Assembly (NCBI GenBank): GCA_965208905.1
Contig: OZ242365.1
Location: forward strand, 608,001-672,000
Origin: Nitrosopumilaceae archaeon
Lineage (GTDB): Archaea > Thermoproteota > Nitrososphaeria > Nitrososphaerales > Nitrosopumilaceae
Direction: 5' to 3'
Length of the DNA: 64,000 bases
Below the pieces are notes generated by a model, which saw only the letters and a list, made by a program, of their open reading frames with translations, was not told where the DNA came from and made no database searches. Below, piece after piece: positions 1-64,000 of this stretch; position 1 is the stretch's first letter; each line of letters opens with the position of its first letter. A program made the position numbers and the translations under genes.

Positions 1-2
1 TA

Positions 3-206
3 TCAAAAGTGAACACAACCAATACAATCACCTTTACACGCAACGAGTGGCTTCGGGCCAACATGTTGGGGGATGACTGTTATCTATACATCTGTAAGAA
101 GGATATGTCTTCAGGGCGTATACATGAGTTGCAGAATCCAGCCAAGGTTCTTGCAGCCACTAGAACTGAGTGCGGTTACAATATAGACATATCCAACATA
201 TGCTAG
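3..206 (+). CDS. C-terminal part of a DUF3883/NO-VEIN-like domain protein (5' truncated by the window)
   Basis: Open frame from the window edge; ITFTRNEWLRA..GDDCYLYI resembles the DUF3883 consensus. Confidence 0.5.
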   Translation, partial: SKVNTTNTITFTRNEWLRANMLGDDCYLYICKKDMSSGRIHELQNPAKVLAATRTECGYNIDISNIC

Positions 207-207
207 T

Positions 208-1800
208 CTATATCTCTTTTAGCATTTTTATGAGGATACGCCGGTTTGTGTTATTTGTCTTTAGTGATTTTATAAATTTGGCAAACATTTCTTCGGATAC
301 AGGAATTGTTTGTATATTCTCCAAGTGTCTCATAACTTTGAGGTAATGATCTTTGCCAGTCTTGGATTTTGTAAATCTCTGTATTGTTCTTCCGTATAAT
401 TCAAAGTATCTGATGGGGGATTTTTTGGCCAGTTTGGGCAGGTATGTAGCATACATATCATGATTATCCAGCGTTTCTAGAGAATCAATGGCTTTTTGGT
501 GCATACCTTCCTTTACATATATCTGCACAGAGCGCTCGGGCGCCGTAGCCATCAGGTTGTTGTATATTGTATCTAGTGTTAAGCTCCAATCACTGGAGAT
601 CTTCTTCAACTTGAAAAAGTACTTCCAATCGCCGGTGGCTTCAAACAGGTATCTTAGTATCTGTTGGTATTCGTCTCTGGCGTTGACAAATATTGGTAGG
701 GCTTCATCAAGTATCTGTGAATCCGTCGGGAATGCGTTAACTACCCTGCGTGCATCTCTGATGGCGCGTTTATCATCTGTACGTTTTAGTATACTCACAA
801 AGTATCTGCATGTATCTGCATCGTTTGCATAGTATGGTAATAGTGCATCGGCAGCATCATCCCATCGGCCAGCATCTTCGAGTATAAATGCCTGCATACT
901 TGCTAACTGTTGGGGATCGCCAGTCTTTGGATTTGATTGAGTTAGACTCATCCAGTGTGACATATCCTCCTCTTCGGTGCAGATAGTCTTTAGCGACTCG
1001 ACATAATAAGGCCAGTATGCTCGATATACGGGATTTGTGGCCCTCTCAAAGACATATTTGATATATTGCTTTTTCGTGTCTGAACTCATTTCTGCACGAA
1101 TTACTGAGTCTGTCAGGTTCTCTATTGCTTCAATGGCGCAGTCCTTGTAGTAACCATAATCATCCTGAGCATCCTTTATTGTGGTGATTATGTGTTCGGC
1201 GATGCTACTGTATGCTCTAGCAGCTTCTATATGATCTCCAGCATTGCGCTCTTCGCGAGCAATCTCGAATATATCCTCAAATGTTACATCTTGAGTCTTA
1301 GTATTACTGTATAGGCTATTTAACATCCGGGTATAGTTGCGTGGCAGATGGACATTCTGCAGTCTAAGATGCTCTACAAAGAGGTTGTAAAAATTAGGGT
1401 CTTTTTTTAGTTGTTTAGATACAAAATTCAGTATTTTTTTATGCGATACGTGGGACATAAAGTAGTCTACCGACTCCATTTGTATATCATGTTCCTCTTT
1501 TAATTTGTCCATGTTATCGGCAACGTGCAACATCGCTGCGATAACATGCCAACACCAATAGCCCATCTTACTGTCATGGCAGTCACAAGATCCACCCACC
1601 TCACCGTGTTTATCCCTTAATTCTACGGATATATCCTCACCATAAGTCTCTATTGCTACATTTATCACATCTTTACTGATCCATGCGTCCTTCACTACAT
1701 CTTGATAATACCCATTGGCTTCAGCGTATATTTTTGAGGGGCAACTAGCCTTTATCTGCTTACTGTCTGGAAAGGTCTTCCAGTGTTTATTAACTGTCAT
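208..1800 (-). CDS. SWIM zinc-finger domain protein with helical C-terminus
   Basis: 530 aa; SWIM motif CDC-x7-CWH (GSCDCHDSKMGYWCWHVIAAML). Confidence 0.8.
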   Translation of the reverse strand: MTVNKHWKTFPDSKQIKASCPSKIYAEANGYYQDVVKDAWISKDVINVAIETYGEDISVELRDKHGEVGGSCDCHDSKMGYWCWHVIAAMLHVADNMDKLKEEHDIQMESVDYFMSHVSHKKILNFVSKQLKKDPNFYNLFVEHLRLQNVHLPRNYTRMLNSLYSNTKTQDVTFEDIFEIAREERNAGDHIEAARAYSSIAEHIITTIKDAQDDYGYYKDCAIEAIENLTDSVIRAEMSSDTKKQYIKYVFERATNPVYRAYWPYYVESLKTICTEEEDMSHWMSLTQSNPKTGDPQQLASMQAFILEDAGRWDDAADALLPYYANDADTCRYFVSILKRTDDKRAIRDARRVVNAFPTDSQILDEALPIFVNARDEYQQILRYLFEATGDWKYFFKLKKISSDWSLTLDTIYNNLMATAPERSVQIYVKEGMHQKAIDSLETLDNHDMYATYLPKLAKKSPIRYFELYGRTIQRFTKSKTGKDHYLKVMRHLENIQTIPVSEEMFAKFIKSLKTNNTNRRILIKMLKEI

Positions 1801-2357
1801 GTGTGATATTTTTATGATCTTTCTAAATATTTTTTTCTATATAGTAATATGGCGAATTTTGTACAGTAGGTGCTTTATACATGAATGGTCCAAAATCTAG
1901 TACAGATAGATGTACTGTATGGTTGGCCGCATATACAGGGTGGCTTAAACGCTATGGGTAGACGCATGGTAATGATGAATCGATATAATGCATCGAAAAT
2001 TGTTGAAAATTCAAATTTGATAACAACAATAAAACAGAAACATGGTGAAGGTTGGAGAGAGATTAGCTGGGTACGCGTATGGTGACAAGACATATTGATT
2101 CTCTGGAGAGAACATCGGACATTGATGCGATATTAGACGATATGGAAGAGATGGTACAACGCATCAAAAATTATCCAGTACATCCCAAGTATGATCTATA
2201 ATATTATTGGTTTATAGCTAAAGCTAAATTATATTGTTTTTTAAATATTACTAGACCTAATATAGGTAGATCGCTGGCTGTGGGGATTATATGTCTGAGT
2301 AAACATGTGTGACAGATACTTCAAACCTTTTTAGGGATGAGGTATTTACCATACACA

Positions 2358-2588
2358 ATGAACGAGGCTTATGTGCTACTTAATGTGTCATATAAGAGTC
2401 AGCAAGATGTCATTGAGAGTGCGGAGAAGATTCCAGTGGTAAGATCAGTAAAGTCCGTATATGGGATATGTGATGTTCTAGTCATACTTGAGTCTGATGA
2501 TATGCAAAAGATCAAGGATGCCATTGACAATGATCTTCACGGTATGGATGGCATTACAAATATGACCTCTCTAATATCGGTAAATTGA
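2358..2588 (+). CDS. Lrp/AsnC ligand-binding (RAM) domain protein
   Basis: AYVLLNV...SVYGICDVLVILES pattern; ATG at 2358. Confidence 0.8.
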   Translation: MNEAYVLLNVSYKSQQDVIESAEKIPVVRSVKSVYGICDVLVILESDDMQKIKDAIDNDLHGMDGITNMTSLISVN

Positions 2589-2594
2589 TCTCTT

Positions 2595-3569
2595 ATGGCG
2601 CGTAAGTATGAGATAGTCATAGTAGGGGCGGGTCCGGCTGGGCTATCGGCGGGAATGTATGTATCTAGACAGAAAGTCTCCTGTATTGTAATATCCAAAG
2701 ATTTGGGAGGTCAGATGAACTTGATTCCAAAACTTGAAAACTATCCCGGGACGATAATGTCTAGTGGGCCCTTACTAGCAAGAACTTTAGAGAACCAATA
2801 CCTGTCGTTTGGAGGGGATATGACATATGATACAGTAAATAATGTGTCTGAAACAGATGAGGGATTAATTATAAAAACCGTTAGGTCCGAGTATGAAGCC
2901 AAGGCTCTCGTGGTGGCTGCAGGTAAGGTACCCAACAACTTAGGGCTTGAGAACGAGTCCACATACCAAAACAAGGGAGTACACTACTGCACAAAGTGTG
3001 ATGCCCCATTCTATCAAGGTAGAACGACTGCGTCAGTGGGTGTGGGAGCATATCTACTTGAATCAGGAATACTATTATCTAGAATGGCAAATCAGGTCTA
3101 TGTCATATATAAGGGGGGACGATTGGGCGGTGATGCGGATCTGATTAAATCGTTAGAAAATAAGGAGAATGTAGAACTTATTCCCAACTCTAGCATAAAG
3201 GCCATAAACGGAAATGGAGCTCTAGAACAGATTACAATATCCGACAAGGGAGGAAATGAAAAAACCATTCAGATAGATGGTCTCTTTATAGAGATGGGCT
3301 CGAAGATTAACTTGGGTTTTGTCAAGCATTTAGTAGAGTTGAATCCCAAAGGTGAGATCAAAGTCAACAACGGCGGAAAGACATCACATCCAGCAATATT
3401 CGCAGCAGGAGATGCAACTGATATACCATATAAGCAGATTGTAGCTGCATGTGGCGATGGTGCCGCTGCAGGCCTCTCGGCCTTCAACTATGTTGAAAAG
3501 TTAAGAGGTAGGCCTGGCGTGCGAGCCGATTGGAAGAAGCAGATAGGGGACACTGTATTTCATTATTAA
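2595..3569 (+). CDS. trxB: Thioredoxin reductase-family FAD-dependent disulfide oxidoreductase
   Basis: GAGPAG FAD motif, CTKCD redox motif, IFAAGD motif. Confidence 0.85.
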   Translation: MARKYEIVIVGAGPAGLSAGMYVSRQKVSCIVISKDLGGQMNLIPKLENYPGTIMSSGPLLARTLENQYLSFGGDMTYDTVNNVSETDEGLIIKTVRSEYEAKALVVAAGKVPNNLGLENESTYQNKGVHYCTKCDAPFYQGRTTASVGVGAYLLESGILLSRMANQVYVIYKGGRLGGDADLIKSLENKENVELIPNSSIKAINGNGALEQITISDKGGNEKTIQIDGLFIEMGSKINLGFVKHLVELNPKGEIKVNNGGKTSHPAIFAAGDATDIPYKQIVAACGDGAAAGLSAFNYVEKLRGRPGVRADWKKQIGDTVFHY

Positions 3570-3656
3570 GATGTATAATTTGAAACAGGTACATTGAGTA
3601 TAATCAAGAGTTGTAGTACAGATGCATATTTCTCAATTTAAATTACATCATAATTC

Positions 3657-4499
3657 ATGCATATTATGAACGAGTTAAAAGTTCTGCAAGATGCTACGGC
3701 TCTCATATACCAGAGCGTAAAGGATTTGGCGGGTACCAAAAGTGCTCAGGAAAGTTTTGGCATGGGGGCAGGTGGCGACATTAGTAAAAAGATAGACATT
3801 GTTGCTGAGAATGTGGTTTTAGACTACCTTCGAAGTATAGACTTTCCATGCATAGTGCTGGGAGAGGAGTGTGGCCGTGTACAAATATCAGATGATCCCC
3901 AAGGATACATCATAATGGATGCTATAGATGGTACCACAAATGCAGTTCGAGGCTTTCCTTTTTACTGCTCATCTCTAGCCTTTGCCAAAGAGTATACGCT
4001 AAGTAGCGTGTCTGCAGGAGTAATCATGGATTTGTATAGCAGAAAAATGTATTGGGCATCAAAAAACAGGGGTGCTTTTGTAGATAAAAGTCGAATGTAT
4101 GTAAGTCGTGGAGACTTAAACGCTGATATAATAGGGATTAATATTTCAGGAGCAACTGTAGATGTTATAGAAAAAGTGCAGTCACTCATGCCTGTAGGTC
4201 ACATACGACATATGGGCGCCAATGCATTAGAGATGGCAATCTTCTCTCAGGGGTTGATGGATGCATTCATAGATTTAAGAAAAAAGATACGAGTTCAAGA
4301 TATAGCGGCAGGTTATCTAATGGTGCGTGAGTCTGGTGGGCTTCTATTGGATGAAAATTTTAAATTTTTAGATGGTGACTTGGGATATGACACTCGATTA
4401 TCATTTATAGCAGCGGCAGATGTGGATATAGCCAACAGCATTGCAGAAAAGATTGGTATGGCGCCCTTGGCGGGATTTGAACACGCGTCTCAGCCGTGA
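3657..4499 (+). CDS. suhB: Inositol monophosphatase / fructose-1,6-bisphosphatase family
   Basis: GEE, DAIDGTTNA and DIAAG motifs. Confidence 0.85.
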   Translation: MHIMNELKVLQDATALIYQSVKDLAGTKSAQESFGMGAGGDISKKIDIVAENVVLDYLRSIDFPCIVLGEECGRVQISDDPQGYIIMDAIDGTTNAVRGFPFYCSSLAFAKEYTLSSVSAGVIMDLYSRKMYWASKNRGAFVDKSRMYVSRGDLNADIIGINISGATVDVIEKVQSLMPVGHIRHMGANALEMAIFSQGLMDAFIDLRKKIRVQDIAAGYLMVRESGGLLLDENFKFLDGDLGYDTRLSFIAAADVDIANSIAEKIGMAPLAGFEHASQP

Positions 4500-4536
4500 C
4501 AGGGCCGAATTCTAGACCGGGCTATACTACAAGGGC
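4459..4536 (-). tRNA. tRNA-Asp(GTC), encoded CCA
   Basis: Acceptor GCCCTTG/CAAGGGC-G-CCA; anticodon arm CGGCC-CT-GTC-AC-GGCTG; TTCAAAT T-loop. Confidence 0.92.
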
Positions 4537-5017
4537 TTAACTGCATTTACAGAATCATAATTAAAAATCTTGCGAGTTGTATAGTGTTGTCCATGACTAT
4601 ACACACAATCATGCAGTGCTCTACCTGATTTTAGGAAGTATATACCAAAGTAGCATACATGACGCATGCATGTCCCCAGATGCTTCCTTATACTTGATAA
4701 CTCAGATGCTTGTCACTTGTGACACCACATGGCATCTGGAGACATATACGCCAATACTCAGCCGATCTGCAAAAGGCATAAAACAGAGAAGAGGTAAAAA
4801 TGCATAATGGCGCGACGGCGTAATAAACCAAAACAAGTCGAATACAAGCATAGCGCCGAGCATATAACAAAGAAGCCAAAGCCAAAAAGACATCAGGGCG
4901 CGTACTGGTCAGAGTCTGGATACGAACTTTGACTTAGTAGGTATACTCCAAGCATATGAAAAAAGCTCAGTGCCCTCACAGACACATGATCATAGTGTGG
5001 TTCTAGGATTATGTGCC

Positions 5018-6490
5018 CTATACGGCAGTCACTCTGGACAAAGACAAGTACGGTTCATACTGCAAGCACGGGGGTTCCCGCATCCACAATACATCACACG
5101 TCACTCCAGAGGACGACGGTGCATGATACATCTCGTTCCCCGGTCTGTGCTTGACGTTTCTCAGGGGAGCTAATGCGAGAACCCTCCACGTCCAGACACC
5201 CCTTGTACAATGGGTGTTGCCGGTATGGTCCGGCAAGTTTCGTAAGTTTAGTTGGCCATGCCTAACCCCCAGGCCGAGTTTCTTCAGCCCCGCATCCTCT
5301 ATGTTTGAGCCTACATTACAGTCGGCATGATACGTGTGGCCACATTTTTTACACAAGAACTTTCTACCATCCCGGTTATCCTTATGTGTATAACCGCACG
5401 AGTAGCACCGTTGGCTCGTATACGCTGCCGCAACCCAAATTATCTCGCCAGCCAACTTGTACGCCAACAGTAATGCCAACAGCCCCCAGCACTGCTCCAG
5501 GATGGCCTTATTGAGACCAGATTTCTGCGCAACGTTTTTGCCGGGTTTTTCTTTGGTACCTTTGGCAGATTTTGCCATGTTTTGTGTAGGAAGTTTCTCA
5601 AAGGCTGCATGTGTGGTGCTGTTCGATATAACGCGCGATATTTTATGCGCGGTGGTCTTTCGAATGTTTGCAGCTTTGCGTTTGTTCTTGGCTGCACGTT
5701 TGCTGGCTTTGGCCCACCGTCGAGAACCAGGTTTACGATTCGCATAGTCGGGTTTATGCCTGCGTGACGCTATCTTTTGTGCCTTAGAGGCTGTTTTTTC
5801 GGCGTTGTTTATGCGGCGTGCCACCTTTTCGGGTATTATTATTACACAGTCAGGTGTGGCCACATTACCAACATTCTGGTCTATACCAATAACAGTCGGT
5901 TCCGTCACGGTTGGCTTCTCATCGGGTATATCACAGGATATGGTAATCCTCCACCCGCCATCCGGTAGTTGAAACAGTTGGGCCGTCTTGTATCGGTAAT
6001 TCAAGACGGGAAACTCCCGCGACAGTTTAGCCTCGCCCATCTTGGCTATCTTGATTGTACGTGTATCGGTGAAGCGCGCTTGGCCGACGGTACCATCATG
6101 TGTTATCGTCAACGGGATGGAGATGTGACCTCCATATTTCTTAAAGTGCGGTTCACCAAACTCTGCCTTGGGTTTGATGTTGACGGCCTTCAGCTTCTCT
6201 GTTTCCACATATTGGTCATAATGCCTGCCCAAGTCATGTAATATTTGGCGCGTCACCCCGGATATGGATTGACGCATCCAACGCGGACCCGAATGGTTGC
6301 GCAAGTCCGTATACCACGCGTTTATCCTACCACGCGTAGTGTTGACCCTCCCAGCTCGACGGTACTCCTCCTTGAAGGTTTCCAATAGTTTGTTATGCAC
6401 GTACCTGTCCATGCCGGCCTGTCTGGCCAACATCTCCTTCTTGAACCCTTTACGGAATCCAACGCCGAATGTGTATGTGCGTAGTACCAT
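5018..6490 (-). CDS. tnpB: TnpB RNA-guided endonuclease (RuvC + Zn ribbon)
   Basis: N-terminal DRYVHNKLL helix; RuvC D (IGIDQN), E (AFEKL), D (HADCN); [14 protein letters not shown]; ORF reads through the 3' TIR. Confidence 0.93.
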
Positions 6491-6567
6491 TAGCGTACAG
6501 TACGGTTTACATGTTTAAAAAGATAGTTGAGGTGTGATATATGGCACCCGTCCTTACGGGAGGAACC
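5052..6567 (-). mobile_element. Non-autonomous TIR element (IS6-like ends) carrying tnpB
   Basis: Ends GGTTCATACTGCAAGCACGGG (5052-5072) and revcomp GGTTCCTCCCGTAAGGACGGG (6547-6567); perfect 8-bp direct repeat ACAAGTAC at 5044-5051 and 6568-6575. Confidence 0.85.
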
Positions 6568-6609
6568 ACAAGTACCAATAGATAAATTTGTCTATGTAGT
6601 AAATTATTT

Positions 6610-6694
6610 GCGGGGGTTGCCAAGCCTGGTCAAAGGCGCAGGGCTTAGGACCCTGTCTTTCAGGAGTTCGCGGGTTCGAATCCCGCCTCCCGCA
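6610..6694 (+). tRNA. tRNA-Leu(TAG)
   Basis: GCGGGGG/CTCCCGC acceptor; CAGGG-CT-TAG-GA-CCCTG; long variable arm; GTTCGAATC. Confidence 0.95.
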
Positions 6695-6730
6695 TAATCA
6701 CATATATAATTAATAATAAGTCAGCATCCA

Positions 6731-7585
6731 ATGATGGACATGAGTAAAGCAATGGTCGGAATTACTGTAGTTAGTAAAGACCGTAAAGGAATTGTTGCCA
6801 CCATCACCAACTTTGTCTTTACAAGGGGTGGCAACATAGAGAACATAAATCAGAATGTAATTCAGGGGCTCTTTGGCATGTATGTTGAAGCATCGTTCCA
6901 AGACTTGGATATAGACTCTTTTGATGCAGAGTTGCACCAGGTAGCCGTCGAAGAAGAGTTGGACGTGAACATATATCATACTGCCAGCACGCAAAAGAAT
7001 ATAGCCGTATTGGTAACAAAAGAGAGACACTGTCTAGATGCAATACTAGACGCCGTAGCCACTGATAGTTTACATGGCAAGATAGCCATAGTAGTAGGCA
7101 CCGAAGGCACCCTGCAGTCACACGCTGAAAAAGCAGGCATACCCTTTGTTGTCATTCCAGAGAGAAACCAAGAGAAGGCCGAGTCTCAAATACTGGCTCT
7201 ATGCAAGCAGTACAAGATAGACCTTATAGTGCTAGCCCGATACATGCGCATACTCACACCCAACTTTGTCTGGAGATACCCTCGACGTATAATCAATATA
7301 CACCCATCCTTGTTGCCTGCATTTCCTGGCGCATATGCATATCAGCAGGCCTTTGAAAGGGGTACCAAAATAGTAGGAGTTACTTCGCATTATGTTACGG
7401 AAAATCTGGATCAAGGGCCCATCATACTACAGGAATCTTTCCATGTGGATCCCGCCGACACACTAGACTCCATAAAAGCAAGGGGGCAAAGATTGGAGGC
7501 TCAAACACTAACAAACGCTGTAAAGCTACATTTGAACAATAGTCTGGAGGTCTATTGGAGAAAAGTTCACATCAAAGAGGAGTAA
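6731..7585 (+). CDS. purU: Formyltetrahydrofolate deformylase
   Basis: N-terminal ACT domain; LARYMRIL, INIHPSLLPAF, LDQGPII motifs. Confidence 0.93.
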   Translation: MMDMSKAMVGITVVSKDRKGIVATITNFVFTRGGNIENINQNVIQGLFGMYVEASFQDLDIDSFDAELHQVAVEEELDVNIYHTASTQKNIAVLVTKERHCLDAILDAVATDSLHGKIAIVVGTEGTLQSHAEKAGIPFVVIPERNQEKAESQILALCKQYKIDLIVLARYMRILTPNFVWRYPRRIINIHPSLLPAFPGAYAYQQAFERGTKIVGVTSHYVTENLDQGPIILQESFHVDPADTLDSIKARGQRLEAQTLTNAVKLHLNNSLEVYWRKVHIKEE

Positions 7586-7589
7586 AATC

Positions 7590-8303
7590 TTGAGGATAGA
7601 TACTCAAACTGACCCGGTCTTAAGACAACAAGAAGAGTCTTGCGCCATAGTTCCTGTTGGATCAATAGAGCAGCATGGGCCGCATCTTCCGGTATCCACT
7701 GATTCAGACCTAGTGACTGCGGTAGCAGAGAGGGTAGGTTCAGGAGATAATTTTTTGGTGACGCCCACCATTACGACTGGTGTCTCCTTTGAACATGCTC
7801 CCTTCTTTAATATCAGCATTAGAGCATCCACTCTGAGTTTGATTCTACAAGACGTATGCGACTCGTTATACTCAAACGGAATAAAATATGTATTTGTAAT
7901 AAATGGCCACTATGGAAACAAAAAAGCATTAGAAGGATTTGTCAAAGAAAGGCAGAGCAATAAGCCTGTTGTACGTGTTTTTTCGTATTGGGAGTTTACA
8001 GGGAGGCGTTTTGATCATGCAGGGTTCATGGAGACATCCTTGATGCTAGCAGTGTCAGACAGGGTCATAATGAGTAAGGCCCAAAAGGGTTTGGACACCA
8101 GCAATATGACAGATGAAGAGATAACAGACATCAAAAAGATCTCCTTAGAATCATTCCCAAAGGCCACAGGAAATGGGATTTGGGGGGATCCACGTCAGGC
8201 AACTGCAGATGAAGGAAGAAGTATTCTAAACGAAATAGTCCAGAATATGCAGCAAGAACTTCAGAGTCAAATGCACAACTTCAAAAACAATCCACAGTGT
8301 TAA
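7590..8303 (+). CDS. Creatininase family amidohydrolase (ArfB-like)
   Basis: PVGSIEQHGPHLP, NGHYGN, DHAG..ETS motifs. Confidence 0.88.
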   Translation: MRIDTQTDPVLRQQEESCAIVPVGSIEQHGPHLPVSTDSDLVTAVAERVGSGDNFLVTPTITTGVSFEHAPFFNISIRASTLSLILQDVCDSLYSNGIKYVFVINGHYGNKKALEGFVKERQSNKPVVRVFSYWEFTGRRFDHAGFMETSLMLAVSDRVIMSKAQKGLDTSNMTDEEITDIKKISLESFPKATGNGIWGDPRQATADEGRSILNEIVQNMQQELQSQMHNFKNNPQC

Positions 8304-8417
8304 AGATGGCAAGCGTGGCTGTACAAAGGCGATACGTTCTGGTTTAATTAGTATATTTTGTGAAATACAGTACAGGTAATGAAATTTTTATATAGTGTAG
8401 ATGATCGTTGATAACTA

Positions 8418-8651
8418 ATGTCTGTTGATATGGCTGTAAAGGTATTGGATGAGAGCATAAATGAAGTTGTCTTGATCAAGCTAAAGGGTAACAAGACCAT
8501 TAGGGGAACATTACTGGGATTTGATCAGCATATGAACCTCATGTTAGATGGTTCCGAAGAGGTAAGTGCTGATGGAGGTTCAAACAATCTAGGAAAGATA
8601 GTAGTTCGAGGTGACAACGTAATAATGATATCGCCTCCACCATCAAGCTAG
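8418..8651 (+). CDS. Sm-like (Lsm) RNA-binding protein
   Basis: [12 protein letters not shown] and VVRGDNV Sm motifs; upstream of rpl37e. Confidence 0.93.
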
Positions 8652-8661
8652 GTGAAAAATT

Positions 8662-8829
8662 ATGGTAAAAGGTACAACTTCCATGGGTAAGCTAACCCGT
8701 AAGCCCACTCACATTAGATGTAGAAGATGTGGTAAAAATGCATTCCATAAGAGACACAAACGTTGTGCCAGTTGTGGTCACCCTGATCCAAAAATAAGAA
8801 AATATTCCTGGATTAAATGGTACACCTAG
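8662..8829 (+). CDS. rpl37e: 50S ribosomal protein L37e (not in the ORF track)
   Basis: [39 protein letters not shown]...KYSW. Confidence 0.95.
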
Positions 8830-9957
8830 ATGCAAGAGGCCATACTAATTCTCTGCGCAGTGGCGGGCATAATGACGGCCACCTTACTAAGACGTGGTAA
8901 GGTAGACACAGAAGCATCGATACTTGAATTAAGTATCAAAAAACTGGAGACCGACACAAGTTATGCAGCTGAAAAAGATGTGTTGTTACCCATATACAAC
9001 AATAAATTAAAGAACTTAAAGTCTAATTCAACTAAGGAGTCGCATGTAATCCAAACTACAGAACAGACAACTGACAGTGTCAGTAGTGTAAAACAAGATG
9101 TAAAGTCAGATAGAATAGGTGCAACATCTACATCCAAATCTGATATACAAGATAAATTAGATAATGTTACAAAGATAGCACCCACGGCCAAGACTGATGT
9201 TGGGTCTAAACCGGATACAACTAAGACGGTTGGTATAGATACCACATCTGAGCTGCAACAGAAATCCAAATCAGATATTCATGCCAAGCCAAGTGTTGCC
9301 ACACCAAGAGTATTACCCGCAGATGACTCTGGTAAAAAATCTAAACCGGATACAGGTGAAGTTGTTGGTGCAGATACTACACCTACGTCTAAACGAAAAT
9401 CAGCAAAACCCGAACGTAAATTAAAGATACAAAGTGAGGGGGTTGTTACTGATACTACACCTACGTCTAAACGAAAATCAGCAAAACCCGAACGTAAATT
9501 AAAGATACAAAGTGAGGGGGTTGTTACTGATACGACACCTACGTCTAAACGAAAATCAGCAAAACCCGAACGTAAATTAAAGATACAAAGTGAGGGGGTT
9601 GTTGCGCAAGAGTCAGGTGACGCAACAGGACTGAATGTTGAGCCGCAATCAACACTATCCACGAAAGGTACTGTTGCGCAAGATCTACCAACCATAATAA
9701 ATGTGGAATCCGAGGCGGATACTTCTGATGTTGAATTAAAAAATACACCAAAAATGGATGTAACACTTCAGACCAGCCCAGCAGAACCAGACACAAAGAG
9801 TGTCAACAAAACTCCAGATGAAGCAAAGAGTATAGTGAAGCCATCTAAAAATATTGAGTCAGTAATTGATGATGATATAGACGAGGAGGAGTTAGAAAAA
9901 ATTAAAAATAGTGTTAAAGAAGCTCTTGCCAAGCTTGAACGCGCAGAGAGTGAATAA
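8830..9957 (+). CDS. Membrane-anchored low-complexity hypothetical protein with internal repeats
   Basis: N-terminal hydrophobic helix; S/T/K-rich; 3 x 26-aa repeat. Confidence 0.7.
   Translation: MQEAILILCAVAGIMTATLLRRGKVDTEASILELSIKKLETDTSYAAEKDVLLPIYNNKLKNLKSNSTKESHVIQTTEQTTDSVSSVKQDVKSDRIGATSTSKSDIQDKLDNVTKIAPTAKTDVGSKPDTTKTVGIDTTSELQQKSKSDIHAKPSVATPRVLPADDSGKKSKPDTGEVVGADTTPTSKRKSAKPERKLKIQSEGVVTDTTPTSKRKSAKPERKLKIQSEGVVTDTTPTSKRKSAKPERKLKIQSEGVVAQESGDATGLNVEPQSTLSTKGTVAQDLPTIINVESEADTSDVELKNTPKMDVTLQTSPAEPDTKSVNKTPDEAKSIVKPSKNIESVIDDDIDEEELEKIKNSVKEALAKLERAESE
9373..9603 (+). repeat. 3 x 78-bp in-frame tandem repeat
   Basis: Units start at 9373, 9451 and 9529 (DTTPTSKRKSAKPERKLKIQSEGVVT). 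Confidence 0.9.
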
Positions 9958-10640
9958 TGTCTGAAAATAAAATCATGAATGTAGTTGCCAAGGATGCATT
10001 AAAGTATGTCCAAGACGGAATGGTGCTAGGGTTAGGTAGTGGTAGAGCCGCTGCAATACTGGTAAGAAATCTTGGAGAAAAAATATCAAAAGAGAATATA
10101 TGCATACAAGGAGTCCCTACATCACTACAGATTAAATTAATTGCAGAGGAGGTAGGAATAAAGATGATAGAGCCTGGTGAAATATCAAAGATAGATATAG
10201 TTTTTGATGGGGCAGATCAAATTGATGAATCTAAATATTATTTGGTAAAAGGAGGGGGCGGAGCTCTACTTCGGGAGAATATACTTGCAAATATGGCCGA
10301 ACAAGTTATAATTATGGCCGATGACACAAAGTTTGTAAAAGATATACATGGTCCCATACCAATAGAGATACACTCCGCTGCCAGAAATTTTGTAATAAAT
10401 CATATAAAAAAGAATAATGGTATACCACAGATTCGTAAACAAGAACGCGGCTATCCCATATTCACTGAAAACGGTAACATCATACTGGATTGTGACTTTG
10501 GGGTTATACAGGAGCCATTGGATTTATCTGCTGATCTTAGACAGGTGCCTGGTATACTAGAAGTAGGTATTTTTAATAAACCAGATATAATCTACAATGT
10601 AAGCAAAAATAAATTTTCAAAAATATTAATTAAAAAATAA
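9957..10640 (+). CDS. rpiA: Ribose-5-phosphate isomerase A
   Basis: LGLGSG, DGADQ, KGGGGALLRE motifs. Confidence 0.95.
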   Translation: MSENKIMNVVAKDALKYVQDGMVLGLGSGRAAAILVRNLGEKISKENICIQGVPTSLQIKLIAEEVGIKMIEPGEISKIDIVFDGADQIDESKYYLVKGGGGALLRENILANMAEQVIIMADDTKFVKDIHGPIPIEIHSAARNFVINHIKKNNGIPQIRKQERGYPIFTENGNIILDCDFGVIQEPLDLSADLRQVPGILEVGIFNKPDIIYNVSKNKFSKILIKK

Positions 10641-10659
10641 TTTTAAAGAAAAATAAATA

Positions 10660-12066
10660 CTAATCAAGGGATATTTGAGAATTAACACTGCGGGGCACAG
10701 ATTCACCATATCCAGGCTTTTCAATTACAGTAAAGTCTTCGGCAACAACATTACCGCGTACAATAGTCTTGACTGGCCATCCACGTAGCATCATTCCTTC
10801 ATATACAATATAATCAGAAAATCCACCAAAGAGATCTGATGTAACTTTTTGTTCATGTTTCATGTTTAGCATGGCAATATCAGCATCATGACCGCATTCT
10901 AGGGAACCTTTTTGTGGATACATTGAAAAAATTTTAGCTGGATTTTCGCTAGTAAGTTTCGTAAATTGGTGTAAAGAGATACGGTGACGATTCACCCCCT
11001 CACTAAGCAATATTGGAATGGAAATTCCAATGCCTGGAAATCCAGCCAGGGACTCCCATACATCAGCACCAACCTTAAGGGATAGTCTGTTGGCAACATG
11101 ATCTGTTCCCACAGTGTCAATCTCCTCATTATGCATGGCATTCCAAACAGCTTGATTGTCTGTAGTTGATCGTATAGGTGGCATCACCTTTGCTAAATAA
11201 TCATCACGGTTCTCGTATGAAAGTATCATGTAGTGGGGACAAGTTTCGACATATATCTTGGTCCCTAAATTACGTTCAACGCGTATCTGCTCAAGTGCAA
11301 TTTTTGATCCTATATGGACAAAATATATTGTACAATTGTATTGGCGCGCATATTCACAGATAGTTTTAATGGCTTTTGCCTCGTATTTTGGATCTCGACT
11401 CTTAGACCATGCACTTAAACTATCTTGTTGCTTCTCTTTGGCAGTTTTCATGCCAGATGCACATGACTCATAATCCTCAGCATGAACCAATACAGGGCAC
11501 TGTAATGATGCAGCAGTCTTGACTATCTTCTCAATTATATCGTTAGTCACATCGACTTTGGCTTCTTGTAATTTGAAGGTGTTTGGCGGTAAATCCATGT
11601 ATACATGTCCAACTTCACCAGCTAAATTCATGTAAATTTTAAAGGATGTGATTCCGTTTGCAACGCAATAACTCATTTCATGAACTTGTTGTTCAGTAAA
11701 TATGGAAGCATGTATTGTATAGTCAATATAGTGTGATGATGATGCGGCATCAAGTTGAGGTGGTAAATCTGTACTAAATTTACCTTGTAGTCGTAACATT
11801 CTCATCATTGTAGTTACTCCCCCAATGGCAGCTGCATGAGATTCGGTTACCGCAGCTTCTTCAATGGGAGAGTAGACTCCATAGTGGACATGAGGATCAA
11901 TTGGACCAGGTACAGAGACAAGACCAGCACCATTTATCTTACAATCACAAGAAGGAACATCGGTAGTAAACTTTACAACTTTGCCATCATCAATTATTAT
12001 GTTCTTGTCAATTATTCCATGTGGTAAAACAACGTGTGAATCCACCACAACCGTATCAAACGTCAT
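10660..12066 (-). CDS. Dihydroorotase/hydantoinase-family cyclic amidohydrolase
   Basis: PGPIDPHVH, VHAED, ETCPHY, GTDH, ENPAK motifs. Confidence 0.88.
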   Translation of the reverse strand: MTFDTVVVDSHVVLPHGIIDKNIIIDDGKVVKFTTDVPSCDCKINGAGLVSVPGPIDPHVHYGVYSPIEEAAVTESHAAAIGGVTTMMRMLRLQGKFSTDLPPQLDAASSSHYIDYTIHASIFTEQQVHEMSYCVANGITSFKIYMNLAGEVGHVYMDLPPNTFKLQEAKVDVTNDIIEKIVKTAASLQCPVLVHAEDYESCASGMKTAKEKQQDSLSAWSKSRDPKYEAKAIKTICEYARQYNCTIYFVHIGSKIALEQIRVERNLGTKIYVETCPHYMILSYENRDDYLAKVMPPIRSTTDNQAVWNAMHNEEIDTVGTDHVANRLSLKVGADVWESLAGFPGIGISIPILLSEGVNRHRISLHQFTKLTSENPAKIFSMYPQKGSLECGHDADIAMLNMKHEQKVTSDLFGGFSDYIVYEGMMLRGWPVKTIVRGNVVAEDFTVIEKPGYGESVPRSVNSQISLD

Positions 12067-12176
12067 GATATAATGTGAAACATCTACTACATGTATTGTT
12101 TTTGATTAAAAACTGTTTAAAAACAAATATTTCATAGTCAGATGGTTTAAATCAAATACTCGAAAGTGTACATCAC

Positions 12177-12248
12177 GGGCCGGTGGTTTAGGGGTATAAC
12201 GCCACGTTCGCAACGTGGATGTCGGGGGTTCAAATCCCCCCCGGTCCA
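12177..12248 (+). tRNA. tRNA-Ala(CGC)
   Basis: GGGCCGG/CCGGTCC-A; CCACG-TT-CGC-AA-CGTGG; TATA-like TTTAAA at 12146-12151. Confidence 0.93.
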
Positions 12249-12439
12249 TTATCAAGTGAGTTCCGCTGCATTAATGTGTGGTGCCAATGATCCACGGAGC
12301 CGGTACCCGCGCGTTCCCGCACCGAACTCCGCTGCCCAACTGCCCATCCTGGCGGCCTGGTCATGCTACAAGCCCGCGCAGGGGTCCGGGTTGGCACCAC
12401 GATCGGAATCGTTGCATGGTACGTGGGCCGCAACGTACC

Positions 12440-12920
12440 AGTCTCCGACCCGTGCCGCATCAGGCCGCCATACAGTCCGCTCTCCTGTTTTCTACCCATT
12501 GCAGCTGCGGCAATGTCGTTTCGGACATTACCGCGTTCTGTATCAGCGTGGTCATCCTGTCGGGGTCGGATATAAGCATCCCCGCCTTCTCGGTTTGCGT
12601 GATCTCGCCGAGTCATGTGGGGCAGAGGTAGTTGTAGTACATTCAAGTGACCATTATGCAGGCCTCTGTCAGGCGACCCGCCGACCATGAAACAATCCAC
12701 GCAGGGTAGAGTTAAGCCGCTCGTGCCAGTTGTGCGTCAGTCTCTTCACGTGTACCATTCTACCCGTTATCTCCTGGCCGCGCCTCAGCCTCGCGAGTGT
12801 GGCCAAGTCCCCGACTGCCCGCTCTCATCGGCGGACCACCGTTGAGACATTGCGGTACGAGGGTACATCACAGCCCGAGACATCAGTTCTGTACGCAGCA
12901 TCCACTTCGGATTGGCCATA
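12440..12920 (-). pseudogene. Degraded C-terminal part of a DDE (IS6-like) transposase
   Basis: Broken frames give THNWHERLNSTLRG and MYYNYLCPT*LGEITQTEKAGMLISDPDRMTTLIQNA; GC-rich. Confidence 0.55.
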
Positions 12921-13359
12921 GCAAAAAGATCATATACGACCTTAAATAGCCACTTTACAAACTTGAAATGGTGTGAATACCTTCTCATTTTAGCTGACTG
13001 AAGAAGCATTGCAACATCAGTATTTAACCAAGAAATCGCGAAACGGCACGGCAAACCCCGCAAAGGAGGGGCGATGCAGGCATGGTTGCCGATTACTCTG
13101 AGGGCGCAGACACCGCTGGGCTCAAGCCCATGTCACACCAGGCTGGCCACTACGCGTTCATGCAAAAGTACCATCTGCACTATATGTTTTGATTCTCGAC
13201 AAGAATCTTATGTTCAGGACTCTTCGCCAATGTATCAATTAGAGGTACCTTGAAAAGAAAACTCTTGACAATTGTATTTTAACTATAAGTCGTGTGAGTT
13301 TGGCTAAAAATAGAGGTTGCGCAAAATTGGTAGAAATGTGTATAATTAGTGACTAAAAT

Positions 13360-14604
13360 TGGGGCGGACCCTGCTAGAGTAGTACCGCAGGCGTTCGTAT
13401 ACCTTAAGGGCTGTGGAGGGGCAGAACAGGCATGACAAAGACCAAGTTCACTCCCGAGCAAAAGATCCAGATTGTATTGGAATCAATCAAGACCAACATC
13501 AGTATGGCAGAGCTATGCCGCAAACACAACGTGCACCCTCCGACGTTCCAGACATGGAGACGGTAATTCTTGGATGCAGGCAAGGCCAGGTTGGCACACC
13601 ACGGCAATGCGGATCCTACAGAAGCTTCTAAAAAAGAGATCGACAACCTTAAGCGGATTATAGGAGAACTGACAATCGCCAACGATGTTTTAAAAAAACC
13701 TTGGAGGAAAGCAGAGATTTAGCGCGGTCAAGTAGATGCAACAGCAGATGAGCCTAGCCAAGTCGCTAAAGTACGCAGGCGTATCAAAATGTGCTTGGTA
13801 CTACAAGCCTACGACACGCGAGGTCCGACTTGACCAAGGTATAGTAGATGCCGTGTCCAGTATAAGCGCCAAGAGGCCCACATATGGAACGCGCCGGATG
13901 GCGGCCCAGATATCTAGGGAGATGGGCGTTCCAGTAAATCGCAAGTAAATACAGAGAATATACCGAAAAAAACTGGCTACATCGACCCGCAAAAGGCGAA
14001 GAACGACATCATCCGTACGAAACGTAGGCTCTTCAAACTTGATACTCCGAACCAATTATGGAAGCTTGACATCACGTACATCTGGTGCGGCATGGATGGG
14101 TGGGGCTACAGCTTTAACGTGGTCGCTTGTTTCACCCGCAAGTGGATATCGTATGCTTTTGACACCAACACCACCCGACATGTGGCCATAGATTCAATCA
14201 CAAACACAGTCGCTGCGGAAAAGCCCGACTGCTCACGGCTGAGGATACGCACGGACAACGGCAATCAGTACGCAAGCCATGACTTCAGAAAGGTGGTACA
14301 GATTCTTGGCATCAGCAAGCACGAATTCATCTGGGAGAACACGCCAGAACAGAACGAGCACGTCGAGTCGTTCCACAAGACACTCAAAAAGGAGTACATA
14401 TAGTCCCGAGAGTTTGGATCCTATCAAGATGCCGAGATTGCACTTGCAGACACTTTTGCGGATTACAACAACCAACGAATACACTCTGCCATCGGATACA
14501 TGACACCAACCGAGTTTGCCATGCAATGGGAGCTGAGAAATAAATGAGGCTCACCATATGAAAAATTATGGCAAAAACGGTCCTATTTTCTGGGGTCCAC
14601 TCCA
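13360..14604 (+). mobile_element. IS3-family element, degraded (stops/frameshifts in orfA and orfB)
   Basis: Ends TGGGGCGGACCC / GGGGTCCACTCCA; 4-bp DR AAAT; homologous to the intact copy at 44228-45474. Confidence 0.9.
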
Positions 14605-14751
14605 AAATTAATCATATTTTGATTTACTAGTGTAGAATGTATTAGGCATTAATTAATAAGGATGCACGCAAAAAATAATTTCTATTTTTTTGTTAACGTA
14701 TAGAAATAGAAATTGCTTTATTGATCATATATAATTACCCACTACACATGA

Positions 14752-18711
<3,960 letters not shown>

Positions 18712-18858
18712 CTCAATTATGCTGTATAAAGGATCTAATTAAGCGATACAGTTACAAAGCATGTTGAATTACATAGTTAGAACAAAATATGCCACCCTTC
18801 AGATCTGGAAGTTTTACTGTTATAGTTTTGAGTAGTGTCAGAATCATTCACCCTCATG

Positions 18859-19354
18859 GGTTCCTCCCGCAAAGTCGGGTGATTACACCCCCGCCATGCG
18901 GGATAGCCTGTCAGCCCAGTTGCTCCAGCAACCCTGTATGAGTGGTGTGGGATCGAGGATTACGTCCACACCACGACGGACTTCGCCCAGACTGGCCGAA
19001 ACCTGACGACCATATCGGGATACGGCACTTGTTCGCCGTATATTCTCCACTGCATTGACGTCGCGATCTACGCCAACCGTATGGCAGCGGGTGCAGTCTT
19101 TTTTATGATAAGTTCCAGTTAGTGGGGTTCTACATACAGCGCATAGCTTGGATGTGTTGTGTGGACGCATATGTAATGCCTCCACTCCCAAAAACCGGGA
19201 CTTTTCATAAATTAAATCCGATGCCTTTCGCATCATGGCAGAATGTAACCTGCGACGCATACTGCGTCCAAACTTCCCATTCTTCTGCCAATTGTATGAT
19301 ATGTGGGTTAAATCCTCCAACATAACCAAGCACCCGGACTGTGCGGGAGGAACT
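18859..19354 (-). mobile_element. Non-autonomous TIR element carrying only a tnpB 3' part
   Basis: GGTTCCTCCCGCAAAGTCGGG (18859) and CCCGGACTGTGCGGGAGGAACT (ends 19354); 8-bp DR CCCTCATG at 18851-18858 and 19355-19362. Confidence 0.85.
18883..19330 (-). pseudogene. tnpB: tnpB/Cas12f-like 3' fragment
   Basis: VMLEDL (RuvC-II), NTSKLCAVC..CTRC, DRDVNAVENI (RuvC-III); N-terminus and RuvC-I missing. Confidence 0.85.
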
Positions 19355-19574
19355 CCCTCATGTAACACATATTTGATAGGGTATAGCCCATATAGCAACA
19401 CAGCAGTGCTTTCGCATATGCGGAACAGACAACATAATCTCGTTTAACAGTGTATACAAACTTGGATTTGTCTGCAAGATCCCAACAATATGGTTCATTT
19501 TTAGATGTGTTTACATCAACGCATAAAACCCGCCATACGGTATGTTTAAAGGATTCATTAAATTCAAAGACTTT

Positions 19575-19649
19575 GGGTTCATAGTCCAGCTCGGTTATGA
19601 CGTCGCCCTTACACGGCGAAGATCCGGGGTTCAAATCCCCGTGAACCCA
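19575..19649 (+). tRNA. tRNA-Val(TAC)
   Basis: GGGTTCA/TGAACCC-A; TCGCC-CT-TAC-AC-GGCGA; TTTAAA box ~25 bp upstream. Confidence 0.94.
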
Positions 19650-19658
19650 CTCTTATGA

Positions 19659-20034
19659 GGTTCTTCCCACAAAGTGTCTACACTTTATGAGATAATCTGC
19701 CGGCCCTCCAGATAGGAGTGAGATCGTATGACATTGCGACAGACTTTTACCAAACTAGCCGAAACCTTGCAGTCTGCGCAAAATCTTAGCCACTTTACCC
19801 TTCCTTGCATCTTTGATTGACTTTGTATGATCATGTTGTCAATACTGATCCATTTGATTCTTTACTGCGTCTCTGTTTTTCTGCTTTTTTGAGTTTGTTG
19901 TGTCTGCATCTGAGTTTGCTGAATAGTTTGTGACCGCCATTTTCAATCTTCTGTTCCCCACTATGCGCCTCCTCTTTCTTGTGTGTAACCTCCTTTTAGT
20001 ACAGAATTCATCATTAAACTTGTGAAGAGGAACC
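19659..20034 (-). mobile_element. Degenerate element with the same TIR family
   Basis: GGTTCTTCCCACAAAG at 19659 and CTTGTGAAGAGGAACC ending 20034; no clean TSD; basic, possibly tnpB-derived interior. Confidence 0.55.
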
Positions 20035-20078
20035 TCGCATCGTAAAACCATTATTATTTGAGATGTATCAGTATAGTT

Positions 20079-21056
20079 ATGTCTGCATTAGTTGCCAAAA
20101 AATATTTGACAGTCTCGGCATTTATGCTCTTCTCACTGATATTGTTAGGAGTAGTATTTGTGGTCACCTATGATACTGCAGTTAGTGCAAACTCTGAAGT
20201 TACATATCCCTCATGGCTTGTACTATCATATATAGCAGGACTATCCATGATTGCACTCCCGTGTACACTCCCGCTTGTCTTCATAGTAGTACCACTCAGT
20301 GTTGGTAAGGGAGCTCGTCAGGGTCTTGTAATAGCACTGCTATTTGGTGTAGGGCTAACTTGTACCATAACATTTTATGGATTAGGTATAGGGGTTTTGG
20401 GTGGAGCTACTGGCCTAGATGACATATCTACATACATGTTCTTAGTAGCAGGGATAGCTGCATTTGTCTTTGGTCTGTCACAGACCCATCTTATCAATTT
20501 ACATATACCATCGTACTCTGGTAGTCCCAAATTTATACAGAAGCGTGGTAACTATGCCAAAGCATTATTCATGGGATTATTGTTGGGAAATGCCGGTGTC
20601 GGGTGTCCCAACCCTCTCTTCTACTGGCTTTTGATATATGTGGCCAGTACAGGTAGTGCCGAGATAGGATCTAGTTTAGGTTTGGTACATGGTTTAGGCC
20701 GAGCAATACCACTAATACTTCTCTCAGTACTGGCCATCATAGGAATAAATGCCACCAAAACAATAACCACAAATCGACTAAAGATAGAGAGCGTCAGTGG
20801 TTGGATGCTTATAGTTATAGGATCATTTCTAATAATAAATGGCCTGCCTGGTGGCCACCAATGGTATGAAGACACCATAATACACATAATGTGGAATAAT
20901 TTAGTATCTGTAATGGGAATACCACCAGAGTTTCAAATGGAGAGACATACGCATGATTCACCTGTAATCATCCCCCCCAGCTTGATCCCCGGAATTCTTG
21001 CAATAATGATATTGAGTCCTGTTGGTTGGTACTACATGAAGAGGGCTAGATCTTGA
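20079..21056 (+). CDS. ccdA: CcdA/DsbD-type cytochrome c biogenesis / thiol-redox membrane protein
   Basis: Multi-TM; LPCTLP and GCPNP Cys motifs. Confidence 0.8.
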   Translation: MSALVAKKYLTVSAFMLFSLILLGVVFVVTYDTAVSANSEVTYPSWLVLSYIAGLSMIALPCTLPLVFIVVPLSVGKGARQGLVIALLFGVGLTCTITFYGLGIGVLGGATGLDDISTYMFLVAGIAAFVFGLSQTHLINLHIPSYSGSPKFIQKRGNYAKALFMGLLLGNAGVGCPNPLFYWLLIYVASTGSAEIGSSLGLVHGLGRAIPLILLSVLAIIGINATKTITTNRLKIESVSGWMLIVIGSFLIINGLPGGHQWYEDTIIHIMWNNLVSVMGIPPEFQMERHTHDSPVIIPPSLIPGILAIMILSPVGWYYMKRARS

Positions 21057-21670
21057 AGGATCCTGTATGTGGTATGGAGATAGGTTCTGGTGGCGATGTA
21101 TTAGTACATAAAGGTACAGAGTATAGATTCTGTTGCGCCACGTGTAGGTGGGCATTTGAACAAAATCCAGATCAATATACCAAACAAGATGATTGATGTA
21201 GATACCATCAATATTCATTTGAGTAGCATCCTGTCAGGCATCAAAGTGCCTTTTTAGTTAGATTTTGAATAATGCCGGTTACAAGTATTCTACAAGAATG
21301 TACAAAAAAGTCTTCAAGGGTCTATAACATATAGATCAGTAAATAAAAAGTAGTGAAACAATTATGAAGGCCGTATTGGGACACAAAGACTTGTAATTAT
21401 ATCCAGTTACACTACACACGACATTTACTAAGACGCTCAGCATAATCATACATGATATTGTAGCTACATGAACGTTCTATTTTATAGAAAGATTACAAGT
21501 TATTTCTGATTAATTCTGGTAATTTTTGTCTACAAGTATATCACTGATAACCAAGTGTGTTAATTCTAACTAATGTTGTACAGGGTTTGGAGTGTTTGAG
21601 GGTGTCCGATAGACTAGGAACCTAGTATTAGTGGATTAAGTATAAAAATCACCTCTTTTCATGTATAGTC

Positions 21671-22552
21671 ATGTCGTTAATGTATGATCCGCCGCTATAC
21701 AGACCACCATCTGAGGCACGCTCGCTGATATTTCAAGTTACATTGGGTTGTTCATTTAACGAATGTTCATTTTGTGATATGTATCGCTCTAAAGAGTATT
21801 CAGAGAGGCCCTGGGATCAAGTTAAGGCAGAGATAGACCTCATGGCCAGGCATATGCCGAACACCAAACGAATATTTTTAGCTGATGGTGATGCGCTTAA
21901 TCTTGACACAGATTATATTGTAAAGATAGTGACATATCTGAAAAACAAATTTTCTAAAATAGAGAGAATAGCGTGTTATGCCATGCCTATGAATATTCTA
22001 AAGAAAAAACCTGAAGAGTTATTGAGAATGCGTAAGGCCGGATTAAGTATGTTGTACTTAGGAATAGAGAGTGGTTCAGATATTGTGTTGCGAAAAGTTA
22101 CCAAGGGGGCTTTGGGTAGCACCATAATTAAGGCAGTCAATAAAGCTAAAACCGCGGAGTATACTATGTCATGTATGATAATATTAGGACTTGGCGGTAA
22201 AAAGTACTCAAAAGAACACATCAGCCAGACAGTCAAGGTTATTAATGCATGCTCGCCAAATTACGTGGGAGCACTAACACTATATCTGGAGAATGGTATC
22301 AAGGACGAATTTATCAACAAATATTCAGGAGAATTTGAGCGTCTAAATGATGATGAAGCTCTGCAGGAACTAAAAGAGTTGGTATCTGGCATAGAGACAA
22401 AAACCGATATTATATTCAGGGCCAACCATGGCTCCAATGCGTATACCGTTAAGGGTACGTTTCCCCATGACAAAAAAGAGATGCTAAAACAGATTGACTG
22501 GATGGGTAAGCATCCGGAGACAGTTAGACATCCTGGCCTGCGAGGTTTTTAG
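21671..22552 (+). CDS. Radical SAM protein
   Basis: YRPPSEA; CSFNECSFC CxxxCxxC; FLADGDAL; RANHGSN. Confidence 0.9.
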   Translation: MSLMYDPPLYRPPSEARSLIFQVTLGCSFNECSFCDMYRSKEYSERPWDQVKAEIDLMARHMPNTKRIFLADGDALNLDTDYIVKIVTYLKNKFSKIERIACYAMPMNILKKKPEELLRMRKAGLSMLYLGIESGSDIVLRKVTKGALGSTIIKAVNKAKTAEYTMSCMIILGLGGKKYSKEHISQTVKVINACSPNYVGALTLYLENGIKDEFINKYSGEFERLNDDEALQELKELVSGIETKTDIIFRANHGSNAYTVKGTFPHDKKEMLKQIDWMGKHPETVRHPGLRGF

Positions 22553-22821
22553 CTGCAAGAATTGATACTGCTGTAAATGCAGTTAACATGCATCTTTTTG
22601 TATATTCTTCTAAAAATCTCTGATAACCATCCGCCGTTTATCTCATACTGAATAGTTTTGATTATTTACTAAATGTTATAATTTATGTTACACATATAAA
22701 AATAAATAATTTTTATAATTATTAGGTGAATGTTAATTTTATTTTTCGTTGAGAATAAGATGGTTTAAAGATGCGGAGTCAGGATGTACATTTTTATAAT
22801 ACAGGTTCAACCAAAGAGCGT

Positions 22822-24909
22822 ATGGCCGAATCGGTCTTTCTAACACCAAAGTCCATAGCTGTAGTCGGCGCATCAGATAAGATCGGCAGTGTTGGAAGCA
22901 CAATTACTAAAAATATTATGTCAGGTTTCAAGGGAAGCATATTTCCAATCAGTCCGTCACGAACTACTGTATTTGACAAACCCGCATTCAAATCGGTACT
23001 TGATGTACCTGACCAAATAGATCTGGCCGTTATTATTGTAAAAAATGTGCTGGTTCCACATGTTTTAGAAGAATGTGGTAAAAAAGACATCAAAGGTGCC
23101 ATTGTAATTACAGCTGGTTTCAAGGAAGTTGACGAGGAGGGAGCTAAATTAGAGAGACGATTAAAGGAGATCTCTAGCCAATACGGGATGGAGTTGGTGG
23201 GTCCCAACTGTTTAGGAGTAATGAATTTAGATCCTAACACCATGATGAACTCTACATTTCTCAAGATAACACCAAAGACTGGCACGATTGCTTTGGTTTC
23301 ACAAAGCGGAGCCATCTGCGCAGCTCTGTGTGAGGACGCCAGTGCGCAGGGAATAGGATTCTCGGCAGTGGTAAGCCTAGGTAATAAAGCAGCTACCAGT
23401 GAGATCGAGGTACTCAAAACACTGGCAAACCATGACCAGACTCGTGTTATTGTGATGTATCTCGAGGACATTGGGGACGGGCAGGAGTTTCTAAAGACAT
23501 GTAAAAATGTCACAAAGGATTACAAAAAACCCATACTTGTACTAAAATCAGGTCGCAGCCCAGAAGGTGCCAAGGCGGCAATGTCTCATACTGGTGCCCT
23601 TATGGGTTCTGATGAACTGTACGATGCTCTACTCACACAGGCGGGAGTCATTCGGGTTGACACCATGGACGAGTTATTTGATTATGCTACGGCATTCTCT
23701 AAGCAGCCCCTACCCGAAGAGGGCCTCGCAATAGTGTCCAATGCCGGAGGGCCAGCAATAATATCCACAGATGCATGTTCAAAATTCAAGATAAGCATGG
23801 CAGATATTTCATCCATACGGGCACAGATTGATGATGTAATACCACCCTGGGGCAGTTCGCGCAATCCTGTAGATATAGTTGGAGATGCGGATTACAATCG
23901 TTTTCGAAATGTGTTAGAACGTGTTTTGAATCACAAAAATGTTGGATCCGTAATTGTAATGTGCACACCATCTGGTACCCTCAATTATGATGAGTTGGCA
24001 CGAGTTGTTGTAGATATGTCAAAAAAATACAAAAAAACCATTCTTGCAAGCCTAATGGGGTTAGATGAGGGTATTACCAATCGACAAATATTAGCGGAGG
24101 GGGGCGTGCCATATTACACATATGCCGAAGGAGCCGTTAGGGCCCTTAGAGCAATGCTGCGATTCTCTGAATGGACTCGAAAAGACCCTGGTAATGTAAC
24201 TAAGTTTGATGTGTCCAAAGATATAGCCAAAAAGATACTAGATGAGGCATCATCTGAAGGTCGTGCTAGTTTATTGGAAGAAGAGGGTCAACGAATATTA
24301 GATGCATATGGCCTGCCGCTGCCGCAGAGTGGATTGGCACAAACCCCAGAGGAGGCTGTCAAGTTGGCTGAAAAAATTGGATATCCTGTTGTAATGAAGA
24401 TAGCCTCGCCACAAATAATCCATAAATCCGATGCCGGGGGTGTACGAGTAAATTTAGTTGCTGAAAATAGTGTAAAGACTGCCTTTGTTGAGATAGTCAA
24501 TAATGCTAAAAAATATGATGCCAATGCCCAGATTAAGGGTTGCCTTGTGGTCGAGATGGTAAAAGGAGGTAAAGAGATCATAATAGGCTGTAAACAAGAG
24601 CCGGGTATGGGCCCTATGTTGATGCTAGGTATGGGAGGAATATACGTAGAGGTGTTAAAAGATGTTACATTTAGGTTAGCTCCAGTGACTATTCATGAAG
24701 CACGAGGAATGATAGACTCTATAAAAACTAAAAAATTACTGGAGGGTACTCGAGGGGAACAACCCTCAGACTTAGAGGCGCTCACCGAATGCATACAACG
24801 TGTCTCACAGTTGGTGACAGACAACCCGCAGATAAAAGAATTGGATATGAATCCGGTCTTAGTTATGGAGAGTGGTTGTAAAATATTAGATGTTCGGGTT
24901 GGATTGTAA
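22822..24909 (+). CDS. ADP-forming acyl-CoA ligase, likely the 4-hydroxybutyrate-CoA ligase of the thaumarchaeal 3HP/4HB cycle
   Basis: CoA-binding PKSIAVVGAS, GPNCLG, SHTG phospho-His, C-terminal ATP-grasp HKSDAGGV; alpha-beta fusion order. Confidence 0.85.
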   Translation: MAESVFLTPKSIAVVGASDKIGSVGSTITKNIMSGFKGSIFPISPSRTTVFDKPAFKSVLDVPDQIDLAVIIVKNVLVPHVLEECGKKDIKGAIVITAGFKEVDEEGAKLERRLKEISSQYGMELVGPNCLGVMNLDPNTMMNSTFLKITPKTGTIALVSQSGAICAALCEDASAQGIGFSAVVSLGNKAATSEIEVLKTLANHDQTRVIVMYLEDIGDGQEFLKTCKNVTKDYKKPILVLKSGRSPEGAKAAMSHTGALMGSDELYDALLTQAGVIRVDTMDELFDYATAFSKQPLPEEGLAIVSNAGGPAIISTDACSKFKISMADISSIRAQIDDVIPPWGSSRNPVDIVGDADYNRFRNVLERVLNHKNVGSVIVMCTPSGTLNYDELARVVVDMSKKYKKTILASLMGLDEGITNRQILAEGGVPYYTYAEGAVRALRAMLRFSEWTRKDPGNVTKFDVSKDIAKKILDEASSEGRASLLEEEGQRILDAYGLPLPQSGLAQTPEEAVKLAEKIGYPVVMKIASPQIIHKSDAGGVRVNLVAENSVKTAFVEIVNNAKKYDANAQIKGCLVVEMVKGGKEIIIGCKQEPGMGPMLMLGMGGIYVEVLKDVTFRLAPVTIHEARGMIDSIKTKKLLEGTRGEQPSDLEALTECIQRVSQLVTDNPQIKELDMNPVLVMESGCKILDVRVGL

Positions 24910-25211
24910 TAATTAAAAATAATTAAAAATTTGAAAAAATATTTCTAGAGGCGTGTGATGGTCATGCCATTGATTGAACAGTACATTTGAAAAATTATAG
25001 AGTTAACGTGCATTATTGTTATGTCTACGGAAATGACATATCCATAATTTTGTGACAGGCTTGACTACAGATGTTTTGTATCTAATAGATACATCATGTG
25101 GAATAAGTTGCGGTGTAATAAGATATGTTAGGTGGGGTCTTACGTATAAGAGTGTAATTTGTCTTGCGCAGATGCGGTCATGCTTTTATGTAATTGATAT
25201 AATCAATGATA

Positions 25212-25721
25212 TTATAGCGATTGTTTTCTTTTAGACATTATCTGTTTAGCAATAATGAATCCTACAATTCCAGCTATTATGATATAGTTTATTGGTGGTT
25301 GGATAAGTTTGGGTAAAAATCCTATTTCTGGGATTACATAAATGACCTTGCCCAAATACTCATCTTCAGTGATAGGAGAGTCAGTTCCTGGGATTGACGC
25401 AGGGTTGGCATCCCCCTTGGCACGTAGTGTGTATGGATCGTCATTTAAGACAGAAACAATGCGATGTACTATGACCCGGTTATGATCCGAGGGACGATTG
25501 AACACTATAATATCGCCAACGGTCACATCTTCAAATTTTTCATGCTTTGATATAACAAGTAGATCATGTACTTCTAAAACTGGAACCATACTACCACTGG
25601 CCACAACATAAAATGGATTGTTTGTTCCAAATATAATCATCAAACTTATCCAAATTGCTAAAATGACTCCACCTGCAATAGCAGCATCCTTAACTAACTT
25701 GCGGGTAAATATGCTTGCCAA
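25212..25721 (-). CDS. Signal peptidase I (Sec11 type)
   Basis: SGSMVP, IVHRI, KGDAN motifs. Confidence 0.92.
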   Translation of the reverse strand: MASIFTRKLVKDAAIAGGVILAIWISLMIIFGTNNPFYVVASGSMVPVLEVHDLLVISKHEKFEDVTVGDIIVFNRPSDHNRVIVHRIVSVLNDDPYTLRAKGDANPASIPGTDSPITEDEYLGKVIYVIPEIGFLPKLIQPPINYIIIAGIVGFIIAKQIMSKRKQSL

Positions 25722-25751
25722 TATTATAAAAACAGGTTATGCCCAATTAAA

Positions 25752-26699
25752 TTACTTTGCTAAATCTGTTCCACAGGACTCACAAAACTTGGCATCATCG
25801 GAGTTAGAAGTGTTGCATTCTGGACATGTGCCGGGTTCTAATGGTTCAGATGTAGGTTCTAGTTCAGATGTGGTTTTTAGTGTTGGTTCTGCTGTAGAAT
25901 TGTTCAAAATTACAATCTCGCCAACTCTACGCACTTGACTCCAAGGTATTATCTGCCTTGTACCGTCATCTGACTCTACCAGTAATACCAATGACAGGCT
26001 ACCACTCACGCCTACGTCAGCGATAGTGCCTACCTTACAAGCAGAGTCATCATAGACCACCAATCCTTGAATCGGTGATATGCTGATGGGTTCTGGTTCA
26101 AGTGTGGGCTCTGGTGCTGGTTCTGGTTCAAGTGTGGGCTCTGGTGCTGGTTCTGGTTCAAGTGTGGGCTCTGGTGCTGGTTCTGGTTCAAGTGTGGGCT
26201 CTGGTGCTGGTTCTGGTTCAAGTGTGGGCTCTGGTGCTGGTTCTGGTTCAAGTGTGGGCTCTGGTGCTGGTTCTGGTTCAAGTGTGGGCTCTGGTGCTGG
26301 TTCTGGTTCAAGTGTGGGCTCTGGTGCTGGTTCTGGTTCAGTCTTTAAACCTCTAGCCATACCAGCTTCAGCGTTCGGATCAGGTTTTTTAAATTCTCTG
26401 TACTCCGCCAGTGCAGAGTTGCAAATGTGACAGAGATATTGACCCTTTTCAACAAGTATTAGATTATCTGCGACCTGTTCATTGGGGTTCTCATAAACTA
26501 TCTTTGGTGGCTGGATATGTTCTGTATCGCATCGGTTACAATAGTACTTTGTAATTTTCTCAGAATCTAGTCGTCCCATGGGCGCCAAGAACAACTCTGG
26601 ACCACCCAAGTTACCTCGGGATTGTTGCTCGTCAGTCACATTGGCCATGATAAAACCGCCTGAGCCTCTTAACTTTTTAAGACGAAACTCATTCGACAT
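25752..26699 (-). CDS. Zn-finger / PRC-barrel / Zn-ribbon protein with a Pro-Glu linker
   Basis: CNRC..CHIC; [21 protein letters not shown]-like; C-terminal CPEC..CESCG. Confidence 0.8.
26089..26340 (-). repeat. ~8 x 30-bp perfect coding repeat ([10 protein letters not shown])
   Basis: AGTGTGGGCTCTGGTGCTGGTTCTGGTTCA repeated. Confidence 0.93.
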
Positions 26700-27572
26700 A
26701 TACTACGCAAAAGATTACAGAATTTAAGGTTTAGGTTTACTGCTTTGTGATCAAAGCTAAATGATTTCTGTCTAGAGCCCACTATCTGCATCAGTTGAAA
26801 CAAACGAGGATAATTGATGCAAGATGTCTACATTACGACCACTCATCTCTGGAAATGATGGATTTACTAAATTTGTATGCTAACGTTTGGGAATTATATA
26901 CAAAAGTTCACCGAACCACCGCATATAGCTGTTGGTGAGGTGTTCGCCATTCAGTATGGTATGCAGTGATGTTGCTGCGGGCGCCAATCTGGCACTAGTA
27001 ACCAGAGTAGTGTGGTTGCTGAGGTATGTTCTGTCTCGTAAGACCAGTCCAGCTTTCTACGACTTGTCGTATAGTTTCGTGGCGCGTTGCGCGCGTCGAA
27101 CCCACTGTACTATACTATAGCATTTGCTGTGGAATATGTGATATTTTTACATGTGCAACATACAAACCTAAGTTCTCTCTGGGGGCTAATACTGCCACAT
27201 AGACAACAGTGCCAGGGGCATGATAGGATACAAGCAAGAATCGATAAGGTTAATGAAGAGACAACCCAATTGAGATACAATATTGCTGCAGACAGGGAGC
27301 TACTACGTTCCTGTTTGTAAATCAATATTTATTTTAATATTATTTAGATTATTCTGTATTAATTCTATATTGTAGTCATGTTATCTAATGTTTATGCGTG
27401 TTGCAACTGCTTCATCGAATATCTGTTGTAAATCTTCTCTGAACTCTTCACGCTTATCCTCGGCTTGATGGAGTTCCGTATGACTAGTCTCAGGGTGCTC
27501 TAACGAGATGGCAGGTTATGAAACATGTTTTGGGTAGCGAAAAGCAATTAATAAAGTAATATCACAGTATTA

Positions 27573-28127
27573 GTGATGGCTTTTGTTCCCCCTGGAGAAG
27601 TTGATACGTTTAGTTTACTCTTTGAGAAACTTGATGCGCTACTAACAGAATCCCAAGACTACTATGAGTCATTTCTAGACACGAATAACTTGTACAAGAG
27701 TGGCGGTATTAGTGATAAAGAGTTCTTCCAAAAATTAGGCGACTATGTTGTGGCATATTCGGCTCTGGAGTTTTTAGCAGTAAAGGCACTCTTTGAATTG
27801 AAAAAGGCCATTAAATCAGGAGGTGGCGGTACTCAACCCTCGGGTATGATGGGAGGCCCAATGGGGGCAAATCCAATGGGTGGACCTCCAGGAATTATAT
27901 CGGGGGGTAATGTGGTGTCAGCCTTTTCACAGCCTGGTACGCTTCCAGCTCCAACTCCCATTCCAACTGCGCAACCTGCGCCAACTCCTCAACCTGCACC
28001 TGCTGCGCAACCTGCGCCAACTCCTCAGACAGCAACACAGAGTAATAGATGTTCATCTTGTGGTGCGCAATTAAGACAAGGTGCAAAATTCTGCACCTCT
28101 TGTGGAAAAAAAGTCAGTATTGAGTGA
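27573..28127 (+). CDS. Zinc-ribbon domain protein
   Basis: C-terminal CSSCG..AKFCTSCG; Pro/Gly linker. Confidence 0.8.
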   Translation: MMAFVPPGEVDTFSLLFEKLDALLTESQDYYESFLDTNNLYKSGGISDKEFFQKLGDYVVAYSALEFLAVKALFELKKAIKSGGGGTQPSGMMGGPMGANPMGGPPGIISGGNVVSAFSQPGTLPAPTPIPTAQPAPTPQPAPAAQPAPTPQTATQSNRCSSCGAQLRQGAKFCTSCGKKVSIE

Positions 28128-28458
28128 CGCCGCACTGATTACAAAACTTTGCTGTGGCAGATAGCTCTACACCGCATTCTGAACAAAATTTGGTGGTGGG
28201 TTCAACCGTACCAGTAGCCAGAGAGTTTAACACAGCACCACTTGGAACGTATACGTCTTCGATAATCGGCGGTTCAACGACTTCGCGAGTCATATACATC
28301 ATCACTCGGGACACTGACTCGTTCTTATTAGTTGGATCAGTAACGGTGTCACCCAGCCAAAATGCAAATCGATTCAATATTAGCTCGGGTGTAGAGTACG
28401 ACATTGAATTAGATGACATGTAGTCTTGAGCGGCTTTTTTCCCATCAAAAGCTTGCAT
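28114..28458 (-). CDS. Zinc-ribbon domain protein
   Basis: KFCSECG..AKFCNQCG. Confidence 0.8.
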   Translation of the reverse strand: MQAFDGKKAAQDYMSSNSMSYSTPELILNRFAFWLGDTVTDPTNKNESVSRVMMYMTREVVEPPIIEDVYVPSGAVLNSLATGTVEPTTKFCSECGVELSATAKFCNQCGVTQY

Positions 28459-28540
28459 AATAGTACTATAGTGCTAGTTTAAAATTAATGTTTTCAATCT
28501 TTAATGAAATATTATGCTTAGTTTAAAATAATTAGATTAA

Positions 28541-28759
28541 ATGAAACGCGCTCTTTTTAAATTATTGAAAAATACCTGTAATGTGAAATGTAGTATTTCA
28601 GAATGTAGTAACACCGCAGTCAAAACAATAAAAGTGGGCTCAAAAGAGACCAGAAACCTCTGTAAAACTCACCTTGTAATTTACATGAATAGAGAGAGGC
28701 AACATACGCCCATATTTCACAAAGCATCGAATATACCACGTGATTACAAACAAGTTTAA
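28541..28759 (+). CDS. Small Cys/His-containing hypothetical protein
   Basis: CSISEC...LCKTH putative Zn site. Confidence 0.5.
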   Translation: MKRALFKLLKNTCNVKCSISECSNTAVKTIKVGSKETRNLCKTHLVIYMNRERQHTPIFHKASNIPRDYKQV

Positions 28760-28879
28760 CTAATTATATAAACATAATTGAATTTACAGTTGCAGAGTTC
28801 GTATCCAGATACGCCTCAAAGATATGTGGTAATTTAAGCAAGTAATCAGCAGTCTGCTTGGGCCAACATGAATGTCAGA

Positions 28880-29121
28880 CACCCTCAAAGTATAGCCTCA
28901 ATCTACATCTAGTTCAAGAGACTACTGGGCGAGGCACTGCGGGCGGTAAAGCCCGAGTATCTGATGATAGAGATTACTACAAAGATGGCTGTGTATAACA
29001 AAATCCGAGACATCATGCGCAAGACCACGGGGGTGGACAGAACGCCACCCCGCGCGGTCCAGAATCCACATGGCGGCCGGACTATCCAGATTGCGTTAGG
29101 TTACAAATTATGAAACACTGT
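28880..29121 (+). pseudogene. IS5-family transposase C-terminal remnant
   Basis: FKRLLGEALRAVKPEYLMIEITTKMAVYNKIRD after a stop; GC-rich patch. Confidence 0.55.
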
Positions 29122-29161
29122 CAGCAGAACCCTTTAATTTAATACTAGAGCAAGAATTTCT

Positions 29162-29956
29162 GTGAGGTGGTTACTTGTATTGTTGTTATTTATACCTGCA
29201 TTGGCCTTTGCCGAGTCACAGACGACATCAACGGATGGAGGAATATTAGACCTAAGAATTACTTATGATGATATAGAGCCTGGTACAAACAGTATTGTAA
29301 CAATTGAATTCATAAACCCCAACACAGATAAAATTCAACTACATATCGATTATGATATCAATATGACAGTAAATGACACTGTCATTGCTACAACTCCCAT
29401 GATTCACTCCTCAGGGGGCATAGTCCGGGGATTGCAGGTTCCATTTCCTACTGTTGGCGAATACAATCTCAAGATAGGTGTTGAAGGTATATTATTCCAA
29501 CCCATAAAGAGAGAAGTGGCATCCTTCATAATACCAGTGGGTATGGCGGCAGCACAGACCCCTGAGCCTGGAGGGGGGTGTCTGATAGCAACTGCAGCGT
29601 ATGGTTCAGAGCTGGCTCCACAGGTACAAAATTTACGAGAGGTTAGAGACCAGATGGTTCTATCCACCGACTCAGGGAGGTGGTTTGTTTCAATGTTTAA
29701 TCAGGTATACTATATCTTCTCCCCGACAATTGCAGATATGCAGAGGGAGAGTCCAGTCTTAAAGAATACCATATTGTTGTCAATGCAGCCCATGCTAACA
29801 TCATTAGGTGTAATGGAGTATGCAGATTCGGAGCTAAAAGTGTTGGTGTATGGTATTCTTGTGATTATGTTTAACATTGCAACTTATGTGGTGGTACCAA
29901 TTCTAATACTGGTATGGTTGCGATGTCAAGCAAAGCGCCTAGCCATAGCACAATAA
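29162..29956 (+). CDS. Secreted protein with CFI-box-CTERM domain
   Basis: Signal peptide; GGGCLIATAAYGSELAPQVQNLRE; C-terminal TM. Confidence 0.85.
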   Translation: MRWLLVLLLFIPALAFAESQTTSTDGGILDLRITYDDIEPGTNSIVTIEFINPNTDKIQLHIDYDINMTVNDTVIATTPMIHSSGGIVRGLQVPFPTVGEYNLKIGVEGILFQPIKREVASFIIPVGMAAAQTPEPGGGCLIATAAYGSELAPQVQNLREVRDQMVLSTDSGRWFVSMFNQVYYIFSPTIADMQRESPVLKNTILLSMQPMLTSLGVMEYADSELKVLVYGILVIMFNIATYVVVPILILVWLRCQAKRLAIAQ

Positions 29957-30002
29957 GTATACATCACAAAAGGAGCCAAAAAGTGTCATAATTAAAAATG
30001 CG

Positions 30003-30323
30003 TTATGCGCTTAGTACGCGGTCTATCATTGTACGATAAGAGTCCTTGTTGGCAGCGCCTATCTTTTGATCCACAACTTGGCCCTTGTTAAAGAGTATCA
30101 ATGTAGGAATGCTCATTACATTATATTGTGAAGCTAGTTCTCCAGCGTTATCGACGTTCACCTTGACGAACTTTATCTTGTCTTGATAATCAGCCGCCAG
30201 CTCTTCAAGTATGGGAGACACCATTCTACAAGGTCCGCACCATTCTGCCCAAAAGTCCACAAATACTGGCACATTTGAGTCAAGTACCTGTGACTGCCAT
30301 TGGTTTGTTCCGATATTATCCAT
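30003..30323 (-). CDS. trxA: Thioredoxin
   Basis: WCGPC motif. Confidence 0.95.
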   Translation of the reverse strand: MDNIGTNQWQSQVLDSNVPVFVDFWAEWCGPCRMVSPILEELAADYQDKIKFVKVNVDNAGELASQYNVMSIPTLILFNKGQVVDQKIGAANKDSYRTMIDRVLSA

Positions 30324-30744
30324 AAAATAACTGCTTTTATTACTATCTAAAAATGTTCACTGCTAGATGGGCGTGCCCTACAGGTAAATACCCTTAACTC
30401 TGGCGTCTTGCGCTCCGCCCACAGCATCATTATACGGTTTTGTAGTCGAGTCTTTGTAGATACGTTATACATGGCCCAGATGTATCCAATTGTACTACTG
30501 GTTTAGTGCCGCCGGGGGCAACCCTGAAGGTTTTATACTAATGAGTATACCTCCCCCGCTAGATGATACTAATTTGATTTTGTATTACATATGTAATAGA
30601 GGATTGTCATGGATGATTACGTTGTGGGCTAAACTATTGGAAACCTATTTGCAGGTCATGCCAATATGGTTAGATTTGATTTTGTAGTCATAATTCTCAA
30701 AAGTCAAGAGAGACTTTTATTAGTGTGAGTAATTAAATACGGTA

Positions 30745-31623
30745 ATGAATATTATAAACGCTGTATCAGCTTTTGTAATGCTTGGCGCCATAGTAGGTGT
30801 TGCAGCTGCCCCCATGGCATTTGCAGACCACAGTACCGCCACCGTACTAAATCAGGAAGGATCATCTGTACCTGGTTGTGAAGAGACCAATGACTGCTTT
30901 ATACCCAGCACGGTCACCATAGACATAGGTGGGGAAGTAGTCTGGAAGAATGTTGACAACGCAGCCCACACTGTCACCAGTGGTGTACTAGCCGATGGTG
31001 GTCCAGATGGTATATTCGATAGTGGCCTGTTTACTCCAGATGCCGAATTCTCTCACGTATTTGACACACCAGGCGAATATCCATACTTCTGTCTTGTCCA
31101 TCCATGGATGTCAGGTATGGTAGTTGTACAGGAGGCAGCAGCCGATGATCATATGGAGAAAGAACATGACGACATGGATAAAGGTATGGCTATGACACTT
31201 GAGGAAGCATCTGCTATGTCTGTACTATCAGATGGAACTAATGTTATGATTATGGCAACTGAGCCCATGGCTGGTGAACAGATGAGAATAGATGTGGTGT
31301 TCAAAGACAGTGAACATGTAAACTACGATATCGTAGTAATGCAAGGAGACGAAGAGGTCTTGAATGCAATGGGAGCCCACCAACATGAAGGAATGGGTTC
31401 GCATCAGACATCACACCTGCCTACAAGTGACCCGGTAGACATAACAATTACATTCCAAGGATATGGTATAGATGAAATGACAGGTCCGATCAACGAAGAG
31501 ATTGTGTTTGCACAGGTTGTACCTGAATTCGGTACCATCGCAGCGCTGATACTTGCAGTAGCCATTGTATCAGTTGTAGTTGTCTCGACTAAATCAAGAC
31601 TTAGTATAATTCCAAGGTACTAG
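30745..31623 (+). CDS. Blue (type 1) copper protein with PEFG-CTERM anchor
   Basis: HTVTSG, YFCLVHPWM ligands; Met/His-rich second domain; VPEFG + TM. Confidence 0.9.
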   Translation: MNIINAVSAFVMLGAIVGVAAAPMAFADHSTATVLNQEGSSVPGCEETNDCFIPSTVTIDIGGEVVWKNVDNAAHTVTSGVLADGGPDGIFDSGLFTPDAEFSHVFDTPGEYPYFCLVHPWMSGMVVVQEAAADDHMEKEHDDMDKGMAMTLEEASAMSVLSDGTNVMIMATEPMAGEQMRIDVVFKDSEHVNYDIVVMQGDEEVLNAMGAHQHEGMGSHQTSHLPTSDPVDITITFQGYGIDEMTGPINEEIVFAQVVPEFGTIAALILAVAIVSVVVVSTKSRLSIIPRY

Positions 31624-31858
31624 CCGTTTTTTCCTTTTTAGATGACCATACAGTGGGGGAGTCTTTGCTCATTCCAGTGGAGTGGAAATTTTGATGTCTA
31701 GACAAAATAAATTTGAAAAAGGCGCTGGTCGTCTAGCCATGGCGTGTTAATACTGCAATTCATGGTGAATTGTATGCGGGTGCAGATCTAACTTATCGAT
31801 AAAACCTTGTATCTGTCCAAGAACAAAAGACAGAGTCGATTATGAATTTGCCGGCCCA

Positions 31859-32488
31859 CTATACAGAGGGGCGTCTAATTAGCGCCAAAACACTCAAAAC
31901 CACAGCGGCGACTCCCAAAGACAGTCCCAAGACAGCAAAATTATATGATGTAGTGTCAGTTACAGGATCAGAGCCGCTTCGCAACTGCTCAATCTCAGAC
32001 TGCATTGATGTAACGGCGGCCTCTAGAGCTTGTACATTCTGGTCCGAAGATGAATCTCTAGGTGGAAAGTCCAACAGTGCAGTAGATTCGACATCCTCAA
32101 TGGGTACATCAACATTTACCGGTACATCATTTATTACACCTTCTAGTGTTACCGATATTGTACCGGTCTTTGTGGGGATAACATCTGAAAAGTAAAAGCC
32201 TGGACGCTGATCCGAGTTTATCTCCAATACTTTCGTTATGCCGCCATAGTTAGCAGTGGCAGTTAGACTATGAAAGGCATTTATTATGCCGGTTTTAACG
32301 CCAGCACTCTCGCCGGGTTCTGTTACATGAAATACAAATGTATTCCTAACACCGACGACGGGTGGTTCTAGACCCCAACCCACCTCTATATCATATGGTG
32401 GTATGGTCACAGTGGTGTGTGCCCAGGATGATGGAATGGTAAAAGTTACAGCAAGGACACCTATAACCAAGACTCCTATGATATTCAT
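31859..32488 (-). CDS. Secreted membrane-anchored hypothetical protein
   Basis: Signal peptide (SWA-H), C-terminal TM. Confidence 0.75.
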   Translation of the reverse strand: MNIIGVLVIGVLAVTFTIPSSWAHTTVTIPPYDIEVGWGLEPPVVGVRNTFVFHVTEPGESAGVKTGIINAFHSLTATANYGGITKVLEINSDQRPGFYFSDVIPTKTGTISVTLEGVINDVPVNVDVPIEDVESTALLDFPPRDSSSDQNVQALEAAVTSMQSEIEQLRSGSDPVTDTTSYNFAVLGLSLGVAAVVLSVLALIRRPSV

Positions 32489-32496
32489 ATGACAGT

Positions 32497-33093
32497 TCAG
32501 CTTTCTCCCATATTAGTTAATTTCGAGATTGTTAGTTTTAGTGTATCCCATATACTATCATGTACCAACTTTGGCGTCTGTGTACCATCGATTATACGCC
32601 AGCCTTCCTGTTCAGCGTAGATTCTGTATGTATCCACCACATTCTCCATAAATTGTACATCCGTCTCAAATATGTCTCGTGTATGCTTGCGTCTAAACGA
32701 CTCCGAGGCCGATATATCCAACAGTATGACCATATCGGATTTGGGCATATCAAAGTCTAAATCTTTCAGCCATTGTACATCAAGACCATTTGCCATTCCA
32801 TATATCATATTGGACTCATAGTATCTGTTCATTACTATTATTTTGTTTTGATATAGCGCCTGTTGTATATCTGGCAGTCTCTCTCTGCGGTTTTCGGCCA
32901 ATAACGTATGTATCCGTTGAATATCTACGCTCTCTGCTGCAAGACTCTCTTTTATCTTTCTTCCTAGGACGGTTGTATAGTCAGGAAAACTGAACAGCGT
33001 GGCTTCAACTCCAATCTCTAGTAACCTGTCTGTTAGCATCTTTGATTGAACAGTTTTACCCGACTGATCCACACCCTCAATTGTTATAATCAA
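32497..33093 (-). CDS. tmk: Thymidylate kinase
   Basis: IEGVDQSGKT P-loop; MNRY. Confidence 0.92.
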   Translation of the reverse strand: MIITIEGVDQSGKTVQSKMLTDRLLEIGVEATLFSFPDYTTVLGRKIKESLAAESVDIQRIHTLLAENRRERLPDIQQALYQNKIIVMNRYYESNMIYGMANGLDVQWLKDLDFDMPKSDMVILLDISASESFRRKHTRDIFETDVQFMENVVDTYRIYAEQEGWRIIDGTQTPKLVHDSIWDTLKLTISKLTNMGES

Positions 33094-33119
33094 TTATCAT
33101 GATTTTTTTGGTTGTAATT

Positions 33120-35855
33120 TTAATCATTCAGAAGTAGTTGGTCTGCACGACGCTTATCCTGAACGCTCTTTACAAAAAACAGCGCCGAGGCCAGTATGCC
33201 TGCTGCCATCAAGGGGGATGCTATCTCCGTATATAATACAGTAGAAGTTGCGGTGGTTCGAGGAGGTATTTCGGTGGAGGGGGTTGTGGTCGTGGTTATC
33301 TTTGCAAGTTTGTTTGTCTGCGGTTCTACAAACCAGACATTTTGGTTGTTATCAGCAGTCATAAATTGTGTAAATGAGCCATCGGTTGGTATCTGTATAT
33401 GTCTATAGGCTTTTGCATCTGTATCATACATGACCACAACATCTGCAGTATGTTGGGCAACCCAGATGTTGCCATACATATCAAAAGATGTACCGTATGG
33501 CAAGCCACCGTCTACACCTAGTGGTACCCGGGTAAACGCCGATGTATCCATATCAAAACTAACCAAACCAGTACCTTCATGTTCAGATATCCATAGTATG
33601 CCATCCTGATCAAACAACAGATACTCAGGGTTGGCCAATGGTTCTTGCGCAGTAAACACTTCAATCTCGCCAGACTCTGTCTGTATATATCCTATATCCC
33701 CATTACCTCCGGCAGTAAACCAGATGTTGCCCTGCGGCCCCACACTTAAGGCTAATGGAAACGAGCCTGATTCCAGACTAAACGTTTGGAATACATCATT
33801 TTGTGTATCATAGTATAGTATGACATCTTTTGTGGTTACGGCAGTCCATACATTGCCGTTATGATCCACCTGTATGGTGGTTATTACACTCTCAATGTTT
33901 GCTGGTTCTAGTTCGGGTATAGGGATTAATGTAAACTCGCCAGTATTCGGTTGTAGGTAGCCTATCTGTTTGCCAGGCGCATCGGTGAACCATATGTTGT
34001 CATTGTCATCCACAGCCAAAAACAGTGACAGATTACCATCAAATGTAAATGACTCAAACTCATTAGTAGTCAAGTCAAAGCTCCAAAGTCTGGGTGCCGA
34101 GGGGTCGCTTATCCATATCTTATTATCATGATATAGTGGGTAGAGGGGGTTTGCGCTCTGGGGTAAGTCATACTCAGTTATAGTAGCAGTTATTCTGTCT
34201 ATACTAGGCTTGATGGGTAATCTCAGTATGACTGATTCGTTGCCCTCCTGTTCTCTCTGTGACTCTACCTCCACTATCCATGTCCCGGCAAATCCAAATA
34301 CCGCCTCACCAGCATACTCGTCTACGGAGGGCTCCAACTCCATCGAGAGTGGAAATATGTTTCTTGCAGGGTTTGATACTTTGATGTTTATTCCGCTTTG
34401 GCCCTCCACAGGACTGCCATCTAGGTTACTGGTCTTGACGTATATGCCGTTGAGCCCCATGGTATATGGCTCCAACTCTATCTCAAATTTTGTATTCTCT
34501 GTAAATTTAACCGTCCTAAAATAGTCAGAGTCCATCATGGTATCACTCTCAATCTCTCCACTGGGCAGAGTGCCATTTATTAGAACAGCAACCACGCCTA
34601 GCAATACAATACCCAATGCAAACTCAACCCTCAATGTTTGACGCATCTTTTTGAATACCTGTATCTGTCTTCTCTTTACGGCACCGGAGACAGTTAGTTG
34701 TAGGTAACCACCAAGTCCCACCATTATGGATGCCAATACTATCTTGGTTATGATCAATTTGCCGTACAGGGATTCGGTTATTACACCCACATCACTCTCC
34801 AAAAACCACATGAGTGTGGGTCCTGTTATTAGTACTATACCTACCCCCAGGATGAATATTGTAGAGAATCTAGGAACCAAAACGGCCATCATCTTTTCGC
34901 GTCCCTCCTCTTTGGCCCTTAATAGTGATGGGTATAGTATGAAGCAGATGTATCCTAGGCCTCCAATCCATGCAGCCGATACCAAACCATGTATAAAGTC
35001 GAGTATTATTGGAGCCATCTGGCCAGTGGCAGCCCCATGTCCTATCATACTTGATGTCCATAGCAAACCCATGGTTAGTGTCAGTATGACTACATACCAC
35101 CTATTGTTCATACGACGTTCCATGGCAAACCATGCTGCCAAAAGAACTCCAACTATTATCATGCGGGCTACCCAGGTCAAACCAAATGGCGTCAATAGTG
35201 TATCGCCAGAGAATGAGCCTAAACGTATGGTATACACCACCAACATCATTATGGTAGATGCAAATACGGCAATTAGTGATATGCCAATTACCAGCATGAA
35301 TTTGTTATGGTGTGTATTGTCTATCAGATTTAACTGGTTTGATATTGGTCTCTTATCTTGGGTTCTCCAGACTAGTGCAGTGCCAATTATTGCTCCAAGC
35401 AGTATGGTCTGACCCGCCAGACTGAAGAATCTAGTCAAAGCTTCGGGTATAAACACCAGCTCCCGCTCTTCTTGTGGTAGTAGACTGACATCTATGGTCG
35501 AGCTTCCCACGGCAAACAGAAATGTGTCTGGTACTAGATGTCCATCAACAGCAGAGAGTACCTTACTAGATACTGTGTATATGCCATCTGCAAGTGGGGG
35601 TGTGGTTACCACCAGTGTGTGATCATTTATGTAATGTGTAGTATCTCTGTTGTCTATCTGATTACCCTGACCATCATATACCTTTAGTGAGCTGAACTCC
35701 AAAACCACCTCCTCAGAGTATCGTACCCATACCTGAGTAGTGCCCACCTCGGCGTTCTCATCTGCATTGGGCCGTGACTCTTCAGTAAATGGGTGTGCAT
35801 ACGCCATGGGCGCAGCTATAATTAGCAATATAGATACGACATGTAGCATCCTCAT
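33120..35855 (-). CDS. CopC/CopD copper protein fused to a Vgb-like beta-propeller
   Basis: Mature N-terminal His; SAVDGH; multi-TM CopD (GHGAA, H..WIGG); repeated GNIWF blades. Confidence 0.88.
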   Translation of the reverse strand: MRMLHVVSILLIIAAPMAYAHPFTEESRPNADENAEVGTTQVWVRYSEEVVLEFSSLKVYDGQGNQIDNRDTTHYINDHTLVVTTPPLADGIYTVSSKVLSAVDGHLVPDTFLFAVGSSTIDVSLLPQEERELVFIPEALTRFFSLAGQTILLGAIIGTALVWRTQDKRPISNQLNLIDNTHHNKFMLVIGISLIAVFASTIMMLVVYTIRLGSFSGDTLLTPFGLTWVARMIIVGVLLAAWFAMERRMNNRWYVVILTLTMGLLWTSSMIGHGAATGQMAPIILDFIHGLVSAAWIGGLGYICFILYPSLLRAKEEGREKMMAVLVPRFSTIFILGVGIVLITGPTLMWFLESDVGVITESLYGKLIITKIVLASIMVGLGGYLQLTVSGAVKRRQIQVFKKMRQTLRVEFALGIVLLGVVAVLINGTLPSGEIESDTMMDSDYFRTVKFTENTKFEIELEPYTMGLNGIYVKTSNLDGSPVEGQSGINIKVSNPARNIFPLSMELEPSVDEYAGEAVFGFAGTWIVEVESQREQEGNESVILRLPIKPSIDRITATITEYDLPQSANPLYPLYHDNKIWISDPSAPRLWSFDLTTNEFESFTFDGNLSLFLAVDDNDNIWFTDAPGKQIGYLQPNTGEFTLIPIPELEPANIESVITTIQVDHNGNVWTAVTTKDVILYYDTQNDVFQTFSLESGSFPLALSVGPQGNIWFTAGGNGDIGYIQTESGEIEVFTAQEPLANPEYLLFDQDGILWISEHEGTGLVSFDMDTSAFTRVPLGVDGGLPYGTSFDMYGNIWVAQHTADVVVMYDTDAKAYRHIQIPTDGSFTQFMTADNNQNVWFVEPQTNKLAKITTTTTPSTEIPPRTTATSTVLYTEIASPLMAAGILASALFFVKSVQDKRRADQLLLND

Positions 35856-35956
35856 GTATTATAATTGGCAACATGCTCTGTTTAAATCAACAGAAGGTTA
35901 GCGGTTATTTTTGGGAATCACATACAAAAGTTCACAGAACTACCATACTGTTGGCA

Positions 35957-36838
35957 TCACTCCAAGGTATCAATCGACACTTTCTCAAACTTTGCCACGA
36001 GTTGTTTTGGCCTGATTTTTAGCGGGGTAAAGACGCGTTCCATAGAATAGTCGATGTAATCTTTTTCTGTGTCATAGTTTATACTCCGACGTCCCAAGGC
36101 AACGGCAACCTTTGCGGTCTGTCCCGAACCGCAGAACGGATCCAGGACCGTATCGTCCCGATATGAGTACATGTGTATCAGTCGGTGTGGTATCTCCTCA
36201 GGGAACGGACATGGGTGGTCCAACATACGAGGTGGGACAGGAGCTATATGCCAGACATTGTTGGCCACATCCATCTTGAATATTTCGTCTATCTCAAAAC
36301 GGGATGTCTCTATTGTGCCGTTGATCTGGTTATAGATGGGCTCGCCGGGCTTTCGAAACACCATGATATATTCGGTCATGATATTCGGGTAATAATATCC
36401 CGGATATGGTCTTTGTATGGTGACGCCTGCGCGTCTCACACCAGCCGTGGTCTTGTGCCATATTATATCTTGATGGAATAACCAGCCTGCCTGTACTAGC
36501 CGCGCTACTATATCGAATGGTACCGGTACATGGGTACCTTTCATCAATACAGTCCCTATTACAACTGCGCAGAATCCTCCCGGCTTTGTGACCCGTAGGA
36601 CTTCACCAAATATGCGTTGCATTAAAGCCAGATAGCCATCATAGTCATCGAACCCCTCTGCATACATTCGGGAGCGATACCACGATTCAGCGTTACGGGT
36701 ATGCGCATCATAGTCTATGGCATTCCAGTATGGGGGGGATGTTACAGTAAGAGATATTGTATCATCGGCGACTTGCCCCATCTGCTCGCTACTCTGACAG
36801 AAGAACTTTACATCATGTCTCTGAGTTTCGCCTGTCAC
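35957..36838 (-). CDS. Site-specific DNA methyltransferase (N4-C/N6-A, beta class)
   Basis: TSPPY motif IV; HPCPFP; VLDPFCGSG motif I. Confidence 0.92.
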   Translation of the reverse strand: MTGETQRHDVKFFCQSSEQMGQVADDTISLTVTSPPYWNAIDYDAHTRNAESWYRSRMYAEGFDDYDGYLALMQRIFGEVLRVTKPGGFCAVVIGTVLMKGTHVPVPFDIVARLVQAGWLFHQDIIWHKTTAGVRRAGVTIQRPYPGYYYPNIMTEYIMVFRKPGEPIYNQINGTIETSRFEIDEIFKMDVANNVWHIAPVPPRMLDHPCPFPEEIPHRLIHMYSYRDDTVLDPFCGSGQTAKVAVALGRRSINYDTEKDYIDYSMERVFTPLKIRPKQLVAKFEKVSIDTLE

Positions 36839-36881
36839 ATAGTTATTCTTTTTTCAATATATTTAATCTTGGTTATGAGGG

Positions 36882-37052
36882 GGTTCTGGGAAATCAACGG
36901 GACATGACATGGAAGCCGCAGGTATCACTATCGAGGGCAATAGCAAGTACCTAACCCTCATTCGAGCAGCCGCAGAATCAACATCTTAATCCCTCATTTT
37001 TTATGTCCCTAATTTCCCACTACATGTCATGTCCCGTTGATTTCCCAGAACC
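36882..37052. mobile_element. 171-bp MITE with perfect 30-bp TIRs
   Basis: GGTTCTGGGAAATCAACGGGACATGACATG (36882-36911) and its exact reverse complement (37023-37052). Confidence 0.88.
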
Positions 37053-38089
37053 GTTCGTTAATCATCGGTATCTCTCTCCATCCATTTTGGGTCCTTTTCT
37101 CTGATCGCTTTTGTGGCCTTTCTGACAGAAAATGCCTGTAGTGGTGTCTCGTAGTTGTCAATATCCAACGAAAAGTGAAGTCTGCGCTCATTATAGTACT
37201 CTATATAGGAAGATAGACTATCATAATGATGTATCTCTGTCTCTATACTACCGTGAAAGCGTTCCAGTTTGCCGTTTGTCTGCGGATGATACGGTCGTGA
37301 GTTTATCATCTCGATTCCACGGTCTAACAACTCGGCCTCAAACGCAGTAGGCTTCCATTTGCCCTTAGGTGAATCGTCATGCCTTCTTCCCCCGTTAAAA
37401 CACCTACCATTATCTGAGAGGATAGTGGCCGGTGTACCAAATCTCGCTATTGCTTGTCGCAGCACATCTACTACGTTTTCTGAGGTGGCTTCCTTGAATA
37501 GGGCAGCACCCGTTATACACCTTGATGAATCATCTAGAAATGTGACTAGGTTGAGCCCTGCAAAGCGTTGATCCTTCATTATATGCCAGTCAACATGCCA
37601 CATGGCATTGGAATATTTGCGCTCATACCTAACGTATTTTCTTTTTTTGGATTTTGCTACAGATGATGTGACTAGTCCATGTTCTTTCATTATGCGATAT
37701 ATGGTGGCATAGCTTATATTCGGATTGTCTTTTCTGACCCTCCTTGCTGTTCGTATGATGCCTACATCTTCCTCTGCATGTTTGTTCAACACGGTTCGGA
37801 CCTCCTCTGCCGACGGTGGTGGGTGGACTGGCCGGCCTGGCTTTTGTTGCACGTGTATCTGTCCTGTTCTTGTAAACTCTGCACATAGTCGTCCTACATG
37901 TTGTGGTGTTACACCTATATCGTCTGCTATGTCAACAAGCGTCTTACCCTTACCACGTTCCCTTATGGCGTATCGTATCTGTTTATCCGTCAACTTTGTC
38001 ATTTTCATCTTTTTTCGTGATCGATAAAGCGTGAAGTATTCCTTTGCTTGCAACCAGAACTTAGTCGAACCTAATTTTTGTACAACAGA
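37053..38089 (-). mobile_element. IS481-family element (transposase 37058-38053), 3' end clipped by the MITE
   Basis: HTH + WHVDW, LDDSSR, SDNG, PQTNGKLERF; homolog of 56743-57786. Confidence 0.88.
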
Positions 38090-38147
38090 TATTGAATAGT
38101 ATTCTATAGTCCTGAAATCAGTTCGCTATTTAAGATATAATCTCGGC

Positions 38148-38632
38148 GGTTCCTCCTGCAAGGCCGGGCGATGCCTGAAAAAGTGTCTCTACACGCTTGA
38201 ATAGTTTTTGGGATCATGGTAGACATGGTAGGCAAGAGGAAGCAGCGGAAAGGCAGGGCATCAGAACAGAGTATCAACAGGCGTGGACACCAGATCTATG
38301 AAAAGGGCGACCAGATCAAACCCTTGACCGGGTAGCACTGGGATGTGGCATCTCGAAGGGGAGGGCGTATTGTGTATGGTGTCACTCGGCTGCGGCAAGA
38401 CCACCTAAGAATGTCCCTATCATGTGCCCGGGAAAGGATGCAGGTGCAAGCACATAACCGCGGTTGAGTACATGCTGCTCAAAGATATCAAGCCCTCCCT
38501 CATGGGGAGGCTGATCATCGGAGAGGCGGGACTGAAGTGTCACGCCAAGTGGCCTGTATGTGTTGGTTCAGGTCGATTTTTGGGATACGATCTTGGATTT
38601 TAGATCAATTATCCGGCATTGCGGGAGGAATC
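38148..38632 (+). mobile_element. TIR-bounded remnant containing the 5' part of a SWIM-domain transposase
   Basis: GGTTCCTCCTGCAAGGCCGGG ... CCGGCATTGCGGGAGGAATC; interior CPYHVPGKGCRCKHITAVEYML with stops/frameshifts. Confidence 0.7.
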
Positions 38633-38796
38633 TTTGAGTGAATGAGGTATAATGTACTGTATGATATGTGTCAAAAACATTCCGAGTTAACAATGGCTAC
38701 ATGGCCTGCCTGACCATTAAATTGAAATAACCTGCGCAACTATGTCTTGAGATCAGTCTGACTAGCACGTATGCTGCGAACAGATTACATCATGTG

Positions 38797-39951
38797 TCAT
38801 GCAGCTGATCTCTTTAGGTCTTCTACAGCCTCTAGTATTGTACATGTAGAGTCATCTACCTCTGTATTAGTTGTAAACCTGCCAAGACCTAGGCGTATAG
38901 ATTCATGAGCCTTATCCTCGGTGAGTCCTATGGCCAGCAGCACATGTGATGGCTCTACCATCTGCGTGGTACATGCAGAACCGGCCGATATGGCCACCTT
39001 GTCAGACACTGAATTTATTATTGCCTTACCTTCGATTCCGGGAAAACGTACATTCAGGTTGTGTGGTAGTCTATTTGTGGGATGACCGTTCAGTGTGGCG
39101 CCAAACTTTTGAAATCTTTCAAACATCATTCTAGTCCATGTGCGTTGCTGCTCCCCTTCAAGATTCATCTGGCTCTGTGCCAGGCGAGCGGCCTCACCAA
39201 AACCCACTATGCCAGCCACATTATGAGTTCCAGATCTTAACCCCAACTCCTGACCGCCCCCACGAATTATGCCATCTAGTTGTACTATTGGCCGTATACT
39301 GCGTATGTATAATGCTCCCACTCCCTTTGGCCCATACATTTTGTGCGCCGACATGGACATCAAGTCGATGTTCATCTTTTGCACATCCATAGGAATGTGG
39401 CCTACAGCCTGAGCTCCATCAGTATGAAACAGTATGTCGTGTTTGTGTGCCAGCTTACCCACCTCAGACACATTCTGTATGGTACCAATCTCGTTATTTG
39501 CAGTCATTATGGATATCAACACAGTGTCAGAAGTAATGGCCTCTCTGAGTTGTTCCATATCTACACTACCAAAACGGTCTACCGACACGTAGGTGACCGA
39601 GTATCCGAGTCTCTGGAGATGTCTTGCCGTATCCAGCACGGCCTTGTGTTCTATTGTACATGTCACAAGGTGTTTACCACGTTTATGATGTCTGGCCATC
39701 ACGCCCATCAATGCCATATTGTCAGCTTCAGTGGCTCCTGATGTGAATACTATCTCATCGTGGCGAGCCCCCACCAAATCAGCTACTCTCCCTCTAGCCT
39801 CATCTATGGCCACAAATGCCTCATGTCCCAGTGAGTGATCCAAACTGGATGGATTACCAAATTTCTCTGTCATATATGGCATCATATATTCAAGCACCCG
39901 AGGATCCATTCGGGTGGTGGCATGATTGTCCAGATATATGGTATGTTTCAT
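38797..39951 (-). CDS. dndA: Cysteine desulfurase DndA/IscS
   Basis: YLDNHATT, SAHKMYGPKG, SAGSAC; coupled to dndE. Confidence 0.9.
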   Translation of the reverse strand: MKHTIYLDNHATTRMDPRVLEYMMPYMTEKFGNPSSLDHSLGHEAFVAIDEARGRVADLVGARHDEIVFTSGATEADNMALMGVMARHHKRGKHLVTCTIEHKAVLDTARHLQRLGYSVTYVSVDRFGSVDMEQLREAITSDTVLISIMTANNEIGTIQNVSEVGKLAHKHDILFHTDGAQAVGHIPMDVQKMNIDLMSMSAHKMYGPKGVGALYIRSIRPIVQLDGIIRGGGQELGLRSGTHNVAGIVGFGEAARLAQSQMNLEGEQQRTWTRMMFERFQKFGATLNGHPTNRLPHNLNVRFPGIEGKAIINSVSDKVAISAGSACTTQMVEPSHVLLAIGLTEDKAHESIRLGLGRFTTNTEVDDSTCTILEAVEDLKRSAA

Positions 39952-40325
39952 GGGCCCCGTTCCATCTGGACAACCCTGTAAAAATCTCCTATGTCGTGTA
40001 TGCGCGCAAACAACATCACAACACCCCGGTTGAAATGAGCTCGAAGCATACGGTTTAGGTAAGTGTCCACATCTAGTCCATCATGTTTCAGCCGCAGTGT
40101 CATTAGAGCCAGAAAGATATCCTCATAGTCTCCAAAGAGAACTGCAGGAGCAATCTCTGAGCCCTTCTCGTCGTACTCGTCCGGATTTGGAGGAGATGGA
40201 TCCTTGAGGGATAGGCAGATGGCAAACCTACCTGCTATGTTGGGTGTTATGCCCGTACGCTTCTTTATTACTGCCAAGTTATTCTGACTCCTGCTACTCA
40301 TCCGAAGCCGACTAAATCTTCTCAT
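39948..40325 (-). CDS. dndE: DNA sulfur modification protein DndE
   Basis: KKRTGITPNIAGRFAICLSL; RAHFNRG. Confidence 0.92.
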   Translation of the reverse strand: MRRFSRLRMSSRSQNNLAVIKKRTGITPNIAGRFAICLSLKDPSPPNPDEYDEKGSEIAPAVLFGDYEDIFLALMTLRLKHDGLDVDTYLNRMLRAHFNRGVVMLFARIHDIGDFYRVVQMERGP

Positions 40326-42379
40326 CTCTCATCCCAAAAGTATCCTGTCCTCACCTGCGTCTGCCCCATTGTTTGATCATGCTGTATGGTGTATGACTTT
40401 GACAGATACGGTAAGAGCCGACTGTACTCATCCTGTCCTATCTCTGTATCTGTAGAGAAGAGTATGACCTGGTGTGATGCCAATGGAAAGAATCTATCTA
40501 CTAGATTCGAGCGATGCTCTGCATCTAATCTGGCCAATGGAGTATCTATCATGAACGGTAGAGGGCGCCCCGAAGTTCGGGCAAGGCCCCACAATATGGA
40601 CATGGATAACATCTGTCGTTCTCCCTGCGAGATTGTCTGCAAGGGTATCTCATTACTGTCCATATCGTATAATGCTATGTCAAATGTGTTGGGGTCTATC
40701 TTTACAGTTTTTATGAAATTCTGTTTATGCATAAGAGTGATCACAGTCTCAGTGATGTATGACTCTAAGAGAGCCATCTTTCTCTCTCGTAGTTTTTTAG
40801 CGTATATATCAAGAGCACGCTGAATGGTTTGGACGAGCTGGCCACTCCTTTGACTCTTTTCATTCTTGTACTGGCTTGCTCGTATATCTCGCATCTTTAT
40901 GGTTATGTGCTTTATCAGCGCCAAACCCGACGCTTTGCTACTCTCTATGGTGTCAATCTCTCCTTCAAGACGCCCCAACTCTTGACGCATTCTGCCTATA
41001 CGGGTGACGAGTGGGCCTATCTCATCATCAGATGGAGCTCTAATTATCGACTCTTCGAGTATGGTGATCTCTTCTTTGAGGCTATCATATTTAGATACGG
41101 CATCCTGAGCATGCTGTATACTATTTATGGAGTCCTGTATGATGTTTCGAATTCGCTCCTGCTGGCGGGTGGAGAAACCAAAGACTTCAGATGCGTTACC
41201 ATTCTTTGGTAATGACCTCTTTATCGCGTATAGTGTATTGTTTATGATATTGTCTTTATGCTGATTATCTATATGACATAATGATTCTGAGGCAGACAGT
41301 GTAGTCTGCACGTCTTGACATATGTCATTTATGATATCGGCCTTTATCCTATTTTGAGCTATCTGGTTATCGGTGTGAATCTGTTCTAACATCATACCTG
41401 TCTGTTCAGGTATAATCCCAAAGGGGAGAGTAGATGCGCAAAGACCACTGATAAAGTTTGTATGAGTCTCTATCTGGTTCCTCTTTATATCAAGTTGAGC
41501 TTGGATTTTATGACGTTTTTGCGCAAAACTACCTCCCATCTTGTTGAAGATGGCCTCTACCTCCTGAATCTGTACTAATATCCTATCTTTGTCGGCACTC
41601 TTTTCTACTTCCCTATCGTATAGTCTGTCTATCTTTGATTCGGCCTCACTCATTTGCTTGTTTAGTTCTTTGAACTCTGCTGCAAGATGCTTATCATCGC
41701 CTACAAGACTCCTCGTGAGGGTGGTATTTAGATCCGTCTGTAGCTGCTCTACTATATCTACTCCTAGTAGTGAATTCAAAGGGGACTTTATGTCGTATCT
41801 CTGTGCCATCATCATCACCTCCTCGCCATCAAAGAAGAACAAATCAAGTACCTCGGGAGGTATTAATCCATTTACAAAGGTCTGTAGCTGCTCTCTTCCT
41901 ATACTGTTTATATCCTTGAATATATCATCACCTTCACCACGTCTCTTGACTACCATCTCTTCGCTTATGCCATCCTTTGAGCGCCGCCAGAGGCGCTCCA
42001 CCATGAATTCCTCTATATGACCGCTCATATACATGAGAAACTCAACAGAGATGGAGGTCCGTCTCTCTGAGTCTCGGAGACGTTCGGTGCGGTCACGATG
42101 CATGAGTTTGTCTAATCTCTCTTTGTATTGTCTTCGTGGATATCTAAAGTCATAGCTGCCGTATAGGCACAGCCTGACCGACTCAAACAGAGTAGTCTTT
42201 CCGTCACCATTTCGTCCCCCTATCAGTATTATTGGTTTGGAGGGTGTGGTGGTAAAGTCGAATTGGTGCCTGTCTGCATAGGGACCATAGTTCTTGAGCG
42301 TTATACGTTTTAGAAGTATTTTATCATCACCTGACCTTACCGTATCTCTGCTTATCCAGCTGATTTTGTCGTAGATCAT
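40322..42379 (-). CDS. dndD: DNA sulfur modification ATPase DndD (SMC-like; exact start uncertain)
   Basis: GGRNGDGKTT; FFFDGE; SQGERQ; IDTPLARLD; SHQVILFSTDTEI. Confidence 0.95.
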   Translation of the reverse strand: MIYDKISWISRDTVRSGDDKILLKRITLKNYGPYADRHQFDFTTTPSKPIILIGGRNGDGKTTLFESVRLCLYGSYDFRYPRRQYKERLDKLMHRDRTERLRDSERRTSISVEFLMYMSGHIEEFMVERLWRRSKDGISEEMVVKRRGEGDDIFKDINSIGREQLQTFVNGLIPPEVLDLFFFDGEEVMMMAQRYDIKSPLNSLLGVDIVEQLQTDLNTTLTRSLVGDDKHLAAEFKELNKQMSEAESKIDRLYDREVEKSADKDRILVQIQEVEAIFNKMGGSFAQKRHKIQAQLDIKRNQIETHTNFISGLCASTLPFGIIPEQTGMMLEQIHTDNQIAQNRIKADIINDICQDVQTTLSASESLCHIDNQHKDNIINNTLYAIKRSLPKNGNASEVFGFSTRQQERIRNIIQDSINSIQHAQDAVSKYDSLKEEITILEESIIRAPSDDEIGPLVTRIGRMRQELGRLEGEIDTIESSKASGLALIKHITIKMRDIRASQYKNEKSQRSGQLVQTIQRALDIYAKKLRERKMALLESYITETVITLMHKQNFIKTVKIDPNTFDIALYDMDSNEIPLQTISQGERQMLSMSILWGLARTSGRPLPFMIDTPLARLDAEHRSNLVDRFFPLASHQVILFSTDTEIGQDEYSRLLPYLSKSYTIQHDQTMGQTQVRTGYFWDER

Positions 42380-43835
42380 CTACTATTTGGTTTAGATCCT
42401 TACGCCACTCCTCATTTAGTATGGAGTTAATTTTGGCATATATGCGAGAGTGGCGCGTCATGTTATAATGTTCTAGCTCCGTATTCAGCAAGCGAGCCAC
42501 CAACTGTGCTGGAACATCTGCCTCTGCGCAAGTCTCCTCTAATATCTCCTGCTCCAGTCTGCCAAATGAACCAGCGTCGTTCTTGATTTGGTCCAAACCT
42601 CTACCCGTGACTTTCTTGTATGTCTCATATGCGGTGTTTCTCCAGTCACCTCGCTCCATTCTCCATATGCGCTGAATCTCATGTATTTCATCATCCTGTA
42701 TTAATGACATGTTTTCATCCGGACCATCCTGCCGCACCTTGTTCTGCGCAACTAACAGCTTCTCCAAAAACTGAATGCAAAACTCCATGGTGTATGGCCC
42801 TGGCACGAGTACTTCGTATGGGTCCGGCTCACCGGGCGCATTCTCACCGTGTTCGGCGCGAGACTGCGCAATCCTCTCTTGGAAGGCCTTCATGCGCATC
42901 TCTTCTACAAGCTTCATTTTACCATCCCTGCGCTTTAAGCTGCGTACACTCTTTCGTATTTTGGGGTCCTGAGTGTCCTTGAGCTCTTGGCGAAGCTCCA
43001 AGAGTGGATACATCCACTCCTCCCCGTTCTCTATCGTATTCTTTAATGATGTATCCTTGTCTACTACAGTGCAAGTCCAGCACCCGAATCTACTATTGCC
43101 ACAGGATGGTGTGTTGGTGTCGACCACCAATGGACACTCTGCAGCATTGGCGTTCTGATAGAGCGCCAACAGATCGCGGTTGTTACTCCCCCACGGATTC
43201 TTGTTTTGAAGTAGATAGTTCCAGATGTCTTTGGCGGTAAAGTCTCTTACTGGTGTGTAAACATACGTCTGTGGGAATTTGGAGTGGCGTGAGAGTAGAC
43301 TACCTTTTATCTCATACAAGTCCATCAGCTGCTGGCGCGAACCACTCTCGTCCCGGCGAGTCCCAAGTACTACTATGGCCTCACCGTACTCTGAGACCTT
43401 CTCCTTTATGAAACGATCGGCATTCTTTATCTTGAGACGCTCGGTGCACCAACGGAACATGTTGGTGGGGGCTGGAAAGCCTTTGCCCAACAGACAGACC
43501 CAGAAGCTGTCCTGTATCAATGGGCGGACCAAGTTTGTGGATATTGGCAGAGATATCTCCTTGGCCGCCGACTCCATCATGTCTAAGGCGCCTACTATCT
43601 GCTGTACAATCTTTGGTGACTCTACTAGTGTGTCTGATGATATTATGAAGACTGCTTTATGCAACTTTTCAGATGGCAGCATCTTTAATGCATTCCATAT
43701 CAATTGTACCATGCAGGTAGAGTCTTTACCGCCACTAAAGCCCAGTATCCATGGTCGTGTATCTGATAGGTATACGTCCTGTATCTCACGGTAGATATCT
43801 TGTATAGTTCGAGATTTAAAGACAGACTCTGCCAT
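42327..43835 (-). CDS. dndC: DNA phosphorothioation sulfurtransferase DndC
   Basis: SGGKDS; SDTLVE; RWCTERLKI; CGNSRFGCWTCT. Confidence 0.96.
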   Translation of the reverse strand: MAESVFKSRTIQDIYREIQDVYLSDTRPWILGFSGGKDSTCMVQLIWNALKMLPSEKLHKAVFIISSDTLVESPKIVQQIVGALDMMESAAKEISLPISTNLVRPLIQDSFWVCLLGKGFPAPTNMFRWCTERLKIKNADRFIKEKVSEYGEAIVVLGTRRDESGSRQQLMDLYEIKGSLLSRHSKFPQTYVYTPVRDFTAKDIWNYLLQNKNPWGSNNRDLLALYQNANAAECPLVVDTNTPSCGNSRFGCWTCTVVDKDTSLKNTIENGEEWMYPLLELRQELKDTQDPKIRKSVRSLKRRDGKMKLVEEMRMKAFQERIAQSRAEHGENAPGEPDPYEVLVPGPYTMEFCIQFLEKLLVAQNKVRQDGPDENMSLIQDDEIHEIQRIWRMERGDWRNTAYETYKKVTGRGLDQIKNDAGSFGRLEQEILEETCAEADVPAQLVARLLNTELEHYNMTRHSRIYAKINSILNEEWRKDLNQIVDDLRQNQLDKQRYGKVR

Positions 43836-44227
43836 TATGCTACTACCACTTTACACCAAACGAGTCAATGGATCTTGAAACACCACACGCCCTTAGTATT
43901 TCACCAGCAGCAGCTTTTATTCCAGTCTTATTTTTTAGCATCTTGCCATGTAACATCAGCTTACCATCCCACATTTTACAGTCTCGTGACCAGTCAATTT
44001 TGCGCATATTTTTGATACGTTGCCTCCATGAACTATTATAATGATATACAAGAATATGTCCTACCATCCCTAACGCAACCAAAACATTGGTGTGCGCATG
44101 AACGTATCCCTGACGAAGCTCATACGGCATAATTTTGTTCTTTAATAATAAATCCCATTGAGGAATACTTTGAGCCACCTCGCGCCAATAATCGGCTGCT
44201 TGTTTCTGCTTCTCGGATGAGATTGAC

Positions 44228-45474
44228 TGGAGTGGACCCCATAGAATGTTACTGTTTTCGGCATGATTTTACATACATCTTCCATCATTTATTTGTCATC
44301 TCCAACTGTTCGGCAAATTCTACTGGTGTCATGTATCCGATAGAGGAATGAATCCTCTCGGTGTTGTAATCTACAAAGGCCTTTGCAATGATCGTCTCTG
44401 CCTCCTGATAGTTCGCAAACTCGTGCGGCCAGATGTATTCCTTTTTCAGCGTCTTGTGAAATGATTCGACATGTCCGTTCTGCTCCGGCGTATTCTTGTA
44501 GATGAATTCATGTTTGCCGATGCCAAGGGCCTGGACCGCATGTCTAAAGTCGCGGCTCGTATACTGGTTGCCGTTGTCCGTACGCAATCGTAATTGTGAG
44601 CAGTCAGGTTTCTCTGCGGCAACCGCGTTGGTGATTGAGGTGATTGCAATGTCTCGTGTGGCATTGACATCAAACGCGTAGGCGATCCACTTGCGCGTAA
44701 AGCAGTCAATTACGTTGAAGCAGTAGCACCAGCCGTCTATACCGCACCAGATGTATGTGATGTCCGTCTCCCACAACTGGTGTGGGGCTTTGGGTTTGAA
44801 GAGCTTTTGACCCGCTCGAATGATGTCGTTTTTGGTATTTTGTGGCTGGATGTAGCCCATTTTGCGATATATCCGCTGTATCTGCTTGCGGTTCACCACA
44901 ATTCCCGTATCGCGCGTTATCTGGGCCGCCATGCGCCGTGTGCCGTACGTGGGCCTCTTTCTGCTCGTATCTAGCACAGTGCTCAATATATCCGGATTCA
45001 ATCCCATGTCTCTGGGCTTGGGTTTGTAGTACCATTGGCGCCTGGATACGCCCGCATACCCTAGCGACTTGCGCAGGCTCAAATGTTGTTCCTGCATGAT
45101 TTTTACCGCGTTCAATCGTTGCTTGCCTCCAAGGTTTTTTTTAAAGCGTCGTTTGCGATTGTCAGATCCCCTATGATTCGCTTTAGGTCGCCGTTCTCCT
45201 TTTTGATGGCCTTTATCGGATCCTTCTTTCCGTGATGGGTCAGTCCGGACTTGCCTGCGTCCATGAACTTTTGCCGCCAGGCTTGAAACGTTTGGGGATG
45301 AACGTTGTGCTTGCGGCACAGCTCGGCCGTGCCAATATTGGTCTTGATTGATTCCAAAACGATCTGGATCTTTTGGTCTGGAGTAAACTTTGTTCTTACC
45401 ATGGCATCATCCCTCCCATTACGACTTTAAGCTGTATGAACGTGAGTGTTCTCATTCTAGCGGGGTCCCCACCA
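44228..45474 (-). mobile_element. IS3-family element, apparently intact (orfA 45112-45402, orfB to 44285, A8 slippery site)
   Basis: IRs TGGTGGGGACCCC / TGGAGTGGACCCC; 4-bp DR TGAC; WETDIT, TDNG, VESF DDE. Confidence 0.95.
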
Positions 45475-46213
45475 TGACTTTGTGTTAATTTTAAGCATAT
45501 GCTGTGTTGCTTCTGATATACCATTTAATGTAAAGAGGTTTTTTGAGCGATGCCCGATATTGGTCTTTTCCATTTCGGTTCTCCCACTAAATATTTCAAT
45601 ATCATTTGCCAAATTAACAACAAATCTGGCAAACTGATCCCTGTGGTCATATAGTATGCCCAGTGATTTTGTGGGTTTAATTGCGTGCTTGTTCAAGTCG
45701 GCAAACATCTGTTGACTCTGTTTGAGGCCTACATCCTCAAAGAATACGACTGGTATCTTTTCACCCCGCAGCTCTGGCTTGGTCTCATAAGCTTTTCTGA
45801 TGGCAGCACACCTATGTTGGCCATCGTTTATGAGTATGGGTGCATCAATGGGTATGCGCAAGGTCCCCATACGGGCAGACTCTCCTAGTCCAGGAGCTGG
45901 GAAAAAGATCAAATGACCGCCCACAGACACCGTAATGGCTGAGAATATGTAGCTGTCAAGATTGTTCAATATGTAATCGACCATATTGGGTATACGAGAC
46001 TGACGAAGTTTCCTCTGAGCCCTTAAAGTGGGCGGTATCTGTGGATCTTCATTAAATTTAAAGTGATTATACAGGGTGGCAAACGAACACGCGCCAGTAT
46101 AAAATTGGCGATGGCCCTGTCTTCCCCGTATGACATCAAATGATATTAAGCCGGTCTCATGGTCTATCTCTTTAAAAGGTATGGCTTTAGCGCGCCCTGC
46201 TACGCCATTAGCT

Positions 46214-46225
46214 GGGGGGGGGGGG
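46214..46225 (-). repeat. C12 homopolymer at the 5' end of dndB
   Basis: 12 consecutive G on the + strand. Confidence 0.9.
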
Positions 46226-46650
46226 TCATGGTAATTTGGGCCATGTTTTAATCACTTGTACGCATATTTTTAACTGTTTTTATTTTTTAATTTGTTGAAC
46301 AACTGCAATATGTTTAAAACAGAACAAAAAAGCTGATCTGCGAATTAAAAATGATAAAGTTTTGTAAAAATAATTTGGAACTAAACCTGACATTATCTAG
46401 ACTCTTGGATGGTAATAGTAATACTCTGACAGAATGGTGTGATGCAATAGAATATTGCAGTTTTAATAATAAACAAAATGGCAGGGAGGCATATGGACAT
46501 CGAAATTGACTCACACGAGTTGACTATTGATAATCTTTGTAAACAAGATGCGGGGCTGTCTGATAGGTGTACTCTTGCTACTCGCGGCCCAATTACGGGC
46601 GGTCCGGTTCTCTGGCCAGATGCAGTGAAGTATGAGGTGCAATATCGATT

Positions 46651-48342
46651 ATGACATATTCTGTAGCAACACATACTATTCGTCATATGCTAGATCACGA
46701 TAAGTACGAGGTGCCACGATATCAGAGGGGATATGCATGGAGCGATAAACAAGTTGATCAATTCTGGGAAGATCTGGAATATGCAATGAGTATGAATAAA
46801 GATAAACATTTTTTTGGAACAATCTATACTGACGGTTTTGATAAGATACTTGATGGTCAACAGAGAATAACTACAGTATTTCTATTTTTACTAGCTGCCA
46901 AAAATTATCTAAAGACTAAAGATGCTAAAGATGATATGATCAATCGTTTGGAAAAACACCTGCTTAATGAAACAAAACCAAAGCTAATACTAAGCAAGTT
47001 CAATGACGAGTATTTTCAAGAATTAGTGAACGACAGCTCCAATATCAAGAGATCACCTAGTGACTTCGAAAATGATTCCAATTATAATATGTCTAAAGCA
47101 TATCGCAAGCTTCATGAAAAAATTACACAGTATGGAAATAAGAAAGGCTTGAACACTGTGAAAAAATTGATTGAAAAACTACTCCATGACTTTCAAGTAA
47201 TACAAGTTCTTGTTACGAACAGTTCTGATGCATACTCTATGTTCAACTTAGTAAATAATCGAGGCATACCTCTAAACCAATACGATCTAATTAGAAATCA
47301 CATCTTTGCCGAATTAGAGCAACTTAATGTAGATGAACGACAAATAGAAGATGTTGACAAAAAATGGAGCCAAATAGCTAAAAACACCCGTAAATCTACT
47401 AACTACACCATAGATGTATTTATCCAACATATTCTTAGTTTTAAACGTGATAATGTACCTGTCAAAGATATTTTTAAAGCATTAAAAAAGGAAGTTAAGC
47501 CAGGTGAGATGCTGAAATGGGTAGCTGACGCAAACGAATGGTCTACAATCGTCAAAACTCTACGCAAACCAAATGGTAATTTTTGTGATCATGCTGGAAG
47601 AAGCTATGATTCTGAAAGACACATCAAAAGGATAAACACTCTCGGCGCCGTCGCAGTGTATCCTCTTTTAATGGTGGGGTTTACCAAGTATTGGGATAAA
47701 AGAGATTATGCGTCATTTAACATATTGTCAGAGGTGTGTTTAAAGTACCATCTAGTAGCCAAAACCATAGGAAATGCAAGCGTTAGCGAATATCAGAATA
47801 GTTTATTCAAAATTGCTCGGAACTGCTACAAAAAAGATTGTGATGTAAATGAGATCATAGATGCACTCTGCGCTACACATTCGTATATCTCCGACAAAGA
47901 CTTGGAATCAATGCTTATGGCGTATAAACCTCGCCGCCAACCAGCGCTGATTCTTTTAGAACTTATCGAAGCAGAACATAGTGACACGATATCTCACAAT
48001 ACAGTAACAGTTGAACACATCATGCCAAAGACTATTGGCAAATGGCTAAAATACATCTGTAAAATTCATGATCAATGCTCTGATGAGTACGCTGAAGGCA
48101 TACATCAAAAATACTTTAATCGTCTGGGAAATTTAACCTTACTAAACAAAGTTCCAAACTCACGCTTGGGTGATAATTCTTTTGCAGTTAAATTGAAGAC
48201 ATATGGTAAGTCAAACTACCAAATAACAAAAGAAATTGCTAGTGAAGAACAATGGGGTCAAGCTCAAATTGAAAGAAGACAAAAGAAATTTGTTACAGAG
48301 CTTAAAAAAATATTAGATATAAAATCCTTACAAACAAAATAA
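46651..48342 (+). CDS. DUF262-DUF1524 protein (SspE / fused GmrSD-like nuclease)
   Basis: VPRYQRGYAW, DGQQR, NNRG; C-terminal VEHIMP..LGNLTLL..N HNH-like. Confidence 0.9.
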   Translation: MTYSVATHTIRHMLDHDKYEVPRYQRGYAWSDKQVDQFWEDLEYAMSMNKDKHFFGTIYTDGFDKILDGQQRITTVFLFLLAAKNYLKTKDAKDDMINRLEKHLLNETKPKLILSKFNDEYFQELVNDSSNIKRSPSDFENDSNYNMSKAYRKLHEKITQYGNKKGLNTVKKLIEKLLHDFQVIQVLVTNSSDAYSMFNLVNNRGIPLNQYDLIRNHIFAELEQLNVDERQIEDVDKKWSQIAKNTRKSTNYTIDVFIQHILSFKRDNVPVKDIFKALKKEVKPGEMLKWVADANEWSTIVKTLRKPNGNFCDHAGRSYDSERHIKRINTLGAVAVYPLLMVGFTKYWDKRDYASFNILSEVCLKYHLVAKTIGNASVSEYQNSLFKIARNCYKKDCDVNEIIDALCATHSYISDKDLESMLMAYKPRRQPALILLELIEAEHSDTISHNTVTVEHIMPKTIGKWLKYICKIHDQCSDEYAEGIHQKYFNRLGNLTLLNKVPNSRLGDNSFAVKLKTYGKSNYQITKEIASEEQWGQAQIERRQKKFVTELKKILDIKSLQTK

Positions 48343-48967
48343 GATTGAATGAAGCATTTTGATAATTTATAGCAAAGGTCTGATTTAATCAAGATCCAGT
48401 AATAAATGTACACTCTAACCTAAATTTGCGTGCCACTCATACTCTGAATTGTGGGGTATTATCAGTCCTAGATAATGCTGTTAATCCTGAATTGTCCAAC
48501 GTCGCCGAACCAAGCGACTAGATTGTGACTTGTAAAAAGGTCGGAACTGTCCTTGTCTTTAGGACCATTAATCTCAAACATAATATCATCCGTCAGTAAT
48601 GCCTTGGTGAATTTTAGAAATTTCTTGTTGCTCTGCCTGTTTTTTATAAATTTCTGGACATTTGTTATTGCAAGAATTTTTCTAAAATTTTATACATGGA
48701 TATACACTGTCTAATTACATTGGACAGTGCATATCAAACAAAATTCCCATAACCACACTGGAAGATTAGTTCGTATACAAAACAATAAAAATATGATACT
48801 ATACTGAGCGTAAACTTGTGTTTCAGCGCGTGAAATGCACACTTAAACAATAACAGTATAAAATAATTTTGCTAAAAACATACCAATTCCCATATTTTCT
48901 AATTTATTGACACATTTTTGAATATAATACAGGTTACGCACAGTCTCCAGTTTTACTTACCCAAATC

Positions 48968-49744
48968 TTATGCCCATGCTACAATTTTGTAATCTTGCTC
49001 GTAAAGTCCCAGAAATATGCCAAGAGTAATTCTTGGAGTGTCCCCTGTTACTCTTGTTACCTGATGATAGTATGCAGGATTAATAATAACCAAATCGCCC
49101 GTATTAATGCTAGACTCTCGCCAAGTGGAGATATCTTTAGGCAGTTCCAATGAATATCCAAAGTCAATGTTTCGAAGGCGCTCATCAGCCTTTTTCCATC
49201 GTCTGTTATGTATGATCAACTCTCCTCCACCCTCTGACTCTTGAAGATGGAGCACGCATGATATCTGATGGTCAATATTTGATAATGCATACTCCCTGCC
49301 CTCGTATGTCACATTGTCTTTATGAATTGGTATTGACATTCCTTTTTCGTGTATTCGAATTACAGCTTGTGAATAATAGTTTTGAAATTCATGCGCAAGA
49401 GAGACAGAATATTCTGGCAACATCTGGCCAACTGTATGATGTATGCGATATATTGGGTTGTTTATGCCACGAAAAATTTTTTTAAATATGTTTTGAGATT
49501 CTTTGGCACTTTTAAAATATTTTTTCTTGTTGGTTGTATGAGCCATTAGAAATGGACCTATATGTTTTAGTTTTCCATTTTGAAACGTACTATTATTACA
49601 TTTTTTTATATTATCAACTGCAATTTGACATTCTTTCTTGTTATAAAATCCACGGACTATTATCATCGGATTTTTCCCAGATATAAGACACCATAAGTCT
49701 GTATTATTTATCTGCGAATAATCAACTATTTTGGATGCCCACAT
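48968..49744 (-). CDS. 2OG-Fe(II) oxygenase
   Basis: HKD...H...R motif; GGEL. Confidence 0.8.
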   Translation of the reverse strand: MWASKIVDYSQINNTDLWCLISGKNPMIIVRGFYNKKECQIAVDNIKKCNNSTFQNGKLKHIGPFLMAHTTNKKKYFKSAKESQNIFKKIFRGINNPIYRIHHTVGQMLPEYSVSLAHEFQNYYSQAVIRIHEKGMSIPIHKDNVTYEGREYALSNIDHQISCVLHLQESEGGGELIIHNRRWKKADERLRNIDFGYSLELPKDISTWRESSINTGDLVIINPAYYHQVTRVTGDTPRITLGIFLGLYEQDYKIVAWA

Positions 49745-50031
49745 CAGTATCCGCCAGCGCCTGAATGCGACACTCTCCCCAAAAGTACCCCAGCCGCATC
49801 CCTCTTCTCAACTTCACATTTTAGAAAAGCATCAATCACGGACTCTTTTAGTGATTCTTTGGTCCAACTGCTCATATCGTACGGCATGCCCGGCAAGTTC
49901 GCAGAAGTTATGGTCACTCTTTCATTATCTGAATAATCACCCCTGTTTCCATCCTTTCTGTGCGTTACGTTTAGGACAAATGAGTTGTTAGATAGCACAT
50001 CAGAGCCATTTCCCCATATTATATCTGTCAT
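49744..50031 (-). CDS. Small hypothetical protein, possible degenerate SNase OB-fold
   Basis: 95 aa, coupled to the oxygenase; RDAAGVLLGRV resembles D.YGR.LA.V. Confidence 0.6.
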   Translation of the reverse strand: MTDIIWGNGSDVLSNNSFVLNVTHRKDGNRGDYSDNERVTITSANLPGMPYDMSSWTKESLKESVIDAFLKCEVEKRDAAGVLLGRVSHSGAGGY

Positions 50032-51012
50032 GATACACTTTGTTGTTTTTTCATATATTAATAGTACTAAAGAGTGTTAGTTTTGGCACTAGAAGATTTT
50101 TACCTCTATACATTGATAAATTTCATCATTGTTCCGTATTTTTAAAATAATTATTTTGTAATAATTTTGTGATTTAGAGACTGACGAACTGCCATAATAT
50201 GCTTGCAATACCAGTGGCGCCCCTTCATTCCACGTATTGCAAAATCGGTACATGTGCATAGCTAGAATTTCTTAAATCTACACACCTCGTAGGATTTGTC
50301 ACCTGTTTCAGATTCAACAACAAACATTTCTAGATATGGCTTCTTGACAAGATTTGCTTCATATGTCTCACTTCCACGTTTTTAGCGTGCATCTTTCTCG
50401 TCTGGCTCTATAATGTGTACACTATATCATCACTGAAAACATTTTTAAAAAATTAAGGGAATTATATACAAAAGCGACAACTACTAATGTTATCTAACGT
50501 TCTGAGGTACAGTACATGCTTGACTGAGATCAGTAATTAATATTATAAGGTCACTTTTGTATGTAATTCCCAAAATTAACACCTTGTATAATAACTAGCC
50601 GCCTAATCTATTACAACTATAGATCATCAACTATCTTTGATCCATTCATTACTTCGTCTACCTCTATACCTATTTCTGCTAGTTCACGTAAAATTTTTGA
50701 TGCAGGTGCATTTTGTATACTCTCGTTTGCAATATGATTAAATTTTACTACCTCCTCTCATATTTTGATATATTAATTAAAATTTTATACACGTGGTTCT
50801 TGTGAACATTTGAAGGTTATCTGGATTCTACAATTTCAGAGCTCGTGTCTTTGGTCAGGGTAGCCAGTTTTATCTATATTGTACGAGAATCAGACCGCAC
50901 TAATTTGAAGAGGTACGCGAAAGACTACTTTAGGCCTTATCAACAAGGTGGATTGAGGAGTAGGTTGTTTTCATGCAACAAGTTCTTAAACCATCTTTAC
51001 CACGCTCTTGAT

Positions 51013-52329
51013 GTGCCTGCTAATTATAAGATCCCCGATCCCATTCACGGACATCTTAACGTTCCAGACTGGCTGATAGAGATCGAAAACTCTCCACCAA
51101 TAAGACGTATGCTGAGCATCAGACAGCTGGGGCTAAAATCGATCATAGATTTTCCCGGTGCGATTCACACTAGATATGGCCATGCACTCGGCGCCATGCA
51201 CCTGTCTGGACTTTTGGTGGATAGATTGTCTGAAAAAATCCAGAATGATGGACGAAGTAAAATTGCTGAAAACCTGAAAAACAACAAAAACAACCTTATG
51301 GCTGCAGGACTGCTCCATGACATTGCGCACGGTCCTTTTTCTCATGCAGTAGATTTTGTTTTGAGACAAACCTCGCAGATAACTCATGAGGAACTTGCAG
51401 AACAAGTAATCTGCAACGATCTTGCCGAGCCGCTTACAAACCATGGGATCACCCCGGAATCTGTGGTCAAGATAATCAACAACACTCACGACTTCAAATT
51501 CGTCTCAGGGATAATCAATGGTCCAATAGATATTGACAAGCTTGATTACCTTTTGCGTGATGCACACCATGTTGGCCTGAAATACGGCTTTGATCTGGAA
51601 CATTTTGTGGACTCGTATACAGTCCTTGGAGACGACTCTGAGCTGAACAAATGCATGCTGGGACTGGAAAATACCCATGCGGCCTTGGTTACTTCTGAGA
51701 TCTTCGTGCTGATCTGGAAAAGCATGTACGATCTAGTCTACCATGTCCAAGATTCTAGGATTGCAGAGAAGATGCTTGAGAAGGCCACGCTGCTGGGTAT
51801 TGACGAAGATGATGAGCTAAAACAGTGTTTTGTAGACAAGAATACTCTTTTAACCTTGGACGACGATAAACTGCTCCACTTGCTTAGTCAGTCCAAACAT
51901 CATTACACAAAGGTATTAGAAGAAAAAATACGTAATAGGAAGTTGTTTGTACCAATGAATGAGATTATGCTTTATGAAACCACAGACATCAATGACAAGT
52001 TTATATCAAGGGTTACAACAGCCCCGTCTCATGAAATAGATCAGATGAGCGACCGACTGAGCTCCGCACTATCAAGCGAACTGGGCTTGGAGAAGTACCA
52101 TGCCATCTGCGACATTGTAAAGTCTCGAGCCCCATCCGATATATTCATACGGAACAGTGAATCCGATGCTGGTGAGCCTGAAAACTTAAGGGAAAAATCA
52201 GACATCATCAAGGCGATCAAGCAAAGGACTACGATGAGAATCTACATGGATCCCGCCCAAGTCGAGCCCACAAAAAATCTTTTAAAGGAAAAAATAATCA
52301 CCGTAATAGATGCGGAGGCAAATGTATAA
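51013..52329 (+). CDS. HD-domain phosphohydrolase (SAMHD1/YwfO-like dNTPase family)
   Basis: IPDPIHG, IRQLG, HTRYGHALG, LLHDIAHGPFSH, DIDKLDY; GTG 51013 preferred over 50845. Confidence 0.9.
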   Translation: MPANYKIPDPIHGHLNVPDWLIEIENSPPIRRMLSIRQLGLKSIIDFPGAIHTRYGHALGAMHLSGLLVDRLSEKIQNDGRSKIAENLKNNKNNLMAAGLLHDIAHGPFSHAVDFVLRQTSQITHEELAEQVICNDLAEPLTNHGITPESVVKIINNTHDFKFVSGIINGPIDIDKLDYLLRDAHHVGLKYGFDLEHFVDSYTVLGDDSELNKCMLGLENTHAALVTSEIFVLIWKSMYDLVYHVQDSRIAEKMLEKATLLGIDEDDELKQCFVDKNTLLTLDDDKLLHLLSQSKHHYTKVLEEKIRNRKLFVPMNEIMLYETTDINDKFISRVTTAPSHEIDQMSDRLSSALSSELGLEKYHAICDIVKSRAPSDIFIRNSESDAGEPENLREKSDIIKAIKQRTTMRIYMDPAQVEPTKNLLKEKIITVIDAEANV

Positions 52330-52742
52330 TGATCACAATTAAAGATCTGCACTTTCTACTGAAAATAATTGAACAATCAGGTACTGTCGGGGGCCGCAAG
52401 AGATTCCAGAAAACCGTCTGTGTGTTGAAACACAGAGATGACATCCCACTGGGCTTTGATTTTGTTCCGTACTATTATGGCCCGTATTCAGAGACGCTTG
52501 CAGGAACGATCCAGTCTCTGGTAGGCGCCGGATATGTGTATGAAAAACCTGTGGAAATCGGAGTTGGGGTATTCAAGTACGAATATTCACTGACCGAACA
52601 AGGGAAGCAAGAGATACAGCACGTTGAAACAAAAGGCGATATCGGCGGTGTTTCAGTCAGCGATCTGCAAAACAAAATTGTTGAAATCAACAAAATGAAA
52701 CTAGATGACTTGGTGAGGCTTTCAAAAACCCTAGATTTATGA
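52329..52742 (+). CDS. YwgA/DUF4065-like winged-helix protein
   Basis: GRKRFQK..F.PYYYGPYS..Y.LTEQG; start overlaps the HD stop. Confidence 0.75.
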   Translation: MITIKDLHFLLKIIEQSGTVGGRKRFQKTVCVLKHRDDIPLGFDFVPYYYGPYSETLAGTIQSLVGAGYVYEKPVEIGVGVFKYEYSLTEQGKQEIQHVETKGDIGGVSVSDLQNKIVEINKMKLDDLVRLSKTLDL

Positions 52743-52866
52743 ACAATACAATACCCAACGCCAAATGAGGCGTATGCCTAAACTCAACAATACAACCACG
52801 CATCTGTCCAAGAGTATACAATCCAAACACAAACAGCCATAAATCTCTAAAACCAGACATATAACT

Positions 52867-54039
52867 ATGCAAGTGGGACTGCTGGGCAAGGCTAATGTGG
52901 GCAAGTCAACCTTCTTTGCTGCAGCTACTGAGAGTGATGTCGCAACAGGAAACTTCCCATTTACAACCATATCCCCAAATGTGGGTGTGGCCCATGTTCG
53001 GGTTGAATGTCCATGTAAACACTTTGAGATGGAACACCCTAGTGACATATGCAATGATGGTACACGTCTGGTTCCAATAAAACTGATAGATGTGGCAGGC
53101 CTGGTACCAGGAGCCCACGCCGGCAAAGGACTAGGAAATCAATTTTTAGATGATGCTCGCCAAGCAGCCATACTGATACATGTGGTTGATGTTGCTGGCA
53201 GTACCGACATACAGGGGCAGCCCGTGCCACCCGGAACACATGACCCACTAAAGGATGTACAATTCATTCAAGAAGAGTTTGACATGTGGTTTCTAAATAT
53301 AATACAGCGAGAGTGGGACAAGCTATGCCGGGAAGTGAACCAAAAGAGGGTAAAGGTTGCAGAAGGCATAGCCAATCGCTTTACCGGACTTGGTGTGCGC
53401 CAGAGTGATGTGCAGTCCACACTACAGGAACTGAATCTAATCTCCAAGTCTCCAAAAGAGTGGTCTGATGATGATATACATGATATGGCGCGCCATCTAC
53501 GCCATTCTACAAAACCAATCCTGGTGGCCGCCAACAAGGCCGACTTGGCTGATAACCCAAATGTTATACCTGATGCAATTCCATGCAGTGCCGAGACCGA
53601 ACTGATACTTCGGCGCGCCGCAAAGGCCAAGATAATCTCGTATACCCCGGGAGATGCCTCCTTTGAATACATCTCACCCCAAATATCCGACCCACAAAGA
53701 AGGGCACTAAACATAGTAAAGTCCGTACTAGATAAACTCGGCTCCACAGGTATACAAAAGGCACTGAACTCGGCCATATTTGACAAGTTGAACCTAATCA
53801 CTGCATATCCTGTGGAGGATGAGACTCGTCTTACCAACAAGGATGGTGTCGTTCTTCCAGATGTGTTACTACTGCCACAAGGCTCTACGGCCAAGGATTT
53901 GGCATACATGGTACACACTGATATCGGAAAAGGATTTCTATACGGAATAGACTGCAAGACACATCAGCGAATAGGCGCCGATCACACAATACAAGATGGC
54001 GATGTCATAAAGATAGTATCTGCGGGGGCGAGAAATTAA
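52867..54039 (+). CDS. ychF: YchF/Obg-family translation-associated GTPase/ATPase
   Basis: GKANVGKST, FPFTT, DVAG, NKAD; TGS domain. Confidence 0.92.
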   Translation: MQVGLLGKANVGKSTFFAAATESDVATGNFPFTTISPNVGVAHVRVECPCKHFEMEHPSDICNDGTRLVPIKLIDVAGLVPGAHAGKGLGNQFLDDARQAAILIHVVDVAGSTDIQGQPVPPGTHDPLKDVQFIQEEFDMWFLNIIQREWDKLCREVNQKRVKVAEGIANRFTGLGVRQSDVQSTLQELNLISKSPKEWSDDDIHDMARHLRHSTKPILVAANKADLADNPNVIPDAIPCSAETELILRRAAKAKIISYTPGDASFEYISPQISDPQRRALNIVKSVLDKLGSTGIQKALNSAIFDKLNLITAYPVEDETRLTNKDGVVLPDVLLLPQGSTAKDLAYMVHTDIGKGFLYGIDCKTHQRIGADHTIQDGDVIKIVSAGARN

Positions 54040-54040
54040 A

Positions 54041-55033
54041 CTGATCACGCTGGGAATTGAGAGCACTGCGCACACTATCTCCTGCGGAATACTACACAAC
54101 AATACCATACTATCTGATGTGCGCAGCATATATCGCCCACCTCAAGGAGAAGGAATACATCCCCGGGAAGCATCCCGGCACCATGTAGAGAAGGGACCCG
54201 GCGTCCTTGCAGAGTGCCTAAAAGAGGCTGGCATAAGCATGAATGATGTAGATGTCATATCCTATGCTGGCGGACCAGGTCTTGGTCCCTGCCTGCGGGT
54301 GGGTGCCGTGATGGCCCGTGCACTTTCTATACATTACAAGACACCCATCTATCCGGTACACCATGCCATAGGGCATATAGATTTAGGGAGGATACTGACA
54401 GGCGCCACAGACCCGCTTGTATTATTGGTCTCTGGAGGTCATACGATGATTCTAGCATTTTTGTCAGGACAGTGGCGAGTCTTTGGAGAGACGCTGGACA
54501 TAACACTGGGTCAACTGCTGGATCAATTTGGTCGCTCGCTGGGATTAGCCTCCCCATGTGGCCAAAAGATAGAAAGAATGGCGCAGCAGGATGAAGTATA
54601 CGCCGCGCTGCCCTATACTGTACGGGGCAATGATGTCTCATTCTCAGGGCTACTATCCGCAGCAAAGTCCCTTACCAAGTCAGTGGGGAATGATCGCACA
54701 TGCTACTCATTACAAGAGACCGCTTTTGCCATGATCGCCGAAGCCGTAGAAAGGGCCCTGTCTCTCACAGGAAAGACAGAGTTGATGATTGTGGGGGGAG
54801 TAGCCGCCAACCAGAGACTCTCAAGTATGCTGCATGAGGCCTGCAGCCGTCATGACTGTACGTTCTATGCAGTGCCGCCCAAGTATGCTGGTGACTGTGG
54901 CATACAGATAGCTGCCACTGGAATGCTGGAGTCCACAGTAAAGAACCCAGCCCGTATACAGGACACGTTCATCCAACAGTCATGGAGGCTGGACTCTGTC
55001 GTTATACACTATTCTGCATCCATGGCATCCTGA
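54041..55033 (+). CDS. kae1: KEOPS tRNA threonylcarbamoyltransferase Kae1 (non-canonical start)
   Basis: ITLGIESTAHT, GPGLGPCL, H..GH, VSGGHT, GGVAAN. Confidence 0.93.
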   Translation: MITLGIESTAHTISCGILHNNTILSDVRSIYRPPQGEGIHPREASRHHVEKGPGVLAECLKEAGISMNDVDVISYAGGPGLGPCLRVGAVMARALSIHYKTPIYPVHHAIGHIDLGRILTGATDPLVLLVSGGHTMILAFLSGQWRVFGETLDITLGQLLDQFGRSLGLASPCGQKIERMAQQDEVYAALPYTVRGNDVSFSGLLSAAKSLTKSVGNDRTCYSLQETAFAMIAEAVERALSLTGKTELMIVGGVAANQRLSSMLHEACSRHDCTFYAVPPKYAGDCGIQIAATGMLESTVKNPARIQDTFIQQSWRLDSVVIHYSASMAS

Positions 55034-55359
55034 ATTGCATCTGTCCATCCTCCTGGACTTAGAACGCCAAACTTGTAGGTGTCTTTCCCCACCAAAATAC
55101 ACGTCTTCTTCATCAGTAACCCCTCTTTCCAGACCTTTTTGACATCCGATAATGGTACGTCAATTATGGTATCGCCCATGTGCTTTGAAAAGTCCATAAT
55201 TCTGGCCCGGGTCTTGTCAAAAGCTATGCGTCTGTTTGTCAATGTCAGTATGCCAGCACCCAATTTGTCTTCATGGCAGTCTTCCTGACGGAGTTTCTTT
55301 TCACCCTCTTCCATTCTGTGTTGTATATGTGTGGATACATTATAAAGCTCTTTGCGCAA
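55009..55359 (-). CDS. Small PH/GRAM-like domain protein
   Basis: G.LTLTNRRIAF..IDVPLSDVKKV..W..AI. Confidence 0.65.
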   Translation of the reverse strand: MRKELYNVSTHIQHRMEEGEKKLRQEDCHEDKLGAGILTLTNRRIAFDKTRARIMDFSKHMGDTIIDVPLSDVKKVWKEGLLMKKTCILVGKDTYKFGVLSPGGWTDAIQDAMDAE

Positions 55360-55494
55360 GACCAGCAGAGTATAGCGTCTTAAAAAATAACACTGCCAAG
55401 ATGTTTAATATTATAAAGTCCAGACTATCGGCGTGGAGATTCTTCAATATGTACACCTACACTGATTAAATATGCCTCATACCAACTGGGCGAT

Positions 55495-56106
55495 GTGCAA
55501 CTGATAAAACGAGGAGCCGAAGCCGACATATATCGCGCACAGTGGTTTGGCAGAGATGCCATTCTAAAGACACGCAACCCCAAATCATACAGGAACATTG
55601 AGCTGGATACGCGACTTCGCCGCCAAAGAACCATTCGCGAAGCTAACATGCTACATTTGGTAAAGTCGCTAGGCATACACTCGCCTCTGGTATACTTTGT
55701 CAACACCAAACAACACACAATAGTCATGCAGTACATTGAGGGCAAGTCCATTCACTCTCTAAATAATAGTGAGATTCTATCCCACTGTGATCTGATGGGC
55801 CAATACACCGGACTACTGCATTCTGCTGGTATAATGCATGGCGACCTTACCACCTCCAACTTTCTGTACGGTGATAGATTATACCTGATAGATATGGGCC
55901 TCTCGTCCCGTACTACAAAGCCCGAAGACTGGGCTGTTGACATGCGGCTTATAAAAGAGATATTCAATAGTGCCCACGCTGATATAGTACACGAGGCGTG
56001 GGATAAATTAACAAGTGGATACGCCAAGACAATGCCCCAATGGAGACGTGTTCTAAAGATAACGTCGGATATAGAGCAACGTGGGAGGTATGCCCGAGTT
56101 GTCTGA
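55495..56106 (+). CDS. bud32: KEOPS kinase/ATPase Bud32
   Basis: GAEA, HGDLTTSN, IDMGL. Confidence 0.93.
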   Translation: MQLIKRGAEADIYRAQWFGRDAILKTRNPKSYRNIELDTRLRRQRTIREANMLHLVKSLGIHSPLVYFVNTKQHTIVMQYIEGKSIHSLNNSEILSHCDLMGQYTGLLHSAGIMHGDLTTSNFLYGDRLYLIDMGLSSRTTKPEDWAVDMRLIKEIFNSAHADIVHEAWDKLTSGYAKTMPQWRRVLKITSDIEQRGRYARVV

Positions 56107-56647
56107 TGTATACTTTGTATCATCAAACCATCATAAGTTTCAAGAGGTGCATAGTATACTGGACAGACTACACATAACGGTCCGATATAACAAAGCAACG
56201 CTACCCGAGATACAGTCTGCATCATTATACGATATAGCCCGCCATAAGGCTGCGCATGCCTACACACTACTGAGTAGTCCGGTAATAGTCGAAGATGCAG
56301 GTCTGTTTATAGACGAACTGAATGGGTTTCCTGGACCCTACTCTTCTTTTGTGTTTGATACCATAGGAAATGAGGGCATACTGAATTTGGTAAAGTCAGA
56401 TAGAAGTGCAACGTTTTCATCTGTGGTCGCGTACAGTGATGGCCACACACAAAAGTGTTTTTCAGGCAATATACATGGTATGATATCAAAAGAGATTATG
56501 GGTACGGGGTGGGGCTATGATCCTATATTTGTCCCTGACGGCTCGGATAGTACATTGGCCCAGCTAGACAAAGACTCGCTCTCACATAGACATCTATCTT
56601 TGGAGTCGTTTGCTGCATGGTTTACATCCCATCAACGAACCATCTAG
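56090..56647 (+). CDS. rdgB: Non-canonical purine NTP pyrophosphatase (RdgB/HAM1)
   Basis: SSN.HK, VEDAGL, GFPGPY, WGYDPIF, SHR. Confidence 0.93.
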   Translation: MPELSDVYFVSSNHHKFQEVHSILDRLHITVRYNKATLPEIQSASLYDIARHKAAHAYTLLSSPVIVEDAGLFIDELNGFPGPYSSFVFDTIGNEGILNLVKSDRSATFSSVVAYSDGHTQKCFSGNIHGMISKEIMGTGWGYDPIFVPDGSDSTLAQLDKDSLSHRHLSLESFAAWFTSHQRTI

Positions 56648-56742
56648 TTTGGGTTCCTACCGCACAACAGTGGTGTATCAGACACTTGCATTTTAGTAAG
56701 TTGGGCTGTACTGTCTTTGTATATTAGCTCCAAAAATTCACC

Positions 56743-57786
56743 TGTATTATGTCGAAATTATTTCGCCTAGTCATCGGTGTCCCTCTCCATCCATTCTAAG
56801 TCACTCTTCCTGACATCATCTGGTACTTTTTTGTTGTGAAATGCCTGTAGCGGGGTCTCGCCATTGTTTATGTCTAAAGACCAGTGCAGTCGCACCTCGT
56901 TGTAGTACGCGACAAACTCCGCTAGGCTGCCAAAATGACATAGTTCTTCTTCCAAGGTGCGGTGGAACCGTTCAAGCTTGCCGTTTGTTTGTGGGTGGTA
57001 GGGGCGGGTGTTGATCAACTCAATACCCCGGTCAAGCAGCTCTGCCTCAAATATAGTGGGGGTCCATGATTTTGCAGGAATCTTTCTTCTCACACCCACA
57101 AAGCACGATCCGTTGTCGGAGAGTATGGTGGCCGGGGTTCCAAACTCAACAATGCTATTTTGCAGGACTGTTACCGCGTTCTCGGATGTGGCCCCCTTGA
57201 ATATCATGGCTCCAACCACACATCTTGACGCATCATCAAGATATGTGATTAATTGGTAGCCTTGAAAACGTGGATCTTTCATCGCATGCCAGTCCGTATG
57301 CCACATCGCATTGGAGTATCTGCGCTCATAGCGTATCCATTTACGCCTGCGCGATTTTGCTGCAGATGGAGTGACCATATTGTTTTCTTTCATGATTGTG
57401 TATACCGTTTTTTCACTTATTTGTATGCCCTTGTGATTTAAGTACTTGGTGATCCTTGTGACGCCTGCTGGCATTATACGATGTGCTGCTAGTACGACGT
57501 TGGTTTGCTCCTCGGTGGGAGGAATCTTGGGTCTGCCTGGCATTTGTAGTGTGGGAATCTTGCCCGTTGCACGATACATTGCCCAGAGTTGTTGTACGCG
57601 TCTCTGGCTAATCTTCATCTCTGTAGCAATGTGTGATGTACTACTACCTTTCCTGCATTGTCGAATGATATAATCTATCTGCTTCTGTGTCAGATTGACT
57701 CTCATGGGTTTGCGTGATCTATATAGACTAAAATATTCTTTGGTTGGCAGTCTAAAGTTAGGGCGAACTAATTTCCGCACAATAGA
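56743..57786 (-). mobile_element. IS481-family element (transposase ends 56767)
   Basis: WHTDW, LDDASR, SDNG, ERF; imperfect 25-bp IRs; flanking DR GCTCCAAAAATTCACC. Confidence 0.92.
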
Positions 57787-57840
57787 GCTCCAAAAATTCA
57801 CCCAACAAGTTTAATAACAGGATTGGCAGTCTCTTAAATT

Positions 57841-60282
57841 ATGTTAGCGCGGCATAATTCGTTTGGGTTTTACATTGCTTTACTAGCAGTAGTCTTCTCT
57901 GTCCCACTTGGTGGTGCATACGCTGAATCCGATATAGATAAAGACGGTATAGATGATTCAATAGACAAGTGTCCAAACCTGCAAGAGGACTATCAAAAAG
58001 CACTAGATGGATGTCCATCCGACTATGTGCCTTGGTACGATGAGGATGGCGATGGTATTGAGGATGAGTTGGACCAGTGCCCGGACCAGATGGAGCGCTA
58101 CAACCAATTTCAGGATACGGACGGCTGTCCTGATACTGTTCCTGGCTCAGGAGAGTTTGGGCTCCCGGACAGTGATCAAGACCGTATAGTGGACCTGATA
58201 GACTTGTGTCCCACACAAGCCGAGAACTATAACGGCATTCAGGATACAGATGGCTGCCCGGACGATTACATAATAAGTAATGATATGGATCAAGACGGTA
58301 TACCAGATGCCCTTGATCACTGCCCTACACTAGATGAGGTATACAACAGATTCATGGATACGGACGGCTGTCCTGATGAGCTCCAAGACCCCCGCATGAT
58401 AGATACCGATGGGGATGGAATACCCGATATGTTTGACTTTTGTGTAACTGAAAGAGAGACCATGAACAACTACCGGGATGCAGATGGTTGCCCGGACACC
58501 ACAAACGGTGGAGTGTTCACCGATACTGATGCTGATGGTGTTGCAGACAGATATGATATCTGTCCCAACGAGCCTGAAACCATAAATCACTATGCTGATT
58601 ATGATGGGTGCCCAGACAGTCTGCCCAACATACTAGGTCCTCCAGATGATGCCGATGGAGATCAAGTACCTGATGGAGTAGATGAGTGCCCACTAGAGCC
58701 GGAACGCTACAACAGATATCAGGATGATGATGGATGTCCTGATATACCACCATACCAGTCCAGCTTGGATGTGGACCGAGACGGTATAATAGACTCACAA
58801 GACCAATGTAAGAATGCCCCCGAAACCTACAACTACTTTGAGGATGCCGATGGCTGCCCTGACTTTGTAGGCGAGGAGTTTGTAATACCCGACAGCGATA
58901 ATGATACAATCGATGATCTAAACGATCACTGCCCCTCCCAAGCCGAAGTATTCAATGGAGTATATGATCATGATGGCTGTCCAGACTCATTTAACACACC
59001 AGACAGGGATCACGACGGATTACCTGACTCAATAGATGCCTGCCCACTACTACGAGAGACATACAACCACATTCAGGATGATGATGGCTGTCCCGAAGAG
59101 GATCCAGGCCTTGGATTTTTGGACTTTGATGATGACCGCATAGGCGACCTAGATGACAAATGCCCCACACAACCTGAGACTCACAATGGCTATCTTGATG
59201 CTGATGGCTGTCCAGACTCATTATTGGCTGATGAGGACGCTGATGGCATACCAGATACAATAGACCAATGCCCCACCACCGCAGAGGTTTGGAACCAATT
59301 CTTTGACTCGGACGGGTGTCCTGATGCGCCCGGCGAGGCCGACACCGACTTTGATGGGATACCTGATAGTGTAGATGAGTGTCCCACCGAGCGTGAGCGA
59401 TTCAACTCGTATCAGGATGAGGATGGCTGTCCCGACTTTGAGCCCTTTATAATAGACTATGATACTGACTTTGATGGCATACCAAACTCAATTGACGACT
59501 GCCCACTAGTTCGTGAGAACTACAACGGATACCAGGATGAGGATGGCTGCCAGGATACTAGGCTTGATGGCAGTACAGTTCCAGACTCGGATGGTGATGG
59601 CATAGCAGACTATGTTGACTTGTGTCCCACCCAGGCTGAAACATTCAACGGCGTATTGGACTTTGATGGCTGTCCGGATCACTACAGTGTGATTCGCGAT
59701 CGTGACTTTGATGGTGTTATTGATGATATAGACCAATGTCCACTAGTTGCTGAGGTGTACAACCGGTATCAAGATGCTGATGGCTGCCCTGATGTCATAC
59801 ACGACTCGCTGATTGTGGATTCGGATAGTGATGGTATAGATGACCGGGATGACTCTTGTCCACTACAACCTGAAGTGTATAACGGCTTTGAAGATACAGA
59901 CGGTTGTCCAGATACAGATGAGAGACTACCGGATACTGATGGTGATGGTGTCCCGGACATATTGGACCTGTGCCCAGACAGCAATGAAATATGGAACAGA
60001 TATCAAGACCTAGATGGCTGCCCCGATGAAGTACCCGATGTACCGCAATCCAACGATACCGATGATGATGGCCTCCCAGACAATATCGATATGTGTCCCA
60101 CCGAGAAAGAGGTCTGGAACAAGTATGAAGATGCTGATGGCTGTCCGGATGTAGTTCCAGAGCAGTCCCGTTACAAGCACGATCTTGACCTGGATGGCAT
60201 ACTAAATTCCAATGACGCGTGTCCCTTGGAGTCTGAAGACTATGACGGAGTTGAGGATACAGATGGCTGCCCGGATCCATAG
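57841..60282 (+). CDS. Secreted thrombospondin type-3-like Ca-binding repeat protein 1
   Basis: Signal peptide; ~20 DxDxDGIxDxxDxCPxxxExxNxxxDxDGCPD repeats. Confidence 0.9.
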   Translation: MLARHNSFGFYIALLAVVFSVPLGGAYAESDIDKDGIDDSIDKCPNLQEDYQKALDGCPSDYVPWYDEDGDGIEDELDQCPDQMERYNQFQDTDGCPDTVPGSGEFGLPDSDQDRIVDLIDLCPTQAENYNGIQDTDGCPDDYIISNDMDQDGIPDALDHCPTLDEVYNRFMDTDGCPDELQDPRMIDTDGDGIPDMFDFCVTERETMNNYRDADGCPDTTNGGVFTDTDADGVADRYDICPNEPETINHYADYDGCPDSLPNILGPPDDADGDQVPDGVDECPLEPERYNRYQDDDGCPDIPPYQSSLDVDRDGIIDSQDQCKNAPETYNYFEDADGCPDFVGEEFVIPDSDNDTIDDLNDHCPSQAEVFNGVYDHDGCPDSFNTPDRDHDGLPDSIDACPLLRETYNHIQDDDGCPEEDPGLGFLDFDDDRIGDLDDKCPTQPETHNGYLDADGCPDSLLADEDADGIPDTIDQCPTTAEVWNQFFDSDGCPDAPGEADTDFDGIPDSVDECPTERERFNSYQDEDGCPDFEPFIIDYDTDFDGIPNSIDDCPLVRENYNGYQDEDGCQDTRLDGSTVPDSDGDGIADYVDLCPTQAETFNGVLDFDGCPDHYSVIRDRDFDGVIDDIDQCPLVAEVYNRYQDADGCPDVIHDSLIVDSDSDGIDDRDDSCPLQPEVYNGFEDTDGCPDTDERLPDTDGDGVPDILDLCPDSNEIWNRYQDLDGCPDEVPDVPQSNDTDDDGLPDNIDMCPTEKEVWNKYEDADGCPDVVPEQSRYKHDLDLDGILNSNDACPLESEDYDGVEDTDGCPDP

Positions 60283-60286
60283 AACA

Positions 60287-62437
60287 ATGACGTATCATGT
60301 CTGGGCTCTAGGAATACTGATACTCACCATAGGTATGATACCCGCATATGCTGCCCCTGTAAGTGATATAGATGATGATGGCATACCAAACAGCGAAGAT
60401 CAGTGCCCGCATATACCCGAAGACTACGATGGGGACGTAACAGACGGCTGCCCTTCTAACTTTGTCCCCTGGTATGATGCTGACTATGATGCTATTCAAG
60501 ACCATCTGGACTTGTGTCCCACGGTCCGCGAGAACTATAATTTATTTAATGATGCTGACGGCTGCCCGGACTCGTCCCCCGCAGACCCGTTTACCATAGT
60601 TGATACTGATGTTGATGGCTTTGTGGATAATATTGACCTATGTCCCACGGCACCCGAGACATTCAACGGCATAGATGATGCTGACGGCTGCCCGGATGAT
60701 GTCAGCGTACTGCGGGATTCGGATGGTGATGGCCTGTCTGATAATGTGGACATGTGCCCCATGCTTCAGGAGACATACAATAGGTATATGGATGCTGACG
60801 GCTGCCCGGATGACGTTACAAACCCCACATCTGAATTCACTTTCCCAGATACTGATGGTGACAATATAGAAGACCGATGGGACTCGTGTGTTGATGAGCC
60901 TGAAAACTTTAACAACTATCTGGACTGGGATGGCTGCGCAGACGTACGGCCTCCGGATCACACACCCATTCCAGATACAGACTATGATGGATTTGCTGAT
61001 GATGTGGACATGTGCCCGGACCGGCGTGAAAACTTTAACAAATTTGAGGATACAGATGGCTGCCCAGACAAATTGGACTTGCCGTTTGTGGGAGACCAAG
61101 ACAATGATGGTATTCTAGACAATGTAGATGCGTGTGTGTACATGAGAGAGGTATACAACATGTTTGAGGATACAGACGGCTGCCCAGACATGATAACTCA
61201 GGAGGCCTCCACCTCGGATACTGACAATGATGGTTTGATAGACAGCATTGATCTCTGCCCCTCGCAGCCTGAAACTGAGAACGACTACCAAGACGGTGAC
61301 GGTTGCCCGGACACCAACGACAACTCACACGACTCAGATCGTGATGGCATAATTGATATGCATGACTCTTGTCCCACCCAGCCTGAGTCATACAACAGAT
61401 ATCAAGATACAGATGGCTGCCCGGACAGCGTGGATACATCCCGCGAAGTATTCCTATTCCCAGATACTGATGGCGATGGTATAGAAGACCGCTGGGACTC
61501 GTGCTTGGACGAGGCTGAAAACTACAATAACTATCTGGATTGGGATGGTTGTCCTGATGAGGAAGGAACCAGTACGGCCCAGCCACTAGATTCTGACTAT
61601 GACGGCATATATGATTCGGTTGATCAATGTCCAGACAGTGCTGAACGCTACAACGACTATCTAGATACAGATGGCTGTCCTGACCTGCCACCATTGAGGG
61701 GGCCGGTACTTGACAGTGACTCTGATGGCATACTAGATACAGCAGATGAGTGTCCAAATGCTCCTGAGACATACAACAGATACATGGACTCGGATGGCTG
61801 TCCAGATTGGCTTGCGAACTTTAGAAGTACCGCGGATAGCGACTCTGATGGCATAATTGATATCTTGGATTTATGTCCCAGTCAGTCTGAGAACTTTAAT
61901 GGAATACAGGATACAGATGGCTGCCCTGACGACTATCCCTCGACCTTTGATAGCGACTCTGATGGCGTATCAAACGAACACGACTTGTGTCCCCATATGC
62001 CTGAGACCTATAATAGGTATCAGGATACAGATGGCTGCCCGGACACTGTAGAATTTACATGGACATTATTTACATTTCCTGATGCAGATGGTGATGGAAT
62101 AGATGACCGCTGGGATGCATGTGTCGATGAGGCCGAAAATTATAACGGCTATCTGGACTGGGACGGCTGCCCGGATGTGCGAGCTGCCGGCTCTACATCG
62201 TTGACCATAGTAGACACAGACAATGATGGCTATGTTGATGTGGTGGATTTGTGTCCACTACACCCTGAAACCTGGAATAAATACAATGATCTTGATGGCT
62301 GCCCAGATGTCACCCCCGAACAAGCCCGATTTATACATGATGCGGACCTTGATGGTATCATAGACAACGATGATCAATGCCCTAATATACCAGAAGACTA
62401 TAACGGTATTGAGGATGATGACGGCTGCCCAGAGTAA
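60287..62437 (+). CDS. Secreted thrombospondin type-3-like repeat protein 2
   Basis: ATG 60287, signal peptide, same repeat. Confidence 0.9.
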   Translation: MTYHVWALGILILTIGMIPAYAAPVSDIDDDGIPNSEDQCPHIPEDYDGDVTDGCPSNFVPWYDADYDAIQDHLDLCPTVRENYNLFNDADGCPDSSPADPFTIVDTDVDGFVDNIDLCPTAPETFNGIDDADGCPDDVSVLRDSDGDGLSDNVDMCPMLQETYNRYMDADGCPDDVTNPTSEFTFPDTDGDNIEDRWDSCVDEPENFNNYLDWDGCADVRPPDHTPIPDTDYDGFADDVDMCPDRRENFNKFEDTDGCPDKLDLPFVGDQDNDGILDNVDACVYMREVYNMFEDTDGCPDMITQEASTSDTDNDGLIDSIDLCPSQPETENDYQDGDGCPDTNDNSHDSDRDGIIDMHDSCPTQPESYNRYQDTDGCPDSVDTSREVFLFPDTDGDGIEDRWDSCLDEAENYNNYLDWDGCPDEEGTSTAQPLDSDYDGIYDSVDQCPDSAERYNDYLDTDGCPDLPPLRGPVLDSDSDGILDTADECPNAPETYNRYMDSDGCPDWLANFRSTADSDSDGIIDILDLCPSQSENFNGIQDTDGCPDDYPSTFDSDSDGVSNEHDLCPHMPETYNRYQDTDGCPDTVEFTWTLFTFPDADGDGIDDRWDACVDEAENYNGYLDWDGCPDVRAAGSTSLTIVDTDNDGYVDVVDLCPLHPETWNKYNDLDGCPDVTPEQARFIHDADLDGIIDNDDQCPNIPEDYNGIEDDDGCPE

Positions 62438-64000
62438 GTATGCAGTGTATGGCCTTGCAGCAGTCCTACTATTGGGGCTGGTAAATACTACACATGCAAT
62501 TCCTGACACTGATGGTGATGGAGTCCCGGATCATATAGACCTGTGTCCAAATCTACTGGAAGACTATGATGAAGAGTATGGACTTGTTATAGACGGTTGC
62601 CCTGCAGACTTTGTGCCTTGGTATGATGCTGACTATGATGGTATACAAGACCATGTGGATGACTGTCCCTCAGTACAAGAGACATACAACAAGTATATGG
62701 ACTCGGACGGATGCCCAGACACATCACCAGAAGCCGAGCAAGCAGGCCATGACAGTGATGGTGATGGCATAGTTGATACTATGGATTTGTGTCCAACACA
62801 GTACGAGTCGTTTAACGGTGTTGATGATCATGACGGATGCCCGGACGACTATATGACTCTACACGACACCGACTTGGATGGCATATCTGATTCATTGGAT
62901 TTGTGTCCAAACGAGTCTGAAGTGTACAACCTGTATATGGATACAGACGGATGCCCGGACACTGTAGAGTCTACCTCAACAACCAATGATGGTCTGCCAG
63001 ATACAGATGGTGATGGAATAGATGACCGCTGGGATACATGTGTTGATGAGGCCGAAAACTATAACGGCTATCTGGACTGGGACGGCTGCCCGGATGTGAC
63101 CGCCGTTACAATCAACACCTGGCTTGATGCCGACTATGACAATATACTAGATGTTGATGATGCATGTCCCAATCAAAGGGAGAACTATAACAATTTTCAG
63201 GATGATGATGGATGCCCAGATGTAATGATTCTGCCTGCTCTAGGCGACTATGATTCAGATGGTATAGCTGATGGTGAGGATATGTGTCCGTTTGAGCGCG
63301 AGGTGTATAACCAATATCTGGACTCGGATGGATGCCCGGACACTGTATCTGATGTTAGGGTTGATATGGATTCGGACTTTGATGGCATAATAGATAGTGT
63401 TGACTTGTGTCCCACTAGGGCCGAGATATACAACGGTGTCCAGGATGACGATGGGTGTCCTGACAGATACATCTCTAGTCTGGACGCTGACGCAGATGGT
63501 ATACCCGACATTAGTGATGCATGTCCACTAGAGCCTGAGGTGTACAACATGTATCAAGATACAGACGGCTGCCCAGATGATGCACCACAAGATGCCAGTA
63601 CATCATTTATCTTTGCAGATGTTGACAATGATGGCGTAGATGACCGCTGGGATACCTGTACTGATGAGGCCGAGACATACAACAACTATCTGGACTGGGA
63701 TGGATGTCCAGACACTGTGGTAACAACGGTGAATACTTGGTTTGATCGTGACTATGATAACATTCCTGACCATCTAGACCTGTGTCCTGATCACCGTGAA
63801 AACTATAACAAGCATATGGACTCAGACGGCTGTCCTGATGCCTTCCCCATAACCACTGTCCTGGACTCAGACTCGGACGGACTCTTGGATGATGCAGACT
63901 TGTGCCCTGCGGTGGCCGAGACATACAACATGTATCAGGACTCAGACGGCTGCCCGGATATAACCCCGGCAGGAACGATAAACCCTGACTCTGACTTTGA
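62418..64000 (+). CDS. Secreted thrombospondin type-3-like repeat protein 3 (3' truncated; not in the ORF track)
   Basis: YGLAAVLLLGLVNTTHA-IPDTDGDGVPDHIDLCP...; open to the window end; start 62415/62418/62445. Confidence 0.88.
   Translation, partial: MTAAQSKYAVYGLAAVLLLGLVNTTHAIPDTDGDGVPDHIDLCPNLLEDYDEEYGLVIDGCPADFVPWYDADYDGIQDHVDDCPSVQETYNKYMDSDGCPDTSPEAEQAGHDSDGDGIVDTMDLCPTQYESFNGVDDHDGCPDDYMTLHDTDLDGISDSLDLCPNESEVYNLYMDTDGCPDTVESTSTTNDGLPDTDGDGIDDRWDTCVDEAENYNGYLDWDGCPDVTAVTINTWLDADYDNILDVDDACPNQRENYNNFQDDDGCPDVMILPALGDYDSDGIADGEDMCPFEREVYNQYLDSDGCPDTVSDVRVDMDSDFDGIIDSVDLCPTRAEIYNGVQDDDGCPDRYISSLDADADGIPDISDACPLEPEVYNMYQDTDGCPDDAPQDASTSFIFADVDNDGVDDRWDTCTDEAETYNNYLDWDGCPDTVVTTVNTWFDRDYDNIPDHLDLCPDHRENYNKHMDSDGCPDAFPITTVLDSDSDGLLDDADLCPAVAETYNMYQDSDGCPDITPAGTINPDSDF

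Follow-up and report, generated by a model that had tools for sequence, protein, structure and literature searches.

What is the 496-bp segment that holds the 3′ end of a tnpB gene between short inverted repeats in a Nitrosopumilaceae genome, how did it come to lie there, and could it still act on its relatives? An earlier note on the window, by which we mean the whole stretch of 64,000 nucleotides analysed here, had described an element with inverted ends and an exact 8-bp duplication. We found both ends, and both copies of the duplicated CCCTCATG, at 18851-18858 and 19355-19362, bracketing an insert at 18859-19354 (Table 1). This insert is an internal-deletion copy of a ~1.6-kb element that carries tnpB only. 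As an explanation of the whole locus, we consider it highly probable that the relic is a decayed, non-autonomous copy whose parent was a tnpB-only element housed in IS6-like ends. The parent, ~1.6 kb long, would have had a divergent tnpB as its sole gene, set between terminal inverted repeats that belong to an IS6-like DDE insertion sequence (IS); the cognate IS6-like transposase, acting in trans, would have inserted the copy, and its 8-bp staggered cut would have given rise to the CCCTCATG duplication.

Table 1 Coordinates of the relic, its parts and related elements in the window
Feature	Position	Strand	Basis or remark
496-bp element, A-type deletion derivative	18859..19354	minus	Alignment to full-length copies; absent from X10 and X11
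Target-site duplication, copy adjoining right end (3′ of tnpB)	18851..18858		Single copy in X10 and X11
Target-site duplication, copy adjoining left end	19355..19362		
Right-end terminal inverted repeat, 25 nt	18859..18883		GGTTCCTCCCGCAAAGTCGGGTGAT on the plus strand; overlaps tnpB stop codon
Chimeric left end	19334..19354		Alignment to full-length copies and loose ends in X10 and X11
True end sequence only, GAGGAACT	19347-19354		Tip mutated to AG (not GG)
Microhomology common to end and tnpB	19342-19346		CCGCA on the minus strand
tnpB coding sequence resembling end	19334-19341		
TnpB C-terminal fragment	18886..19347	minus	RuvC-II LEDL, CxxC...CxxC zinc finger, RuvC-III DRDVNA
Candidate omegaRNA scaffold	18859..19087	minus	Overlaps tnpB 3′ end
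Best-supported helix of scaffold (arms)	18942-18950 + 18966-18974		
Predicted terminal hairpin of scaffold	18859..18903	minus	Single-sequence folds
Predicted guide segment, flank out of right end	18839..18858	minus	CAUGAGGGUGAAUGAUUCUG; placed by the canonical TnpB omegaRNA layout
TTA, TAM-like motif of A lineage, directly 5′ of duplication	19363..19365	minus	
Full-length BC-type tnpB element, same end family	5052..6567	minus	TTG 5′ of duplication
Duplication of the BC-type element	5044-5051 + 6568-6575		ACAAGTAC
485-bp relic, same end family, without tnpB	38148..38632	plus	Interior from IS6-like insertion sequence

Insertion and empty site

The two ends of the insert stand in inverted orientation to one another (20-nt arms, 90% complementary), and the end pattern, with up to 3 mismatches allowed, matched the window 4 times, compared with 0 matches in 100 shuffles. 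The right-end repeat has 0 mismatches to the family end, the same 25 nt being found at both ends of full-length copies. Both public DNA runs examined, X10 and X11, which stem from two other studies, contain a contig that fuses 18850 to 19355. The joint omits 504 bases, that is 496 plus 8; the 8 letters fit on either side, and CCCTCATG is present once. Over 18815-18858 no differences from the window are listed for these contigs, and the flanks of the strains with the empty site differ from the window by 2-3%. Contigs with a single CCCTCATG are independent proof of insertion at 18859-19354, in line with the earlier view of a separate insertion event bearing a duplication of its own.

The deletion junction

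Positions 9-496 of the element align with 1128-1616 of full-length copies at no more than 94.9% identity, the value found for the closest copies in the genome over their 3′ 488 bp. Homology to the interior of full-length copies (near position 1129) extends to 19346, and loose contig ends at 19346 in X10 and X11 run on into full-length internal sequence. Of what looks like the upstream repeat, only the outer 8-13 nt stem from a real end, the remainder being end-like tnpB coding sequence. This repeat does not simply run straight into RuvC-II, as read previously: the join falls within a tnpB stretch that mimics an end; the additional TGC, which had been taken as a likeness to the end of the 5052-6567 element, comes from tnpB coding sequence. 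The look-alike inside tnpB was also considered as a functional site. The corresponding part of tnpB in genome G083 shows no conservation of it, and we treat it as a putative lineage-specific resemblance.

The deletion took away ~1,120 bp, by recombination or slippage that involved the left end and the look-alike, and left the last 154 codons of tnpB together with the overlapping structured RNA region. Since it has no TnpB capacity, has lost the upstream region and bears a mutated end tip, the relic is most likely immobile.

The deletion may have preceded or followed the insertion; in the first case the 496-bp form would have moved as a MITE after the deletion, as opposed to deletion in place from a full-length insertion. 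In size, ends and perfect duplication the relic would fit such an element; other short derivatives with both ends, of 585 bp (perfect duplication) and 355 bp (one mismatch), exist in the genome; and the relic is 5% removed from every full-length copy, as against the 2-3% by which the flanks differ in strains with the empty site. Nevertheless, there is a single copy with the relic junction in the genome, the left end retains just 8-13 nt of true end sequence, and its conserved GG tip reads AG. We do not class the relic, with its single copy, among MITEs and regard movement in the short form as unlikely.

The tnpB fragment and its lineage

The frame at 18886-19347 (minus strand) is 92% identical to residues 370-523 of the full-length protein, which agrees with the earlier statement that only the 3′ end of tnpB was retained. 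The fragment matches the Cas12f1-like TNB domain of Pfam (PF07282; 32 bits, cut-off 26.3). When a profile of the A lineage, to which the fragment belongs, was compared with solved structures, Cas12f and TnpB chains were found over the C-terminal block (E = 6e-10 to 1e-8); significance needed the profile, as a single-protein search of solved structures gave nothing below E = 0.015. Because RuvC-I and the entire N-terminal half are absent, the fragment beginning at residue 370 of 523, it cannot, by its predicted domain content, be an active nuclease.

For the N-terminal ~330 residues of the full-length A-type protein, searches of Pfam, NCBIfam and PDB returned no match, and the AlphaFold2 model of the protein is poor (mean pLDDT 51, pTM 0.31, from a 6-sequence alignment). 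The protein of the BC-type element at 5052-6567 reaches the NCBIfam family guided_TnpB (147 bits, cut-off 100). Both proteins are TnpB-like by profile, and BLASTP between them gives E = 5.9, so the relic's tnpB is, as had been proposed, divergent from that of the 5052-6567 element. The A clade is rare: ~6 full-length clusters were matched among 1.84 billion representatives, and a scan of JGI metagenomes with the A-lineage alignment yielded 5 loci, all of them distant C-terminal matches that added no further insertion sites.

The element family and the origin of its ends

A-type parents in the genome are ~1616 bp long with tnpB as the sole gene, and in 9 A-type copies, one of them at genome 239554-241169, the tnpB frame is open over 518 codons or more. 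Full-length copies show the 25-nt inverted ends found on the relic, along with duplications of 8 bp, contrary to the possibility, raised in the earlier note as counting against its reading, that parent tnpB homologues never carry these repeats. The association of tnpB with these ends is indeed recurrent: besides the full-length parents in this genome, homologues of both tnpB lineages occur in sister species, within related inverted-repeat elements that have 8- or 9-bp duplications. The 25-nt inverted repeats and the 8-bp duplications do not fit an IS200/IS605 or IS607 architecture. The genome contains 28 end pairs. In 14 of them the 8-bp flanks are identical, 3 have flanks with one mismatch, and one pair has a 9-bp duplication with one mismatch. 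Matching flanks are lacking in 11 of the 28, and exchanged flanks are seen in two IS6-like elements that carry cargo; we take unmatched and exchanged flanks as signs, only indirect ones, of replicative cointegrate transposition.

That the relic and its neighbours share one family of terminal repeats had been recognised before; what had been missed is where these repeats come from. Judged by sequence, the tnpB elements have the ends of an IS6-like insertion sequence of the DDE type. A 1536-bp element at 926302-927837 of the genome has the same ends around a frameshifted IS6-like transposase gene (blastx E = 5e-25), and the 38148-38632 relic is 70% identical to this decayed IS over 113 nt. Intact transposase homologues of 388-392 aa with near-identical ends are found in the sister species G125 and G113, where 9 intact-IS copies have perfect 8-bp duplications; the G125 transposase (388 aa) reaches PF13610 (36.1 bits, cut-off 27). 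There is no transposase gene in the relic or in any tnpB-only copy. Since no DDE_Tnp_IS240-type transposase lies between its ends, the relic would be a non-autonomous user of IS6-like ends and not a member of IS6 proper.

With many tnpB-only copies bearing duplications in a genome whose sole cognate DDE gene is decayed, it might be asked whether the elements are moved by the TnpB-like protein itself, acting as transposase, the RuvC fold being related to that of DDE enzymes. We consider this extremely improbable, as the same ends, there too with 8-bp duplications, surround IS6-like transposase genes without tnpB in sister species; the ends are also common to two tnpB lineages that have no BLASTP similarity to each other, and are present on derivatives without any tnpB. 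Our preferred agent is an IS6-like transposase supplied in trans. The other 13 IS6-like transposase genes of the genome were considered as the mobiliser; their ends are different and ~50 nt long, and none is an obvious candidate. Present-day mobility of the family in this genome is doubtful, because the sole cognate transposase gene is decayed and the 13 others have different ends.

A candidate guide RNA

RNAalifold, applied to 13 sequences, predicted 52 pairs, 23 of them with compensatory changes; pairing held in 94.7% of cells, compared with 38-42% when the partners were slid, and the observed values were reached by 0 of 500 shuffles, this covariation being drawn from only 4-5 independent lineages. 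Helix 8 shows changes on both sides in 7 of 9 pairs. The retained 3′ part of the element is predicted, then, to fold into a structure that co-varies across species, as expected of a guide-RNA scaffold. The terminal hairpin forms between the inner portion of the right-end repeat and its adjacent subterminal complement, and ~6 nt (GGAACC) stay unpaired before the flank. An equivalent hairpin appears in the folds of G000, G083, G100, G125 and G043 despite their differing end sequences; it co-varies with the end sequence in 5 lineages and is also present in the relic's own fold. A search of Rfam (E up to 1) with three full-length relatives (L001, L012, L050) returned two tRNAs and no guide-RNA family.

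In full-length elements, this RNA would serve as a guide scaffold whose last hairpin is made of the right-end repeat, with transcription continuing into the flank; the guide would therefore consist of the duplication and the host sequence downstream of it. In the relic, the first 8 nt of the predicted guide are the duplication as read on the minus strand, CATGAGGG.

The sole RNA-library contig on the element (X1, unstranded) covers 18870-19062 at ~96% identity, with 5 differing letters and 2 gaps, and may be DNA carry-over or stem from another copy. It ends at 18870, before the predicted guide, and X2 covers 18400-18692 only, outside the element; 19063-19354 has no cover in either run, and a stretch lacking cover carries no weight as evidence.

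The chances are about even, in our estimation, that the relic is inert debris, making no RNA and having no effect on either its family or its host. It lacks the region upstream of the RNA, the element's own 5′ part included; no read falls on the predicted guide segment; the closest relative is 5% divergent, and the tip of the end is mutated. Set against this, all 10 predicted helices in the relic keep the pairing of the open-frame copies, and, as a weak hint, the X1 contig, from a near-identical copy, covers just the 3′ part, at a depth of 23.9 compared with 2.2 for the contig on the neighbouring gene (contigs only).

A related idea, which we hold to be possible though doubtful, is that the relic's RNA could be taken up by the nine copies that have open frames elsewhere in the genome, the relic thereby supplying a guide in trans. 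The predicted scaffold is intact and, in the empty site, the predicted target has a TAM-like TTA ahead of it, both of which favour such supply; the relic's own upstream region is deleted and the X1 contig stops before the guide, which speak against it.

A TAM-like motif at the landing sites

Read in tnpB orientation, W-T-R stands at -3..-1 in 25 of 27 tnpB-bearing copies and in 1 of 14 tnpB-less IS copies of the same end family (Fisher p = 8e-8, the controls coming from other, GC-richer genomes, and one motif-less IS copy (L093, tcc) being left out of the test). The -1 base is A in 17/17 A-type copies, with the solo end 258740, which has no tnpB match and is of uncertain polarity, counted as A-type; among the 10 BC-type copies G occurs 6 times, A 3 times and T once (Fisher p = 4e-4). 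On the left-end side, 17/17 flanks of A-type copies in the genome carry T at position -2 in addition to the A at -1, and the right-end side gave no such motif signal. The A lineage in G083 has TTA in 4/4 copies despite its different ends, and two hybrids that combine a B-type left end with an A-type tnpB (906661 and 838959) read ATA at -3..-1, which is the A-type form. Exceptions to the motif are found in G125 (TCA, TGT, CAC), G065 (TTC) and G043 (CAC). Among the BC-type loci, no end pair was found for 6 of the 9 in G083 and for 4 of the 5 in G125, and their flanks do not enter the counts. A W-T-R motif whose -1 base differs by tnpB lineage (A as opposed to mostly G) behaves as expected of a TAM, and we regard it as a putative one; the landing sites of the family suggest that the nuclease may influence where copies persist.

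Alternatively, T-T-(A/G) could be a target preference of the insertion machinery, a transposase possibly reading promoter-like DNA, with TnpB playing no role in the location of copies. An A/T-rich, TATA-like block is found at -12..-7 of the tnpB elements and is common to tnpB-less IS copies, so that the insertion machinery accounts for some of the site selection; reading by eye, 10 of the 14 tnpB-less IS copies lie in fixed orientation behind such a block. The tnpB-less relic at 38148 also has ATA at -3..-1. A preference of this kind sits poorly with the scarcity of W-T-R in tnpB-less IS copies, and with a -1 base that tracks the tnpB lineage though A and B ends differ at only 2 of 21 nt. Moreover, the hybrids follow their tnpB type and not their B-type left end, the A lineage of G083 keeps its TTA with other ends, and A-type ends, although identical over 25 nt, show the motif on one side alone, the one farther from the 3′ end of tnpB. 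We find it rather unlikely, on balance, that target preference explains the motif without TnpB. In IS200/IS605 elements, the TAM is the transposase's own target, and given this precedent the two readings need not exclude each other.

On the reading as a TAM, the sequence matching the guide in the insert-free chromosome would be preceded by TTA (TTG in the second lineage), TnpB would cut empty alleles, and repair would copy the element back. We put forward tentatively, as a serious possibility that falls short of being probable, that TnpB acts in RNA-guided homing or retention on a duplication-making IS6-type DDE transposon, each unrelated lineage imposing its own TAM (TTA or TTG), with the duplication starting the guide and the end repeat lying in the last hairpin. 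If this were true, transposase-less and even TnpB-less relics such as the 496-bp copy would be protected in trans; the landing sites would offer a natural record of TAMs, and a nuclease carried as cargo would shape the insertion pattern of a transposase unrelated to it.

The 496-bp piece is, by itself, a decayed transposon copy of an ordinary kind, and the family is the more instructive object, showing that tnpB and a candidate guide RNA can reside in the ends of a duplication-making DDE transposon. Two tnpB lineages without BLASTP similarity in the same ends amount to a natural swap experiment, in which the landing-site motif follows the nuclease lineage and not the ends. Should the motifs be TAMs, the sites would predict those of a rare, divergent TnpB clade. 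The family could also be used to test guide-RNA homing for transposons that copy themselves and do not excise.

Relation to known systems

Elements of the IS200/IS605 and IS1341 types (ISDra2 type) have no terminal inverted repeats, make no duplications and are moved by a Y1 or serine TnpA. The present family resembles tnpB elements of IS200/IS605 in its RuvC/zinc-finger gene, in a structured RNA that overlaps the 3′ end of the gene at the transposon end, and in a short T-rich motif 5′ of the sequence that the guide would match. It is unlike them in its inverted-repeat ends and in a duplication whose 8 nt would begin the guide.

DDE-linked tnpB genes, and solo TnpBs with the same ends, have been published (Altae-Tran et al. 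2023, PNAS; PMC10691335). As in the elements of that paper's main text, tnpB lies here inside inverted terminal repeats, its 3′ end less than 250 bp from the transposon end (here 24 nt), and tnpB-only copies have the ends of transposase-bearing elements and presumably were moved in trans. In that main text, IS630 is the only DDE partner named, whereas here the partner is archaeal and IS6-like (DDE_Tnp_IS240), with an N-terminal zinc-finger region. Two tnpB lineages per end family, a repeat in the last RNA hairpin and a lineage-specific motif by the duplication would further set our elements apart from those in the portion of that paper drawn on here. Literature searches on TnpB with IS6, DDE transposase, archaea or Nitrosopumilus turned up no account of tnpB in IS6-type ends, and the supplements of PMC10691335 may list an IS6 partner. 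In the portion of Bao and Jurka (2013, PMC3627910) drawn on here, Fanzor genes are TnpB homologues that travel as passengers in eukaryotic transposons with inverted repeats. They share with our family a TnpB homologue in a cut-and-paste or DDE-type transposon with inverted repeats and duplications, and are set apart, on the same portion, by eukaryotic or viral hosts and other transposon superfamilies, in contrast to the archaeal host and IS6-like ends found here.

The inverted repeats of IS6 carry GG tips with cTGTt and caaa motifs, and are accompanied by 8-bp repeats, according to the part of Varani et al. (2021, PMC7986276) considered here. The present family shares with IS6/IS26, as described in that part, the 8-bp duplications, short GG-tipped repeats, CAAA and, in autonomous relatives, DDE_Tnp_IS240, and exchanged flanks are a further likeness seen among other, cargo-carrying IS6-like elements of this genome; the relic differs in having no transposase gene. 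The cTGTt motif, conserved in IS6 by the same account, is absent from the ends in this genome, where it has been replaced, and relatives read GGTTCTATTGCAAA. The autonomous relatives here are 1.45-1.54 kb long with enzymes of ~390 aa, compared with the ~0.8 kb given in that account, where just one IS6 member is listed as having a passenger gene. The genome also contains a 3058-bp composite, made up of a tnpB element, 8 bp and an IS and bracketed by the duplication TTAAACTC, and a 789-bp element that is a deletion derivative of such a composite.

Results

Contigs from four public runs were placed on 18400-19800, and in X10 and X11, both DNA runs from other studies, a contig passes directly from 18850 to 19355. 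These contigs omit 504 bases (496 + 8, the 8 letters being placeable on either side of the joint), and their flanks show 97-98% identity to the window. Because they present the empty site with one CCCTCATG, the independent insertion with its own exact 8-bp duplication that the earlier note had claimed is established. The runs containing this stretch of DNA are labelled sponge metagenomes. Inverted repeats bound the insert: one end reads GGTTCCTCCCGCAAAGTCGGG and the other is its complement with mismatches, 90% of the positions in the 20-nt arms being complementary. The end pattern with up to three mismatches is matched four times in the window versus none in 100 shuffles.

At the relic's left end (upstream of tnpB), 8 nt found only in the true end are followed by 5 nt common to the end and a look-alike, and then by internal sequence. 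The look-alike, CCGCACAGTCCGGGTG, lies within tnpB of full-length copies just upstream of the RuvC-II codons and resembles the inner end part CCGCAAAGTCGGGTG; in sister species G083 it is not conserved at the equivalent place. Since contigs of full-length copies in X10 and X11 part from the window exactly at 19346, and 5 nt are shared, what had been read as the upstream TIR joined to RuvC-II is a deletion across microhomology. This junction occurs once in the genome, and the relic's left tip is AG where most other ends have GG. Relic positions 9-496 align with A-type positions 1128-1616 at up to 94.9% identity; the relic is therefore an internal-deletion derivative of the A-type. Two other deletion derivatives keep both ends (see table).

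Coordinates and sizes of the features described, in window or genome numbering
Feature	Position	Length	Remarks
Relic insert	window 18859-19354	496 bp	3' part of tnpB, minus strand
Duplication CCCTCATG	window 18851-18858 and 19355-19362	8 bp	496 bp in between
Best-helix arms	window 18942-18950 and 18966-18974
RNA-library contig	window 18870-19062	195 nt
A/T-rich stretch TTATCATAAAAAAG	window 19097-19111		minus strand, within zinc-finger codons
Repeat-rich frame	window 14752-18711	1319 aa	minus strand
BC-type example	window 5052-6567
tRNA gene	window 6610-6690		Rfam tRNA match (L050); about 45 nt from left end of 5052-6567 tnpB element
tnpB-less relic	window 38148-38632	485 bp	same end family; no matching duplication
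Decayed IS	genome 926302-927837	1536 bp	same ends, no tnpB
Composite L005	genome 924780-927837	3058 bp	BC-type tnpB element + 8 bp (AGCGTTGA) + decayed IS
789-bp element	genome 1047821-1048609	789 bp
Interrupted BC-type element (L003)	genome 805876-808440
Cargo-carrying IS6-like copies	genome 1337692-1341644 and 1851328-1854929
A-type		1608-1618 bp	identical 25-nt ends; 523-aa protein
BC-type		1513-1519 bp	two slightly differing ends; protein that of 5052-6567
Deletion derivative keeping both ends		585 bp	A-type positions 1-172 + 1185-1616
Deletion derivative keeping both ends		355 bp	BC-type positions 1-240 + 1402-1516

A search of the host genome (2.2 Mb, single contig) with three variants of the 21-nt end gave 71 end-like sites making 28 facing pairs, in which A-type and BC-type are the two main size classes. 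The 8-bp flanks are identical in 14 pairs and differ by one mismatch in 3; one of the 11 pairs with non-matching 8-bp flanks carries instead a 9-bp duplication that contains a single mismatch, and 10/28 are without any matching flanks. Nine A-type copies have open tnpB frames of at least 518 codons. One BC-type tnpB element (L003) holds an unrelated rve-type IS encoding a 388-aa integrase-core protein, with a 15-bp duplication, GAAATCTTCAAGGAA, and a frame that continues from the tnpB N-terminus.

By its domain matches, the BC-type protein is a standard TnpB (NCBIfam guided_TnpB, 147 bits vs a cut-off of 100; Pfam OrfB_IS605 and TNB domain). The A-type protein is far more divergent: single-sequence search matched the TNB domain only (28 bits vs 26.3), and a profile of six A-lineage sequences matched Cas12f and TnpB structures (E = 6e-10 to 1e-8), limited to RuvC-II, the zinc finger and RuvC-III. 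Its N-terminal approximately 330 residues had no match in the family and structure searches, and the AlphaFold model was too poor for use. Among 1.84 billion representative proteins, about six clusters match over the full length, and E is 1e-30 or lower for 21; scanning JGI metagenomes yielded just five loci, all distant. BLASTP detected no similarity between A-type and BC-type proteins (E = 5.9), and the suggestion of an independent lineage in the same ends was correct.

The same ends also surround a frameshifted IS6-like DDE transposase gene (the decayed IS in the table), whose blastx match to one IS6-like protein of the same genome (E = 5e-25) covers residues ~100-459. DNA homology to this IS is found in the 38148-38632 relic (70% identity over 113 nt) and in the 789-bp element; the interior of the former encodes a SWIM-like CxC...CKH remnant. 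Intact versions occur in same-genus sister species (at least seven copies in G125, with open frames of 395-396 codons; a 392-aa gene in G113), with ends GGTTCCTCCTGCAAAGATGGGTG or GGTTCCTCTCGCAAAGACGGGTG near-identical to the tnpB-element ends of this genome, and nine sister-species IS copies have perfect 8-bp duplications. The G125 transposase matches Pfam DDE_Tnp_IS240 (36.1 bits vs a cut-off of 27). Passages of PMC7986276 attribute to the IS6 family 8-bp repeats as well as inverted repeats of 15-20 bp, with GG tips and the motifs cTGTt and caaa; in sister species, related tnpB elements end in GGTTCTATTGCAAA and GGTTCTTGTGCAAA. In composite L005 both genes face outward, the inner ends stand head to head and a TTAAACTC duplication surrounds the whole, and the 789-bp element derives from such a tnpB + IS composite by internal deletion. 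The same ends around IS6-like genes here and in sister species, together with the composite, show that the tnpB elements are non-autonomous users of IS6-like insertion-sequence ends. Both tnpB lineages have homologues in inverted-repeat elements of other same-genus species (G083, G100, G125, G135, G065, G043), mostly with 8- or 9-bp duplications, the G043 copy having none. Present mobility of the tnpB elements is doubtful, because the sole cognate transposase gene in this genome is decayed and its 13 other IS6-like genes have different ends of about 50 nt. Two cargo-carrying IS6-like copies have exchanged 8-bp flanks, GTCCGTTG and AAAATAAC, the pattern expected from inter-copy recombination or cointegrate resolution.

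The 17 duplication-bearing sites (14 perfect, 3 one-mismatch) were oriented by tnpB direction. Directly 5' of the duplication in the empty site, on the left-end side, T stands at -2 and T/A at -3 in 17/17, and A or G at -1 in 16/17; the first duplicated base is C in 12/17, and the right-end side carried no signal. When left-end flanks from copies lacking matching duplications were included, the counts were TTA 10, ATA 6 and CTA 1 for A-type (n=17, one a solo end of uncertain polarity) and TTG 6, TTA 3 and TTT 1 for BC-type (n=10; A vs G at -1, Fisher p = 4e-4). The motif is tied to the tnpB lineage rather than the ends, because TTA stands in 4/4 A-lineage copies of G083 although their end sequence differs, and two hybrids (B-type left end, A-type tnpB) show the motif in its A-type form, ATA. 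W-T-R is found in 25/27 tnpB-bearing copies versus 1/14 sister-species IS copies that have ends of this family but no tnpB (Fisher p = 8e-8); a fifteenth such IS copy (L093, tcc), also without the motif, was not in the test. Exceptions are TCA, TGT and CAC in G125, TTC in G065 and CAC in G043 (copy without duplication); the tnpB-less relic at 38148 has ATA and was also counted as not fitting. By eye, 10/14 tnpB-less IS copies have an A/T-rich TATA-like block further upstream, which in tnpB elements is visible at -12..-7; the block being common to both, site choice therefore belongs in part to the insertion machinery. Autonomous IS copies (L089, L094, L097, L105, L108-L113 and others; G125, G113, G135, G065) have a fixed orientation, some 6-12 nt (plus the 8-bp duplication) downstream of the block (TTATAA, ATTAAA and similar), a position that suggests orientation-specific landing at promoter-like boxes or promoter capture. 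On the minus strand, the relic's empty site reads ...TGTGTTA, CATGAGGG and TGAATGATTCTG... in succession, with TTA directly preceding the guide predicted in the earlier note.

Thirteen A-lineage copies from five species were aligned over their last 260 nt. RNAalifold gave 52 pairs, 23 with compensatory changes; pairing holds in 94.7% of cells versus 38-42% with partners slid 1-3 columns, and 0/500 shuffles equalled the observed values. Both sides have changed in 7/9 pairs of the best helix. When sequences of five lineages were folded singly, the inner right-end repeat (3' of tnpB) paired with a neighbouring complement that varies in step with it, leaving about 6 nt unpaired before the flank; inspection of left-end sequences of full-length copies revealed no comparable complement. 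The fold of the relic itself has z = -2.2. Judged by covariation and folding in 4-5 independent lineages, this layout is that of a candidate TnpB guide RNA whose last hairpin incorporates the transposon end. A scan of full-length relatives gave no Rfam match to the RNA. The TTATCATAAAAAAG stretch, some 10-25 nt upstream of the first well-supported helix and not conserved in GC-rich relatives, may serve the RNA as an internal archaeal TATA box.

Discussion

Altae-Tran et al. 2023 (PMC10691335) describe inverted terminal repeats in six DDE-associated TnpB branches, and solo TnpBs that share such ends and are presumably mobilised in trans; IS630 is the only DDE partner named in the main-text passages. 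The relic thus belongs to an already known kind of element, and what is additional lies at the level of the family. Relative to those published passages, the IS6-like partner goes further, and two tnpB lineages within one end family, the end repeat as a predicted part of an RNA hairpin and a lineage-specific motif adjoining the duplication are additional here. The literature searched yielded no description of tnpB within IS6-type ends.

The insertion with its 8-bp duplication, the deletion junction and the ends common to an IS6-like insertion sequence are established, and an IS6-like transposase acting in trans would have inserted the tnpB elements. The co-varying RNA structure and the lineage-specific motif are also established; the RNA would be the guide, its first 8 nt corresponding to the duplication, and TT(A/G) would be the TAM (the motif 5' of the target), so that TnpB may cut empty alleles and favour retention or homing. 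The motif bias could be due to such a TnpB filter, or target choice and TAM may have become adapted to each other.

In the relic itself the upstream region is deleted, and no TnpB production is possible. An RNA-library contig over the relic (5 other letters and 2 gaps vs the window) has a depth of 23.9 vs 2.2 for a contig on the neighbouring gene, is unstranded, comes from a near-identical copy and ends before the guide. We consider it rather unlikely that the relic supplies a guide in trans, as had been proposed. About 150 nt downstream of its right end, on the same strand, lies the start codon of a 1319-aa frame of long tandem repeats (PEPEPE runs, repeated 34-letter units), so that read-out from the relic would enter the upstream region of this frame.
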